A DNA stretch of 64,000 nt from Octopus sinensis (lineage: Eukaryota), in the NCBI RefSeq assembly GCF_006345805.1, contig NC_043014.1, positions 28,086,001 to 28,150,000 of the forward strand, in the 5' to 3' direction. Shown piece after piece: positions 1 through 64,000 of this stretch; within the stretch, counting starts at the first letter, position 1, and each line of letters begins with the position of its first letter. A program made the position numbers and the translations under genes. The notes under the pieces are model-generated. The model saw only the letters and a list, made by a program, of their open reading frames with translations, did no database searches and was not told where the DNA came from.

Positions 1-1899
1 GATGAAATGCCACCAAGTATTTTAACTGGCATGCTACCGGTTCTACCAGTTCTCCACCTAAATCAAAATATTTATTAAGATTGAATTGGTAGAGCATTAT
101 ACTTTAGTAGTTAGCTATGTCAATTTACCTTTTAACCTTTCTGGGGTTGATAAAATAAAGTACTAGTACTGGGATTAATTTCATCAACTGTACATCTTCT
201 TACTAGAAAAAAAATGGTGATCTTGTACTCATGTTTGAGTGCTCTGGATCTGGTTTGGAGCAAATTAAAACTTTTCAGAAACCTGTTGGATGAATTATAC
301 CTCTTCTTCAATGGCAGATATAATTCATTGTCCAGTTTAACACTATCGCTGGATCCTTAGCTATTGTTTGTGAAGTCTACTCTGATGCAAGTATTTGAAG
401 ATAACCCATGAATTTGTTCCTTGTCACTGCCAGTACCAGAGCCCTTGCCATATGGTCATAGGAGCGTCCTTTCCTTTACTGTTTATGCCATTAAAAAATG
501 TAATAACATTGGTTTCTTACGATTGTACAAGGTCACAAATTTGAAGGAAGGGCATACATAAAATAATTGATTTTACTGGTGCTTTTCCAATGAACCTTGG
601 ATTGATGAAAAATAAATTTAACTTTGGTGAGATTTGAAATAAGAGGTTATGCAAGCATAATTAAATACTATAAGGCTGTTGCTTGATCGATTTTGCTATC
701 CAATACCTTTCAAGAGATAATATGAAAATTATGTGATAATTTATGATACTATGTGATAAATTAAGTTGATGCATATCTATACCTGAGAGCAGAGCTATCC
801 AGTTTCATAGAGTATTAGTCAAACAGCTAAGCTATCAGCAGTTTGTATCATGTCACCAGCACTTCATTATACCCAAAACAAATACACTTATCTCACAAAT
901 GGCCCACTTTATCAAGTCATAAGTAGATATCACAAAATAGGAACAATTTGCTATTGCAAACAACAATAGGAAATGTAAATTAGTGAGTGCTTTCATAAGC
1001 ACATAAGAGTCACTCAATCTGTGAGAATCAGAAACCAAATTTCCTTAAATAACATCATAACATATTTAAATAAAAGGAATGGTGCAATAGGTAATGTAGC
1101 CATGGATATACAAAAAAAGATGGGTGATCACAATTGGAATACATTTGATTATTCAATAAGAGCTGACTGGTTAAACAATGACAACAATACATACATAACA
1201 TACATAACATACATACATATATATCTATCTCTCTATTCATCAGTCTGTCTGTATATCTATGTGCATGTGTAAGTGTGTTTGAGTATGCATACATACCCTT
1301 CTGTCCGGCATTCGCCATGATAGATCGCTAGCCACTACACTTTCTTTATTTTCTCTCCTTGTCTCTTTCTGTGTTCCTTTCTGTGGAAGAATGTAGACTC
1401 AAAACATTAAAGACTTTTTCACTTTGTGAGCGTTATACTAATACATCTGTTTGTTTTTTTTTCTACACCACCTGTCTTCATCATTTATTTTTTTGTGAAT
1501 CCTCCATATATATATATATATAAACACTACGGCTTTCCTTCTGAGGCCATCTAGCTATGTGGTGTATAAACTTAGTTTGCGCAAGGCCTGTGTTCAACAT
1601 CAATTTTGCATACCCATCCTCCCCCACCACGTCGATTTTAATTCATGCATTAACATTTTCACCTGGTGATTCAGACACTTCTTGTGCTGTGTGTGTGAAT
1701 ACATATTTTGATTATACCCTTATACCCCTTATACCCTCATACATGCACCCTGATGAGTGTTATATACAGTTAAAGGTACCTCATATAAAAATACTTAGAT
1801 ATAATGCTTAAATTGCCTTATGTAATCATCCTCTTCTCATACCCACTTGTTGGCTCTTGATCTACATGATGGATGTGGTGGGGCAACACTGTAATTCAT

Positions 1900-4830
1900 T
1901 GCAATTCACTGAATAAACTATGTATCAAGGCTCAATGCTAGCTGGCAAGCATTTTCGCAGATCTTTGTTTCAGATGATGACAAAATTTCCACCACTCCCA
2001 AGTACTCAATCTCAGGACTGCTACCATCAATGTTGACACAATGAAAGTAAGGAGTGGGGAGATTATTGAAATGTTGGAGTGATGCCATGTTAATGTGTGT
2101 GGTGTGCAAGAAGTAAGGTCAAGGGGAGCCTCAGCTAGATTCCTCACAGGTAAGAGACAGAGATTTAAATTCTTCTGGGTTGGCAGGAAGGATGGAGTAG
2201 GTGGTGTAGGCATACTGTTAGCAGAAAAGTGGGTTGATAAGGTCATTGAGGTAGTCTAAATATGTGACAGGGTAAATAAGATGAGACTTGTCATAGGTAA
2301 ATTAACAGTTACATTTGTCCCTGGCTAGGCTCTTTGCTCTGGGCTGACTGATGTGATCCTTTTGCAGATCACCTCAACGACAAATGACAGAGACTTTGCT
2401 ATTGTGGTTGGTGACTTCAATGGACATGTTGGACAGCACCCTCATGGATTCCAGGGAGTGCATGGGGCTATGGCTTTGGACCTAGAAATGAGGAGGGAAC
2501 AAGACTGTTGGAGTTCTGTGATGCAAACGATCTCATGATATGCAACACTAACTTCAAAAAACCAGCCAGCCAGCCACCTAATCATTTATCAGTCTGTTGA
2601 GCACATAAGACAGATAGACTACCTCCTCACCAGACAACGAGATAGATGGATGCTTAAAAATGCAAAGTCTTTCTCAAGTGAAGAGTGTACAACTCAACAT
2701 AGGTTACTAGTTAGTGACTTCAGAATTAGAGCTAGAAAGATCTGGAGAAATAAACCAATCTGGAAAAGAAAACTATGGAAGCTCAAAGACCCAGCAAACA
2801 GACAAAAATTTAGCGATTTACTAATGGAAGCTTCTGACAAAAGACAGGAAGAGTCAGGGACATATAGCTTAGAGGACAATTGGAAGTTCCTGTGGGACAA
2901 TCTACTGAGGGCTATGGATGAAATCTGTGGTTATTGCAGAGTTCCAGATAAACAAGGGATTACATGGTGGTGGAGCAAGGAAGTTGACAGTGCTATAAAA
3001 GTAAAAAGATTAGCAAAACGGTGCAAACAGAGAATTATATCAAGTAGCCAAAAGGGCAGCTAAATGTCAGGTATATGTAGCAAAAGGAGTGGCTGAAGGT
3101 AAGAGGTTTGAAAATGTTCTATGGCATTAGGATCAGAGGTGTGAGGTGTTCAGGATTGTAAAGCAGTGTATCAGAGAGAATAGAGATGTGGTAGGTGAGA
3201 AATGTGTGCGAATGGATAATGGTATGCTTGCACTTTGTGACTCAGAGAAGAAAGATGCATGGAAGCATCACTATGAAAGGTTACTAAATGTGGAAAATGA
3301 ATGGGAGGAGAGTCTACCAAATATCAAACCAACTGAGGTACCAGCCATCAGAGTTGATAGCAGCATAATAGATAAGGCAGTTAAGACATGAAGACAGGGA
3401 AAGCCCCTGGACCATCAGGAATCACTGCTGAGATGATTAAAATTTCCAGTGGTGTAGGATACAACTTCGTCACCCGTATAGTTAATCAGGTTATTCAGGA
3501 AGGCACCATCCCCAATGACTGGTGTAGTAGTATTAGTTAGCTGCTATTAGGGTAAAGGTGATGCCTTAGATAGAAACAACTACAGAGGCATTAAATTGCT
3601 AGACCAAGTTATGAAAGTGACTGAGAAGATTATAGCTCAATTGATTGGAAATAGAATTAAACTAGATGAGATACAGTTTGGTATTGTACTTGGAAAGAGT
3701 GCCACAGATGCTGTCTTCATAATGAGACAGCTGCAGGAAAAATATTTGGCCAAAAGTAAGCCGTTGTACTTAGCTTTCATCGATATGGAGAAAGCTTTCA
3801 ACAGAGTTTCCTGCACTGTTATATGGTGGTCTCCAAGGAAGTTAGGAGTAGAGCAGTGGCTTGTTAGAGCTGTACAAGCCATGTACAGTGGTGCTTGTCT
3901 TGAAAGGTGAGAGTCAGCATGAACACAGTGATGAATTTAGCATACAGGTAGGGGTTCACCAGGGCTCAGTTCTCAGCCCACTCTTATATTTATTATAGTC
4001 CTCCAGGCCATAACAGAGGAATTCAAAACTGGGTGCCTGTGGGAATTGCTACATGCTCTTATTGTAAAATATTTAGCAGAATTGGAGAAGAAATTCCAGG
4101 AATGGAAACCAAACCTGGAATCAAAGTACCTTGAAGTTAACCTTGCAGAGACCAAAGTTGTTGTTAGTAAGAAAGAAGATAAAACCCACTTTCTGTTGGG
4201 TAAATGGCCCAGTTCAATATGCAGGAAAGGAGTTGGAAAACACACCATTTGCTGCATCCTGTATAAACTATGTACACATAAAAGAGGCAGTGGAATTACA
4301 GGTAGATTAACAGATAGTCGTCTTTGTATGTAGCAGATGTGCAGGAACAATAAGCACTAAGTGAACATGGAACCTAGATTCTCTCAAATGCCCAGGAGGC
4401 TCTCTTGAGGTAGATAATTTCTGTTACCTAGGTGACCTAACCCTGAATGCAGAATGCAGAAGGCTGGAGAGAAATATAGGTAGTATGGTCAGTTGCATGT
4501 GTAACATCAGTGCGCATGTAAGACAAAGTGCAAATATATTGAGAGATAAGTTGGCCATAAGAGGTATCAAATGTAACATGTAAGAGAGAAGGCTATGTTG
4601 GTTTGGACATGTGATGCATATGAATGAGGACAGCTGCATAAAGACATGCCGATCACTGAAAGTAGAAGGTACCCGCAGAAGAGGGAGACCCGGGGAGACA
4701 TGGGATGAAGTGTTAAGGAATGATCTCAGGATGTTGGGCCTCATGGAAGAAATGACAATGGACTGAGATGTCTGGTGATATGAAGTTCTTGAGAAGACCT
4801 GCCCACATCAATGAAACAGTTCTAGAAGCA
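1900..4830 (+). mobile_element. Decayed RTE-clade LINE (endonuclease plus RT)
   Basis: VVGDFNGHVG, TQHRLLVSDF, QFG..SATDAVFIMRQLQEK, AFIDMEKAF, VHQGSVLSP, CWFGHVMHM. Many frameshifts and stops. Confidence 0.88.
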
Positions 4831-5831
4831 CTGTATGTCCCACCAACGCTTAACAAGAAAACTTCTCACACACTTTACCACAACAAACCAAACTACATCT
4901 CTACATCTGTTCTCTTCCTCACATTTCTACTTCGTGCACTATGCATACCTCCCACTCCCCAATCCTGTCCTCTTGGCCCTATTCATCTGTGTCCTTTCTC
5001 TCTGCTAGCTTCCAACCTGTGTGTTCCACCCACACATAACAAGAAAAATTTTCACACACCCTACCTCAACAAACCAATCTACATCTCTACATCACTTCTC
5101 TTCTTTACATCTTCATACACTATGCCTAGCTCTCACCCTCCAATCCTGTCCTCATACCCCTGCTCCTCTGTACCATTGCTATCTGGTAGCCACCCACCCA
5201 ACTCTATATACACCCAGATTTTCACCACTCACTCTCACCGCCCTCTGCACTCTTTAATCACACTTCTTTTGCAATATCCTGCCACTTATATTATGGTGTT
5301 CAAACCTCAAGGGTATGCCATGGCACTTGTCACCATCTATATCTCCCTTTTCTGTTACTCAAACATCCCATTTATATTCTGATTCCTGTCCCTTGTGAGT
5401 ATGCCCTACATAAGGGTAGGTTTACAAATGTTTCAGGGTCATAGAAGATATCCCATCATTAGGGATGATATAAGAGAGTTAAATAGAAGGAAATAATAGA
5501 GTTCAATAAAAGGAGTTATTTTGGAAAGGGAGAGATGTTGGAAGTATAAAGGAAATATAAGAATAAAAATAAAGATATATGTTGGATGTTAAACGTGCTG
5601 TTCCATTACCCAAGGAATGTCTTGAGTAGAATGGGCAAAAAGACTTCTTGTCCATGGTATGCAAGTTCCAATAGGAGTTCATATTTTGTTATTACAAATG
5701 GATAGCGTGCAGGTATTAATTCCATGTGGTGTTCATTCAAAGGGATCTTGTAGTGTAAAAGAAATTTTTGAGAATAGAATAGATAGGTATGTTAGGAGAA
5801 AGAAAATGATATTGGTCAAAGGATTGGGGTA

Positions 5832-6532
5832 GAAAAGAAGGAAGAGGAAGAGAAAATGAAAAAGGAGTGCTAGATGGTGGTCAAGATATTATGAGAGGGT
5901 AGGGAGAGGAGAGCTATCAGTAGATAAAAGGAATAAGAGTTGGGACAGAAGGAAGAGGTAAGAATGTGAAGAAGGAATATGTGTGAGAAATGGGTGGTGG
6001 GGTGATATGTTAGAAAGGCACTAAAGTGGAGGGACTGATAAAGAATGTGGTACAGAGGTGGGTACTAAAAGTGAGTAGTAAACCTCAGAAAGGAATGGAA
6101 GAAGAAGAAATTATAATGGTCAAATTTCTAAAAATAGACGTAGGCATTTATATGAGGTCAGAGATTGTACTAGCTAAAGTGACAGTGGGGGCTGATAAAT
6201 CAGTGAGAGAAAAAAAATATGTATACAGATATTCGTACATGTGCACATGCATACATATTAATGTGTATATTCACTATTAAGTAGGACCACATACTTACAC
6301 ATATATGTATACATATGTATCCAGATACATACACATAGATGTATGTGTGTGTGTGAGTGTGTATACATATATATATATATATATACTTCTATGTATGTAT
6401 ATATATATTATCATTTTATTAAAAATTGAAAAATTAAAAATTAAGAAATTGGTAAGTCAAATGAAGTTGTTGGAGGTTACCTAAGGGGTATTCGGTATAT
6501 GTACGGTGTGGTGATTTAGGTTAAATTTAGAT
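5832..6532 (-). repeat. Inverted copy of the Penelope 3' pseudo-LTR (pairs with 10077-10712)
   Basis: About 700-bp diverged inverted repeat. ORF-track entries 6026-6280(+) and 10300-10512(-) give near-identical translations. Confidence 0.88.
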
Positions 6533-7865
6533 ATGGGGTAAAACAACAAAACTCTTCTTCATTCCTACAATTCGATATAAATAATTACTATGCATCTATT
6601 TTCCTCAAACTTCTCAATCAAGCCCTCCTCCTAGCCAGAAATCTAACTAACCTAACCCCACTAGAAATTAACACAATTCTTAATGCCCGAAAAACTCTCA
6701 TTTCTTTTGGGGACAAATTCTGGTGCTGGCCAACCACTAACAATAACTATAGCAAATTCTTTGATATTACTATGGGACCATCCGACTCTGCCCAGGTCAC
6801 AAACCTCATTATACTATACTTACTCCATCAGCTCTGAACACACTTCCCTAATATCAAGGGAGGCCTATACAGAGATGATGCTTTGCTAGTCACCAAGGGT
6901 GTTAATAAATCCTCTATAGAATGAACTAGGAAATTCTTCTCTAACCTCAACCTATCCATTACTTTTGAAAATTCCCATAAAACCACTAATTTTTTAGATG
7001 TTACTTTAAACTTAGAAACCTCCTAGTACTCCCCGTATCATAAATCCAACCAGTACCTTAAGTACTTAAACATTAATTCCAATCATTACAAATCCACCTT
7101 TGATAATATATTTAAGGGTATTTTGATTCATATATCTGACCTCTCAGCCACTGAAGAAATATTCAATAACCATGCCCCATGGCCCATACTACAACCAAGT
7201 GCTCGCTGTCAGCAGCTTCTCTCAACAAATAAAATATGTCTGTAATACAAGGCTCAAGCAACATATATCTCAAGTCATATCACCACAACATGCTAACCAT
7301 CAAAATCATAACAGACTATATGTGCACTATACTAAAACCCTGGGAGAACACAGATTAAGACAGCTTAGACCTCCTACACACACATATAACTTTAGGTCAA
7401 AAGCTAAAACAGCTAACAAAAATGGGCCATATAACCCACCTATAATTTCTAATAATACAGATCATGCTACCCCCAAGTAACCAAAAAAGGTGGTGGACAC
7501 TCAATTCTATGATATACACCTCCCTTCTCATTAAATGTTAAGAAGTTAACCAAATCCTTTTTTAATATATTAGACTCCAACTTCCCCGTCAACATAAATA
7601 TTACCCTGTCTTTAATAGATCTACTTTAAAGCTATCCTACTCTTCCCTGCCCAACTTTGAGTCTATCATAACAGCCTCTAATAAACGAAACTTTCTCTCT
7701 ATTATCAAAATATACACCAAAACAACTCTGAATACACTAGTTAGTGCCCAACACATACATAGCTCCAACATTGAACCCAATTCTTTAGACCATAACGAAA
7801 ACCCAACCAATCCTACTAACTCAATCAAGAATATCAGTGCCCTAGATAGGATAAATGATAACTAT

Positions 7866-7908
7866 GATAGAAATAATAATAATAATAATGATAATAATAA
7901 TAATAATG

Positions 7909-7948
<40 letters not shown>

Positions 7949-7970
7949 TAACGATAATAATAATAATAAA
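7866..7970 (+). repeat. (AAT)n microsatellite (partner array 9486-9573)
   Basis: Direct inspection. Confidence 0.95.
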
Positions 7971-7971
7971 C

Positions 7972-9485
7972 ATACAAATATTTAGGGATAAATGAAGGCT
8001 CTGGTATTCAGCATGCAAGCATGAAAGAGAAGATCAGGAAGGAATGTTATAGGAGAGTTCGTGCGGTCCTGAAATCTGAACTAAATGCACATAACAAGGT
8101 GTTAGCTATAGTTTCCTTAGCAGTTCCAGTTGTTACTTATAGCTACAATGTGTTGAACTGGAATATGAGTGAAGTAAAGAATATAGATAGGAAAATACGC
8201 AAGCTGCTGAGTTATAATAGGATGCACCACCCAAAGGCAGATGTGGATCGCCTTTACCTTCCCAGAGCCCAAGGAGGTCGAGGCCTGATCCAATTTGAAC
8301 TAGCTTACAAAACAATCACAATTGGACTGGCCAAATATCTTGAAATAACGAATGACTGGATGCTAAAGCTCGTGGAAAATCATGAGAGACAAAAGAAGCT
8401 TCATTCTATCATAAAGGAAAGCAAAAAATTTGCTATTGATCTTGTGCAGGATACCCAAACTGAACAACCCGAGGGAAGTACGGCAACTATTGTTGCAAAG
8501 AAGGTGAAAATAATGGCAACGAAAAAAGCGCACGAGCAATTGGCTGATAGGTGGGAGGAGAAACCTCTGCACAGCAAATATGTGGCCCATAACAAACAAG
8601 CTGATGTTGACCAGAAGCAATCCCATCAGTGGCTACGGAGCTCAGGGCTAAAAGCAGAGAGCAAAGGTTTCATCCTGGCTGCGCAAGATCAAAGCCTATT
8701 AACCTGGAACTACCAGGCCAATGTGATGAAAAATGGAGCAGACCCAAAATGCTAATTCTGCAACGACATGATTGAAACAGTGGACCACCTAATCTCTGGA
8801 TGTAAAGTCTTAGCACCAGTGGAGTATAAATTAAGACATGACAGAGTTGGCCAATATCTACACTGGCTAATAAGTCGGCATTACAATATCAAAACTGCCG
8901 ACAAGTGGTATAATCACCACCCTGAAGCTGTAACTGAAGGAGAAAATGTAATGATTCTGTGGGACTTTCCAGTACATACAGACCGAACCATCAAAGCCAA
9001 TAAACCGGATATTGTTGTGAAAGACCAAAACAATAAAGTTTGCTTATTGATCGACATGAGCATCCCCTGTGATCATAATATCTCGGCGAAAGAGTTTGAC
9101 AAGTTCAGAAAATATAAAGACCTGCTCATTGAAATTGAGAAAATGTGGCATCTCAAGGCGGTTACAATACCAGTGATCGTCGGAGCACTAGGAATGATCA
9201 AGAAGGGAACCGAAAATTATATGAGAATGATCCCTGGCTTACCATCCCTGCAAGAAGTGCAAAAGATTGTCTTAACTGGTACATCACACGTATTGAGAAG
9301 AGCATTGTCAATGTGAGAACTATTACTACCCATGTATTTTAATTTAACTTTAAAAAAAAAAAATGAACAAACTAGTGAGTTTAGTTTAATGGCTTACCAA
9401 TGTATACTATGAGTTTCTTTGCCCTAGGAGTCGGGAAGACACTCGGCAAGAAATGGAAGAAAATTTGAAAGAAGAAGAAAAAAAG

Positions 9486-9486
<1 letters not shown>
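7972..9486 (+). mobile_element. 5'-truncated Dong/R4-like non-LTR element with restriction-like endonuclease, inserted in (AAT)n
   Basis: YKYLGI RT end, C*FC..ETVDHLISGC knuckle (one in-frame stop at 8753), RHD, KPDIVV...IDMSIP...KYKDL PD-(D/E)xK. (AAT)n on both sides. Confidence 0.88.
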
Positions 9487-9558
<72 letters not shown>

Positions 9559-10759
9559 TAATAATAATAATAACATAGACAAATCTACCCCATCTCTAAC
9601 CTCTCCCTAGTCAGTATTACTTCCTCCATTCCAGAGAATAATTCCTGCATTACCATGTAACTGCCGCCCTGGGACCATTTGCCCTCTACAAACCCCTTGT
9701 GGAAAGTCTAATGTAATTTACAAATGTACCATCCTCAACATCCTACACAATTCTACAACCATATATATAGGATCAACTATAAATTTTAAACAGAGATACA
9801 CTGCACACCTCAATTCTTTTAGAGATGAGAAATACAGTAAATCCCAAACCCTTGCCAATTACATATATCATCTTAAAAACAGGAATATTCCATATCACTT
9901 ATGATTCATAATAGATTCAGGGCTTCCATACCAGGGTCAATGCTCAGCCTGTAAGCTAAGCCTAAAAGAGGCATTCCACACATTAAAACATAACTCTTCA
10001 ATACTACTAAATAAGTATAATGAATCCTTAAGTACATCAACCACCGCCTTTTTCATGCTTTCAAATTTTACCACAGATCTAAATGCAGCCTAAATCACCA
10101 TACAGTACATGTATCAAATACCCCTTAGGTAACCTCCAACAACCTTATTTGACTTGCCAATTTCTCAATTTCTAATTTTTGAATTGTTTAATAATATGAA
10201 ACACACACACACACATACATATACATATATACATGTATGGGAATGTGTATGGATACATATGTATACGTATATGTGTGAGTATGTGTTCCTATATACACAT
10301 TAATATGTATGCATGTGCACATGTACGAATATCTGTATATATATTTTTCTTTCTCTCACTGGTTTATCAGTCCCCACCAACACTTTAGCTAGTACAATCT
10401 CTGACCTCATATAAATGCCTACGTCTATTTTTAGAAATTTGACCATATTTTCTTTTTCTTCCATTCCTTTCTGAGGTTTACAACTCACTTTTAGTACCCC
10501 CCTCTGTACCACATTCTTTATCTATCTCTCCACTTTAGTGCCTTTCTAACATATCACCCCACCACCCATTTCTCACACATATTCCTTCTTCACATTCTTA
10601 TCTCTTCCTTCTATTCCTTTTATCTACTGATAGCTCTCCTCTCCCAAACCTCTCACAATATCTTGACCACCATCTAGCACTCCTTTTTCATTTTCTCTTC
10701 CTCTTTCTTTTTTCTTTCATTCTTGAAAGATGGTGAATAATCTTGTGGATGTTACCAAG

Positions 10760-11150
10760 TGAGTTACTTTAATGCAAGTAACTCAATTATTAAGACAGAA
10801 TTGAAAGGATAATGGAAGCTGGTGCAGAAGAGAGAACTCACCACATTTAAGAAGCATATAATTAACACCATCAAAAGCAGAAGAGGTATATTTGCGCTTA
10901 TTCTTTAGGTGGCATTGCAGCATTTCAGATGTAAATTCTACAGATGTTTTAGAATTTGATACTAGAGACAGTGAAGCAGGTACATTTGGATTTTCAACTG
11001 TAATAACACCAACATAGTATTCAACAATAAGTTCTGCACATTCTTTGGGTTTATCAGTAATCCAATGTTTGTGGGGATTGCAAAGAAGACCTACTGGAGA
11101 GTGAGGTCTTTGCTTTGAATAACAAATATTATCTGATCATAGAGTAAAAT
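10760..11150 (-). mobile_element. Old CR1 fragment related to the intact CR1 at 60313
   Basis: Minus-strand SKQRPHSPVGLLCNPH..ITDKPKECAELI..HLKNKRKY..DGV versus SKQRPHSPVGPLRNPH..ITDDPKECAELI..HLQNKRNY..DGV. Confidence 0.85.
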
Positions 11151-12646
11151 ATAGAAATGTTGACATCAACTTCCCACCAAAAGCTGGTTTTTCCAATGTA
11201 TGTGGGTTTTTAGAAATGCATCAATAAATACGCAGAAATGGTTTATGTGGTGGAAGGAATTGGTAGTAACAACAGGCAGAGCTGTGAGATTGATGAAAAG
11301 TTAACAACAACAAGTAGAAAAACCCAGAATTTGGTGGTTTAATCAATCGGCATGAAATGGAAAAAGAATGGTGATGGTGGTGTTGTGGTGGCGAGGAGGA
11401 ACACCAAATATTGACAAATATAGGTCAAAGTGCATGTGTTTTTCAAACAATTGAAAGATGATAGTTAATGAAAAACAAGATACGTAAAGTACGGAATTTA
11501 GAAAAAAGTTGTGTCTTCTGTGATGGTTGAGCATTAAGAGTTGTTAAGAGGAAAGGTAACTAAGGATTATTTTAATTAAAGGATAATAGAGTATTATTTA
11601 AAGATTAATATATATGCATTTTTTTTTGTTTAAAAGGATAAATGACTTAATAAGAATGTTTTAAAGGATTTTAAGTTGTAATACTATATAAAATGGCTAC
11701 ATTATTTTAATCTCAAATTCATTATGTTTACATTGCAAGGAGATTCATTTAATTTAGAATAAAGAATGGATGATATACAGCTAACTTAAATAGATAATAT
11801 TTTGTATTAATAGTGAAGTTCAGTTTAATATTTTAAATACTAATAGATGAAGAATAGATAGTTATAGTACATTAATTGATGCAGTCATTAAAAAATAACA
11901 GCAAGGCATGTGAGTAACTGAAGAAGATATGCTTAGGTAGATCTTAGTTATTAAAAATGATGTATTTTATTAAAGTGGCCCCTACAAAAAAATTTAAAAA
12001 TTTTAATTTTAAAGCAAACAGTTATTATAATTCAAAAGTGATATGACCATAGAAAGTACCAGGCTTTAGAATTGTATAATAATTCCTTTTAGGAACAGTG
12101 AATCTTAAGGCAAATAAAGCTATAAATAATAGCATGTAAGTATTGGGTTGAATCGAAAAAAAGTTAAAGGCTGCTCACAGGACTCGCACCCACTTCTCTT
12201 GTGTACATGACAGATGTTCTTCCAATGGACCAAAGCAATTCTTCAAATTTCTCTATCCATTTTTAGAAACTTTATTCTTACCAGCAAGAATTGTATGTTG
12301 TTGATGTCATGAGAATCTAGAAACTGAGAACATGAAATAATTCTTTTTATGAACAGTGAATCTTGAAGCAAATAAACCCATCTCTTCCCCACATCTCAAT
12401 GTTGATGAGCTTTTGTTCTTCTGTTCTGTTGGTCTCTTTCCTATGGCTGAGTTGATTCAACCACGAATTTCTTTCTGGTCTTTATAGCATTTTTCAGTCT
12501 TTCTAGAGCAAAGAGCTGAAGCTATATTTTCCATTTTACCATCTTCAATGAGTGCTAATTTTATCTCAGCATTTGTTAACATTAACTGGTTGTCATGAGA
12601 CAATATTACAACAACAACAGCAGCAGCAACAACAGTGATGATAATT

Positions 12647-13224
12647 CTCTGATGTAATTCCAGCACTGGCCTTCATGGCTTCTGATCTCAAATGATTGGA
12701 AGTGTTATCATGTACATGCTTTGTCTTGATGTAAAAGATGGACTACAACAAATATTCTGCTCATTACTATAGATTTGCTTGTCAGCTGTTTGACCTTAAG
12801 CAATTGAGCATGGCCCTTGGTGGCTGATGATATGTGCACCTCTGATCATGAGCAGAAGTAATGGTAGAGCATTATAGCTATGTGTTGAAAGGAATATTGT
12901 GGGGTTTGAATAATTCACCTCTGGAAACATGGGTGTTTCATTCAACATCCTTAAACAGTCCTTATTCAGGGACCTTCTGAGCTGGATGGACAACTCAACC
13001 TGAAGAAAATTCTAACTGGACCTCACCTGTAAGGTCATGTGCTGTTTATCTTGATATGAAATCACCATGTCACACACATATGGTTGTGATGCATGTTCCT
13101 GGTGTACTCTTATCAGATGGGTAGTCATGATGGGTAGTCATGATGGGTAGTCATGATGGGTATATTGGGCTTCATATATTTGTACCCCAGTGTCACTTTG
13201 ATGGCATGTGCTGCTCTCTCACTC
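12647..13224. mobile_element. Non-coding ~580-bp dispersed element associated with AAT-type arrays (copy 1)
   Basis: Clear homology to 22058-22411. Contains GATGGGTAGTCAT three times in tandem (13116-13154) and ends at (AAT)n. Confidence 0.7.
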
Positions 13225-13292
<68 letters not shown>

Positions 13293-13303
13293 TAATAATA
13301 ATA

Positions 13304-13631
13304 TGATAACAAAAGGGGCTGATTGCTACCTAGCTCAGATACCAGGAAACCCCCAAATGGCTGAAACTCAAAAGATAGTGCTCATGGGAACTGCCCATAT
13401 CTTACATAAAATACTGTCTATGTAATCTCAAATTTTAAAACAAATTCACAATTTTCTTATGTTTTCTTAAACATTCTCTAAAACAATACTATGTGCAAAA
13501 CCAAATACATGACACCCTAGGCATAACACCAACATGAACTTCTAACTTGTCTCTTGAGGTCTCTAGGTAAGACTTGGAGCCAACTTGTACAAATACAAAA
13601 CAAAAGTTAAATATACAACAACAACAATAAG
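13304..13631 (+). mobile_element. Extreme 3' fragment of a second Dong/R4-like subfamily after (AAT)n
   Basis: MITKGADCYLAQIPGNPQMAETQKIVLMGTAHILHKILSM* is homologous to the C-terminus of the 8768-9316 ORF, with a different 3' UTR. Confidence 0.75.
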
Positions 13632-14651
13632 CTCTGAGAACTAATTACACTAAATTCCAAATAGATAAGAGCAGTGAATCCTAGCAGATTTTGCACAGAA
13701 CTTGCTCATCAAACATAAGAAAGATCAGCCATGAAAGAAGCTGCAGGAAGACATTCTCTGCTGTTTAGACTGTTTGTCAAGACGTAAAGAGCCATATATA
13801 TTAATTATTTACAGCAACAAGCCATGGCCAAACACCAGAAGCAAAAGAGTAGTCTGGTTTGGAAAGGCGGCATATTTTAGGTTAGTCTGAAGTCTGAAAG
13901 TGGACTTAGCCAGCATAAGAAAACACAAAATCTTAGGATTCTTCTTGCCACAGTATAGAACAATTGTTCTCAACTGGAGTTGATATAAGATTTTTGGAGC
14001 CCACACAAACAAAATAGTATGTTGGGTCCACATTAGTACTTCATGGGTCCATGAAAAAATTTTTTTTAGGGTGTATTTATTGCAAGGTTTCTTTCTCTGA
14101 TGTTTTACATAGTTCAACCTACACAAGTGAATGCTGTGATAAACAAAGTAGGAACTTTGGAAGAAGTATTTATAAAATTAGTTTTTAAACCGTGTATGAC
14201 TATGTGGGTCCCCCAGAATAAAATAACAATCAAAGGAGTCCATAGGTAAAAGAATGGTTGAGAGCTCATGGTCTAGAGAATCATTGTACAATTCACCTAC
14301 AAAGGAAAGATCTATTTATTTTCTGAGATGTGTGTGTATGTGTATGTGTGTGTGTGTGTCTGGTCAAAATGTACCCATGTGCTTTAAATAGATATTGTTT
14401 CTTTTCTCTTGCTTATTTCTTACTCTTTGGTAAGGGGTTAACCCTAAACATTAGTATACTTCTTTTCCTTTTCCTTCTTTTATTTTTCCAATGTATAATT
14501 TACTGTGCACAACTTTTTATGGGATTATTTTTGGCATATACATTTTGTTCATCACCTTTCGATTTTTGTCTACTTGTTGCAATCTCTTATGGTGTTCAAC
14601 TATCCATCTTTTATTCCCTTTTGTTCTATTTGTAATATTTTACCTATATAT

Positions 14652-14870
14652 AAGGTGGCAAGCTGGCAAATCATTAGCACACTGGAAAAAATACCTAGTG
14701 GCATTTTGTCCATCTTTATGTTTGGGGTTCAAATTCCACCAAGGTTGACTTTGCTTTTCGTCCTTTTGGAGTTGATAAAATAAGCACCAGTTGAGCACTA
14801 GGGGTCAATGTAATTGACTTACCCTTTCCATGAAATTGCTGGCCTTGTGCCAAAATTTGAAACCAATATT
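14652..14870 (+). mobile_element. tRNA-type SINE (CpG-decayed)
   Basis: Same family as 38140-38354, with TG/CA replacing CG. Confidence 0.75.
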
Positions 14871-15490
14871 TTACCTAAGTATAGGTGGTGCTCCAGCATG
14901 ACTGCAGCTGCTTAGCTGAAATGAATAAAAGAATACACACACACACACACACATATGTAAATATATTTTGTGTGTGTGTGTGTGTATTTTCATTTGTGTC
15001 CAAGACATTGTCAGCCCTTCCTCCCAACTAACTCCCCCTAAATAACCCCTAGCCCCTCTCATACAATCATGTATCACAACCTATTACAACAGCGGTCAAA
15101 TTTACTTCAAGGTACACCCAAACATCAGAAAAGGACATGGCAGACAATGTTAGACATTAGATACAACAAACTATTCTGAAAATGGTGTTTTGACTAGAAC
15201 TACCAATAAACACTTGCACTGATTGTAATTCACATCAGCTTTAGGTTTTAGTCTTACCTAATTTGTCATAATTTTATTATCACATTAGTCACCTTTTAAA
15301 TGATTTCAAATTCACCAAATAATTTTCTTATGCTATTTTGTCAAAGGTCGTCTATTTGTTGTCAAGCATGTATGTGTGGGAGTGTTGTCATGCAGCTGGT
15401 TTGCTCTTCACCCTGCCTGTTTTATATATTGATTGTTGGTACTAACGTAAGAATGTGTGCATGGGTGTTGTGTTTATTTGTTTGTATATG

Positions 15491-15529
<39 letters not shown>

Positions 15530-18299
15530 AAATTAACAGCTAAGTCAGAAATGCTAGGCTAGTTACAAAACTTAATGTTTTTAAAATACACAAACTGGTG
15601 TCTGTGTATTCCTTTGTAGCAAAGTGCAAGGAATGCATCCATCTCTGTTTTAAAACATTTGTAATATATTGTTTCATTTAATAAAACTTTAAAAATAAAC
15701 TGATGGCTTGCTGCAGTACTTTTAGCAACTTATTTGATGTTTTGTGGCTTGGAAAATACTTGAAAATTATTGTTCTTATAGTTTGTTTATAGATAGGAAA
15801 GAAAGGGGAAACATAAAATTTAGAATAAAGACAACTGGATATTCCTGGATATTCCTCAGAAACAACCAAATGCAACCCATTAACCCGTTTGAAAACTAAA
15901 TAGGGATTTAACAACTAATAAATCAGCTTGGACTGAGTGTAAAAAAGTTGATAGCCAGGAACAATATTAGATGTATCAAGCAAGGAAAGAGGCTAAAAGC
16001 AGGAATTTTGTTGAAGTTCTGAGTCCTGAGGAAGACAAGCATTAACATGGTCACAATTATCTCTAGGATTGGAACAAGGGCACAACATTGGTACAGAATA
16101 CATTTGATTTACTCTACTCCCAAAGCTAGATGACAGAGTTAAACAAGGAAACAAATCAAATCTATCACCATAGAACAGGTATTGTTCTCGTGGTCATTTT
16201 AAGCACAATTCCTATCCACCTAATTCAACTCCCAAATTCTTCTGTTCCCTTGAGCTGATTGGAGAAAACATTTCTCTTTGGTGTCATGGTATGGGGTCAG
16301 TCCAGGAATAATGTAGCTATAAAAGAAACCATTTAATGCCATAGCCATTTCTGTTTCTATAATGATTTTAAACAATTTTTAGGAGGAAGCTGGGATGGAT
16401 AATTGATGAAATCAATAAGTACGTAAGTAGCAAAGTTGACCTCCAGTAGTATTTCAATTCAAAACTTAAAAAGACATAGCCAAATAAGGTAAAGCCTTTT
16501 CTATGACAATTTAGCAATTCTGTCAATCATCTGCCCAGCCCAAAAAGCTTCATGCCAGGGGATTAAAATGAATGTTCAGCAATTTCAGTTAGTAATAACT
16601 ATGTCTGAATAATCTTCATAACTTGCTGCTCAACGTTAGATTTGACTGAGTAGATCTATAGTATGGAAATAGTCAGAATTGTGATATGGAGTATCATAAT
16701 TCATTCACAGAGATTATGATTATCAATGACAGTTGTTTTTGTGTTGTCAAAAAAGGATTTCTATCAAGGAAATTCAAATACGGCAGAATTTTTTCAGCTG
16801 TTGTATACTTCGAATTACATTTTCTTTCTTTCTTCTTTTTTTTTTGAAGCTCCGGGGTGTGATTTAGCTATAATTTTTTTTTGTAAACTAACTTAATTAA
16901 AGGGGTTTGCAAGTTAAATTCTGTGAATTCCTGTTCTAATGTTAGCTTCGCAACATGTTTCAGGGAGGTAACTCTGTTGTGATTTTCAAAACTTTTAACC
17001 AATTTGTTTTCCATCGGGCTGTTTTACAACGTCTTGATACGACAAAAAATGTAATATACCTTGCATTCGAGTCCGAAGGGGAAGTGAATATTGTGTGTCG
17101 TAATTCCGAGAGCTAGGTTCAATAGAAGGTTGATATGTGTAAATGTTTATCTTGTTTATGTATTTATGTATGTATCATCATCATCATCTAATGTCCATGT
17201 TCCATGCTGGCATGGGCTGAACGTTTGTTTGACAGAATCTGGTATATTCAAGGACTACATCGTGCTCCAGTTTTTATGGCTGGATTCCCTTCCTAATGCC
17301 AACCATTTTACAAATGGAGTGGGTAGTTTTTTTTTTTTTTTGCCTGAAACTAACCCCACTTCACCCCTGGCAAGAGGAGTGGAGGTCAGCTTCATACTCG
17401 TAAAGAAGGGATTGAACTATGAAAAGAGTGGGGCAGTGCAAGTTTTTGTAGAGGATCTGCATGGCTACTCACATCTAGTAAGTGAAGGGAAGAGAAAGAG
17501 AAAATGAACAGTGGGAGCTGCAAGAGGTGGATAATGGCAATGGGGTGTTATAAATGGCCCCACAAGGCACAAGGTGAGTTGAAGAATTAGTTTACAAGAT
17601 TGTATGAGAAGGAGAAATGGGGGGATATGACTATTCTTCTTTTACACACATGTGTATATGAATGTAATTCTGTGTGTATCTGTACAGGGTGAAAAGTCAC
17701 CAAAACATCTAGATATCCACAAGATCATTTTCTTTATGTGATATATTTGAAGTTCATTCTTTCTAGTTGTTAAATTCACAAAAACATAAATTCATAACAC
17801 CCACTACCTGTTGAGTCATTGTGTACTCTCAGTAATTATATATTTCTTATGATTTTGTACTGCCTAGGTTAGTGATAGTGACACATTTTTATTCAATTTA
17901 GTTGAAAATTCCGTTTTTTAATAATCTGTTATAGGAATATCACTATCATATATTCATGCTCTTTGGTTTTCGGTAAATGCTTATAGATAAGAAGCCAATT
18001 TTACCATTATATTTATAAGACTAGGAATTTTATAAAATATAACTCAAAATATACAAATACAATAAGTTAAAAGAAAGGAAATTTTAAAAGTTAACTTTGA
18101 TGACATATTTTGTTGGATTAAAATGTATGCTTTTTACCATTCTGTTTCTTTTGTTTACTTTTATATTATTTAATGCTGGAATACATTGATGACAAAAAGG
18201 GTTAGGAGTGCTTTTGCGAGAATTTTAAGAATTTTAAGAGCGCCAAAATTTTAGGGAATGCAATTCCACACACTCAGAAATCTGCAACCTTAAAAAGCT

Positions 18300-18750
18300 G
18301 TCTACGATTATTTGTACAGATTCAGGTTCAATTTCTTCTAAAGCAGCTCTCAGTGTAACATAGCATTGCTTCCAGTCAACTATCTGCACTTCTACATCTA
18401 CTCATCATAACAATTCAAATGCATCTAATTTCAGTTTCCTGATATCTTCTCTTTGAGGATAGTTTATAAATTTTCTTTAACTCACTGTATTGCACAAATC
18501 TAGAAGAAAATTGCTCTACCACAGACCTTAGAACTTCTATAAACTATTTTGTGAATTTTCAGTTTTCTTATAACTGCTTTTTTCAAAAAATTTCTATGGT
18601 CTTGTGAAGTACTTGAAACTTTTACTCTTTATATTACTTCATAATTTTTTGAATTTACACTCAAAACCTTTGATCAAACCAGGAAGATCATGCTTCATGC
18701 TTTTACATTTTTAGAAATAATCCACTTTTGGATTATTCTGAGTTAAAATT
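18300..18750 (-). pseudogene. Probable hAT (SPIN/GTF2IRD2-like) transposase remnant
   Basis: Minus strand DLPGLIKGFECKFKKL and EVLRSVVEQFSSRFVQYSEL resemble the C-terminal part of this family. Heavily degraded. Confidence 0.45.
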
Positions 18751-19059
18751 CCACTGAGGTCAACTTTACATTTCATCCTTTTGGGGTCAATAAAATAAGT
18801 ACAAGTCAAGTACTAGAGTCAATGTAATTGACTTGCCCCTCAAATTTGTTGGTCTTGTGCAAAAATTAGAAATAATAATAATAATAATTATTATTATTGT
18901 TGTTATTAAAGTAAACATTAAAATTCTGCTGAGGTTGAATTTATCTTTCATCCTTTCAGGGTTGATAAAATGAGTCCTGGACTTAAATTCAAGAATCTTT
19001 TACCTCAGTACACATTATTGAAGTTGTTCTACTGTATAATGGTAATATATATACTTTGA

Positions 19060-19810
19060 TCCCTGTTGGATACTCAGTGAACATGAATGAAACATCTGAA
19101 ATTTTGGTGTCATTCTTACACAAGATTAAATTCAAAGACCACAACTGGATGATTTATGGCAAGTTGAAAATAATCTGCATGGTGCTTGGACAATAGCTAG
19201 GCTACACAAAATTTCTGTTTCTCATGTGAACAGGATAACAGAGCCAGGAACCTCCATTGATCTAAAAAAATTAAAAGGCATACATCAGGAAGAAAGAATA
19301 TCCTTAGAGAAAGTTTGACTAATCTGAAAGGGGTTCTTATGGCTCCCCCACTTATAAAACTTGGCTTCATGAAGCAATTCATGAAAGCTTTGCAACAGGA
19401 TGGAGAGGGCTTCAATTATTTGCATTGCAAGTTTCCAGCTCTAGCAAGTACCAAGGTTGAAGAAGGAAGAATTTTGAAAACTCTCCAAGTGATTCTTAAA
19501 AAGATGCATGGTTTAGTTTTAAGGATATGATGAAGAACTACTTGGGTTACCACAAAGATCCAAACTACAAACACATACTGGGAAGAATGCTGAAGAAGTT
19601 CAAAGCCTAAGGATATAAAACGAGCATTCAAGACCATTTCCTACATGGCCATTTGGTTTTCTTTCCAGAAAATCTGGGGATGTAAGTGAGGAACAGTTGG
19701 AAAGGTTTCATCAAGACATAAAGGAGTTGGAAAGAAGATATCAGGGACAATGGATTGTCAATACAATGGCTGACTGTTGCTGGATGACACATGTGAATGT
19801 CCATCAAATG
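19060..19810 (+). pseudogene. DNA transposase remnant, CMC/Chapaev-3-like
   Basis: PVGYS, PPLIKLGFMKQFMKAL, FLHGHLVFFPENLG, SEEQLERFHQDIKELERRYQG, MADCCW motifs. Transposase nature is clear; the family name is from recall. Confidence 0.65.
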
Positions 19811-20129
19811 CTCACAAGTGAAAGAGTTCCAGGTGTAGTTTCCTACTGAATTTTGAGGTACTGAACCCCAAAAGAAAATTAATAGAACCCTTGTAAAAAT
19901 CTATTTTCTCACCTTTCAGTTGCATTTATGCCATTTTATTTTGCTAAATAAAGTACCAAATTCATTTTTACTAGTTTCAGTTTGTTCTACCATATGTGGA
20001 TTTACTAATTATGAGAAAACCTTAGGTAATGGGAAAGAATTTGTTTGACATTTCAAATTAGCACCACAAAAATATCTGAGGAAATGTACAATTACCAAAA
20101 CAATTTAAAAAAAGTTCCATTTTGCAGAC

Positions 20130-20145
20130 TTGAATCATCATCATC

Positions 20146-20204
<59 letters not shown>

Positions 20205-20205
20205 T
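20130..20205 (+). repeat. (ATC/ACC)n microsatellite
   Basis: Direct inspection; source of the spurious poly-His/poly-Ser ORFs. Confidence 0.95.
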
Positions 20206-20742
20206 CAGTAGTCTTATATTTATCACATGCTTTCACTGCACTACCAAGTGCAGCTCTGCGTGCCTTGGGTATGTGCTGTGGTTTGTTGTGTATTGAAAGT
20301 GTTTTATGTAGAATGTATGCAGGGCCTAGTAGTGCTATTTTCTGTATGTTATATATACTTGCTAGTCCTGGTGTTTTTGTTATGTTTTTGCCTGAATGAT
20401 TTTTTTATCATACCTAATGTGCCTACTATGATAGGAATTGTTTCTGTTTTTAGGCTCCACATTCGAATTATAATTGTTATTATTATAATTATTCAAATTC
20501 TACTGAGGTCAACTTTGCCTTTCATCCTTTCAGGGTCAATAAATTAAGTACTAGTGAAACACTGGGGTCGATGTAATCAACTAGCCCCCTCTCCCAAAAT
20601 TTCAGGCCTTGTGCGTTTAGCAGAAAGGATTATTATTATCAATAATATTATTCTGCTAACTATTTGTTTTTGTACGTACCTGTTGTGTGTGTCACACTTC
20701 AAAGAAAAGACAAAGCGAGAGAGAGAGGAGGACAGAGAGGAA

Positions 20743-20779
<37 letters not shown>

Positions 20780-20887
20780 TGAGAGAAAGGGAGAGTGAGA
20801 GACAAAGTGAGAGAATGAGAGATAAAGAGAGTGAAAGAGACAGTGAGTGGTAATGGCGTTCGTTTTGTGTTTTTGAATGTTTCAGAG

Positions 20888-21171
20888 AGAACGTAAGAGA
20901 GAAAGAGAGTGAGAGAGAGAGAAAAAGTGAGAGAGAAATAGAGAGAGAATGAAAGAGACAGTGAGTGGTGACAGCATTCGTTTTGTGTTTTTAATTGTTT
21001 ATCACATTGCAAGAAAAGTAGATACATAGATATGTATCTACTTTTCTTGCAATGTGATAAACAATTAAAAACAGAAAACGAATGCTGTCACCACTCACTG
21101 TCTCTTTCATTCTCTCTCTATTTCTCTCTCACTTTTTCTCTCTCTCTCACTCTCTTTCTCTCTTACGTTCT
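20888..21171. repeat. Near-perfect palindrome, 141-bp arms, 2-nt spacer
   Basis: 20888-21028 is the reverse complement of 21031-21171 with one mismatch seen. Confidence 0.9.
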
Positions 21172-21794
21172 GGACTTAAATACACATTGTTAAATCAGGA
21201 GAAAAGAAGGACACAAAGGAAGCGAAAGAGAAAGAGAGAAAGTGAGAGAGGAAGTAGATACATAAATCCAAAGAAAAGTTCATACATAGATACATATACA
21301 CAGCAAATATTGGATGTCAATTTCACTTTACATTACCACACAAGGATAAAATTAACTCACAAATGGATGAGTGCTCCACAGACATGCATATCATTAACGT
21401 AATTCTCAGGGAGATTCAGCCTCACACAGAATATGACAAGGCTGGCCCCTATGATTTACAGCTACAACACAAGACATATATATATATGAATGTATTTGTG
21501 TGTGTGTATAGTTTAGGTTAGTTAAAAGGTTTGCAATATTAAGTGTCATGTGGTGGAAATAAATGCAATTACCAAACTTCCATTCATAAATCCATTTATT
21601 ATTTCATTCTTTTGCATTTCAATTTGTACATTAAGGTTCTTTGAATATGTACAATGTATTTTAAGGTTAAATAGTAATTCTGTTTATGTTTGTGTAACTG
21701 AGATATTTTGGTTGGATTATGTAATCATTGGTGTTACATTACTTTCTATATTCTGTAACTGTCATAATATACTTTTCGAGGCCTGAATTTTTTG

Positions 21795-21910
21795 TGGGGA
21801 GGGGCCAGTTGATTAGATTGACCCCAGTACACAACTGATACTTAATTTATCAACCCTGAAAGGATGAAAGGCAAAGCCAATCTCGGCAGAATTTGAACTC
21901 AGAAAGGAAA
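21795..21910 (-). mobile_element. SINE fragment
   Basis: GACCCCAG...GAAAGGATGAAAGGCAAAG...GAATTTGAACTCAG is the reverse of the SINE body. Similar fragments occur at ~18745, 20495, 35170, 51080. Confidence 0.7.
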
Positions 21911-22057
21911 GGCATATGGTTATAATATACAAACATTTCTCATGGCACCAGTACACTGTTTACAGATGCTTACATTTTTTAGGTTTGCCATAAATTTTTC
22001 ACGGGTCCAGCTAGTTATTATTATTATTATTATTATTATCATTATTATTATTATTAT

Positions 22058-22410
22058 ATGCCCTGATGCAGTACCAGGCAGTGGCTCTCATGGCTTCTGA
22101 TCTTAACTGATTGGAAGTGTTATCATGTACATTGTTTTGTCTTGGTATAAAAGATGGGCTACAGCAAATATTCTGCTCAATACCACAGATTTGCTTGTCA
22201 GTTGTTTGACCTTAACCAGTTGAGCATGTCCCTTAGTGGCTGACGATATGTGCATCTCTGATCACGAGCAGAAGTAGTGGGGGAGCATCATAGCCATGTG
22301 TTGAGATGGATTCTTTGGGGTTTGAATAATTCACCTCTGGAAACATGGGTGTTTCGTTCAATGTCCTTAAACAACCCTTATTCAGGGACCTTTTGAGCGG
22401 GATGGGTTAC

Positions 22411-22411
<1 letters not shown>
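22058..22411. mobile_element. Same element, truncated copy 2, flanked by (ATT)n on both sides
   Basis: Co-linear homology with 12647-12985. Confidence 0.75.
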
Positions 22412-22461
<50 letters not shown>

Positions 22462-22639
22462 CCTTAGTTGATGAAAACTCTCAGCTTATTTTGCAGGGTA
22501 TGATGGAAAGTGTCATCTGTCCACAGCCAGCAGACTTTGACTCAAAGGCGTGTGCATGCAGCTCAGCTGTTACAATACTGGAGTTCTGTAAATTCCATAA
22601 AATTTATTTATTTATTTATTTTTGTGGGTAGAAATGTAC

Positions 22640-22752
22640 ATTTCCTATGATCTCACAATAAAGTGAAAGAGAGAGAGAGAAAATTGACTGGGACATGCGT
22701 ATGTGTTGTTGGCAGAGTGGGTGTGAGACAGAAAGTGTGTGTTGTGTGTGTA

Positions 22753-22784
<32 letters not shown>

Positions 22785-23040
22785 TGAGATGTGTGTTACT
22801 GTGTGTGTGTGTGTGTGTGTGCGCACGCGTGCGTGTGTGTGAGGGAGAGAGTAACAGCATACACTGTTTTTATTTATTTTTCCCCCGCATCTTTTTTGAG
22901 TGTGTGAGTGATTGACTGAGAGAGAGAAAGAGAGAGAGAGAGAGATGTGTGTTGTCGGAAAGCAAGAGAGTGAGAGAGAGAAAGTGTGTATTGCTGTGTG
23001 TGTGTCTTTGTGCAAATAATGTGCCATACCGTTTCACCTC

Positions 23041-23079
<39 letters not shown>

Positions 23080-23115
23080 CATTAATGTAAGCACACACAC
23101 ACACACACACACATA
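22640..23115. repeat. Compound (GT)/(GA)/(ATT)/(AC) microsatellite block
   Basis: Direct inspection. Confidence 0.9.
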
Positions 23116-23554
23116 TATATACCAGAAATATAAGTACATTTTGGTATATGCATTTATATTATGCATAAATACACATATACAGTGCTTAATATATAGTTCA
23201 TGTGGGACGCATATAAAAGGTATATAAAGAATACAGTAATTTATACATCTGAGCAGAATAGCTAATGATAGACCTTCTAACGATATATCATGAAAATACA
23301 AAATAGCAAGGAGGACCAAACACATTAACCAATAAGCTAACTAGTTAAACAAACAACTGAATAATAATAGGCTGAGTGAATAGAGCTATACAGAACTACT
23401 TGAATTTTTCTAAGAAGAATTTTAGACACAGCTATTTGTGTATCTATATATGAAATATATATGCATATGAAATTAATATGTATGTAGTTCTAACTATATG
23501 CATATATGTGTGTGTGTGTGTATTTTATATATATGTATGATGTGTGTGTGCAAA

Positions 23555-24385
23555 CAGCTATGCTATACAACAGTGAAACATAGGCTGTGACCACCAAGGA
23601 CATGTATAGGCTTGTAAGAAATGAAGTTAGCATGCTTTGCAAGATGTGCAATGTCAGTGTGCATATACAAGAGAGTGTGAACATCTTGAGAGACAAGCTG
23701 GGCATAAGTGACATCAGATGTGGTGTGCAAGAGAGAGAACTGTGCTGGTATGGTCATGTGATGTATATAGACGAGAACAGCTGTGTGAAGAAGTGCTGAT
23801 CTCTAACTGTGGAGGGAACCTGTGGAAGAAGTAGACCCAGGAAGACATGGGACGAGTTGGTGAAGCATGGTCTTTGAATGTTGGACCTCATAGAGGCAAT
23901 GACTAGTAACCAAGACCTTTGGTGATATGCTGTGCTGGAGAAGACCTGTCATGCCAAGTGAAATTGTAGTGGTGACCAGTGTTGTGTAACTAGCATCCAT
24001 GCCAGTGGCATGTAAAAAGCACCTTTTGAGTATTGGGTCTCATGGAGGCAATATGACCAATGCTGTGCTGGTGGCATGTAAAAAGCACCTTTTGAGCATT
24101 GGGCCCCATGAAGGCAATTTCAAATGACCCAGAACTTTGACAATATGCCATGCTTGAGTGAAATCATAGTCATGGCAATACTGGTGTCATGCAGCTGGCA
24201 CCCATGCTGGTGCCATGTAAAAGCACCCATTGCACTCTCAGAGTGGTTGATGTCAGGAAGGTCATCCAGTCATAGAAATCATGCCAAATCAGACTGGAGT
24301 CTGGTACAGCCTCTCAGCTTACCAACCCTGGTCAAGCTATCCAACCTATGCCAGCATGGACAACAGATGTTAAATGATGATGATA
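23555..24385 (+). mobile_element. RTE LINE 3' fragment with 3' UTR tandem repeats and (GAT)n tail
   Basis: CWYGHVM..DENSCVKKC, GRSRPRKTW. Duplicated unit TGGCATGTAAAAAGCACC at ~24007 and ~24072. Confidence 0.8.
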
Positions 24386-24879
24386 CATACACACACAGAG
24401 GAAACCCTTAGTTTATGGAAGTAATGTGTTTCCAAAAATCTGGTCAAAATGCAAAATGGTGTTATGTGAAATTAATTTTCTCCTTCATTTTGATTTTCAT
24501 ATTATCAACTGAGATTGCATTCCAACAAACATAAAAAAAAAATGGAAGGACAATAAACAACAGAGAACAAGCAACACAATCACCTTTAAGCAAGAAAATA
24601 ACAATTTCTAAACATACACAATACAATTTAGATACATAAAAATATAAAAACGTTTCAAGAGGAATAAGACAGAGAATGAGAATCATAATATCGTAAGAGT
24701 ACATTCTTACTACAAAAGATGTTGACTACAGTGTGAGGGGTGGTGGTAGAATGAGCATTACTAGTTGAGTGAGGGATAATATCTCCATGTCTTATAGTTT
24801 AATATCATGAACATCAGCTTGAGGGGTGAAGAACTTATCCAAAGTTGTTTGTTGTTTATGACATATCTCTTTGTATAGC

Positions 24880-26460
24880 TTAGTATAGAAATTGGGCTCA
24901 TTGTAAACTCCCCTTGTAATTTCTTATGCCAGGTTCACGATTAGGATAATTTTCTGTAAAAACCTGCAGACCTTCCTCTAAAAGTACCACTCCTTTAACA
25001 ATAATTTTTGTAGTCAATTGAAGTGGTGTAGGAGAAATTTCCGCTGTCTCAGCTGTATGCTCAGCTTGTTCTATTTCAAACAACATCTGCTTCTCGTTAG
25101 ATAAACTTTATATCTAGGACACTAGCAATTCAATAATGATCATCCTCTATGACTTTTTCAAATCCTACATCTTTTGCAAGTGTCACAATATCTTTCCAAA
25201 TTTGATGCAGACTTTTTGCTTGAGGAAAACTTGTAATGTCAAAGATTCAGTCTGGCCATATACCTTTCTAAGCACTATTCAAAGTTGAAGGTTTCACAAT
25301 AAGGTATATTGCTCACAGCATCCATTATATTGAATTTTTTTCCAGAAATCTCTGACTGTAGGTTTATCTTCCTTGTTAATTGCTTTCATAAGTTGTTTGA
25401 AAGTTCTCATAATATGCCTTGAAGTTAGCTATCCCACCTTGATCCATTTCTTGGAACAAAGAAGTTGTATTCTTGGGGATATATTCTACTCTCACATTAT
25501 CAGAAAGGTCATTAAGTTTGTTGGGTGGTTAATTGCATTGTCTAAAAGAAGCAATGCTTTATTCAAAATATTGTCTGGCACTGTACCTTTCTGCTGCAAG
25601 ACAAAAATGTTTGTAAACCACTCTTTGAAAAGGTTCTTAGTCATCCATGCTTTCTTATTTGAATACCAAATCTGAGGTTAAACTTTGTGTAATCTTTGGA
25701 AGCCCTTAGATTGTCAGAGTGATACATGTGTAGGGGCTTTAATTTCATATTCCCAGTACCATTTCCTCCCAAATGAAGTGTCAAGTGATTTTTGGAAGCT
25801 TTTAATTCCTGGTGTTGGTTTTTCTTATTGAGAAATAAAAGTTCTATCAAGCATGCACTTTCAGAAAAGTGCAATTTCCTCAACATTGTATACTTGCTCT
25901 GGTGTGTAACCCCTTTTTGCAATCATTTTCTTCAGCTGCCCAGGACAATTAGTTGCAGCCTCTGTATCAGCACTCACAGTTTTACCAGTCATTTCTATGT
26001 TGTGCGTATTCATGCACTCCTTAAACCTTTCAAACCAGCCTTTACTAGCCAAAAAGGGCTTTTCTTTGAAGTTTCATCTTCCCTTTTCTGCAAATTGTCA
26101 TATAAACTTTTCGTTATTTATGGAATTATAATCATATTTATCAATACATTATGCTGATTCTGATCCATGATCCATACACTCAGAGTAATTCTATTTTAAG
26201 CATTACCTTTAGATGTATGGAAAAATATGGTCCAAACAATTAATGGAGTAGCTTCTTGAGCATTGACATATTTTTCTCTCTGCTGACATGTATTGTTCCC
26301 ACTGTAGTTGTTGTAAGATTTAATGTTTTGGTAATATAACTTAGTTTTACTTCTGCATCAAGTCTTTTTAAGACATGAAATTTAATATCTAGTGCAATCT
26401 CTTTATGGTTCCTTTTTGCACAACTGCCTTCAAGTCTACTTGATAGCTTCTTTCCAGGCT
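24880..26460 (-). pseudogene. Tigger/pogo-family transposase remnant
   Basis: ASKGWFERFK, YNVEEIALF, KAWMT, LLLLDNA, PKNTTS...MDQG. Multiple stops. Confidence 0.85.
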
Positions 26461-27606
26461 TCTTAAATTGAAAGTAAATACAATAGCAGCGGTGATTAAA
26501 TATCTACAATAAATTTGTAGTAAAGAAATTGGCTCAGAAAAGATCTAATTTGTGAAAGCAGAAAATTGTTTTAATTCCTATTGATGAAATAATTAAAATG
26601 AGATGGAAAAGTGAAGGACTGAGGAAGAGAAAGTATTATATGATTACAGTCAGCTGAAGGGTCATTAGATTTTATAGGCATTTCTCCCCTTGCACTTCCA
26701 ACTTATGACATAAATACATGCACACTCATGCACTCATACACACAAACTCACATACACACTCGTACACACTCTGACACACACACATGTGTTAGCATACATG
26801 CTGATATCTGTTGTAGTCAGTTGGATTCAAAAGTTGGTGGATTGATGGTGGTGATGATGTGGGTTACATTGGTTTAGATGTTAGTGATGGTGGGAAGGTT
26901 TTGCTGGTGTTGTGGTGGTTATATTGTTCTTGTTAATTCTTTTGTTGTGACTGTTTAGTCTCAAGTCAGTCTTCATAGACCTAAGATCAAAGACATTCCG
27001 TTCAGCTTTAAAAACACAATAGGACACTTCATTATATGTTTTTACTTGAGATGGATTTGCTTATCTACTTCATGCTATATATTACTGTTGCTGTTGGTGG
27101 TTGTGTTTGTGTTGATAATAGAAACACGCATGCATACATACATACACACACACATACATACATACATACATACATACAAACATACAGGCACATTCATAAA
27201 CATGTACATATATATATACTCACATTGTGTACATTATATATACACTAGCATACCTGTGTTGTCAAAAATGCCAACAATTTTATTAATGATAGAAAATGGT
27301 GCATCAACATAACAATGGGAGAAACTGTTGATAAATGTCAGCAATCTAGTAAATATATGTACATACACAGAATTGAAGCACTTGAAGAATCAGATACGCT
27401 CATAATATCTTGGTTGAAAATATTATCTTTAACCACTTGAGCATGTCTCTTAGAGTAATCCCTTTATGACTGGCCATAACGTAGAATTAAATCCCTTTGT
27501 GAATGTTTTACTTCCTAAAAAATATATTACTTCTCTAATGCTATAGAGTGCCCTTCTTTTTTGGATAAATGAACCTACGACAATAATACATACATACATA
27601 CGTGCG

Positions 27607-27637
<31 letters not shown>

Positions 27638-27794
27638 ATATTATATTACGGAAATGCACTTGCATGTGATTTGATCTGAGATCATGTGCTGAAACAAAAA
27701 CAATTGCAATGAGGAAGATGCTTGTAAGCCATTCAAGAACACACAAACACAAAAAAAAAACGTTAGTTTCACTTCCATATTTAAATTCCATTTG

Positions 27795-27853
27795 TGTCAA
27801 AATATTTTTTGTTGCTTTGAGACCACATTCTGTTCACTGACAAAACTTTGTGC

Positions 27854-27920
<67 letters not shown>

Positions 27921-27987
27921 GGAGATGCAGCACGAAGTTTTGTCAGTGAACAGGTCGCGGTCTCAAAGCGACGAAAATATTTTGACA
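27795..27987. repeat. ~64-bp inverted repeats flanking (TA)n
   Basis: TGTCAAAATA...GCTGCAT (TA)n CGGAG ATGCAGC...TTTTGACA. Confidence 0.8.
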
Positions 27988-28065
27988 AATTAAATTTAAA
28001 TGTTGAAGTGAATCTAACAGTTTTGTGTGTTTCTTAAATGGCTTATAAACACCTTCCACACTGCA

Positions 28066-28121
<56 letters not shown>

Positions 28122-29343
28122 TACATACATACATACATACACATATAATAACAGGTGAATGAAGTTTAAATTCACAGCAATTGTTTTGCTAGGAATCTTT
28201 AACCAATGTAGTCACAATGGGCTACTCCATACATTACATGGATTCCCTGTCTCATCGGGCAAGTTTAAACATAATCAACCCATGACTTGTCAACTACTTT
28301 CAGCAAGTGGAGTTTAAAGTTAAAGTTACCAGCGCATAAATCTAGCAAGTGGGTGTGTTCAAGAACTGACAATTAGTTATAGTACAGATAATGGCAAGGA
28401 AGAAGATACAATAACAGAAAAAAACTTAGGTTTTTATAGAGAAAACATTAATTGCTCAGCATTAACACGGAACAGACATGTAGGTCTGTTCAATGGAGAC
28501 ATACAACTTTTGTTTTACTTAAATTGGTATGTGTGGTGGGTGTATGTGACTATAAGTGTATGTATATTTATATGAGTGTGTGTATATGAATGAATGCATG
28601 TGTATGTATGAGTATATACAAACGTACATACATACATATATATAAAACCCTTTTGGTTTTATTACATATAGTTGCCTTCATTATTTTATAACTATGTATA
28701 AGTATATGCATATGCATACACATATATACATATATACACATATATATGCATGCATATATATATGAAGGAGGACGTTAGATGATGATGATGATGATGATAT
28801 ATGCATACATAAAACATATAGATACATACACACAGATATATATATATATATATATAATTATATATATATTTAAATAAGTAAGATAACTGGTGTATGGCTA
28901 GTCACAGGTTGACTATGTTTATCTTGAGAATCTATGTAATGCATGATTTAATCTATTACAACCATCACATGATGTCTGGACAACGGTATACGCAAACACA
29001 TAAATAAAGATTCCAAGTGAAACAATTCACCTGTTTTTATTATACTTGCATCACACCAAGTGTTGCCCCTATCAATCAGATCACTGGTAAATAAATGGAA
29101 TTGAGAATTACCCAACAACAGTATCCAGTCTGTATAATTAGTGTCTACAGTGATGGAATTCACTGCCTGCTCTCTGTGGTTCTATCCAGCCAATTTGTGG
29201 TGTTGTATACTTTGATGTGCCTTAATTCTTAATGAATCCTTATACTTTAAACTGAATTATATATGAGCAGAATTTAGGTTATTGAATTCATCATCATCAT
29301 CGTTTAACGTCCGCTTTCCATGCTAGCATGGGTTGGACTAGAG

Positions 29344-29428
<85 letters not shown>

Positions 29429-29555
29429 TAGCTTGCTTACGAACCACATGATTCCAGGTTCAGTCCCACTGTGTGGCACTTGGGCAAGTGTCTTCTACTA
29501 TAGCCTTGGGCCAGCCTTGTGAGTGGATTTGGTAGATGGAAACTGAAAGAAGCCC
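29429..29555 (+). mobile_element. Second SINE family fragment (GGTTCAGTCCCAC head)
   Basis: B-box-like GGTTCAGTCCC. Related minus-strand copy at ~31440-31740. Confidence 0.6.
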
Positions 29556-29565
29556 ATCATATATA

Positions 29566-29626
<61 letters not shown>

Positions 29627-29830
29627 AAATGGAAAGATGAAATATCTCGTTACGGATTATTCAAAAGTTTAACCGATACCTGGGTAGCAAAAATCACAGC
29701 AGAAAAGGCACGGTTGGAGTTATGACCATAGGGTGTTGCAACTGTGCGTTGGCGCGGATAATTGAAGTTTAATATAATTAGTGAATGGAAGAAATGGAGC
29801 TGAATGAAGATTCTACAGAATTCCTTTTAT

Positions 29831-29919
29831 TACATTCTACACATGTTTCAAAGGCCACAAATTTCCAAATTCTGATTGAATAAGGATACCATACTGCAGC
29901 TTTCTCTTCAGGAAAATCC
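29831..29919 (-). ncRNA. Minimal type-I hammerhead ribozyme-like motif (Penelope/retrozyme type)
   Basis: Minus strand: CUGAAGA, stem II with 8/9 pairs (including G-U), GAAAC, AUGU loop, GUA cleavage triplet; weak stem I. Confidence 0.55.
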
Positions 29920-30771
29920 AGGAATTACGATGTCCAAACAAAACAAAGGCGCAGCAAGCAACTCGAACAAGAACGCTCTCTAGGAGCCCATGGGGTAAAC
30001 TGTTTCTCAATGTACGTTGGTGGAGGCCGACAAAAAAGTCCGTTGGAATAAATCAAGGTCAGGCCGCGGTCAAATCTGGTAGGTGAGGAAATAATGAAAA
30101 CAAGGGGTGTGAAGATATTCTGTGTAACCAAAGTTAATGCTCTGAATATTTTAAGAATTCAGGGTGTCTTATTTAGGTGCGAGAAAGTACCTTCCTACAT
30201 GCATGTGTGTGTATGCAAGCCTATGTATGCGTGGCCGTATGGTGGCGAGGGGCGCGAGATAGTGAGCACTGCTGAAAGAAGCCGGTCAGGCGGCTGAAAT
30301 AATTCTGTGTTCGTGTGTCCGTCAGTGGCCTGCTTGTCTAAATTAACCTCGTCAAAAATCAGGGGGGTATAATTCCTGCCCTTGCTTCTAAAAAACCGAC
30401 CAATCGCCCAAGGGGAGTAATATCCCCTTGCAAAATTTATTCAGAGATTTTTTTCCCAAAAATTTTTTCAAAAATTTTTTTCTTTTATTAGGATATCAAG
30501 GTGTTAATTGTCTTAGGTGTCATTTATATGTAAGAAACATATGATGCCGCCACTGGGGACATTGAAAAGCAGTCTGTAAAAGCCCGTTTACCAAACGGCC
30601 TCTGGCGAACAATATGTGGAAAAGTTCAGAGTTACAAAGATTACATATCCTTCTGCCTCTATCAAACAGAAGAGACACCGATAAAATCGACCATTCCAGT
30701 CTAAATGCTGAATTCGCATTCTTCAAACGCCAGATAAGTTTACTAAGCGACAGGACTTCTTTCTATATGTA

Positions 30772-31150
30772 GTATCGCCCGGCGTTGCTCAGGTTTGTAA
30801 GGGAAATAACTATAAAGCATTTTTAGAGAGTTATAGCCAAAAAATAGCAAAAAAATGGAAAAAAATGATGGTAAATTTTTTTTTGAGAGTAAAAAAAGGT
30901 GGAGTTGCGTCCCCTAGACAGTTTGCGGTTTGTGTTTCTGATTCTCGACCCCATGTCGAATTTATCGATTTTTTTCAGAACTGGGGGAACTTTTCAAAAT
31001 TTTCGCTGCGTTAGTTTTGAATTATGACATTGGGCTATGTGTGTGTCAAGTTTCATCAGAATCGGTTGAAAGCCGTGGTCAGGGTGAGGGTACAAGCAAA
31101 CAGACACACAGAAACACGCACAGACAAACTGCTGTTTATATATAGAGAAA
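30772..31150 (+). mobile_element. Helitron/Helentron-like non-autonomous element
   Basis: Starts TAGTATCGCCCGGCGTTGC, contains AAGTTTCATCAGAATCGG, an ACAGAC-type microsatellite and a TTTATATATAGA end, the DINE-1/Lep1-like layout. Confidence 0.5.
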
Positions 31151-32539
31151 GAGATGTATGTATGTATGTATGTATGTATAAACATACGTACATGTGTGTG
31201 TGTGTGTCCTTGTCTAGATGTCATGTGATGTTTGTAAATGAGCATCATTATGATATGAGCGAGGTTGTTTATTTCCAGTCTTCACTGAAAAACATGCCTG
31301 GCCGTGAGGAAATATTAGCTTGATTGAAAACAGGTGAGGGTTGGTGATAAGAAGTGCATTCAGCAGCAAAAATGCCTATATACATACATATAGTAGATAC
31401 TAGCAGAGATACCCAGCCTTGCTTGGGATTAAAATGGCATACTTTTTTTATTATTTTACTTGTTTCAGCCATGTGATTGCAGCCATATTGCCACTGGTTG
31501 AACAACTCGACCACAGGATTTATTGTTTGTAAGCCTAGTATTTATTCTATCAGTGTCTTTTGCTGAACCACTAAGTTATGGGAATGTAAACAAAGCACAT
31601 CAGTTGTCAAGCAATGGTGGGGGTACAGACAGACACACACACACACACACACAACAAATATATACATATAGACAACAGTCTTCTTTCAGTGTATGAATCC
31701 ACTCACAAGGCTTTAGTCAGCCTGAGGCTATTGTAGCATACACACAGGACACAGCCAGTTCCAGTGATAACACAACAGCAGCCACATGGAGACTCATCAA
31801 CTTCGTCCAGTAGCATTTAGGACCTCCATCTCTGCCACCACCATTCGTCCTAACATCAACATCATCTCTCTATGTACACAGCAACAAGCAATGCTCACAC
31901 AGGTTCCAATACTGCGCTGTTTGTGAATCACTTCACCATGGTTAACAGCAAAATACAAACTGCGAGAACTTCCTGTACCAAGTGACCAGCAGCAGCATTG
32001 TAGCCACAACTTCTTGTACGTGGGTAGGTGAAGGAGAATAAGAGATCTCATTTATCTGTTTGAATTCGGAAGTACTGGTTGTTGGACGTAGTTTATCTGA
32101 TGACGCTTGGTCAGATAAGGTATGTTTAATTTTTTCAGTGCTCTCAAATTTAAAATCTCGAAATACTGTACTGAAGAGTGAGAATGATGGAGTGGAAATG
32201 TGGTTTTTGCATTTTTCACATCTATCTAACTCCGAAACGCGTCTACAGTTAACCAAAGCCGGGTGAATTCGTTATTTTTTCTCTTTGCCTGCGTGAGTTG
32301 TTGAGTATTGTTGTCTGGGAGATTTTCTTATGGTAGAGAAATTGCTAGTTTTAACTGCTATTTCTAAATTTCGGTATGTAGTGAATCAAATTTTTTGCTG
32401 AACCCTAATTATAATTATACTCATAATAACAAAAATTTTTGTTTAAGTTTACCGAAAATGGTTCTTTTAACATACTGAACTACTTGGTAAACTTATTAAT
32501 TATTAATTAATCAATTAATTTTGCCCTTTATTATTATTA

Positions 32540-32607
32540 TTGATATACATACATATATACATTCATACATATATATATATATGTATGTATATGTACATTA
32601 ATATATG

Positions 32608-32639
<32 letters not shown>

Positions 32640-32641
32640 AT

Positions 32642-32681
<40 letters not shown>

Positions 32682-32800
32682 ATATATAAATATACATATA
32701 TAAATACATACATATATATATACATACACACACACACAATTCTCAGTTTTATATATATAGATATATACATCTAATCTATCTATCTATCTATCTATCTATC

Positions 32801-32870
<70 letters not shown>

Positions 32871-32930
32871 TATATACATACATACATACACACAGACATA
32901 CATACATACATACAAACATACATACATAAA
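32540..32930. repeat. Compound (AT)/(ATCT)/(CT)/(ACAT) microsatellite block
   Basis: Direct inspection. Confidence 0.9.
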
Positions 32931-33659
32931 TGAATGCATATTTATTCATATTTGCATGTATGTATGTACACATACACGCATGTACAGTTTCGTGTTTGTG
33001 TATTTATGTCAGTTTTATTTTCCGCATAAGAAGAAACGTTGAAGAAAGCAATAAGTATGATCTCAAAGTTCATTGGAAGAGGAAATGATGAAAATCAGGG
33101 TGTTATGAAGTCATCGTCTGCTTCAGGAAATCATGTAAAGCCACGTGTGTTTTTGCTTGTTTGTGTGTGTGTGTGTGTGTGTGTTTGTGTGCGTGTGTGT
33201 GTGATTGTGTGTGACTTTATTACATGACGTCAGCTTTAGCATATTTTTCTTGCGTCAGACATTGAATAAACTAGTTTTCTATGAATACACAAACATACAT
33301 ACATACATGAGTGTGAGTACTCGTTATTGATGTTTACACCACACCCATGCACCTACATACGCACATGCGTTTACGCGCAGGCATATAAAAATAAACCTAT
33401 TTTATTTTAAAATGTACCGAGTGGTCAAATATAAAAATCTACACAAAAGAAAACTAAAAGTATGATCTTGAATTTTATGTAAAGGAAACAAAGAAAATTT
33501 GAAACTATCTGCAGTTATCGTCTGCTTCAAGAAATCATGTAAGGCCACGTAAGAGGCCTCTGTTAAAATACGTAAAAGTGCTAACCGGAGGCATATATTT
33601 ATGGAATGTCAACTACACAATAAACATAACTCTTTCTAATTCAGATATAAAGCCAGTAG

Positions 33660-34066
33660 TTTTTGGGGGTGGGGGGTTAGTTGATTGCATCAGCTCCATT
33701 ATTTGATTGGTACTCAATTTTAGCGACCCACAAATGGATAAAAAAAACGTTTATCTTAGTGGAATTTGAACTCTGTCTGAAAATAAAGGGCGGAACAGGT
33801 ACCGCGAAGCATTTTTTCCGACGCTCTAACAATTTTATCAGTGTGTCTTATATAATCCTTTCTACTATAGGCACAAGGCCTGAAATGTTGGGGAAGGGGC
33901 TAGGCGATTACATCGACCCCCAGTGCTCAAATGGTACTTATTTCATAGGCAAAGAAAGGATGAAAGGCAGATTCGATCTGGCGGAAATGGAATTCAGAAT
34001 TTAAAGACGAAGTGCTTCAAAGCATTTTGTCCGGCGCGCTAACGATTCTGCCAGTTCATCGTCTTC
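33660..34066 (-). mobile_element. Two tandem tRNA-type SINE copies
   Basis: Reverse-complement homology to 38140-38354. Confidence 0.75.
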
Positions 34067-34234
34067 TCGTCATATATAATGAAACCACTTATTGCTTGAG
34101 AAAAAGCTCAGCTTGGTACCGGAACGGCAGCTAATACGTAATTTGGTGGTTCGAATTTGATCATATGAAGAGAAAATAAAAATTGATTGATTTCACACTT
34201 TGTTTTAAGTTCAGTCATATTTAAGATGTACTAT

Positions 34235-35163
34235 GGATCTTTTCCTTTTGAACGGCAGTTTTCAACACAATTTCTAGTTAACTAAACACTTTTAAACTTC
34301 GTATACTGGTAGAATGTGTCAAAATAAAACATTTTTTTTCTCTTGGCTTTCTTGAGAAAATTGTAATTTGTAAGTTTAACGTAGTTTAATTTTTCGAATT
34401 TTAACCAATCGATTACCTCTATTTAGCTAAAATCATTTGCTGCGTCTAAAACTGAGACAACGTCCTGTCACTGACCCTAACCCTAACCCTAACCCCAACC
34501 CTAACACTAACCCTAACCCTAAATTTAGCCTTTCGTTTTTTTTCTTAATTGTTAAATTAATTTAATTGTACGCGTGTGTCTAAAATTATTCGTTTTTTTT
34601 TTCTTAATTGTTAAATTAATTTAATTGTTACACGCGTGTGTCTAAAATTATTCGTTTTGTTTTGGTTTGAGTTTTGTTTGAGAATACACGTGTATTATTT
34701 AAACTATTTTCCATTGCTTAGAAAGAAAAAAACGAAAAGCAATGGAAAATAATTTAAACAATTATCAAACAAAATAATTCTATAATTTTATACAATTGTT
34801 AAATTAATTTAATTGTTACGCGTAGAAAGAAAAAAACGAAAAGCAATGGAAAATAATTTAAACAATTATCAAACAAAATAATTCTATAATTTTATACATA
34901 CGCCTTCCGAATGTAAACATAACAGTGACGAGATGTTGTTTCAGTTTTAGACGCAGCAAACGATTTTAGCTCAATAGAGGCGATTCATAGGTTAAAATTC
35001 GAAAAATTAAACTACGTTAAACAAACTAATTACAATTTTCTCAAGAAAGCCAAGAGAAAAAAAAAATGTTTTATTTTGACACATTCTACTAGTATACGAA
35101 GTTTTAAAGTGTTTAGTTTACTAGAAATTGTGTTGAAAACTGCCGTCCAAAAGGAAAAGATCC
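34235..35163. mobile_element. MITE with ~240-bp terminal inverted repeats and internal (CCCTAA)n
   Basis: 34235-34473 is the reverse complement of 34923-35163. Telomere-type hexamers at 34474-34522 and internal tandem duplications. Confidence 0.85.
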
Positions 35164-36753
35164 TGTACTATTGATCAACACTATAAATCAACACCAGTGG
35201 TACTTCATTTTCCGAACCTCGGAAGGATTGAAGGAAAAGTTGGGCTCTAGGATTTGAACTCTGAACATAACGGTATTTAAATTACTGAATTCATAACACA
35301 ACTACAAAATTTGACTTAAATGAAATGATGTGCAAAACTATAACAAAATATATTTTAAAACAAACATACACAATCTTTATACTTCCTCTAGCATGGGCCC
35401 ATATTTCTAATGAAAGAATGTAGATAAATCATGCCTACATATAATGTTGCCATCAGAAGGCACAGAAAAGGCTGAGTAAGAAAGTTATTGATTGTATGCA
35501 TCCTTGTGTTGTCACAAAATCTGTTAGCATCAGCTGTAAGATCGTGAATTTCAAATACTTTCTCTTTGAGTACTAATCTCTAATAAATTCTAGTTTAGCA
35601 TTTAAGGATCTAGTCTTTCTCATTCGCAAAATGAGCCCCACTTAATTTTGCTCTGATTACTTTCAATTTTGGTGTATTGATGCAACTCTGAATTTTGATT
35701 ACGATCAACCAAGTTCATTATCTCGTAAATTAAAGAATCTGATGTTATTTGGAATTAAAGTTGAGAAATTTGGGTAATTTTAACCAATCAACAGACACCA
35801 TGGCATTAGCAGCTTGTTACCATGACAACCGCACGCTGTGTTGTGGTTCAATGTTGTCTATGCCGTTGTTGTCTATGTTGATTTTTCACACTTAGTATTT
35901 TTACATATTTTTCATTTCATATATTTTAGGGAATCATTGACTCAGATAGTTGGATTTATGATTTCACTAAGTTATTTCTATTCATAAAAACGTAAATTAG
36001 GAGTATTTCATAAACCGTTAGCTTCATATTTAAATTTAGCACACGTAACAGGAACTGAGAGGGATATCGTGGAACAGAGAAACTGTGGGTGATACAGATA
36101 ATTTGATATTATTTTTGAATTCTGCATGCAAAAACATATAAGATACAGGTTTTCTTTTCTTTGGGACAAATTCTGTGTTGACCAGTGTTATTCTTATTGT
36201 AGTTTACAAATCCAAGCATGAAAATGTTACTCAACTTTGGAGTTTCAGAGACAGACGCCCCTTTTTCACACACACACACACACACACATGCACTTATATA
36301 TCAATGATTTACATAAATACATGGCAGGTATACATAATACTTAAGTACGCATAAAGTAAACACGTGCAGACAAATATATTAATATAACAAATTTTTAAAA
36401 AATGATAAAAACATACAATCAATGAAGAGACAAAAGAAACAGTAGGATGATACATGTTGATTTTATTAGGTATTTCTGTTTATTTAGAAACCTACAATGA
36501 ACAGGTCAGACGCTAAACTATAAATTTCACAGGGTACAACCTTAAAGTTGACACCTCTCCGCTAAACGCAGAAAATTTCTGTCTCGCTATTAGCTAAAAA
36601 TACCCAGTTCCCCCCCCCCCCCCCCGATCTTCAAAACCTCTGTAACTTTTTTCTCCACATTATACCTTCAAAGCAATGAGACTGGAAGGCTATATTATTA
36701 TAGCCGATTTTTAGATTTTTTTTACTTCCTTTTAAAAAGTGCAGAACAGAACA

Positions 36754-36806
<53 letters not shown>

Positions 36807-37989
36807 ATGTGTTAATTGAAAGATTTATCACTATTTTTGTTATTGTTATTTACTGCAGAATAAGACGGAAGTTTGATCATGGGCTTTGTAATTTGCATAT
36901 TTTTACCGTTTTCCCACCCTCTTGAGCGTCTGTTTGGATATAGTTATTTTTATGTAACGGGCACCCTAAATGAATTGTCGGACGTTTTGAATTTTTTCGT
37001 ATATCCAAAAATATAATTTTTCTGGAAAAAAATATGACGTTGAATAATCCTACAACATTCGATGCAACAAAAAAAAAAAAAGAGAGTGATGCTACCATCA
37101 GGTGGGTGATAGCATGCGTTGTTCTAGTGGGAGCCGATTCCCTTCAAGTGTTAGGAAAACTTGTAGGGAATTACATGCAAGTCAAACCAGGCGATCAGGA
37201 CAAAACTCCAGATTATACAGAACTAGACAAATACCGAATGTTTCAGCTGAAGTGAGATTATTGAGTAGCTACTTATTGTGTAGCACCGAGCGGAAAGAAA
37301 TCTTGTATTCCTACCATTATTACATCCGAAACAACATCAACGACCTGCAGCAGCAAAAGCCACCACAGCTGCTACAGCAGCAACATAAACAAAATAAACA
37401 ACAGCAGCTGCAAAAACCGAATCAATAGCACCTGAAGTAGCAGTTGCAGCAACAGTAACAGCCACAAAATCTACAAATCAACAGCAGCAACATCAAAAAA
37501 TAATAGCAGACCACGATATCGAACTCATCTCCAAATAAACTTTCCAGTAATACCTTCAGCACTCACTACAGAAAATTAGAAATACACACATAGTTTTAGA
37601 ATCATCTTTCACCTCAACTACTACAGACCTCCCTGGCCCTGGAATCTCGCCAAGCGACGAAGTTTAGGCGAAAAACCAAACTAAAGAAGTCTGTGTTAGA
37701 GAGAAGAAAAGGTCATGAGAAACCAACTGCCTCAAAATGAAAGCAGAGTTATTCGAAGGTGTAGTCACAGTTCACCATTCACAATTTGCAATTCGAAGTC
37801 ACAATTTTCCCACAGTCCCAACAAAATCTCAACGGCAATGAGGTGGCAAATAAATATACACAATCTTTATACTTCCTTTGACACGTGTCCATATTTCTAG
37901 TTAACGTATGTAACGAGGTGGCAATGTTATACCGGAAATCCTTAGATGTCAAGGCACGAGAAATCTTCCCGAACCTGTACTGTAAGCTA

Positions 37990-39158
37990 TGGTTCTGGAT
38001 GTGAAAAGTAGCGGATATGGTGTCTATGCTCCGACAGGGATAGGATAAGCAGATTTCTTCAGTTATCTTTAGGCTTTCCTAGGAACGTTCCGATCACTGC
38101 TATTCATGGTGGATTGGAATTGTATTATAGACGCACTGTTAAGGCGGCGAGCTGGCAGAAACGTTAGCACGCTGGGCGAAATGCATAGCGGTATTTTGTC
38201 TGTCATTATGTTCTGAGTTCAAATTCCGCCGAGGTTGATTTTGCCTTTCATCCCTTTCGGGGTCGGTAAATTAAGTATCAGTCGCGTACTGAGGTCGATC
38301 TAATCGACTGGTCCTTCCCCAGAATTTCGGACCATGTGCCTAGAGTAGAAAAGAATTATAGACGCACTGTGGGACCCAGTGGGACTAGCGCATGAGAGTA
38401 TGTAATGCAAAAGCTTTGGAAACCTGCTCAGAAGTTTCTAACTCACTGAAAGGTACCAGTTAAATTTCCCTGATGTCCTAGCGTTGATATAGAGCATTCA
38501 CAGCGGCTCATCTACATATAAAATATTTCTTAGGCCAGTGGACAGTGATAGTGTAGGGAATTCATAGTACAAACTGGTTGGCGACACAGAACATAAATTT
38601 GTAAACTGCTTTGGTGGGGCCTATTGACAAGGTCCGGTTACTGGAAGTTGAAAGTGTTCTTACTGACGCAAAAATACTATAGAGGCCGGATTAGTGAATT
38701 AGTTAAGCAGCAGTTGACAGCAGGAATCGTCAACTGGTGGTGACAATCAGGTCTTTGGTAGATCGGGATGGGAGCGTGATATTCGGTTCCGATTGATGAA
38801 TGCAGCTTTCCAGCAGCACTTCGCTCGACTGGTTGGGGCAGGCAATGGTTGGAGACGGCAGTTCTTACTTCGACGGCCGGCTGCGGCTCTTTGCGGAAGA
38901 CTCGAAGTGCTGCGAAAAGCTGATAAGAGCTGATGAAATACGGAAGACTATGAACGGTTGCACAAGTCATAAATCGTTTAGTTTGGATGGTTTAATTTAC
39001 AAATTATAATGGTTCGTGTAGATATCTACTGCAACTGGCAGCAGAAGGGGGAATTCCTAGTGGTGTGAGCCGGGAAGTGGTAAAGCTGCTGAGAAAAGAC
39101 ACCGTCAAAAGGAGCGTTGTTGACAATTTTTTTATCCATAAGTTTACTAAATACAGAG
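37990..39158 (+). mobile_element. Decayed Tx1/L1-type LINE, endonuclease-side fragment
   Basis: Relic motifs VYAPT (~38022), (G/V)DWNCIID (~38110), GP..WKL (~38630), with frameshifts and stops. Interrupted by a SINE and by the Gypsy. Confidence 0.6.
38140..38354 (+). mobile_element. Full-length tRNA-type SINE with 16-bp target-site duplication
   Basis: GGCGGCGAGCTGGCAGAA head and GAGTTCAAATTCC B-box-like motif. TSD ATTATAGACGCACTGT at 38124-38139 and 38355-38370. Confidence 0.88.
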
Positions 39159-39743
39159 TGTAAGAATTAGCACTTCCTTCTCAAAGCTTGGATTCGAAAT
39201 CAGACCCAAGAATCATTGGTCGTAAAATACCAATGCACAAAATGGCGCGAAATCAGAATCTCTTTGTTCTGACAAAAAATGATGGATCGTCTCCCTTCGA
39301 CCTCTGACCCGAGCAGGTCAGGCGAAGTTTAACAGGACGACCAGCGACCTACTGTACGCAATAACACTCTTGCGGTATATCTATTTTTCTGGCTATTTGA
39401 GATGTTATAAATAGAACGGAGAAATAGGTATCTAGAGAGAAGCCGAACCAACGTTTAAGAGAACGTCACGCATTTATGAGGACGACGAAAGAATATTCAG
39501 AAAGGTGACTCTGTCATGCATGATTTACACACACGCACACACACGCACCATCAAACATATTCTGCTTTAATGTGTATCCTGTATTATGCATTCCTTTAAT
39601 ATGTATTATTTGCAACCACTATTTAATATGCATTTTGTACAAGCGATGTGTAACATTGCTTACAAATTGATGTAGTGATAATAAATCTTTAATTTATTAC
39701 AAAGCACTTATGTATTTATTAATACATCCACGCATCCACTACA
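39159..39743 (+). repeat. 5' LTR (585 bp)
   Basis: TGTAAG...CTACA. Identical by eye to the 3' LTR except an 11-bp extra segment in an (AC)-rich tract near 39538-39548. Confidence 0.97.
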
Positions 39744-39745
39744 TT

Positions 39746-39756
39746 TGGTGACCCCG
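39746..39756 (+). promoter_or_regulatory. Primer-binding site, tRNA-Trp-like
   Basis: TGGTGACCCCG, 2 nt after the LTR, is complementary to the eukaryotic tRNA-Trp 3' end (...CGGGGUCACCA). Confidence 0.75.
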
Positions 39757-39861
39757 TAAAACGAATCGCGCCTTCCCTGGAACCAGCTTCATCAACCGCG
39801 TCGAAGAATTACAGTTTGCACATCACCAGCAACGAAGCAACTGAAAATTCCGACAAAAACA

Positions 39862-40737
39862 ATGAATCTCCCGGAACAAAACCCAGCGGCCAACATCGAC
39901 ATGGCATTCCAAGCGGCGATCTCGTTAAAAATTCCACCATTCTGGACCCACGACCCGACATTGTGGTTTCACCATATAGAGGCACAGTTTGCCTCTCACA
40001 GAATATCGAGCGATGCGGCTCGACTTTCTCACGTTATCAGTTCTCTGTCACCAGAAATAACGAACGTGATACGCGACCTTATCATGGCACCACCCGGTTC
40101 TGTTTCATATGAAGTTTTTAAAACCACGTTAATAAACAGAACCTCAGAATCCCAACAAAAAAGACTTCACCAGCTTCTGATATCGGAAGAATTGGGTGAC
40201 AAAACGCCGTCCCAGCTTCTTCGGAGAATGAAACAGCTTCTCGGAGATGAGACGCTCCCAGAAAAAATCTTCAAGCAACTTTTTCTCCAGCGTCTGCCCT
40301 CCAATACCCAGGTTGTTCTCGCGTCCACCAGAGAAAACACATCCCTTGAAGAACTTGCGGAGCTAGCTGACAAAATAGCCGAAGTACCGCACAGATATCC
40401 AACGGTATCGACGGTGACGCCAGCCGCTCCCAGTACCAATCCTTTCCGTGCACAAACCAGTTCTTCAGAGATTTCGGATTTGCGTGCATTAATGACGCAG
40501 CAAGCTGCGCAAATACAAATTCTCACAGCCCAAATACAAGCCCTAAAGTTTAGTCCCCAGCGTCGAAGCACCAGCCGATCTCGACGAGATGGCAGACGGT
40601 CTCGAAGCCCCAGTGCTACCCGAAACTCACATGACACGTGTTGGTACCACCGAACATTCGGAACACGGGCACAAAAATGTACGGTACCGTGCTCGTTTTC
40701 CTCACCCAGTTCGGGAAACGGCACAGCCAGGAATTGA
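39862..40737 (+). CDS. Gypsy Gag (291 aa)
   Basis: PPFWxxDPxLWFxxIEAQF N-terminal motif and C-terminal CWYHxxFGxxAxKCxxPC knuckle variant. Confidence 0.92.
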
Positions 40738-43700
40738 ACGCGACGGAAGTTCCTGGTTCGCACCCACACAGTCGCCTGTTTTTCGTTTGCGATCGTGTAA
40801 CAGGCACGCGTTTCCTGGTTGACACAGGTGCGGAAGTCAGCATCATCCCAGTCTCCAACACTTCTGGAAAAAGAAAAGAGACATCAGTCTGTCTTCAGGC
40901 AGTCAACCATTCACCCATTCCAACCTACGGTGAACAGTCCCTAACATTAAACATAGGACTACGCCGCACATTTCAGTGGGTATTCGTCGTCGCTAAACTG
41001 CCGACCCCTATCTTAGGAGCCGATTTCCTGCATCATTTCGGTCTCCTGGTAGACATAAAGAACAGACGACTTGTCGACACCACCACCAAGCTTACTGTGC
41101 GCGGTATAGCCGCTCGAATGGACACAGTCAGCCCAACTGTAATGCTTACGACAACGACTCGTCACAGTTCCATCCTGAATGATTATCCAGATGTCGCCCG
41201 GCCAGTTTTTCATAACCAGCCGATAAAGCACGACGTTACCCACCACATCAAAACCAGCGGCCCACCTGTTGCTGCAAGGCCCAGAAGGTTACCACCTGAT
41301 CGTCTCCAGGCCGTCAAGCGGGAATTCCAGCACATGCTCGACCTCGGAATCATCCGCGTTTCCAGCAGCAACTGGTCCTCGCCGATACACTGCGTCCCAA
41401 AAAAATCATCGACCGATTGGCGGGTTTGCGGCGATTATCGATCACTGAATAAAAGCACTATCAGTGATGCCTATCCGGTGCCTTTTCTTCAGGACTTTTC
41501 GAGCTCGCTGCATGGAGCTCGCATCTTTTCAAAAATCGACCTGGTGCGAGCATACAACCAAATCCCAGTCGAACCTGCAGACATCTCAAAGACAGCAGTG
41601 ACTACACCTTTCGGAATGTTTGAATTCCTGCGTATGCCTTTCGGTTTACGAAACGCGGCACAGACATTCCAAAGGTTTATCGACATGGTGACTAGAGGTT
41701 TGCCTTTCGTCTATGCCTACATAGACGACATACTCGTGGCCAGTAACTCGGACGAAGAGCATAATCAACACCTTCACCTGCTATTCGAACGTTTACGTAA
41801 ATTCGGAATTGTTATCAACCCTACTAAATGTTTGTTCGGAGTTGCTTCCCTTCATTTTCTCGGCCATATAGTCGATAAAAATGGAATTCGTCCCCTTCCC
41901 GAGAAAGTCAAGGCCATCGTGGATTTTCCACCACCCACATCTCTCCGCAAATTAAGGGAATATCTCGGTCTAGCGAATTTCTATCGACGGTTCGTGCCCC
42001 ACCTCGCTGAAATAGCGCAACCGCTCACGGATTTGCTACGTCAGCGAACCTGCAAAAACGCAGATATAGCTCTGACCGAAGATCAACTCGTTTCTTTCGC
42101 TGCCCTGAAAAAAGCGTTATCTAGCGCTACCATGTTGGTTTATCCAAAACCAGACGCCCCACGATGTTTACTCGTTGATGCATCCGATTCCGGAATCGGA
42201 GGTGTGCTACAACAGCTTGTTGACGGTATATGGCAACCGTTGTCTTTCTTTTCTAAGCGGTTAAAACCCGCGGAAACCAAATACAGCACATTCAGTCGGG
42301 AATTATTGGCGGCATACCTGGCCGTTAAGCATTTCCGTCATATGCTAGAAGGTACCAATTTTGCCATATATACCGACCACAAGCCATTAGTATACGCATT
42401 TAACACCAAACCGGATCGCCATTCGCCGAGAGAAATTCGTCACCTCGACTTCATATCGCAGTACACGACGGATATACGCCACATCAAAGGGACGACCAAC
42501 GTGGCAGCCGATGCACTTTCACGTGCGCAGATCAATGCTATCCACACCACGTCTACTATTGATCTGGCACGTATAGCAGCTGACCAGGAGAATGACGAAG
42601 AACTTCTAAAGCTCCGGAATTCGTCATCTCTGAAATTTCAACATGTTCCACTACCATCATCCACAGCCCATATTTGGTGTGATATTTCCACTGGTTACCA
42701 ACGCCCTTATGTACCACAGAAATATCGTCGAGAAGTTTTCTCCGCTCTACATTCTCTGTCACATCCTGGTATTCGCTCCACTCAAAAGCTAATATCAACC
42801 CGTTTTGTGTGGACCAGTATCAACAAGGATATCAGAGAATGGACCAAGTGCTGTGTTGCGTGCCAAAAAGCGAAAATCCACCGGCACATAAAATCACCAA
42901 TCGGTTCATTTTCGCAGCCCGATGCACGATTTCAGCACGTTCACATTGATATCGTTGGACCCCTGCCACCTTCGCAGAACTATTCATATTTGCTAACTTG
43001 CGTAGATAGGTTCTCGCGATGGCCCGAAGCCTGGCCCCTATCTGATATATCAGCAGAAACGGTCGCTAAAACGCTGATATCACAATGGGTTTCGCGTTTT
43101 GGCACACCCGCAACAATTACCACCGACAGAGGACGTCAGTTCGATTCCCACCTTTTCACCGAGCTGACTCGTCTCCTCGGGTGTAAACACACCCGCACTA
43201 CAGCTTACCACCCTGCAGCAAATGGCATGGTGGAACGCTTTCACCGCCAACTCAAGGCATCTATAAAAGCTGCTCCAGACAGTTCTCACTGGTTGGAACA
43301 TCTCCCTCTCATCCTCCTTGGAATTCGATCCACGATTAAGGAAGAACTGGGATATACTCCGGCCGAACTCGTTTATGGCACAACACTCACCTTACCTGGG
43401 CAGATGATCGAACCTGTTTCACAAAACTTCCCTGACCCACAACAATATGTGCACCGATTACGAACATCCATGTCGCAAGTATCACCCTCAGGCCCCAGAC
43501 AACAGAACGTCGTTTCACGTGTCCCAAAAGATATCAACACATGGACTCATGTCTTCGTGAGGAATGATGGGATACCCTCTCAACTTCGACCACCATATTC
43601 CGGGCCCTACAAGGTCATCAAAAGAGAACCCAAGTATTTCGTCCTCGATATTGGAGGTAAACGAAATACGGTCTCGATTGATCGTTTAAAAAAAGCTTTC

Positions 43701-43880
43701 ATCGAGGAGGACTTACATTCAGTCCCCTCTTTTCCTCAAACAGACTCGGCAACTCCAGCGAACACCACAGATGCTGCACAACCCCGACACACCAAATCAG
43801 GAAGAACAGTTCGATGGCCAGCAAGGTTTGTGCAAGTTTTTCGGGTAAGTTCTGAACTCCTAACGTATCCATCTTCCTAA
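40713..43880 (+). CDS. Gypsy Pol (protease, RT, RNase H, integrase) in -1 frame, expected as a Gag-Pol fusion
   Basis: [10 protein letters not shown] (PR), YIDDILV (RT), VDAS/ELLA/TDHKPL (RH), HxxxHPG..CxxC plus DIVGP/TDRG/VERFH (IN), GPY motif. No stops in the 40638-43880 ORF. Start given at the slippery site. Confidence 0.95.
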
Positions 43881-44458
43881 TGAACACATAACTGCATCAC
43901 CCACCCAGAGAAATCAAAGAACATTTGTGTACGTAAAGAAAAAAAAAATGAAAACAAAAACTGTCTGTATGAACTTTTACGGAACATTTCAAAATCGAAC
44001 TTTGCCGATGAACATTTCTTTCATTTTTGCATGTACATATTTTTTGTTTTCTCTTCAAAATGTTTGCTTTCTCATAAATATATTTTTTTGCTAACTGTAT
44101 ATCCACACACATTTACAAATCTTGTTCTCATGCGTGCTATCACTCGATTTTTTTTTTCGCCACTGAAAGATACCTTGTCTCTATTAGACCTCTAGTAGGT
44201 CGAGTAATCAATAGACGCACATCTCTTTCAACGCGCCAACATAATTCTGCCTGGGCACATATACATATTGCCCACCATATAGCACATACAAATTGTAAAC
44301 CTTTCATCCATATTTTTATCGTTCAATGTGTAAAAAAAAAAATTTTTTCTACATGCACACAATCAAAAAAAAAAAAAATAATAATAATAAAAATAATAAT
44401 AATAATACATTTCCAATATCGTTCGATCTCTGTGGCTTTCTCACTAGAAGGGGGGTAG

Positions 44459-45032
44459 TGTAAGAATTAGCACTTCCTTCTCAAAGCTTGGATTCGAAAT
44501 CAGACCCAAGAATCATTGGTCGTAAAATACCAATGCACAAAATGGCGCGAAATCAGAATCTCTTTGTTCTGACAAAAAATGATGGATCGTCTCCCTTCGA
44601 CCTCTGACCCGAGCAGGTCAGGCGAAGTTTAACAGGACGACCAGCGACCTACTGTACGCAATAACACTCTTGCGGTATATCTATTTTTCTGGCTATTTGA
44701 GATGTTATAAATAGAACGGAGAAATAGGTATCTAGAGAGAAGCCGAACCAACGTTTAAGAGAACGTCACGCATTTATGAGGACGACGAAAGAATATTCAG
44801 AAAGGTGACTCTGTCATGCATGATTTACACACACGCACATCAAACATATTCTGCTTTAATGTGTATCCTGTATTATGCATTCCTTTAATATGTATTATTT
44901 GCAACCACTATTTAATATGCATTTTGTACAAGCGATGTGTAACATTGCTTACAAATTGATGTAGTGATAATAAATCTTTAATTTATTACAAAGCACTTAT
45001 GTATTTATTAATACATCCACGCATCCACTACA
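44459..45032 (+). repeat. 3' LTR (574 bp)
   Basis: Direct repeat of the 5' LTR, preceded by PPT AGAAGGGGGG(TAG) at 44446-44458. Confidence 0.97.
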
Positions 45033-45036
45033 AGAG

Positions 45037-46420
45037 TTTAAGATTTCGGTCAAGGTGTTAGCGAAAATATTAGCGCTTGTTGTCAGTTGTTGTAAATTAG
45101 GAATAATGAGAAAAGACAAAATTTAAAAAATGTCAAAATACAGTCGGGAAAGCGCAAATGTGCGCGATCCCGAACAGGTGCATCCAAGACAAATTCCATC
45201 CTATACGATACATCGTTGGATTGGGAACAAAGCTGGCTTCGCTAGGGCCTTGATCGATTCGGATAAGGCGGAAGTTATTGATAGGGAATGACCACCGTTA
45301 TTTGGAAGCTGTCCTGAAATCGATCGGATTCAGGTTGCAACATACAGCAGCACCTGCTCTGTGGCCAAAGTGAACGGTCACTTTTAGGAACTGTTTCGCA
45401 TTGCACGTTCGGTCTCACAGACCGCTTGCTCTCGACTCTTCTCTATGTGCTGGTTCTAGAGTCACATTTATGGAAGCTGGAACATTTGAGGCGATCCCTT
45501 TCCAACTGTCGATGTCTCCCGACGACGTCACCATCTTCACACGGGTGTCACCAAAATGGAGACTTTTAAAGATAACAAGACCAAAATCAACGGGGACAAG
45601 ACGGTGGGATTGCAGTTTGGCCCATAAAGAGGCAGGTCCATACCGTCGGACGGCGTTTGGATATTAAACAGTTATACTGTTTGATATTCGGTTCAGTCTG
45701 GACCCCGTCGGGATAACGAGCAGAGTAACCAGTCTTAGTCAGAAATGGCCCTGAGAGGTTACAACAGACGTGGAAAATGCTAACGTCGCATACATTGACT
45801 GACTATCGAGCATTGCCCCAATTACCGTCTGATCAATTTGGATAGTTTGTTATTCAGTTTTGTGTGGAAGGGATACGTTCCACTCGCCATCCGGTCCATC
45901 TTCCGTCAATACTCTCTGAATGGCGAGGTAGACATGCTCTGCTGATATGCAGACACGCGCTCACGTTGTACTACCTGCAGATATTCCAAGGTGGTGAACA
46001 GGAATGGACACAGTTCGTGAAACGTTTTTTCGCAGCTTGTCTGTTTGGCGGAACTGCAGTCCTGAATGACGTAAAGACCGAGATTAGGCATTTGCTATCT
46101 GGAATGTTGTCAGACACCCATCGCCCTCTACCAGTCATGCAACGGGATCAGTGGATGTTTCATTCTAGCAATCTGAAGAGAATTAGTGGTTGGGAAGAGT
46201 GACAGAGTTCTCGAGGAAACTGGGCGTTAACGAAAATGAACTGGTCTATCTTTCCCTGGGGTCTCTTGCATCGAAATGTACAATGGATAATTTCCAGAAG
46301 TCCTTAACTTGGAAGTGCCATCAAACAGGTCTGTCCGGAATTTGTGCAGCGTGATGAAATCGTCCTGCACGCACCTTTCAATATCCGGACATTGCTGACT
46401 TGCTAAGAGTTTTGTCGAAC
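45037..46420 (+). mobile_element. Decayed Tx1/L1-type LINE, RT and C-terminal fragment
   Basis: DHRYLEAVLKSIGF (~45290), LSTLLYVLVLE (~45430), DDVTIF (~45520), FSFVWKG (~45855), Cys/His relic near 46340. Confidence 0.7.
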
Positions 46421-47251
46421 AGCTGTTGCTGCGTATGAGACGAATCAGGGTTATCAGTCGAGCCCCATCGTGAGGATTGCTAGCCGCTCTTGTTTAACTG
46501 AGCAAGGAAGGTAGCGTTCCTCTATCCACTGGATCGGGAACGAATTTTTCTTGAGGCGGGGTGGTGCAAACCCAGGTCCAAAATTGTTTACAAACAAGGT
46601 CTTATTGTTTTCTTTATTTTTGTTTTTGTTCTTTGAGAAGGAACCTAACTTCAAGCTACTTTTTACAGATCAATTTTTACAGTTTTCTAAACCTGAGAAA
46701 AGCAAGAAGGGGTGCAAGTTTTGATTTAGCATCCCACAAAAATTTTAGGAGGTGCGCTTGCATCCCTTGCATCTCATGTTCCTGGGCCCATGCTTTTACC
46801 TTGTGGTACAGCGAAAGAGGTTGTGTGGTGAACTAAGTAGAAAGATATGATAGAGACTTTTCTCTTTGGTAGAACCTTCATCGACTTTTCCAAATTTCAC
46901 TTGAAAAGGAACGTGAGAGTGTTGAGGGAGGTGCTGTCTGCAACAAAATTATTTGAAAGGTGGATGACAAAGGATTAAATGTCTAGAGCAGATGGGACCA
47001 CTTGAAATACAAGCTTGTAAGTCGGAGAACGACAACCGGAGAGGACACTTGCCCTAGATATCCAGGGAGATCAGGGATATTGAGGTTCCTCGATTGGCCT
47101 TATAGTTGTATACCATGTATATTTATGTTTCATTTTTTTTTCATTCGATTTTATGTAAATCCCCTTACTTTATTTATGTCCTTGTATCATATCCCTCATC
47201 CGTTACACTGCTGACAAATAAAAGAAAATTCTTACTTTTATTACTTTCCTC

Positions 47252-47960
47252 AAGGCGGCGAAGTGGTAGAATCGTTAGCATGCCGGACAAAATGATTAGA
47301 GACGAGGTCGACATTCTTTTTCTCTTTTCAGGGTCGATGAAATAAGTACCAGTCGAGCCAATGTAATCGACTAGCCCCCTTTCCCTAAAATTTCAAGTTT
47401 TTTACCTTGCTCAAGGTGGCAAGCTGGCAGAGTCGTAAGCGCGTCGCACAAAATACTTAGCGACATTTCGTCCGTTTTTACGTTGAGTTCAAATTGAGTC
47501 GATAAAATAAGTTCCAGTCAAGTAATTGATTACCCCATCCCCTAAAATTGCTGGCCTTGAATCAAAATTTGAAAATAAAGACGGCAAGCTGACAGAATTG
47601 CTAGCGCGTCGGATAAAATGTCTAGCGGCGTTTCTTTCGGCTCTTTACGTTCTGCGTTGAAAATTTCATCGTGGTTGATTTTGCCTTTTATCATTTCGGG
47701 GTCGATGAAATAAGTACCATTTGAGCAACAAGGTCGATGTAATTTTCTTTCCCTCTCACCTCTCAAAATTGCTGGCCTTGCACCAAAACTTGAAACAATT
47801 TGAAATCATTATTTGCTTAATTCTCCCAGTTATTTGGCTGAACCGAACAAAATGTTTTCATTTTGAATTCAAATACCCCGAAGCTAACTTTGTCTTTCTC
47901 AATTTCGAATGTCGACAAAATAAATCATAAGTCAAGTATTGGGGTTCGATTTAATATTCT
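47252..47960 (+). mobile_element. Cluster of about four head-to-tail tRNA-type SINE copies or fragments
   Basis: Recurrent AGGCGGCG/GGCAAGCTG heads and GGGGTCGAT(G)AAATAAGTACC bodies at ~47252, 47413, 47578, 47820. Confidence 0.8.
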
Positions 47961-48111
47961 TATTATACATCCTAGATGTGAATGGAATAATAAGAAAAGA
48001 CAAAATAAAAAAAAGTCAAAATACAGGAATATAAAGCAATAAATTATAGTTGTACATTTGTGCTTCCATACATTAGACAGCGGGTAACGTAAGCCGGCTT
48101 GCCGGTTTAGA

Positions 48112-48130
48112 CCAATAGGAATGCGCCACA
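48112..48130 (+). promoter_or_regulatory. ERSE-like element CCAAT-N9-CCACA (one mismatch to CCAAT-N9-CCACG), putative HYOU1 promoter
   Basis: CCAAT aggaatgcg CCACA with exact 9-nt spacing, in a CpG-retaining region, about 100 bp before a strong donor CG|GTAAGA at 48230/48231. Confidence 0.5.
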
Positions 48131-48149
48131 TGATTGTATGTTTGATCAT

Positions 48150-48230
48150 ATGGAGATTGACAGAGAAAAAGACTGAGCTAGGCACCGTACGTACTCAAAA
48201 TACGACCAGAGTTTCAGTTTTTAAACCACG
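48150..48230 (+). other. HYOU1: Candidate non-coding exon 1 of HYOU1 (start approximate)
   Basis: Donor CCACG|GTAAGA. The ATG exon has an upstream acceptor, so a 5' UTR exon must exist. Other donors (e.g. near 50035) cannot be excluded. Confidence 0.35.
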
Positions 48231-48306
48231 GTAAGATTCACTCCAAGCTTAGTTTCTTTTTGCTGTTTTATATTTGATCCTTCCCTTTTTCTTTCTATAT
48301 TTATAA

Positions 48307-48339
<33 letters not shown>

Positions 48340-48770
48340 AAAGAGAGAGAAAAGGATAGATGTTTAAAGCAACCGTTTACACGTTTTTCCTTATTTTTAG
48401 AATAACTTTCCAGAAATCACTAAAAAAAATGTAGAATCTTTGTAGCCCTCTATTTATCCATCTGTCTGTTTATAAATTTATATATTTTCACTTATCTTGG
48501 GTGTTTATTTATATTTATACAATTTCCTACCTGAAATAGTAATTCCTTCCCTTTCAGACGCAAGGGAGAAGGAAAAAATAACGCTATGTTGACATGTCTT
48601 TGGTTCTCTGTATTATTAGAATCGTTATAATAACCCGGCTTACTGTACTAAAGCTAACCTAAAAAATATTTTTTAAATCAAGTTAAACTAATTTAACTCC
48701 GACGACCTTTTCTTTATCTAAAACTTTTAATGTTTCCATTCATTTTGACAGTAAATGAAAAAAAATAAAC

Positions 48771-48809
<39 letters not shown>

Positions 48810-51800
48810 GTTTTTTTTTCTAGAAAAAACATAAATCCGGAAAAGAAGCACAATCTAAGAATTAAAGCAGTCTATGTTAATTACTGGTGAAGGCCGGTTT
48901 TTAGGGTTATCTTGATTTCTCGCCATAAAGGTACCCTTTATGGCGAGAAACCCAGGGTGTGTATATTTATATATATATATAGCTCCTACTTAACTTGGAC
49001 CTCCATCCACACACTTTCCTCTCTGAAATAGTAATTCTCTTCCATTGGAAGTCGGAAAGGAGGAACGAAAAACTAACACAATGTTGACAGTTCTTCGATT
49101 CCTTATAGTATTAGAAAATATAGTCGTTATAATAATCCTGCTGCACCGCGAAAAAATCCGACGAAACAAATTTAATCCTCACCTGTAACCTTTTCCTTTG
49201 TTTTAATAATAGGTTTCCATTCATTCTGACAGTTGTCGAAGTAAAAATAACTGAGCTTATATATATGACTGCTATGACATGTATTGTGTAAGGTCTGTTT
49301 ACTTCAACTGCTTTAAGTCCCTTTATCCCATCGACTACCACCACTTAGCATTGTACTGAATGGCCTCATGCCCAAGAACAAGCCCAAGTGGGTGGGATAG
49401 TATGGATGATTCTGTCTCCTACCGGTATTTATATGTATCGACCCTAGTGAGATAGATATAGATAGCTTGAAAACCTGTGTAGTATTTGAATGTCAAAATA
49501 ATAATTTCTCTTCATACTTATGATTTCAAACATTAATGCAATACCAGTAAATAGAAGATGGGGAAATATGAATTTGTGGCGTTCAAGACAGTAATAGCGA
49601 TGTTGGTGACTTCTAGATCCCACCTCTTCCTCGATATTGTAACCATAACCGGAACAAAATCATATAGTGTTTCTCTTTTCCTCCGCTCTTAATTTATTAC
49701 ATTACAAATGTCTCCTAAATTATCCGATATTACCTCTTAATATCCTCTGCATTTTACACTCCTTCACCGTCTTTTTCTACAGTTCCACGCCGCTCCCTTG
49801 GACTTAACTCCTTGTTTCATTCAATCCACTCAGATTCTTTTCATGTGATGCCGCACACGTGTTGTTATTAGCTTCGACTCGTCCTACCTGAACAGTCTGT
49901 CCATCACTTGCATTCCAGCCGCGATCATTTCGTATTTTTTAAGAGTGTAGAGGGAAATATGGCTGCTATTCCTTGCATTTGAGCAACCATGTTGAAGGTT
50001 TGCGTGTGCGTTGAGTATAAGTGAATGTATGTTTGTAAGTGTGTGTATCTATTCATGGATATGTAAAGAATTCTTAGTTTCTCAACATGAAGTCCAGATG
50101 TCTCTCGATTGTTCTTATGTGTGTGTGTGTTCACACGTTACTATCGCTATATTTTATGTAATTGTAAATCGGTGTGTGCATCTGAGAAAGGGGCTAACAC
50201 AATGTGTGCTGAACAGAGCAAAAATTGATCGCCCGTTTTTCGGAAAAAATAACATATGTTTAAATGAAAGTATATATTGTTTACAAATCGAACGGAAAGT
50301 GTGTGTTATTGAAAAAACAAAACCAAAAAGACGAGTGCTCAATACTCAGTGTGGAGTAAACGTGCAGTGTCACATATGTGTTTGTATGTACAGTGAATTA
50401 GTTGTCTTTAGAGTTCCGCGGATTCTAATATTGTGGTTATTGTAGTATTCTGTGGAAGTTATCATTGTCACATTTCGCTACAACCTTTGTTCAGTGAATT
50501 AATTATAGACTTTTTCCCTTAGTTCGGAGAGATATGTCTGAGACCTCCTACACAAATGATGATGACGGAGATAACGAAGGAACCTATACATAGTCTCTCA
50601 AGCTGCTAGGTGTATTAGCTAAATCTTCTTCAAATCATACCACCGTCTTAGTAAGATAGGGTCACATTGAATAATGTGGGCCAACATGCTTATATATAAA
50701 CGGGACTGATCATAGGTCTGATCGATCTGGACTCGTTTGGAACTAAATTTTAAGAAATACGAGTGAGTCGCTATGCGATCTCTCGAACGGCTAGAAGTAG
50801 CAGTCAAATCTATAAATCGCGCCCTACAATCTTAAAAAGGGAAGAGCACATTGAGTAAAATGATCCTGAATAAAAGATTGGATGGTCACGGTTGGAATAC
50901 TTTAGATTATAGGTCTGCTCAATCAGGGCTGACTTGGAGCTAAGCAACATCTAATGATATAGGATGAATAAATGTCTTGTATAGACTTGATATTCAATTG
51001 GGGAAAGTTTGATAGTCACACTTTTGCAAAAAGTAGAAAGCAGCATAATAATAATACCTGTTTCTTATTTAGATACAAGGCCAGCAGACTGGAGGGAGAG
51101 AGTTGATTGCATTGACCCAGTAGTTATCTTGTATGACTCTGCAAGGATGAAAAGACATTTAATGTAAAGTGCCTGAAGAAATACCATAGGGTATTTTGTC
51201 TGAAGACCTAATGACCCTACCAGTCCTTGATATCTAATATAGGCTTAAGGTGACAAATACTTGAAGTAGCTGTAATCAATTGTATTGACTCCAGAACATA
51301 ACTGAGACTTATTTTATCAACTTTGGAAAGCAGAAAGGTGAAGTCAAGTGCACATATATCAATTGTGAACTGATATAGTTATATTCATAATCTAGTTTCA
51401 ATTCTTCACTCATTCCCTACCATTGACCACAGCTACCATTTTCTTCAAGCTTTTAAAAGTTGTCAAAGAATGGAAACAATGTTTTTGCTAGCAACTCTGA
51501 TATGAAAATACTTGTACAGCAATATCTCTCAACCATTTTACAAAGCTTGAGCTTATCCCAGTTCCTCATATAGATGATCTGATCATTGTTATATAGCCAA
51601 ATTGTTTTCAGTTTCCTTTAAGCAACAGAACATAAAATGCAGATGCTGGATGTTTAACTCTATTTTACTTGGACATATTTTACTTAAACCAACCATATCC
51701 AGCCCAAATAATCTCTGCTTTACATTTAAACTGGCCAGATCTGACCTCTTACACCTTCCTTACATTCAAAAAATATACAATCATATCATTGAAATCTTGA

Positions 51801-51990
51801 AATTACAAGATAATGCATGATGAATTCAAAACACTGTAAATAATAAGCATTACATTTGAGAGACTAATCTGAATGCTAAAGGGTAGGAAATTAAAACTGA
51901 ACAAACAAATGAATTAACATTAAAGATTTACTGGTATTTCTAAGTTAATACGTCTGTTTCTCTTCATTTCAGAACCAACTCACCTCCATC

Positions 51991-52063
51991 ATGTCATGGC
52001 AACAGTTTGCATCCACCCTGCTAATAACAGTTTTGTTTGTTTCCACTCAAGTTAAATTGTCAG
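51991..52063 (+). CDS. HYOU1: HYOU1/GRP170 first coding exon (signal peptide MSWQQFASTLLITVLFVSTQVKLS)
   Basis: Pyrimidine tract plus AG at 51971-72, ATG at 51991, hydrophobic signal-peptide-like stretch, GT at 52064. The phase-1 end (g) joins the 57039 exon (ag) to give E in frame. Confidence 0.8.
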
Positions 52064-52329
52064 GTAAAATATCTCAACCTAATTCTTTTGGGAATTATTT
52101 TTTTTTATATACCCAGGCCTATTCCCCCTTTTTTTAGGAGTGGGTAACCACAAGACACACACCAAGCATTCCATTCATTTCCCTGCTCAAAGAGGCAAGC
52201 CCTGTTCTATGCTTGGGTCAAGGCATAGAACGCAACCCTTGATAACAGCAGCAGAGCACAACAGCAATATGCCGGTTTACCCCTGCCACATCATATGCTG
52301 GTTCTGTACCCCTTTGAGCAACATCAATT

Positions 52330-53290
52330 CACTCATCCATCCACAAACACTCTCCAAGCTTTCCTATCATTTATAAACTCTCTTGCCTCTCTCACTCCAA
52401 CACCTCTAACCACCAAAGCTTTCCTTACTCCATCCATCCACACAGACCGAGGTCTGCTGCCTACCACTTCTGCCTTCATCCTCCTCCTTACCATCCACTC
52501 CTCATCCATCTTCTCCATGTGACTAAATCACATCAACATTTGTCTATCCATTCTGGTTGTTAGATTTTCTTTCATGCCTGCTCACCTTCTCATTCTGTCT
52601 ATATGTGTCACACCAGCCATAGCTTTCAAACATCTCATCTCAAACACATCTAGTCACCTCCTTTCTGCCTCTCTCAGAACCTACATCTCTGTACCGTATA
52701 ACATTGTTGGCACAATCATGCCCTCATACACACCTCTTTTCACTTTCATACTCAACCTTTTATCTCTCAGCATACCTTTCACAACTCCACGTAGCTAATT
52801 ACCTTTCCTCGCTCTATCTCCCACTTCCTCACCCATCTCCTCCATCTGCTGTCACATGTGATTCCAGATACTTAAAAACTCTTACCTCCTCTAACATTTC
52901 ACCATTTATACTCACATTCATCCTACCAACCATTCTATCTTTCAAACATCTCATCACCTTACTCTTAGCTATATTCACTTTGTTTCCTCCTCTCACACAC
53001 TCTTCCAGACTCGCCTGCCATTTTTCTCCATTTTCTCCCATCATTTGGGCTTCCCTACCAAAGGTTCTAGCATTCACCTCTCTCACTACACCATATATAG
53101 ATTAAACAGCCATAAAGACATTACACAACCCTGTCTTAACCCCACTCTCACATCAAACCACTCACTCACTTCACCACCCACCCTAACGCATGCCCTACTT
53201 TCTCCATGAAAACTCTGTACAGCTCTCAACAATCTACCATCCACTCCATACAGCTGCAACATTTGCCACATTGCATCTCTATCCACACAG
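52330..53290 (-). mobile_element. RTE-type LINE 3' part (RT), antisense in HYOU1 intron
   Basis: GLRQGCVMSLWLFNLYM, KVNIAKSKVM, FKYL, GSRPRSVWMDGV. Confidence 0.85.
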
Positions 53291-56200
53291 TCATATGCCT
53301 TTTAGTAATAAGAAATTTAAATTACAACATCAATAAAGATTATGGAATCTTTTGCCTTAAATAGATGGAAGGTCAGGTCTTGTATTGTTTTGTATATGTG
53401 GGTTGTATCATCATTTAATGTCCATTTTCAGTGTTGGTATGGGTTGGATGGTTTACCAGGAGCTGTCCAGCTGATGAGCTGCCTGGGCTCTATGTCTGTT
53501 TTGACATGATTTCTATGGCTAGATGCTATTCATAATGCCAACTACTTTACTGAGTATACTGAGTGCTTTCATGCAGCACCAGCACGAGCGCTTTTATGTG
53601 GCACCAACATAGGTGCTTTTTATTTGGCACCAACACTCACAAACCCACAAGATTAAGATCGCTCAGCTGAAGAGGGATGTATGGGATATGCATGTGCACA
53701 AGGACAACCACAGTTTTACTTAGTTTGACATGTATTCTCAAGTACAGCAAACTATCAGATGTTTCTGTCCCTTGTCATCACCTCTGTGAAGCCCAACATC
53801 TGAAGATCTTTTCTCCCCACTTTGTCCCATTATTTTTTCAAACATTTTTCTCATTTTCTACAACTGGATGGTCTTCCAGTCTACCAACCCATACCTTTTT
53901 CCAAGTAAGATATTTTTCTATTCTACTAGCACCTTACAGGTAAGGTTCATTTTCATTCCACTAGAAACAAAACTTTTTGATTATTAGAGATTGTAAACAA
54001 CCATTTTCACTCAAATGGTGCTCCAACATGACTGCAGCTGCATGGCTGAAATGAGTAAAAGAGTAATAATGTTACATTTTCAATTCTCTGAAACTTTTAT
54101 ACTAAAGGAAGTTTCAACAATAAATTCAGATATATGATGATTGAATGAGGTGGTTACTTTTGTACCATAAGAGTGAATAGTCACAGCTAATAGCAGTGTC
54201 CTGACTGCTGCTTACTATTTCAAAAAACTGTGAAGTCAGTTCCTTTAGAAATTACCAAATGATTCTGTATTCTGGATCTTGATCTATCATATTTGTTTTA
54301 GAAAATACCAGAAAGGCAAGATAGAGTGATTTACTTGAAAAAGTAGCTCTCTTGGATCTTAGCTTGAAATGTGATGACTTGTAGTATCAGTTCTCTTTAG
54401 TTGTGCTTATGTAAAATAGATGGAAGTCAGTAGGATATTAATCTATTACTTCAATAGAATCATTTTTTATTTTCTATATGTAAAGCTGAAGCAAATATAG
54501 TTAAACATGGTGAAAAGTCTTGCAATTCAGTTTGAAAATTTGCCTGCTAAATCTACCATTTTTTTAAAAAGTACCATTACACAATATTGCAGACTTTTCT
54601 TAAACTGTTTTCAATAATAATAACAATAACTAGCAGTACCTGTGAAAATCTCACGATAAATACAAAATTTTTTAGATGGTTGCAAGTTTATAGAGAATAA
54701 TAAAACTTAGTGTTTCTTTTGAAATTGTATATTCTGCATTATTTTCATAAGAGAAAACCTTTCAGTTCTTCAGGAAAGGTTGTAATTTAGGGAGCATGAC
54801 TTTCCCAATCTTTCAGCAGTTCAGAGGTTCAATTATAAATCTGAGCTTCACAAATGATTACAGAGAATATTCATGTTACCAATGTTGTAACTTTTAACCA
54901 TATGTTTACAGTCTTTCTGACATTCTCTTTCATTTTCTATTCTATTTCGAACACATTCTCTTATCTGTTGTAAATACTAACTGTATTTTCTTTGATATTT
55001 TTTCCTCATATACACTGCTGCTCACATGCTTGTTCTAGTGATTCAACCCACTGCTTCTCTTTACATCATTACCTATACCATCTCATTCTTTCTATTATTA
55101 GCTTACATCATCTGTGATCCATATTTTATAAACAAATATCAATGTTCAAGTTAGCAGTTGATAAATAATTGCACTTATGCACATGTATTAAGTGATAGGC
55201 GATATAAAAAATTTATTTCAAATAAAAAATAAATACATTTTCACTAGCCACTCATCACGGTCACTTCCATCACCTTCCTCATCACCACCACCATTATAGT
55301 TTTCAATAACAAAGTTCAGTCTAAGTTGTTTCTCAACCAAGATTATTTTCATTTCATTTCAGTTCAGTTGTTTGTTTATATCCATTTTTCTTGCCCTTCA
55401 TGTATCTAACTAGTCTGACAATACAAAGTTTGAATAATTTAAAAAAAAAATATTTAAAAATGAAATAATATCCATAACTATTTTGCTAAGCTATTTCATT
55501 TTCATTGATCTATAAGCTTATTATTATATCTACTATAAGCTTTCTTTCCACCGTCCATCCAATGATGTATTTGTCAATGTGGATAGACAGCTAATTGAGC
55601 AACTGAGAGAAGATATAAAAAAATTAAATATTGTAACATTATTTTCTTGTCAGTCACAATAATATATAATGTTTAAAATTTCCCTCTGCTAAGCATTTTA
55701 TATTTTTCTCTCTACCTCTAACTTCAATAAACTTTTTAACCATGTCATTCCATTCTTCATGTCCTCATTCCTCTTCACCTCTCATGTCCACTAACCACAT
55801 GACAGTGCAATGACATTGGCTGGCATAACATCACTACTCTCATTTTGTCTGCATTCCATTCTTAATATAACTGCCCTCCCCTCTGAGAGAGAGCATTTCT
55901 TTAACCTCACCACCAGAACATCACCCTTCTGCTAAACATTGAATTTCTAATTATTTCTCTATATCTCTCCCGTCAACTAACTTTTTAACCACATTATAAC
56001 TATTACTTTCCTCCTACCTCACGTTGTTAACACCTCTCTCTCTCTTTTTCTCTTGCTCTTCACCTCTCCCTTCAACTAACCATGTGACAGTGTAATGCAT
56101 TTGGATTTAGCATATTAATATATAGATGTTTCACTTAGGTGCAAGAGTATTTTATGAATAATAATTTCAATTATTGAATCCTAGTGGAAGTCAGATACAA

Positions 56201-57038
56201 TCAATTCTGACAGGACAACAACAAACTAAGTATCAAACTAAGCAATTTCACCCTTGAGTCAACAGGGAGCTTCTTCATGATTGATCATCCTGCTAGAAAT
56301 AGCACCCCTTAAATCATATCCTACCATCTTGAAATGGGAAAAAACACTTCATAATATCATTCTAGATACACTGTATGAAGACAAATAGTTATGATAGTCA
56401 CTGTTATGTGTTTGATCATTGGTGTATTAGATTAGTGATCTGGGCTGAACAATTTCTTTCTAACTTTCAATAATAATTTTAGTGTTGGTGTCACTTGTGG
56501 TCATATAACATTTACTACACTGAAATTTTCAGTTTGTTTTTTTTTTCTTACATTTGTTTCTTTTTTTTTTTTTTGCTATGTGAAAGATTTCATCTCTATT
56601 TTTCATATATAAAGTTGCTTACAGAGATGTATTGCTATTCTTGTTAGTACACCAGTATATTTGATGGCTTCAATATGGAAGGATTTCATTTCAGTACTAT
56701 AAGCTGTTGGTAGTAATGTATTATACCTCCTATGCTACCTACCTATTTACATCTATCCATTGAATGGTTAAGTGTCTGCTACAGACATTGACAGTTAAAT
56801 GTCTTCTACAGATAATATATCATTTGTATTACTATATATTAATATATATCACTATACAGTAATGCTCAGGTTTTCGATGTGAAATCAGTTCTGTAATCAA
56901 GTCACACAGTGGGGACAATTTTTTACACTATACTTGTTAAGCAAAAACCTAGTTCATATTGGTTATTAATCTATTTTAAAAATAATTTCTGTATTTTTGT
57001 CAAACTAGTGACAAAATTTGATTTTCCTTCTTTTATAG

Positions 57039-57100
57039 AGAGCTTTGCTGTGATGTCTGTAGATCTGGGCTCCAATTTCATGAAGATTGGAATTGTAAAG
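57039..57100 (+). CDS. HYOU1: HYOU1 coding exon 2 (ESFAVMSVDLGSNFMKIGIVK)
   Basis: AG/GT boundaries. Matches the GRP170 N-terminal phosphate-1 motif AVMSVDLGSxxMKxxIVK. Confidence 0.93.
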
Positions 57101-57751
57101 GTATGGCTAGAAAACAGATTTTGTTTTATATATATATATATATATATATGAAGATGTAGACAAAAGAGAAGTAAAAACGAGAGTATGGGAGAAAAAGAAT
57201 ACAATAGCTAAAAAGAAGTAATGTAATATATAAAATAAAGAAAGGATCTATTGTATTGATTACTGAAAGATTTTCACACAGGTGACTTGGTGGAAATCGA
57301 GTGCTTTTTTTTTTGTGTGTATTGTAATCATTTACATGTTGACTTTTACATGCATGCATGCATTGGTCAGACTATAATTTTATACATAATGTTTTTTTAG
57401 TGAAAGTAGCTTCTTTATTTTTATACATGGAGATTTTTATTATCAAATGATATTTTTATCCAAAAATGTAGTTCATGTATATCAATTCCCACCAAATCAC
57501 TTGTGTGAAAATCATTATTGTTAAGCAAACACTACAATAAACTCTTGCTTTTATTTTATAAATATGTTACTTCTTTTTAACTATGATATTCTTCTCCCTT
57601 ATTCCCCTTTTTTCCTTCTCACTTTGTGTGTAGTTTGCACTATGTGTGTGTTATCTATAGTCTACATTTTTCTTTCTGTGTCGATTTGTTGATCACTCTC
57701 ATGCACATATTTATAATTTCAATTTGAAATTTATTTTCTTTTTTGTTTCAG

Positions 57752-57783
57752 CCAGGAGTACCCATGGAAATAGTATTAAATCT
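57752..57783 (+). CDS. HYOU1: HYOU1 coding exon 3, 32 nt (PGVPMEIVLN+ct)
   Basis: tttcag|CCAGGA...AATCT|gtaagg. PGVPMEIVLN is the GRP170 signature continuation and the phase is consistent with both neighbours. Confidence 0.93.
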
Positions 57784-57960
57784 GTAAGGCCATTTTTTTT
57801 TTATGACTTGTACATAACTTGTAAACAAACTAAATTATTATTATCAATACAGTTAATGATTTTATTGTATGTATTTTTTTCTTTAAATTCTTTGAATTAT
57901 TTTCTTGTTGTATACTTTCTGACTGTAAGCATTTTTCATAGTTATTTGTCTTTCTTACAG

Positions 57961-58039
57961 AGAATCCAAAAGAACAACTGCAACGATTATTGCCTTTAAA
58001 GGAGAAGAGAGACAATTTTCTGATTTGGCTTTATCAACA
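57961..58039 (+). CDS. HYOU1: HYOU1 coding exon 4 (L-ESKRTTATIIAFKGEERQFSDLALST)
   Basis: ttacag|A...ACA|gtaag. Aligns by eye with the GRP170 segment ESxRKTPxxVxxKxxERxF. Phases are consistent. Confidence 0.92.
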
Positions 58040-59498
58040 GTAAGATCCTGCTTTTGATTTTCATGTACTCTCTCTTGCTGAGAACTGTGTGAACTTTATG
58101 AGTTTGGGGATTAACCAGACCAAGAAGTTTAGAAGCTAAATTTTTACTGTTCCAATCCATTATAGGTTTGATAATGACCTTCTGTTAGTGATTTTAGGTT
58201 AAAAGCAACAATGCACAAATTTAATTGTGAAAACCTAAAGATTCCTTTGAAGGATGGAGTAGAGCAAATTGTTGTGGATCCAGATAGAATTAGGGGAAGG
58301 TGGAGATTTGAAAAAGTTGTTAAATGTCAGGAGGAAATGGAATAGCAACTAAAAGATTCCTTGTGAAGTGATGACATGGGCATTGAGATAGTTAAGTGTG
58401 GAGGAATGGTTAGCTAACATTAATGATGTGGATATAAGAGGGAAAGCACTCAGTTGTAAGAATGAAGGACAAGAACAGTGACGAGTTTGGAATGCATCAA
58501 GATTCTGTTTTAAGCCTTCTACTCTGTAGTTCTGACAGAGATGTTGACATGAATATAAAAGGTTTACCATGAGAGTTGCTGTACACAGGATCTGGTATTA
58601 ATAGCAGACAGTAGGGATGGATGGGAGAGAAAATATGGAGGTAAAAGGTAAGAAGAAGTATGTGGTGAAGTGGAAAGTAGCTGGAAGTGACTGTGTGCAG
58701 AATGACTGTTGGAGTAAATATACAATAATTTCTTGGTTTGTTTATTGAAAATGTAGTAGTGTGACAACTGCACTTAAGTGGATGTTGTGAAGAGAAATGG
58801 GGTGAGAAGGCTGAAGAAAGAGGAGTGACTGAGTGAGGGGACTAATGGAAATAAATGTGGAATGCAATTAAAGATTGAGAAAGACATAGCCAATGATGAT
58901 GGAAGAGGAAATGAGGATAAGGGGATTGCTGGGAGATGGCAGGCAGACCAAAATGGAGAAAGCTTTCTATTGTTCTTCATTCATAGTTGTACATTTCTTT
59001 CATTGTGGCTTCCTGTTCATATTTGATATAACTGTTGTAGGCAGTGTTAACCAGCTTATATATAAAACCTTTCCTAATAACAAGGAAGTTTTTACTAGTT
59101 TTCATAATTACTACACAGAACTGAGTGTGTCTATTTTTATTGTTATTTAAAAAAAATTATCCATGAGAACAGGAGCAGGACATATGACCGTTGATGTGAC
59201 TGATTCCCATTTTGAATATTTGCAGGATAAATATGGCAGGAGAGCTAAAAGATACAAGTATATAGAGGCAACAAGGTCTAAAATACATTATCATGTAGTC
59301 TATTTATCAAAACCTTAACCATACAATGCCAAAGAAATTAAAATTGAAGTAGAAACTTGTCTATAAGATAAACAGATGATAGAAAATAACTACAGTATTT
59401 TGTGCCCTTTTAAAAGCTTGATATCTTATTTGTAAAAATAAAGTCTCTATCTGAAATTTCAATGACCTGACTTTTAAGACTTTTTTTCTTTTTTGTAG

Positions 59499-59653
59499 CG
59501 AGTAAAAATGCCTGTAAATGCTTATATTTACTTAATGGACATTGTTGGGAAACAATTTAATGACCCTGCTGTGAAGCTTTATCAGGAACGTTTCCCTTTC
59601 TATACGCTAGTTAAAGATGAAGAAAGAGGTACTGTTATCTTCAAAGTAGATGA
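59499..59653 (+). CDS. HYOU1: HYOU1 coding exon 5 (RVKMPVNAYIYLMDIVGKQFNDPAVKLYQERFPFYTLVKDEERGTVIFKVD+ga)
   Basis: ttttgtag|CGA...GATGA|gtaagt, open frame, resembles GRP170 (GKxxxxPxVxLYQxRFP). The gene continues beyond the window. Confidence 0.9.
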
Positions 59654-60222
59654 GTAAGTGTTCAATTTTGTTTTTTTATGTGTGTGTTTTTGTCATTGTT
59701 TTAATATTCATTTCATCAATGTGGTATAAGCTTGGTTGGTTTGTAATATAGTGTTTATCTATACATCTTGTAAAATCCAGTATTTTCCAAATGAATTCAT
59801 CTGAAGTGTTTTCTCTCACTTGAAACAATTTCATTTAGTTCAGAGCCTGGGGGTAAATTACAACCACCTGCATTCTGTCACTTCTGCTACTTCACATTTC
59901 CTTAATTTGTGTATTAACTATACACAAGGTGAGAATTATGCTGACCATTCAGTATTATTGTTGTGCAAATATTAGATTTAACACAAATCTGTTGCCAAAT
60001 GATTTTGATAGTGATCAGCTGTCAGAATGTCAGCCTTCCTACTGTGAGAAATGTCTAGTACTAGTTTGGTTATTTAAATTGTAACATTGTGTGTCCATGT
60101 CTAGTATGTTATCTGTTCATCTATTATATAACACTATTATGTCTATATTTGTAGATTTTGGTAAGGCATTTCATTACTCTATTAAAACTTACAATTTTCA
60201 TTTCAGTGGAATCATCATTACT

Positions 60223-60263
<41 letters not shown>

Positions 60264-60312
60264 TGTGTACAGTGCTCAGGTGCACTACAACTCATCTAAA
60301 GTGTATATATAA

Positions 60313-63134
60313 TCAGGTGAAGTTTCGGCGGATTTCGGAAAGCATGAGGGCCTTAAAAGATGCAGTGTCATGGCAGTCAACAACTGACGCAGGCAGTTTA
60401 TTCCATGCTTCAGCAACTCTGAGCGTGAAAAAATGTTTCCGAAAGTCATGGGAGCTGTATTGTTTTCTGACTTTGTAGGCATGTCCACGTGTGTTAGACA
60501 CATGGAGATCAAAAAGGTGTTCAGTGTTGTTGTTGGTGAGGTGGTTGATAACTTTGTGGGTGTTTACCAAGTCCGTCGCCAAACGCCGGAGCTTCAGTGA
60601 ATCCATGCCCAGGGAAACAAGGCGCTCAGAATATGGTAGGTGTCTGATGGAGGGTATGCGTTTGGTTGCACGTCTCTGGACAGATTCCAGGAGGTCAATG
60701 TTCTGTGCAAGATAGGGGTTCCAAACTGATGATGCGAATTCCAAGTGTGGTCGTACCATAGCTGTATACAGTTTTAAATAGATGGCTGGAGAGCGGCTAA
60801 CAAAAGACCTGCTGAGTGATGCCAAGACACCCTCGGCCTTCCTGACAATCTTAGAGATATGCTTTGACCAACGCAAATCACTGCTGACAGTGATGCCTAG
60901 GTCACGCTCGCAAGAGGATTTCTTGATATCAGTGTTGTGGAGGGAGTATGTGAACGCAGGGTTTTTTCTCCCAAAATGCATGGTGGTACACTTGTCCACA
61001 GCCAGTTTCAGTTGCCAGTCTGTGATCCATTGCTGCATTGTGTCTAGGTCTGATTGCAGGAAAGAGTTGTAGACATCAGGATCTGTCCTCTTGATTTCAA
61101 GGTACAGCTTGATGTCGTCTGCATATTTCAATACTGTGGCATTCTTTAAATTGGCATCTATGTCGTTAATGTATGCCACAAACAAGAGGGGGCCAAGGAC
61201 AGATCCCTGTGGTACACCCGATGACATCTCATATGGTGTAGAGTGCTGTCCTAGAACTGTGACTACCTCCTTTCGGCTGAGGATGAAGGATTTCAACCAG
61301 TTAAAAAGGTCATCCCCCACACCCATTGCAGAGAGTTTCACCATAAGCCTTTTGTGTGGCACAGAGTTGAAAGCCTTAGCAAAGTCAAGGTAGACAACAT
61401 CCACCCATGAGCCACTGTCAGTAATCTGAGTAATGTCCTCAAGGAACTCGACAAGCTGGTCACTGCAGCTGGAGTTAGGGACAAATCCATATTGTGAGGG
61501 TCGGATGAGACTGTGAGAGCTCCAGAAGTTCCAGAGTGTTTCTCTGACACACGATTCCATCAGTTTTGCAATACAGCTAGTGAGACTGACTGGGCGATAG
61601 TTGACAGGTGATGTGCGGTCGCCCTTTTTGAACAGAGGAATGACACTGGCAGTTTTCCACTGCTCCGGAGTAGCACCATTGTTGAGACAGTACTGGAAGA
61701 AAATAGAAAGCTGGTGTAAAAGGAAGTGCCTGCCACGTTTGAGAAGCAGGTGTGTAACTCCATCGAGACCAGGGGAGGCATAGTTGCGCTTATTTTGAAG
61801 GTGACGTCGCAGCATTGCAGGTGTAAATTCCATAGTTGTTATGGAGTTTGCTGTTAGTGATGGTGAAGATGGTACATTTTGACTTTCAACAGTGAATATG
61901 TTTGCATAGCACTCGGCAATGAGTTCTGCGCATTCCTTGGGGTCGTCAGTGATCTGGTTTGTGTGAGGGTTGCGAAGAGGGCCCACTGGAGAGTGAGGTC
62001 TCTGCTTTGAGTGCACATATTTCCAGAAAACCTTGCTGTCAGGATTGGCTGCTATGCACTGTTCAAATTCAAGCACTGCTTTTTTTGTCACTTGCTTGAG
62101 ATGGTTGGAGGATTTATTCCGCTTCTTCCTGTTGGTGTCTGATTTATGCAACCTGTATTCCCGTTCAGCAGTCCGACGTTCCCTCCTGGCAAGTCGGACC
62201 GCTGAAGTTTCCCAAATTGCCCTTTTGGGGCGGTTCTTCTTTTTTTGTTTACGTGGCACTGATGCTGCACATGCTGCCCATATTGAGTCCAGGATACTCT
62301 GGAGTATAGTATTCACATCTCCAGAGTTGTAGAATTCACGCCAGTTTGGGTGCTGTAGTTCAGTGTGGTACAGGTTCCAATCTGCTCTCTTCCAATCGAA
62401 GGAAGCAGATTGGAGATGGTTCAGGTTTTTGTTGCCCGCAAGAGCCAGATTGGCGATGATCATAGCATGATCAGAGTCACCTAGAGGTTCCTCCGTAGTG
62501 CAATTGATAACCGCTTCAGGAGTTGTGAAGAGCAGGTCCAAGGTGTTGTCGCCTCTTGTTGGAGAGGTGACTACTTGTGACCAGTTTGAGTCCAGCACAA
62601 GCTCAACAAAATCGTTTGCACTCTGTGGCCATTGGAAGGTCTCCCAATTGATCTCAGGATGATTGAAATCGCCTGCAATAAACACATAAGTGGCTGTTTT
62701 CCTGGCAGCAGCTCGGAGGACATTGCAAAGCTGTGTGTCCCGATGGTAACTTGGGGGACGATAAACAACGCCAAGCAGGAGTGTTGACATGGTCATACGC
62801 ACGTCACAGAAAAAAACTTCTTCTTGTGATTCGTTCAAATCGGCACAAGGAATTACCAAAAAATTTGAACGAACGTAGACCATCACACCACCACCACGGC
62901 GGTTAGTGCGGTCCTTACGGAAGAGGTTGTACCCCGTAATGTTGAAAACCCCATCACAGAGTAAGGAATGCGCCCATGTTTCCGTGACAGTGATGAAGTC
63001 AGGGTCAACACTTCTGACGTAGGCGTTGAACAAATGTATTTTGTTGCATAAACTGCGAGCATTTAAGGACAACAATTTGTACCCTGCTCGCAGTTTATGA
63101 TGGTGTGTAGAGGATGGCAGGTTGTTCTGGCTTA
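60313..63134 (-). CDS. CR1 ORF2: APE endonuclease plus RT (at least 920 aa, no AUG at start)
   Basis: NARSL, VTETW, YRPP, GDFN, SDH endonuclease motifs; YLDFAKAF, PQGSVLGP, YADD RT motifs; CR1-type C-terminus LESVQRRATK. The frame stays open upstream into the ORF1 end. Confidence 0.93.
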
Positions 63135-63896
63135 GTTTCCCTGAGTTGCTGTAGTCTTTTTAGTTATTGTGGGTAGAGAGCACTCAGACCAGCTGGTATC
63201 TCTCTTCCACGTTTCAGCAGTCTTGACAAATCTCCAGATTTGTCCATCTTCCCGAAGACTGAAGCTTTCCTGTAGAGCTGAGTTCCTATTCAGGGAAGCC
63301 ACTACATGTAGCTTCGGACGTACATTGGACGGTAAGCCTGGGCGTGTTCGGAAGGTGGTCCGATTTTCCCGCCCAGCTTTAACTGAGGCCAGATGGTAAG
63401 AGGTTGCCTCAGTGGGGTCCGTAAAAGACAACTTGATGAGCCTAGGTTTTGGGCCAGGTCGTCCAAGGCGGATAGCACCCGTTGGGGGAACGCAGCCTAG
63501 GTCTTTGGCTGAGTTGGCAGCAAAAGCCTGAAGATCAGCCATGTCTTCTGGCACCCCAATGGCAATGACTTCATGGGTGGCAGAATCCGCGGTCTTAAAT
63601 GCGACAAGAGGTACAGGTACAGGGAGGTTCTTTAGCAGAGCATTCCGATAAGACCCCTCATTGTGGAGTCCAACCTGAATGGTTGCTTTTATTCCTGCTA
63701 CTTCCCCTTTTAAAGCACAGATCGATTGTTGCAGTTCTGCAAGAACCGCACTGGTCAATTGGTGTTGTTGTTGTTGCTGCTGTTGCTCTGGTTGTGGTTG
63801 ATTTTGTTGTTGCTGTTGTTGTTGTTGATGTTGTTGTTGCTGCTGCTCTGGTTGTGGTTGATTTTGTTGTTGCTGCTGCTCTGGTTGTGGTTGATT

Positions 63897-63931
<35 letters not shown>

Positions 63932-64000
63932 CTGGTTGTGGTTGATTTTGTTGTTGCTGCTGTTGCTGTTCCGCCTCCTCCACGGGAGTGGCAGGGGGAG
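63132..64000 (-). CDS. CR1 ORF1 (partial; polyQ/QNQPQPE repeats, coiled-coil-like and RRM-like parts)
   Basis: 283-aa open frame that continues to the window edge. Heptad-like LAELQQSICALKGEV and RLGRPGPKPRLIKLSF, typical of LINE ORF1. Confidence 0.8.

Follow-up and report, generated by a model that had tools for sequence, protein, structure and literature searches.

The stretch of Octopus sinensis DNA that was analysed, referred to here as the window, is 64,000 nt long (NCBI RefSeq assembly GCF_006345805.1, contig NC_043014.1, positions 28,086,001 to 28,150,000 of the forward strand). The minus strand of its last part carries an apparently intact two-ORF LINE of the APE type, belonging to the CR1/L2 group, whose 5' end is cut off by the window edge. 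The 5' UTR and about 35 or more initial codons of ORF1 fall outside the window; in relative L001, from O. vulgaris, ORF1 starts about 100 nt 5' of the position that matches the window end. The following features were located.

60225-64000, minus strand: visible part of the LINE element, delimited by its ORFs and tail, with the 5' end beyond the window edge
63132-64000, minus strand: partial ORF1 including its TAA stop, 288 codons without a stop, open from the window edge
63759-63970, minus strand: Gln-rich tandem repeats within ORF1, with periods of 33 nt and 51 nt (Tandem Repeats Finder)
63135-63141, minus strand: slippery heptamer G_GGA_AAC in X_XXY_YYZ phase, the proposed -1 shift site, found in 11/11 copies
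63132-63134, minus strand: ORF1 stop TAA directly 3' of the heptamer, fixed in place and variable in identity among relatives
63132-63159, minus strand: overlap of the ORF1 and ORF2 frames, the -1 frame being open from 63159, after a TAA at 63162-63160
63067-63134, minus strand: linker from the shift site to the endonuclease, open in the -1 frame alone, without ATG and weakly conserved
60313-63159, minus strand: unbroken ORF2 reading frame, 948 codons plus a TGA at 60315-60313
62455-63069, minus strand: APE-type endonuclease of ORF2 (Pfam PF03372 and PF14529, residues 31-235 of the 948-aa frame)
60946-61623, minus strand: reverse transcriptase of ORF2 (Pfam PF00078, residues 513-738, E 5e-37)
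63047-63099, minus strand: perfect 14-bp hairpin covering the linker end and the NARSL codons, supported by folding and a shuffle test, present in lineage A only and of unknown role
60264-60312, minus strand: 3' UTR of 49 nt
60225-60263, minus strand: (ATT)13 microsatellite tail (AAT on the plus strand), the 3' end of the element

The data showed this anatomy directly. Pfam matches in ORF2 were strong for both enzymes (Exo_endo_phos, E 4e-12; RVT_1, E 5e-37). The copy number of the Gln-rich repeat in L001 differs from that in the window copy.

The junction between the two ORFs was then examined. The last ORF1 codons of the window copy are CAG GGA AAC, followed by TAA at 63134-63132, and the heptamer at 63141-63135 is in the correct phase and adjoins this stop. 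The -1 frame becomes open 6 codons before the heptamer and stays free of stops for 942 codons from it, a span that takes in the APE and RT domains. The first in-frame ATG of ORF2 is codon 86 counted from the heptamer and lies inside the endonuclease, after the NARSL and TETW motifs. These points, namely the end of ORF1, the heptamer, its phase, the opening of the -1 frame and the late ATG, had all been described in an earlier note made from sequence alone, and all of them held on rechecking. About 0.5% of the codons in these elements are the site of an in-phase X_XXY_YYZ heptamer (Y = A or T), and the last two sense codons of ORF1 carry one in 11/11 copies of the family; the placement of the heptamer is therefore more than chance. 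No ATG was found at the ORF1 stop in any of the 11 copies, so SART1-type stop-start coupling is not met, and neither frame of the element contains an NPG or NPGP motif, as 2A-like StopGo recoding would require.

The product of ORF1 is predicted by modelling to be an RNA-binding protein resembling L1 ORF1p, with a coiled coil, an RRM and a CTD. The AlphaFold model contains a helix (63773-63666), a beta-alpha-beta-beta-alpha-beta unit (63572-63339) and further strands (63269-63201), giving the order Gln-rich repeats, coiled coil, RRM-like domain, small C-terminal domain and disordered tail. The top four Foldseek matches of this model were all the human LINE-1 ORF1p trimer. Pfam gave no match to the ORF1 family and a profile search of the PDB returned only coiled-coil noise, so its identity came from the fold search. 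The tail (63185-63135) had a pLDDT below 50, and its 17 residues, the last of ORF1, are thus predicted to be disordered, which is what a linker should show. In the full-length relative P0016, ORF1 has a Cys/His-rich N-terminus that Pfam did not recognize.

The element had been called CR1, and this label held only to the level of the CR1/L2 group; CR1 and L2 could not be told apart. An ORF2 with the APE endonuclease at its N-terminus and the RT in the middle (PF03372, PF14529, PF00078) is common to all APE-type clades, and the sole named match of ORF2 was a bird protein with 28% identity. The short UTR and the (ATT)13 tail in place of poly(A) agree with CR1; microsatellite 3' tails also occur in L2 and other clades. 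The ORF1 architecture of coiled coil, RRM and CTD is found alike in CR1 subgroup 5 and L2 subgroup 6 (PMC4120745).

Eleven copies of the junction were compared: the window copy, three from O. vulgaris (L001, L010 and L011) and seven from metagenome contigs (L002 and L004-L009). They fall into five lineages (A to E), in which ORF1 is between 87% and about 40% identical to that of the window copy. Because the host organisms of the metagenome and MAG contigs are not known, only sequence divergence speaks for the independence of the lineages. All eleven copies had GGGAAAC in phase, a directly adjoining stop and ORF2 in the -1 frame. The stop itself was TAA in five copies, TAG in three and TGA in three, and the codon that it forms in the -1 frame is correspondingly CTA or CTG; no start-like codon is conserved there. 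In the 150-nt junction alignment the sole run of invariant columns was GGGAAACT. None of the eleven copies had a single fused ORF, and three of them (window, L004 and L005) were unbroken throughout their visible part. In relatives the -1 frame opens 2-14 codons upstream of the heptamer.

The data showed that the heptamer and its contact with the stop are conserved at the nucleotide level. As a codon control, 30 invariant residues with degenerate codons were taken from the last ~100 amino acids of ORF1 in one representative of each lineage. A single codon was kept in all five representatives by just two of them (2/30), the terminal Gly (GGA) and the terminal Asn (AAC), while the other 28 residues varied synonymously, including the other invariant Gly and Asn residues. 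Over this end of ORF1 the third base was identical in only 9 of 98 columns. The codon before GGA was CAG, GTG or TTG (Gln, Val or Leu), and its final G was always kept although the residue changes.

It was also shown that the -1 frame alone stays open past the heptamer. Over the 23 codons 3' of it, this frame had no stop in any of the 11 copies, whereas frames 0 and +1 had 1-5 stops each. Amino acid identity of the linker, compared by eye between lineages A and B, was similar in the -1 and 0 frames and did not discriminate between them, which leaves the absence of stops as the usable signal. Four of the five lineages (A, B, D and E) have no in-frame ATG upstream of the endonuclease, and a CTG about 10 codons before NARSL is common to A, B and E. 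In lineage C an ATG lies directly before the endonuclease (LNARSL), 12-23 codons past the heptamer, in a poor context (C at -3, T at +4). An initiation route thus exists in lineage C, and non-AUG initiation or re-initiation cannot be excluded, so the claim that ORF2 is reachable only by frameshifting was too strong.

A Gly-Asn C-terminus was found in 19 of 133 representatives of the ORF1 family (less than 50% identity), against a background of 0.42% (p 2e-23), and one cluster of ORF1 proteins with this ending includes a Capitella teleta protein. The metagenome scan with an ORF1 profile gave a single locus, a near-duplicate of L004. In viral contigs the ORF1 scan gave only a spurious phage contig (L015) and the ORF2 scan nothing, and the ORF1 scan of genome contigs gave no match.

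RNA structure downstream of the heptamer was analyzed by single-sequence and consensus folding, without pseudoknots. No stimulatory stem-loop conserved in the octopus family was found about 5-9 nt 3' of the heptamer. Outside lineage A the MFE z-scores were between -0.8 and +0.6, and the consensus fold of lineages A, B and E (-9.2 kcal/mol) had no compensatory pairs and no covariation. The weak stem CCUGC/GCAGG suggested in the earlier note lies outside the predicted fold; what had been overlooked was the 14-bp hairpin of lineage A at 63099-63047, some 35 nt beyond the heptamer (z = -5.85, reached by 0/200 shuffles). This hairpin has one mismatch in L001 and is not conserved in lineages B and E. 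An Rfam scan of the element detected no frameshift element, only sub-threshold chance matches.

Canonical heptamers were also shown at the same place in other CR1/L2-like LINE families. T_TTA_AAC followed by TAG ends ORF1 in L014, the L017 group and the L053 group; T_TTT_TTA lies 1-2 codons before the stop in L018, L079/L080 and L095; and A_AAA_AAC lies in the ORF1/ORF2 overlap of L016. In L014 and L018 a 9-bp stem lies 4 and 11 nt, respectively, downstream of the heptamer, so that these distant families do show the stem-loop expected of a -1 site. A canonical heptamer was present in the last 12 ORF1 codons of 5/11 families with ORF2 in the -1 frame, compared with 1/13 families with a +1 or in-frame arrangement (binomial p 3.5e-4). 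In the wider survey about half of the -1-class families had no canonical heptamer.

We consider it likely that ORF2 is made as an ORF1-ORF2 fusion through -1 slippage on G_GGA_AAC. This Gag-Pol-style reading, proposed in the earlier note, was supported by comparative evidence only: slippage, its efficiency and the product are inferred, and no product has been shown. None of the conditions that the earlier note had named as refuting it was fulfilled. Ribosomal slippage is indicated because conservation acts on nucleotides and not on amino acids, and because other canonical heptamers occupy the same position elsewhere. On mammalian ribosomes, G_GGA_AAC and U_UUA_AAC rank with the heptamers most prone to shifting (PMC5009743). 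In the proposed mechanism most ribosomes would read ORF1 and terminate at the TAA, while a minority would slip back one base, with Gly-tRNA moving from GGA to GGG and Asn-tRNA from AAC to AAA. The shifted ribosomes would cross the linker, about 24 codons long, enter ORF2 and produce the fusion. By inference, the 0-frame stop that touches the heptamer, and not an RNA structure, may aid the shift by making the ribosome pause. Through the shared coiled coil, the fusion may then enter ORF1p multimers on the RNA that encodes it, set a low ratio of ORF2 to ORF1 and favour action in cis. Against frameshifting stand the lack of direct evidence for a trans-frame product, the lack of a conserved stimulator and the initiation route in lineage C. 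L1 ORF2 is translated without need for its AUG, so a missing ATG is no proof of recoding. A bolder reading, which we regard as no more than possible, is that the heptamer and stop form a self-sufficient, structure-independent -1 module in which the stop acts as the pause, and that this module is the ancestral and widespread means by which, in cephalopods, annelids and other animals, CR1/L2-type LINEs make their RT, as a fusion that co-assembles with ORF1p on the RNA of the element.

The strongest rival is that ORF2 is translated separately, by termination-reinitiation or by non-AUG initiation (from an AUG in lineage C), as proposed for L1 and SART1, with the conserved 8-mer serving as a re-initiation or tethering signal. 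In its favour are the absence of a conserved downstream stimulator in the octopus family, the lineage C ATG just before LNARSL, the CTG shared by lineages A, B and E, and the fact that reviews leave the initiation of LINE ORF2 unresolved (PMC3894237). However, other families substitute different X_XXY_YYZ sequences in the same phase and place, which is not expected of a binding motif; re-initiation does not need a -1 frame that is open from the heptamer, but 11/11 copies have one, lineage C included; and no conserved start-like codon adjoins the stop, the ATG contexts of lineage C being poor. We therefore judge this explanation unlikely. Less likely still is that the ORF1 protein needs a C-terminal Gly-Asn and that, combined with codon preference, this need makes the match to a heptamer coincidental. 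The C-terminus is invariant and is enriched among ORF1-family representatives, and AAC is the preferred Asn codon of the element (69%). However, GGA accounts for just 26% of its Gly codons and NNG for 19% of all its codons, the other 28 invariant residues vary synonymously, the G before GGA is kept despite the change of residue, and disorder is predicted for the last 17 residues. Moreover, ORF1 in other families ends in other dipeptides that again spell canonical heptamers.

Joining of the frames in RNA, by polymerase slippage, editing or splicing, also appears very improbable, and slippage and editing were rejected from the sequence itself. RNA editing is heavy in cephalopods, which is a point for this route. 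However, A-to-I editing leaves the frame unchanged, runs of three G and three A are too short for efficient polymerase slippage, and there are no conserved splice-like signals, since GGGAAACT alone is invariant. Two further candidates were rejected. A copy-specific 1-nt indel in a decayed single-ORF element has nothing for it except that decayed LINE copies are common in general, and it is refuted because heptamer and phase are invariant in 11/11 copies from five diverged lineages, all with the same layout and three of them unbroken. Recoding of the 2A type was ruled out by the absence of its motif.

Under the frameshift reading, the octopus element resembles the Gag-Pol systems of retroviruses, of many LTR retrotransposons and of derivatives domesticated from them, such as PEG10, which likewise have an in-phase X_XXY_YYZ near the end of a structural or RNA-binding ORF, with the enzyme ORF in the -1 frame lacking its own start and a low-ratio N-terminal fusion as the predicted product. 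In contrast to Gag-Pol, it is a non-LTR LINE without a protease, its ORF1 is like L1 ORF1p and not a Gag capsid, its stop always touches the heptamer within the octopus family, and its downstream region showed no conserved pseudoknot or stem-loop. LINE ORF2s are usually described as made by re-initiation or coupling. Frameshifting in LINEs is not unprecedented: in Dictyostelium TRE5-A and TRE3-A, two-ORF APE-type LINEs of the L1 clade, a -1 frameshift is described as required for ORF2 (PMC5911963). Those elements belong to another clade and kingdom, and the source does not mention that a canonical heptamer is kept among diverged lineages or that it touches the stop. Frameshifting for a LINE ORF2 is thus already known in kind, and the layout of the octopus family is a new variant of it.

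Human and mouse LINE-1 and Bombyx SART1 share with the octopus element a bicistronic RNA, abundant ORF1p, scarce ORF2p and a similar ORF1 fold. However, LINE-1, through unconventional termination-reinitiation, and SART1 make a separate ORF2p, whereas the frame of the octopus element is open from the slip site; SART1 needs an overlapping stop and start (UAAUG) (PMC3894237), and the octopus element has no ATG at or near the stop. Another recoding device in the same broad group is the 2A-like StopGo of APE-type non-LTR elements, including CR1 families (PMC3708506), which yields separate products from a single frame, while the octopus element would join two frames. Expression of the Drosophila non-LTR element HeT-A needs a gag frameshift (PMC5009743), but that shift lies within the gag of an element without RT and not at an ORF1/ORF2 junction.

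Current models of ORF2 translation, which the literature treats as an open question in LINEs (PMC3894237), rest almost wholly on L1 and SART1, which produce ORF2p separately from ORF1p. If the frameshift reading is true, a sizeable group of animal LINEs would use the retroviral Gag-Pol solution, the efficiency of frameshifting would fix the ratio of ORF1 to ORF2, and the physical tie between the enzyme and its RNA-binding partner would provide a simple basis for cis preference. These elements would also form a natural set of eukaryotic -1 sites flanked by a 0-frame stop and not by RNA structure. For the annotation of such elements, the first ATG is unsuitable as the start of ORF2, and gene callers now truncate ORF2 or begin it at a TTG.

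On the minus strand of the window, ORF1 was found to end with the sense codons CAG GGA AAC followed by TAA; its start, judged from a relative, lies about 100 nt beyond the window edge. The -1 frame is closed upstream by a TAA at 63162-63160, after which 948 codons are open to a TGA at 60315-60313. The first ATG of the ORF2 frame is codon 86 from the heptamer, 3' of the NARSL and TETW motifs. The following features were identified.

Features of the window LINE
Window edge to TAA at 63134-63132, minus strand: ORF1, partial, without stops, its 5' part cut off by the edge
63141-63135, minus strand: heptamer G GGA AAC, of X_XXY_YYZ form, in the right phase and adjoining the ORF1 stop
Residues 31-235 of the 948-codon frame, minus strand: APE-type endonuclease (Pfam)
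Residues 513-738 of the 948-codon frame, minus strand: reverse transcriptase (Pfam)
Between ORF2 and the tail, minus strand: 3' UTR of 49 nt
60263-60225, minus strand: (ATT)13 tail

Since ORF2 is followed by a UTR and the (ATT)13 tail, the LINE extends from 60225 to past 64000. The earlier note had described, from the sequence alone, the ORF1 end, the phase of the heptamer, the -1 frame and the position of the first ATG, and all these statements held. Within ORF1, Gln-rich tandem repeats of 33 nt and 51 nt were seen at 63759-63970 (minus strand), with a unit number unlike that in the Octopus vulgaris locus L001. Elsewhere in the window, a short piece at 10786-11118 (minus strand) resembled the RT region of a related LINE, with at most 46% identity to the query proteins.

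The junction was compared with ten more, collected by protein searches and contig look-ups from O. vulgaris loci (L001, L010, and L011) and metagenome contigs (L002 and L004 to L009). The eleven copies form five lineages, A to E, with ORF1 identity to the window ranging from 87% to about 40%. The data showed that all eleven carried GGGAAAC in phase, a stop directly 3' of it (TAA in 5, TAG in 3, and TGA in 3), and ORF2 in the -1 frame, which opened 2-14 codons upstream of the heptamer. Over the 23 codons 3' of the heptamer, the -1 frame had no stops, in contrast to 1-5 in each of the 0 and +1 frames. The sole run of invariant columns in the 150-nt alignment of the eleven junctions was GGGAAACT. 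Three copies (window, L004, and L005) were unbroken over their visible extent, and all three had the same junction layout; each decayed copy was interrupted at one or a few points, by stops or frame changes, in ORF1, ORF2, or both. In lineage D (L007 1536-2117, and L008), the family ORF1 was joined to a clearly different endonuclease N-terminus (NIRGL / ILNETF type), which suggests that LINE families have exchanged ORF1 modules and kept the heptamer-stop junction. Downstream of the LINE copy in L001, two neighbouring ORFs of 218 and 362 aa (12589-14402, plus strand) may belong to another retroelement.

We analyzed codon usage over the last approximately 100 ORF1 positions of five lineage representatives. 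Among 30 invariant, codon-degenerate residues, only 2 had a single codon throughout the five representatives: the Gly (GGA) and Asn (AAC) that end ORF1. The other invariant Gly was encoded by GGA/GGG/GGG/GGC/GGG and the other invariant Asn by AAT/AAC/AAT/AAT/AAT, and the third base was identical in only 9 of 98 columns. The codon 5' of the heptamer encoded Gln, Val or Leu, yet its final base was always G. GGA is a minority codon in the window element (26% of Gly codons), and the final 17 residues of ORF1 were predicted by an AlphaFold model to be disordered. Therefore, the constraint is on the RNA sequence, not on the protein.

An exhaustive profile search gave 152 ORF1-family representatives, clustered at under 50% identity. 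In 133 of these the match extended to the C-terminal domain, and 19 of the 133 had a Gly-Asn C-terminus (background 0.42%, p 2e-23); one such cluster contained a Capitella teleta protein. Other representatives ended in GNGQ, GNGH or GNGK. Nine, including P0080, P0083, and P0086, ended in Glu-Asn, which possibly marks a near-canonical variant of the site such as G_GAA_AAC in contig L039.

Junctions of other LINE families were also investigated. 'Prokaryotic' genome bins (GTDB), scanned with an ORF2 profile, gave 456 relatives on contaminating animal contigs, of which 80 were surveyed. The junctions were heterogeneous: of the families whose ORF1 had 100 codons or more, 11 had ORF2 in the -1 frame, 8 in the +1 frame, and 5 in frame with ORF1. 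A canonical in-phase heptamer occurred among the final 12 codons of ORF1 in 5 of the 11 -1-class families (binomial p 3.5e-4 against a 0.5%-per-codon background; one-sided Fisher p 0.048). The +1 and in-frame classes had one family with a heptamer, a frame-shifted copy of a -1 family. The sites, by locus or contig, were as follows.

Heptamers in other LINE families
L014, L017 group, L053 group: T_TTA_AAC, then TAG
L018, L079/L080, L095: T_TTT_TTA, 1 or 2 codons 5' of the stop
L016: A_AAA_AAC within a 52-nt overlap
L039, 1413-1422: near-canonical G_GAA_AAC and TAA, ORF2 in the -1 frame

A 9-bp stem was found 4 nt downstream of the heptamer in L014 (z -3.2), whose element carries an esterase-type ORF1, and 11 nt downstream in L018 (z -2.3); heptamer and stem together form the classical cassette. 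These differing sequences agreed only in X_XXY_YYZ pattern, phase, and place, which points to tRNA slippage and is hard to explain otherwise.

Several side observations were also made. In L012 (548-1304), L013, L033, L035, L037, and L070, ORF2 lay 3' of the ORF1 stop and in frame with ORF1, without an ATG before the endonuclease, a readthrough-like layout that may represent a second recoding type in the group. In L036, of a distant family, ORF1 continued past GGA AAC, and CCATCCTCTACACA, a 14-nt identity, was shared between the window -1-frame linker (63104-63117) and the ORF1 frame (last 15 codons) of L036. The animal-type LINE ORF2s of L016-L095 lay in bacterial or archaeal MAG contigs (for example Metamycoplasmataceae, Sedimenticola, and Thiodiazotropha MAGs), indicating host-DNA contamination of those bins.

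Some evidence spoke against frameshifting. Individual folds and a consensus fold revealed no conserved RNA structure close to the heptamer in the octopus family. In four lineages, shuffled sequences folded as well as the 90 nt 3' of the heptamer; for lineages A, B, and E, the consensus fold was weak, more than 50 nt from the heptamer, and without compensatory changes; and an Rfam scan of the element gave no match. A perfect 14-bp hairpin (63099-63047, minus strand; z = -5.85) pairs the linker end with the ORF2 NARSL codons, but its start lies 35 nt 3' of the heptamer, too distant for a classical stimulator, and is specific to the window's lineage (one mismatch in L001, absent in lineages B and E). 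In addition, lineage C has an ATG immediately 5' of the endonuclease.

We propose that most ribosomes would terminate at the end of ORF1 and that a minority would shift -1 at G_GGA_AAC and enter ORF2, giving the ORF1-ORF2 fusion inferred in the earlier note, for which there are no protein product data. Heptamer and stop adjoin in every copy, which suggests that the stop belongs to the signal. A ribosome awaiting release factor, with Asn tRNA in the P site and Gly tRNA in the E site, might re-pair one base back, which would place CUA or CUG in the A site. The heptamer alone may be enough, since very small amounts of ORF2 protein would suffice for LINEs, and a shared coiled coil would bring the fusion into ORF1p multimers.

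Synthesis of ORF2 by re-initiation or non-AUG initiation is unlikely but cannot be dismissed; it leaves unexplained both the cross-family heptamer pattern and the absence of stops in the frame from the slip site onward. A protein-level requirement for a C-terminal Gly-Asn on ORF1 is very improbable, as the codon control speaks against it. The sequence and the eleven copies speak against the joining of the two frames at the RNA level, which is likewise highly doubtful, and all but rule out a copy-specific indel as the origin of the frame offset.

Frameshifting is not mentioned in the reviews of LINE translation consulted (PMC3894237 and PMC2881922), and in a large recoding review HeT-A gag is the only case cited, with TART and L1 left open (PMC5009743). 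A -1 frameshift is described as required in the Dictyostelium LINEs TRE5-A and TRE3-A (PMC5911963), so the idea is not without precedent in LINEs; elements of the CR1 group are known to use 2A-type recoding (PMC3708506). The literature searched was incomplete; within it, no description turned up of a canonical heptamer conserved at nucleotide level where ORF1 meets ORF2 in metazoan CR1/L2-type LINEs, or of a layout with the heptamer abutting the stop. Older papers could contain mentions of overlapping -1 ORFs in other LINEs.

Pfam gave no match for the window ORF1. The AlphaFold model (five input sequences, mean pLDDT 64) predicted a long helix at the N-terminus, a beta-alpha-beta-beta-alpha-beta unit, and a small beta-rich C-terminal domain. 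In a PDB fold search with the model, the human LINE-1 ORF1p trimer took the top four places (E 2e-4 to 8e-4), and generic RRMs came next. In P0016, a full-length relative of 405 aa, there was an extra Cys/His-rich N-terminal region that Pfam did not recognize. The window element is a CR1/L2-group LINE; its clade is left open, because the same ORF1 architecture is known from one CR1 subgroup and one L2 subgroup (PMC4120745) and classified reference RTs were lacking. The nearest ORF1 relatives in protein searches were O. vulgaris sequences, which identifies the host as an octopus. Several 'hypothetical proteins' of O. vulgaris (P0001 and P0020-P0024) are probably spliced models of LINE ORF1 fragments. 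Residues 210-283 of P0025, an Octopus bimaculoides protein named L-threonine dehydratase TdcB, were 62% identical to the LINE ORF1 RRM region, and its C-terminal part is likely either a chimeric annotation or an exonised piece of a LINE.
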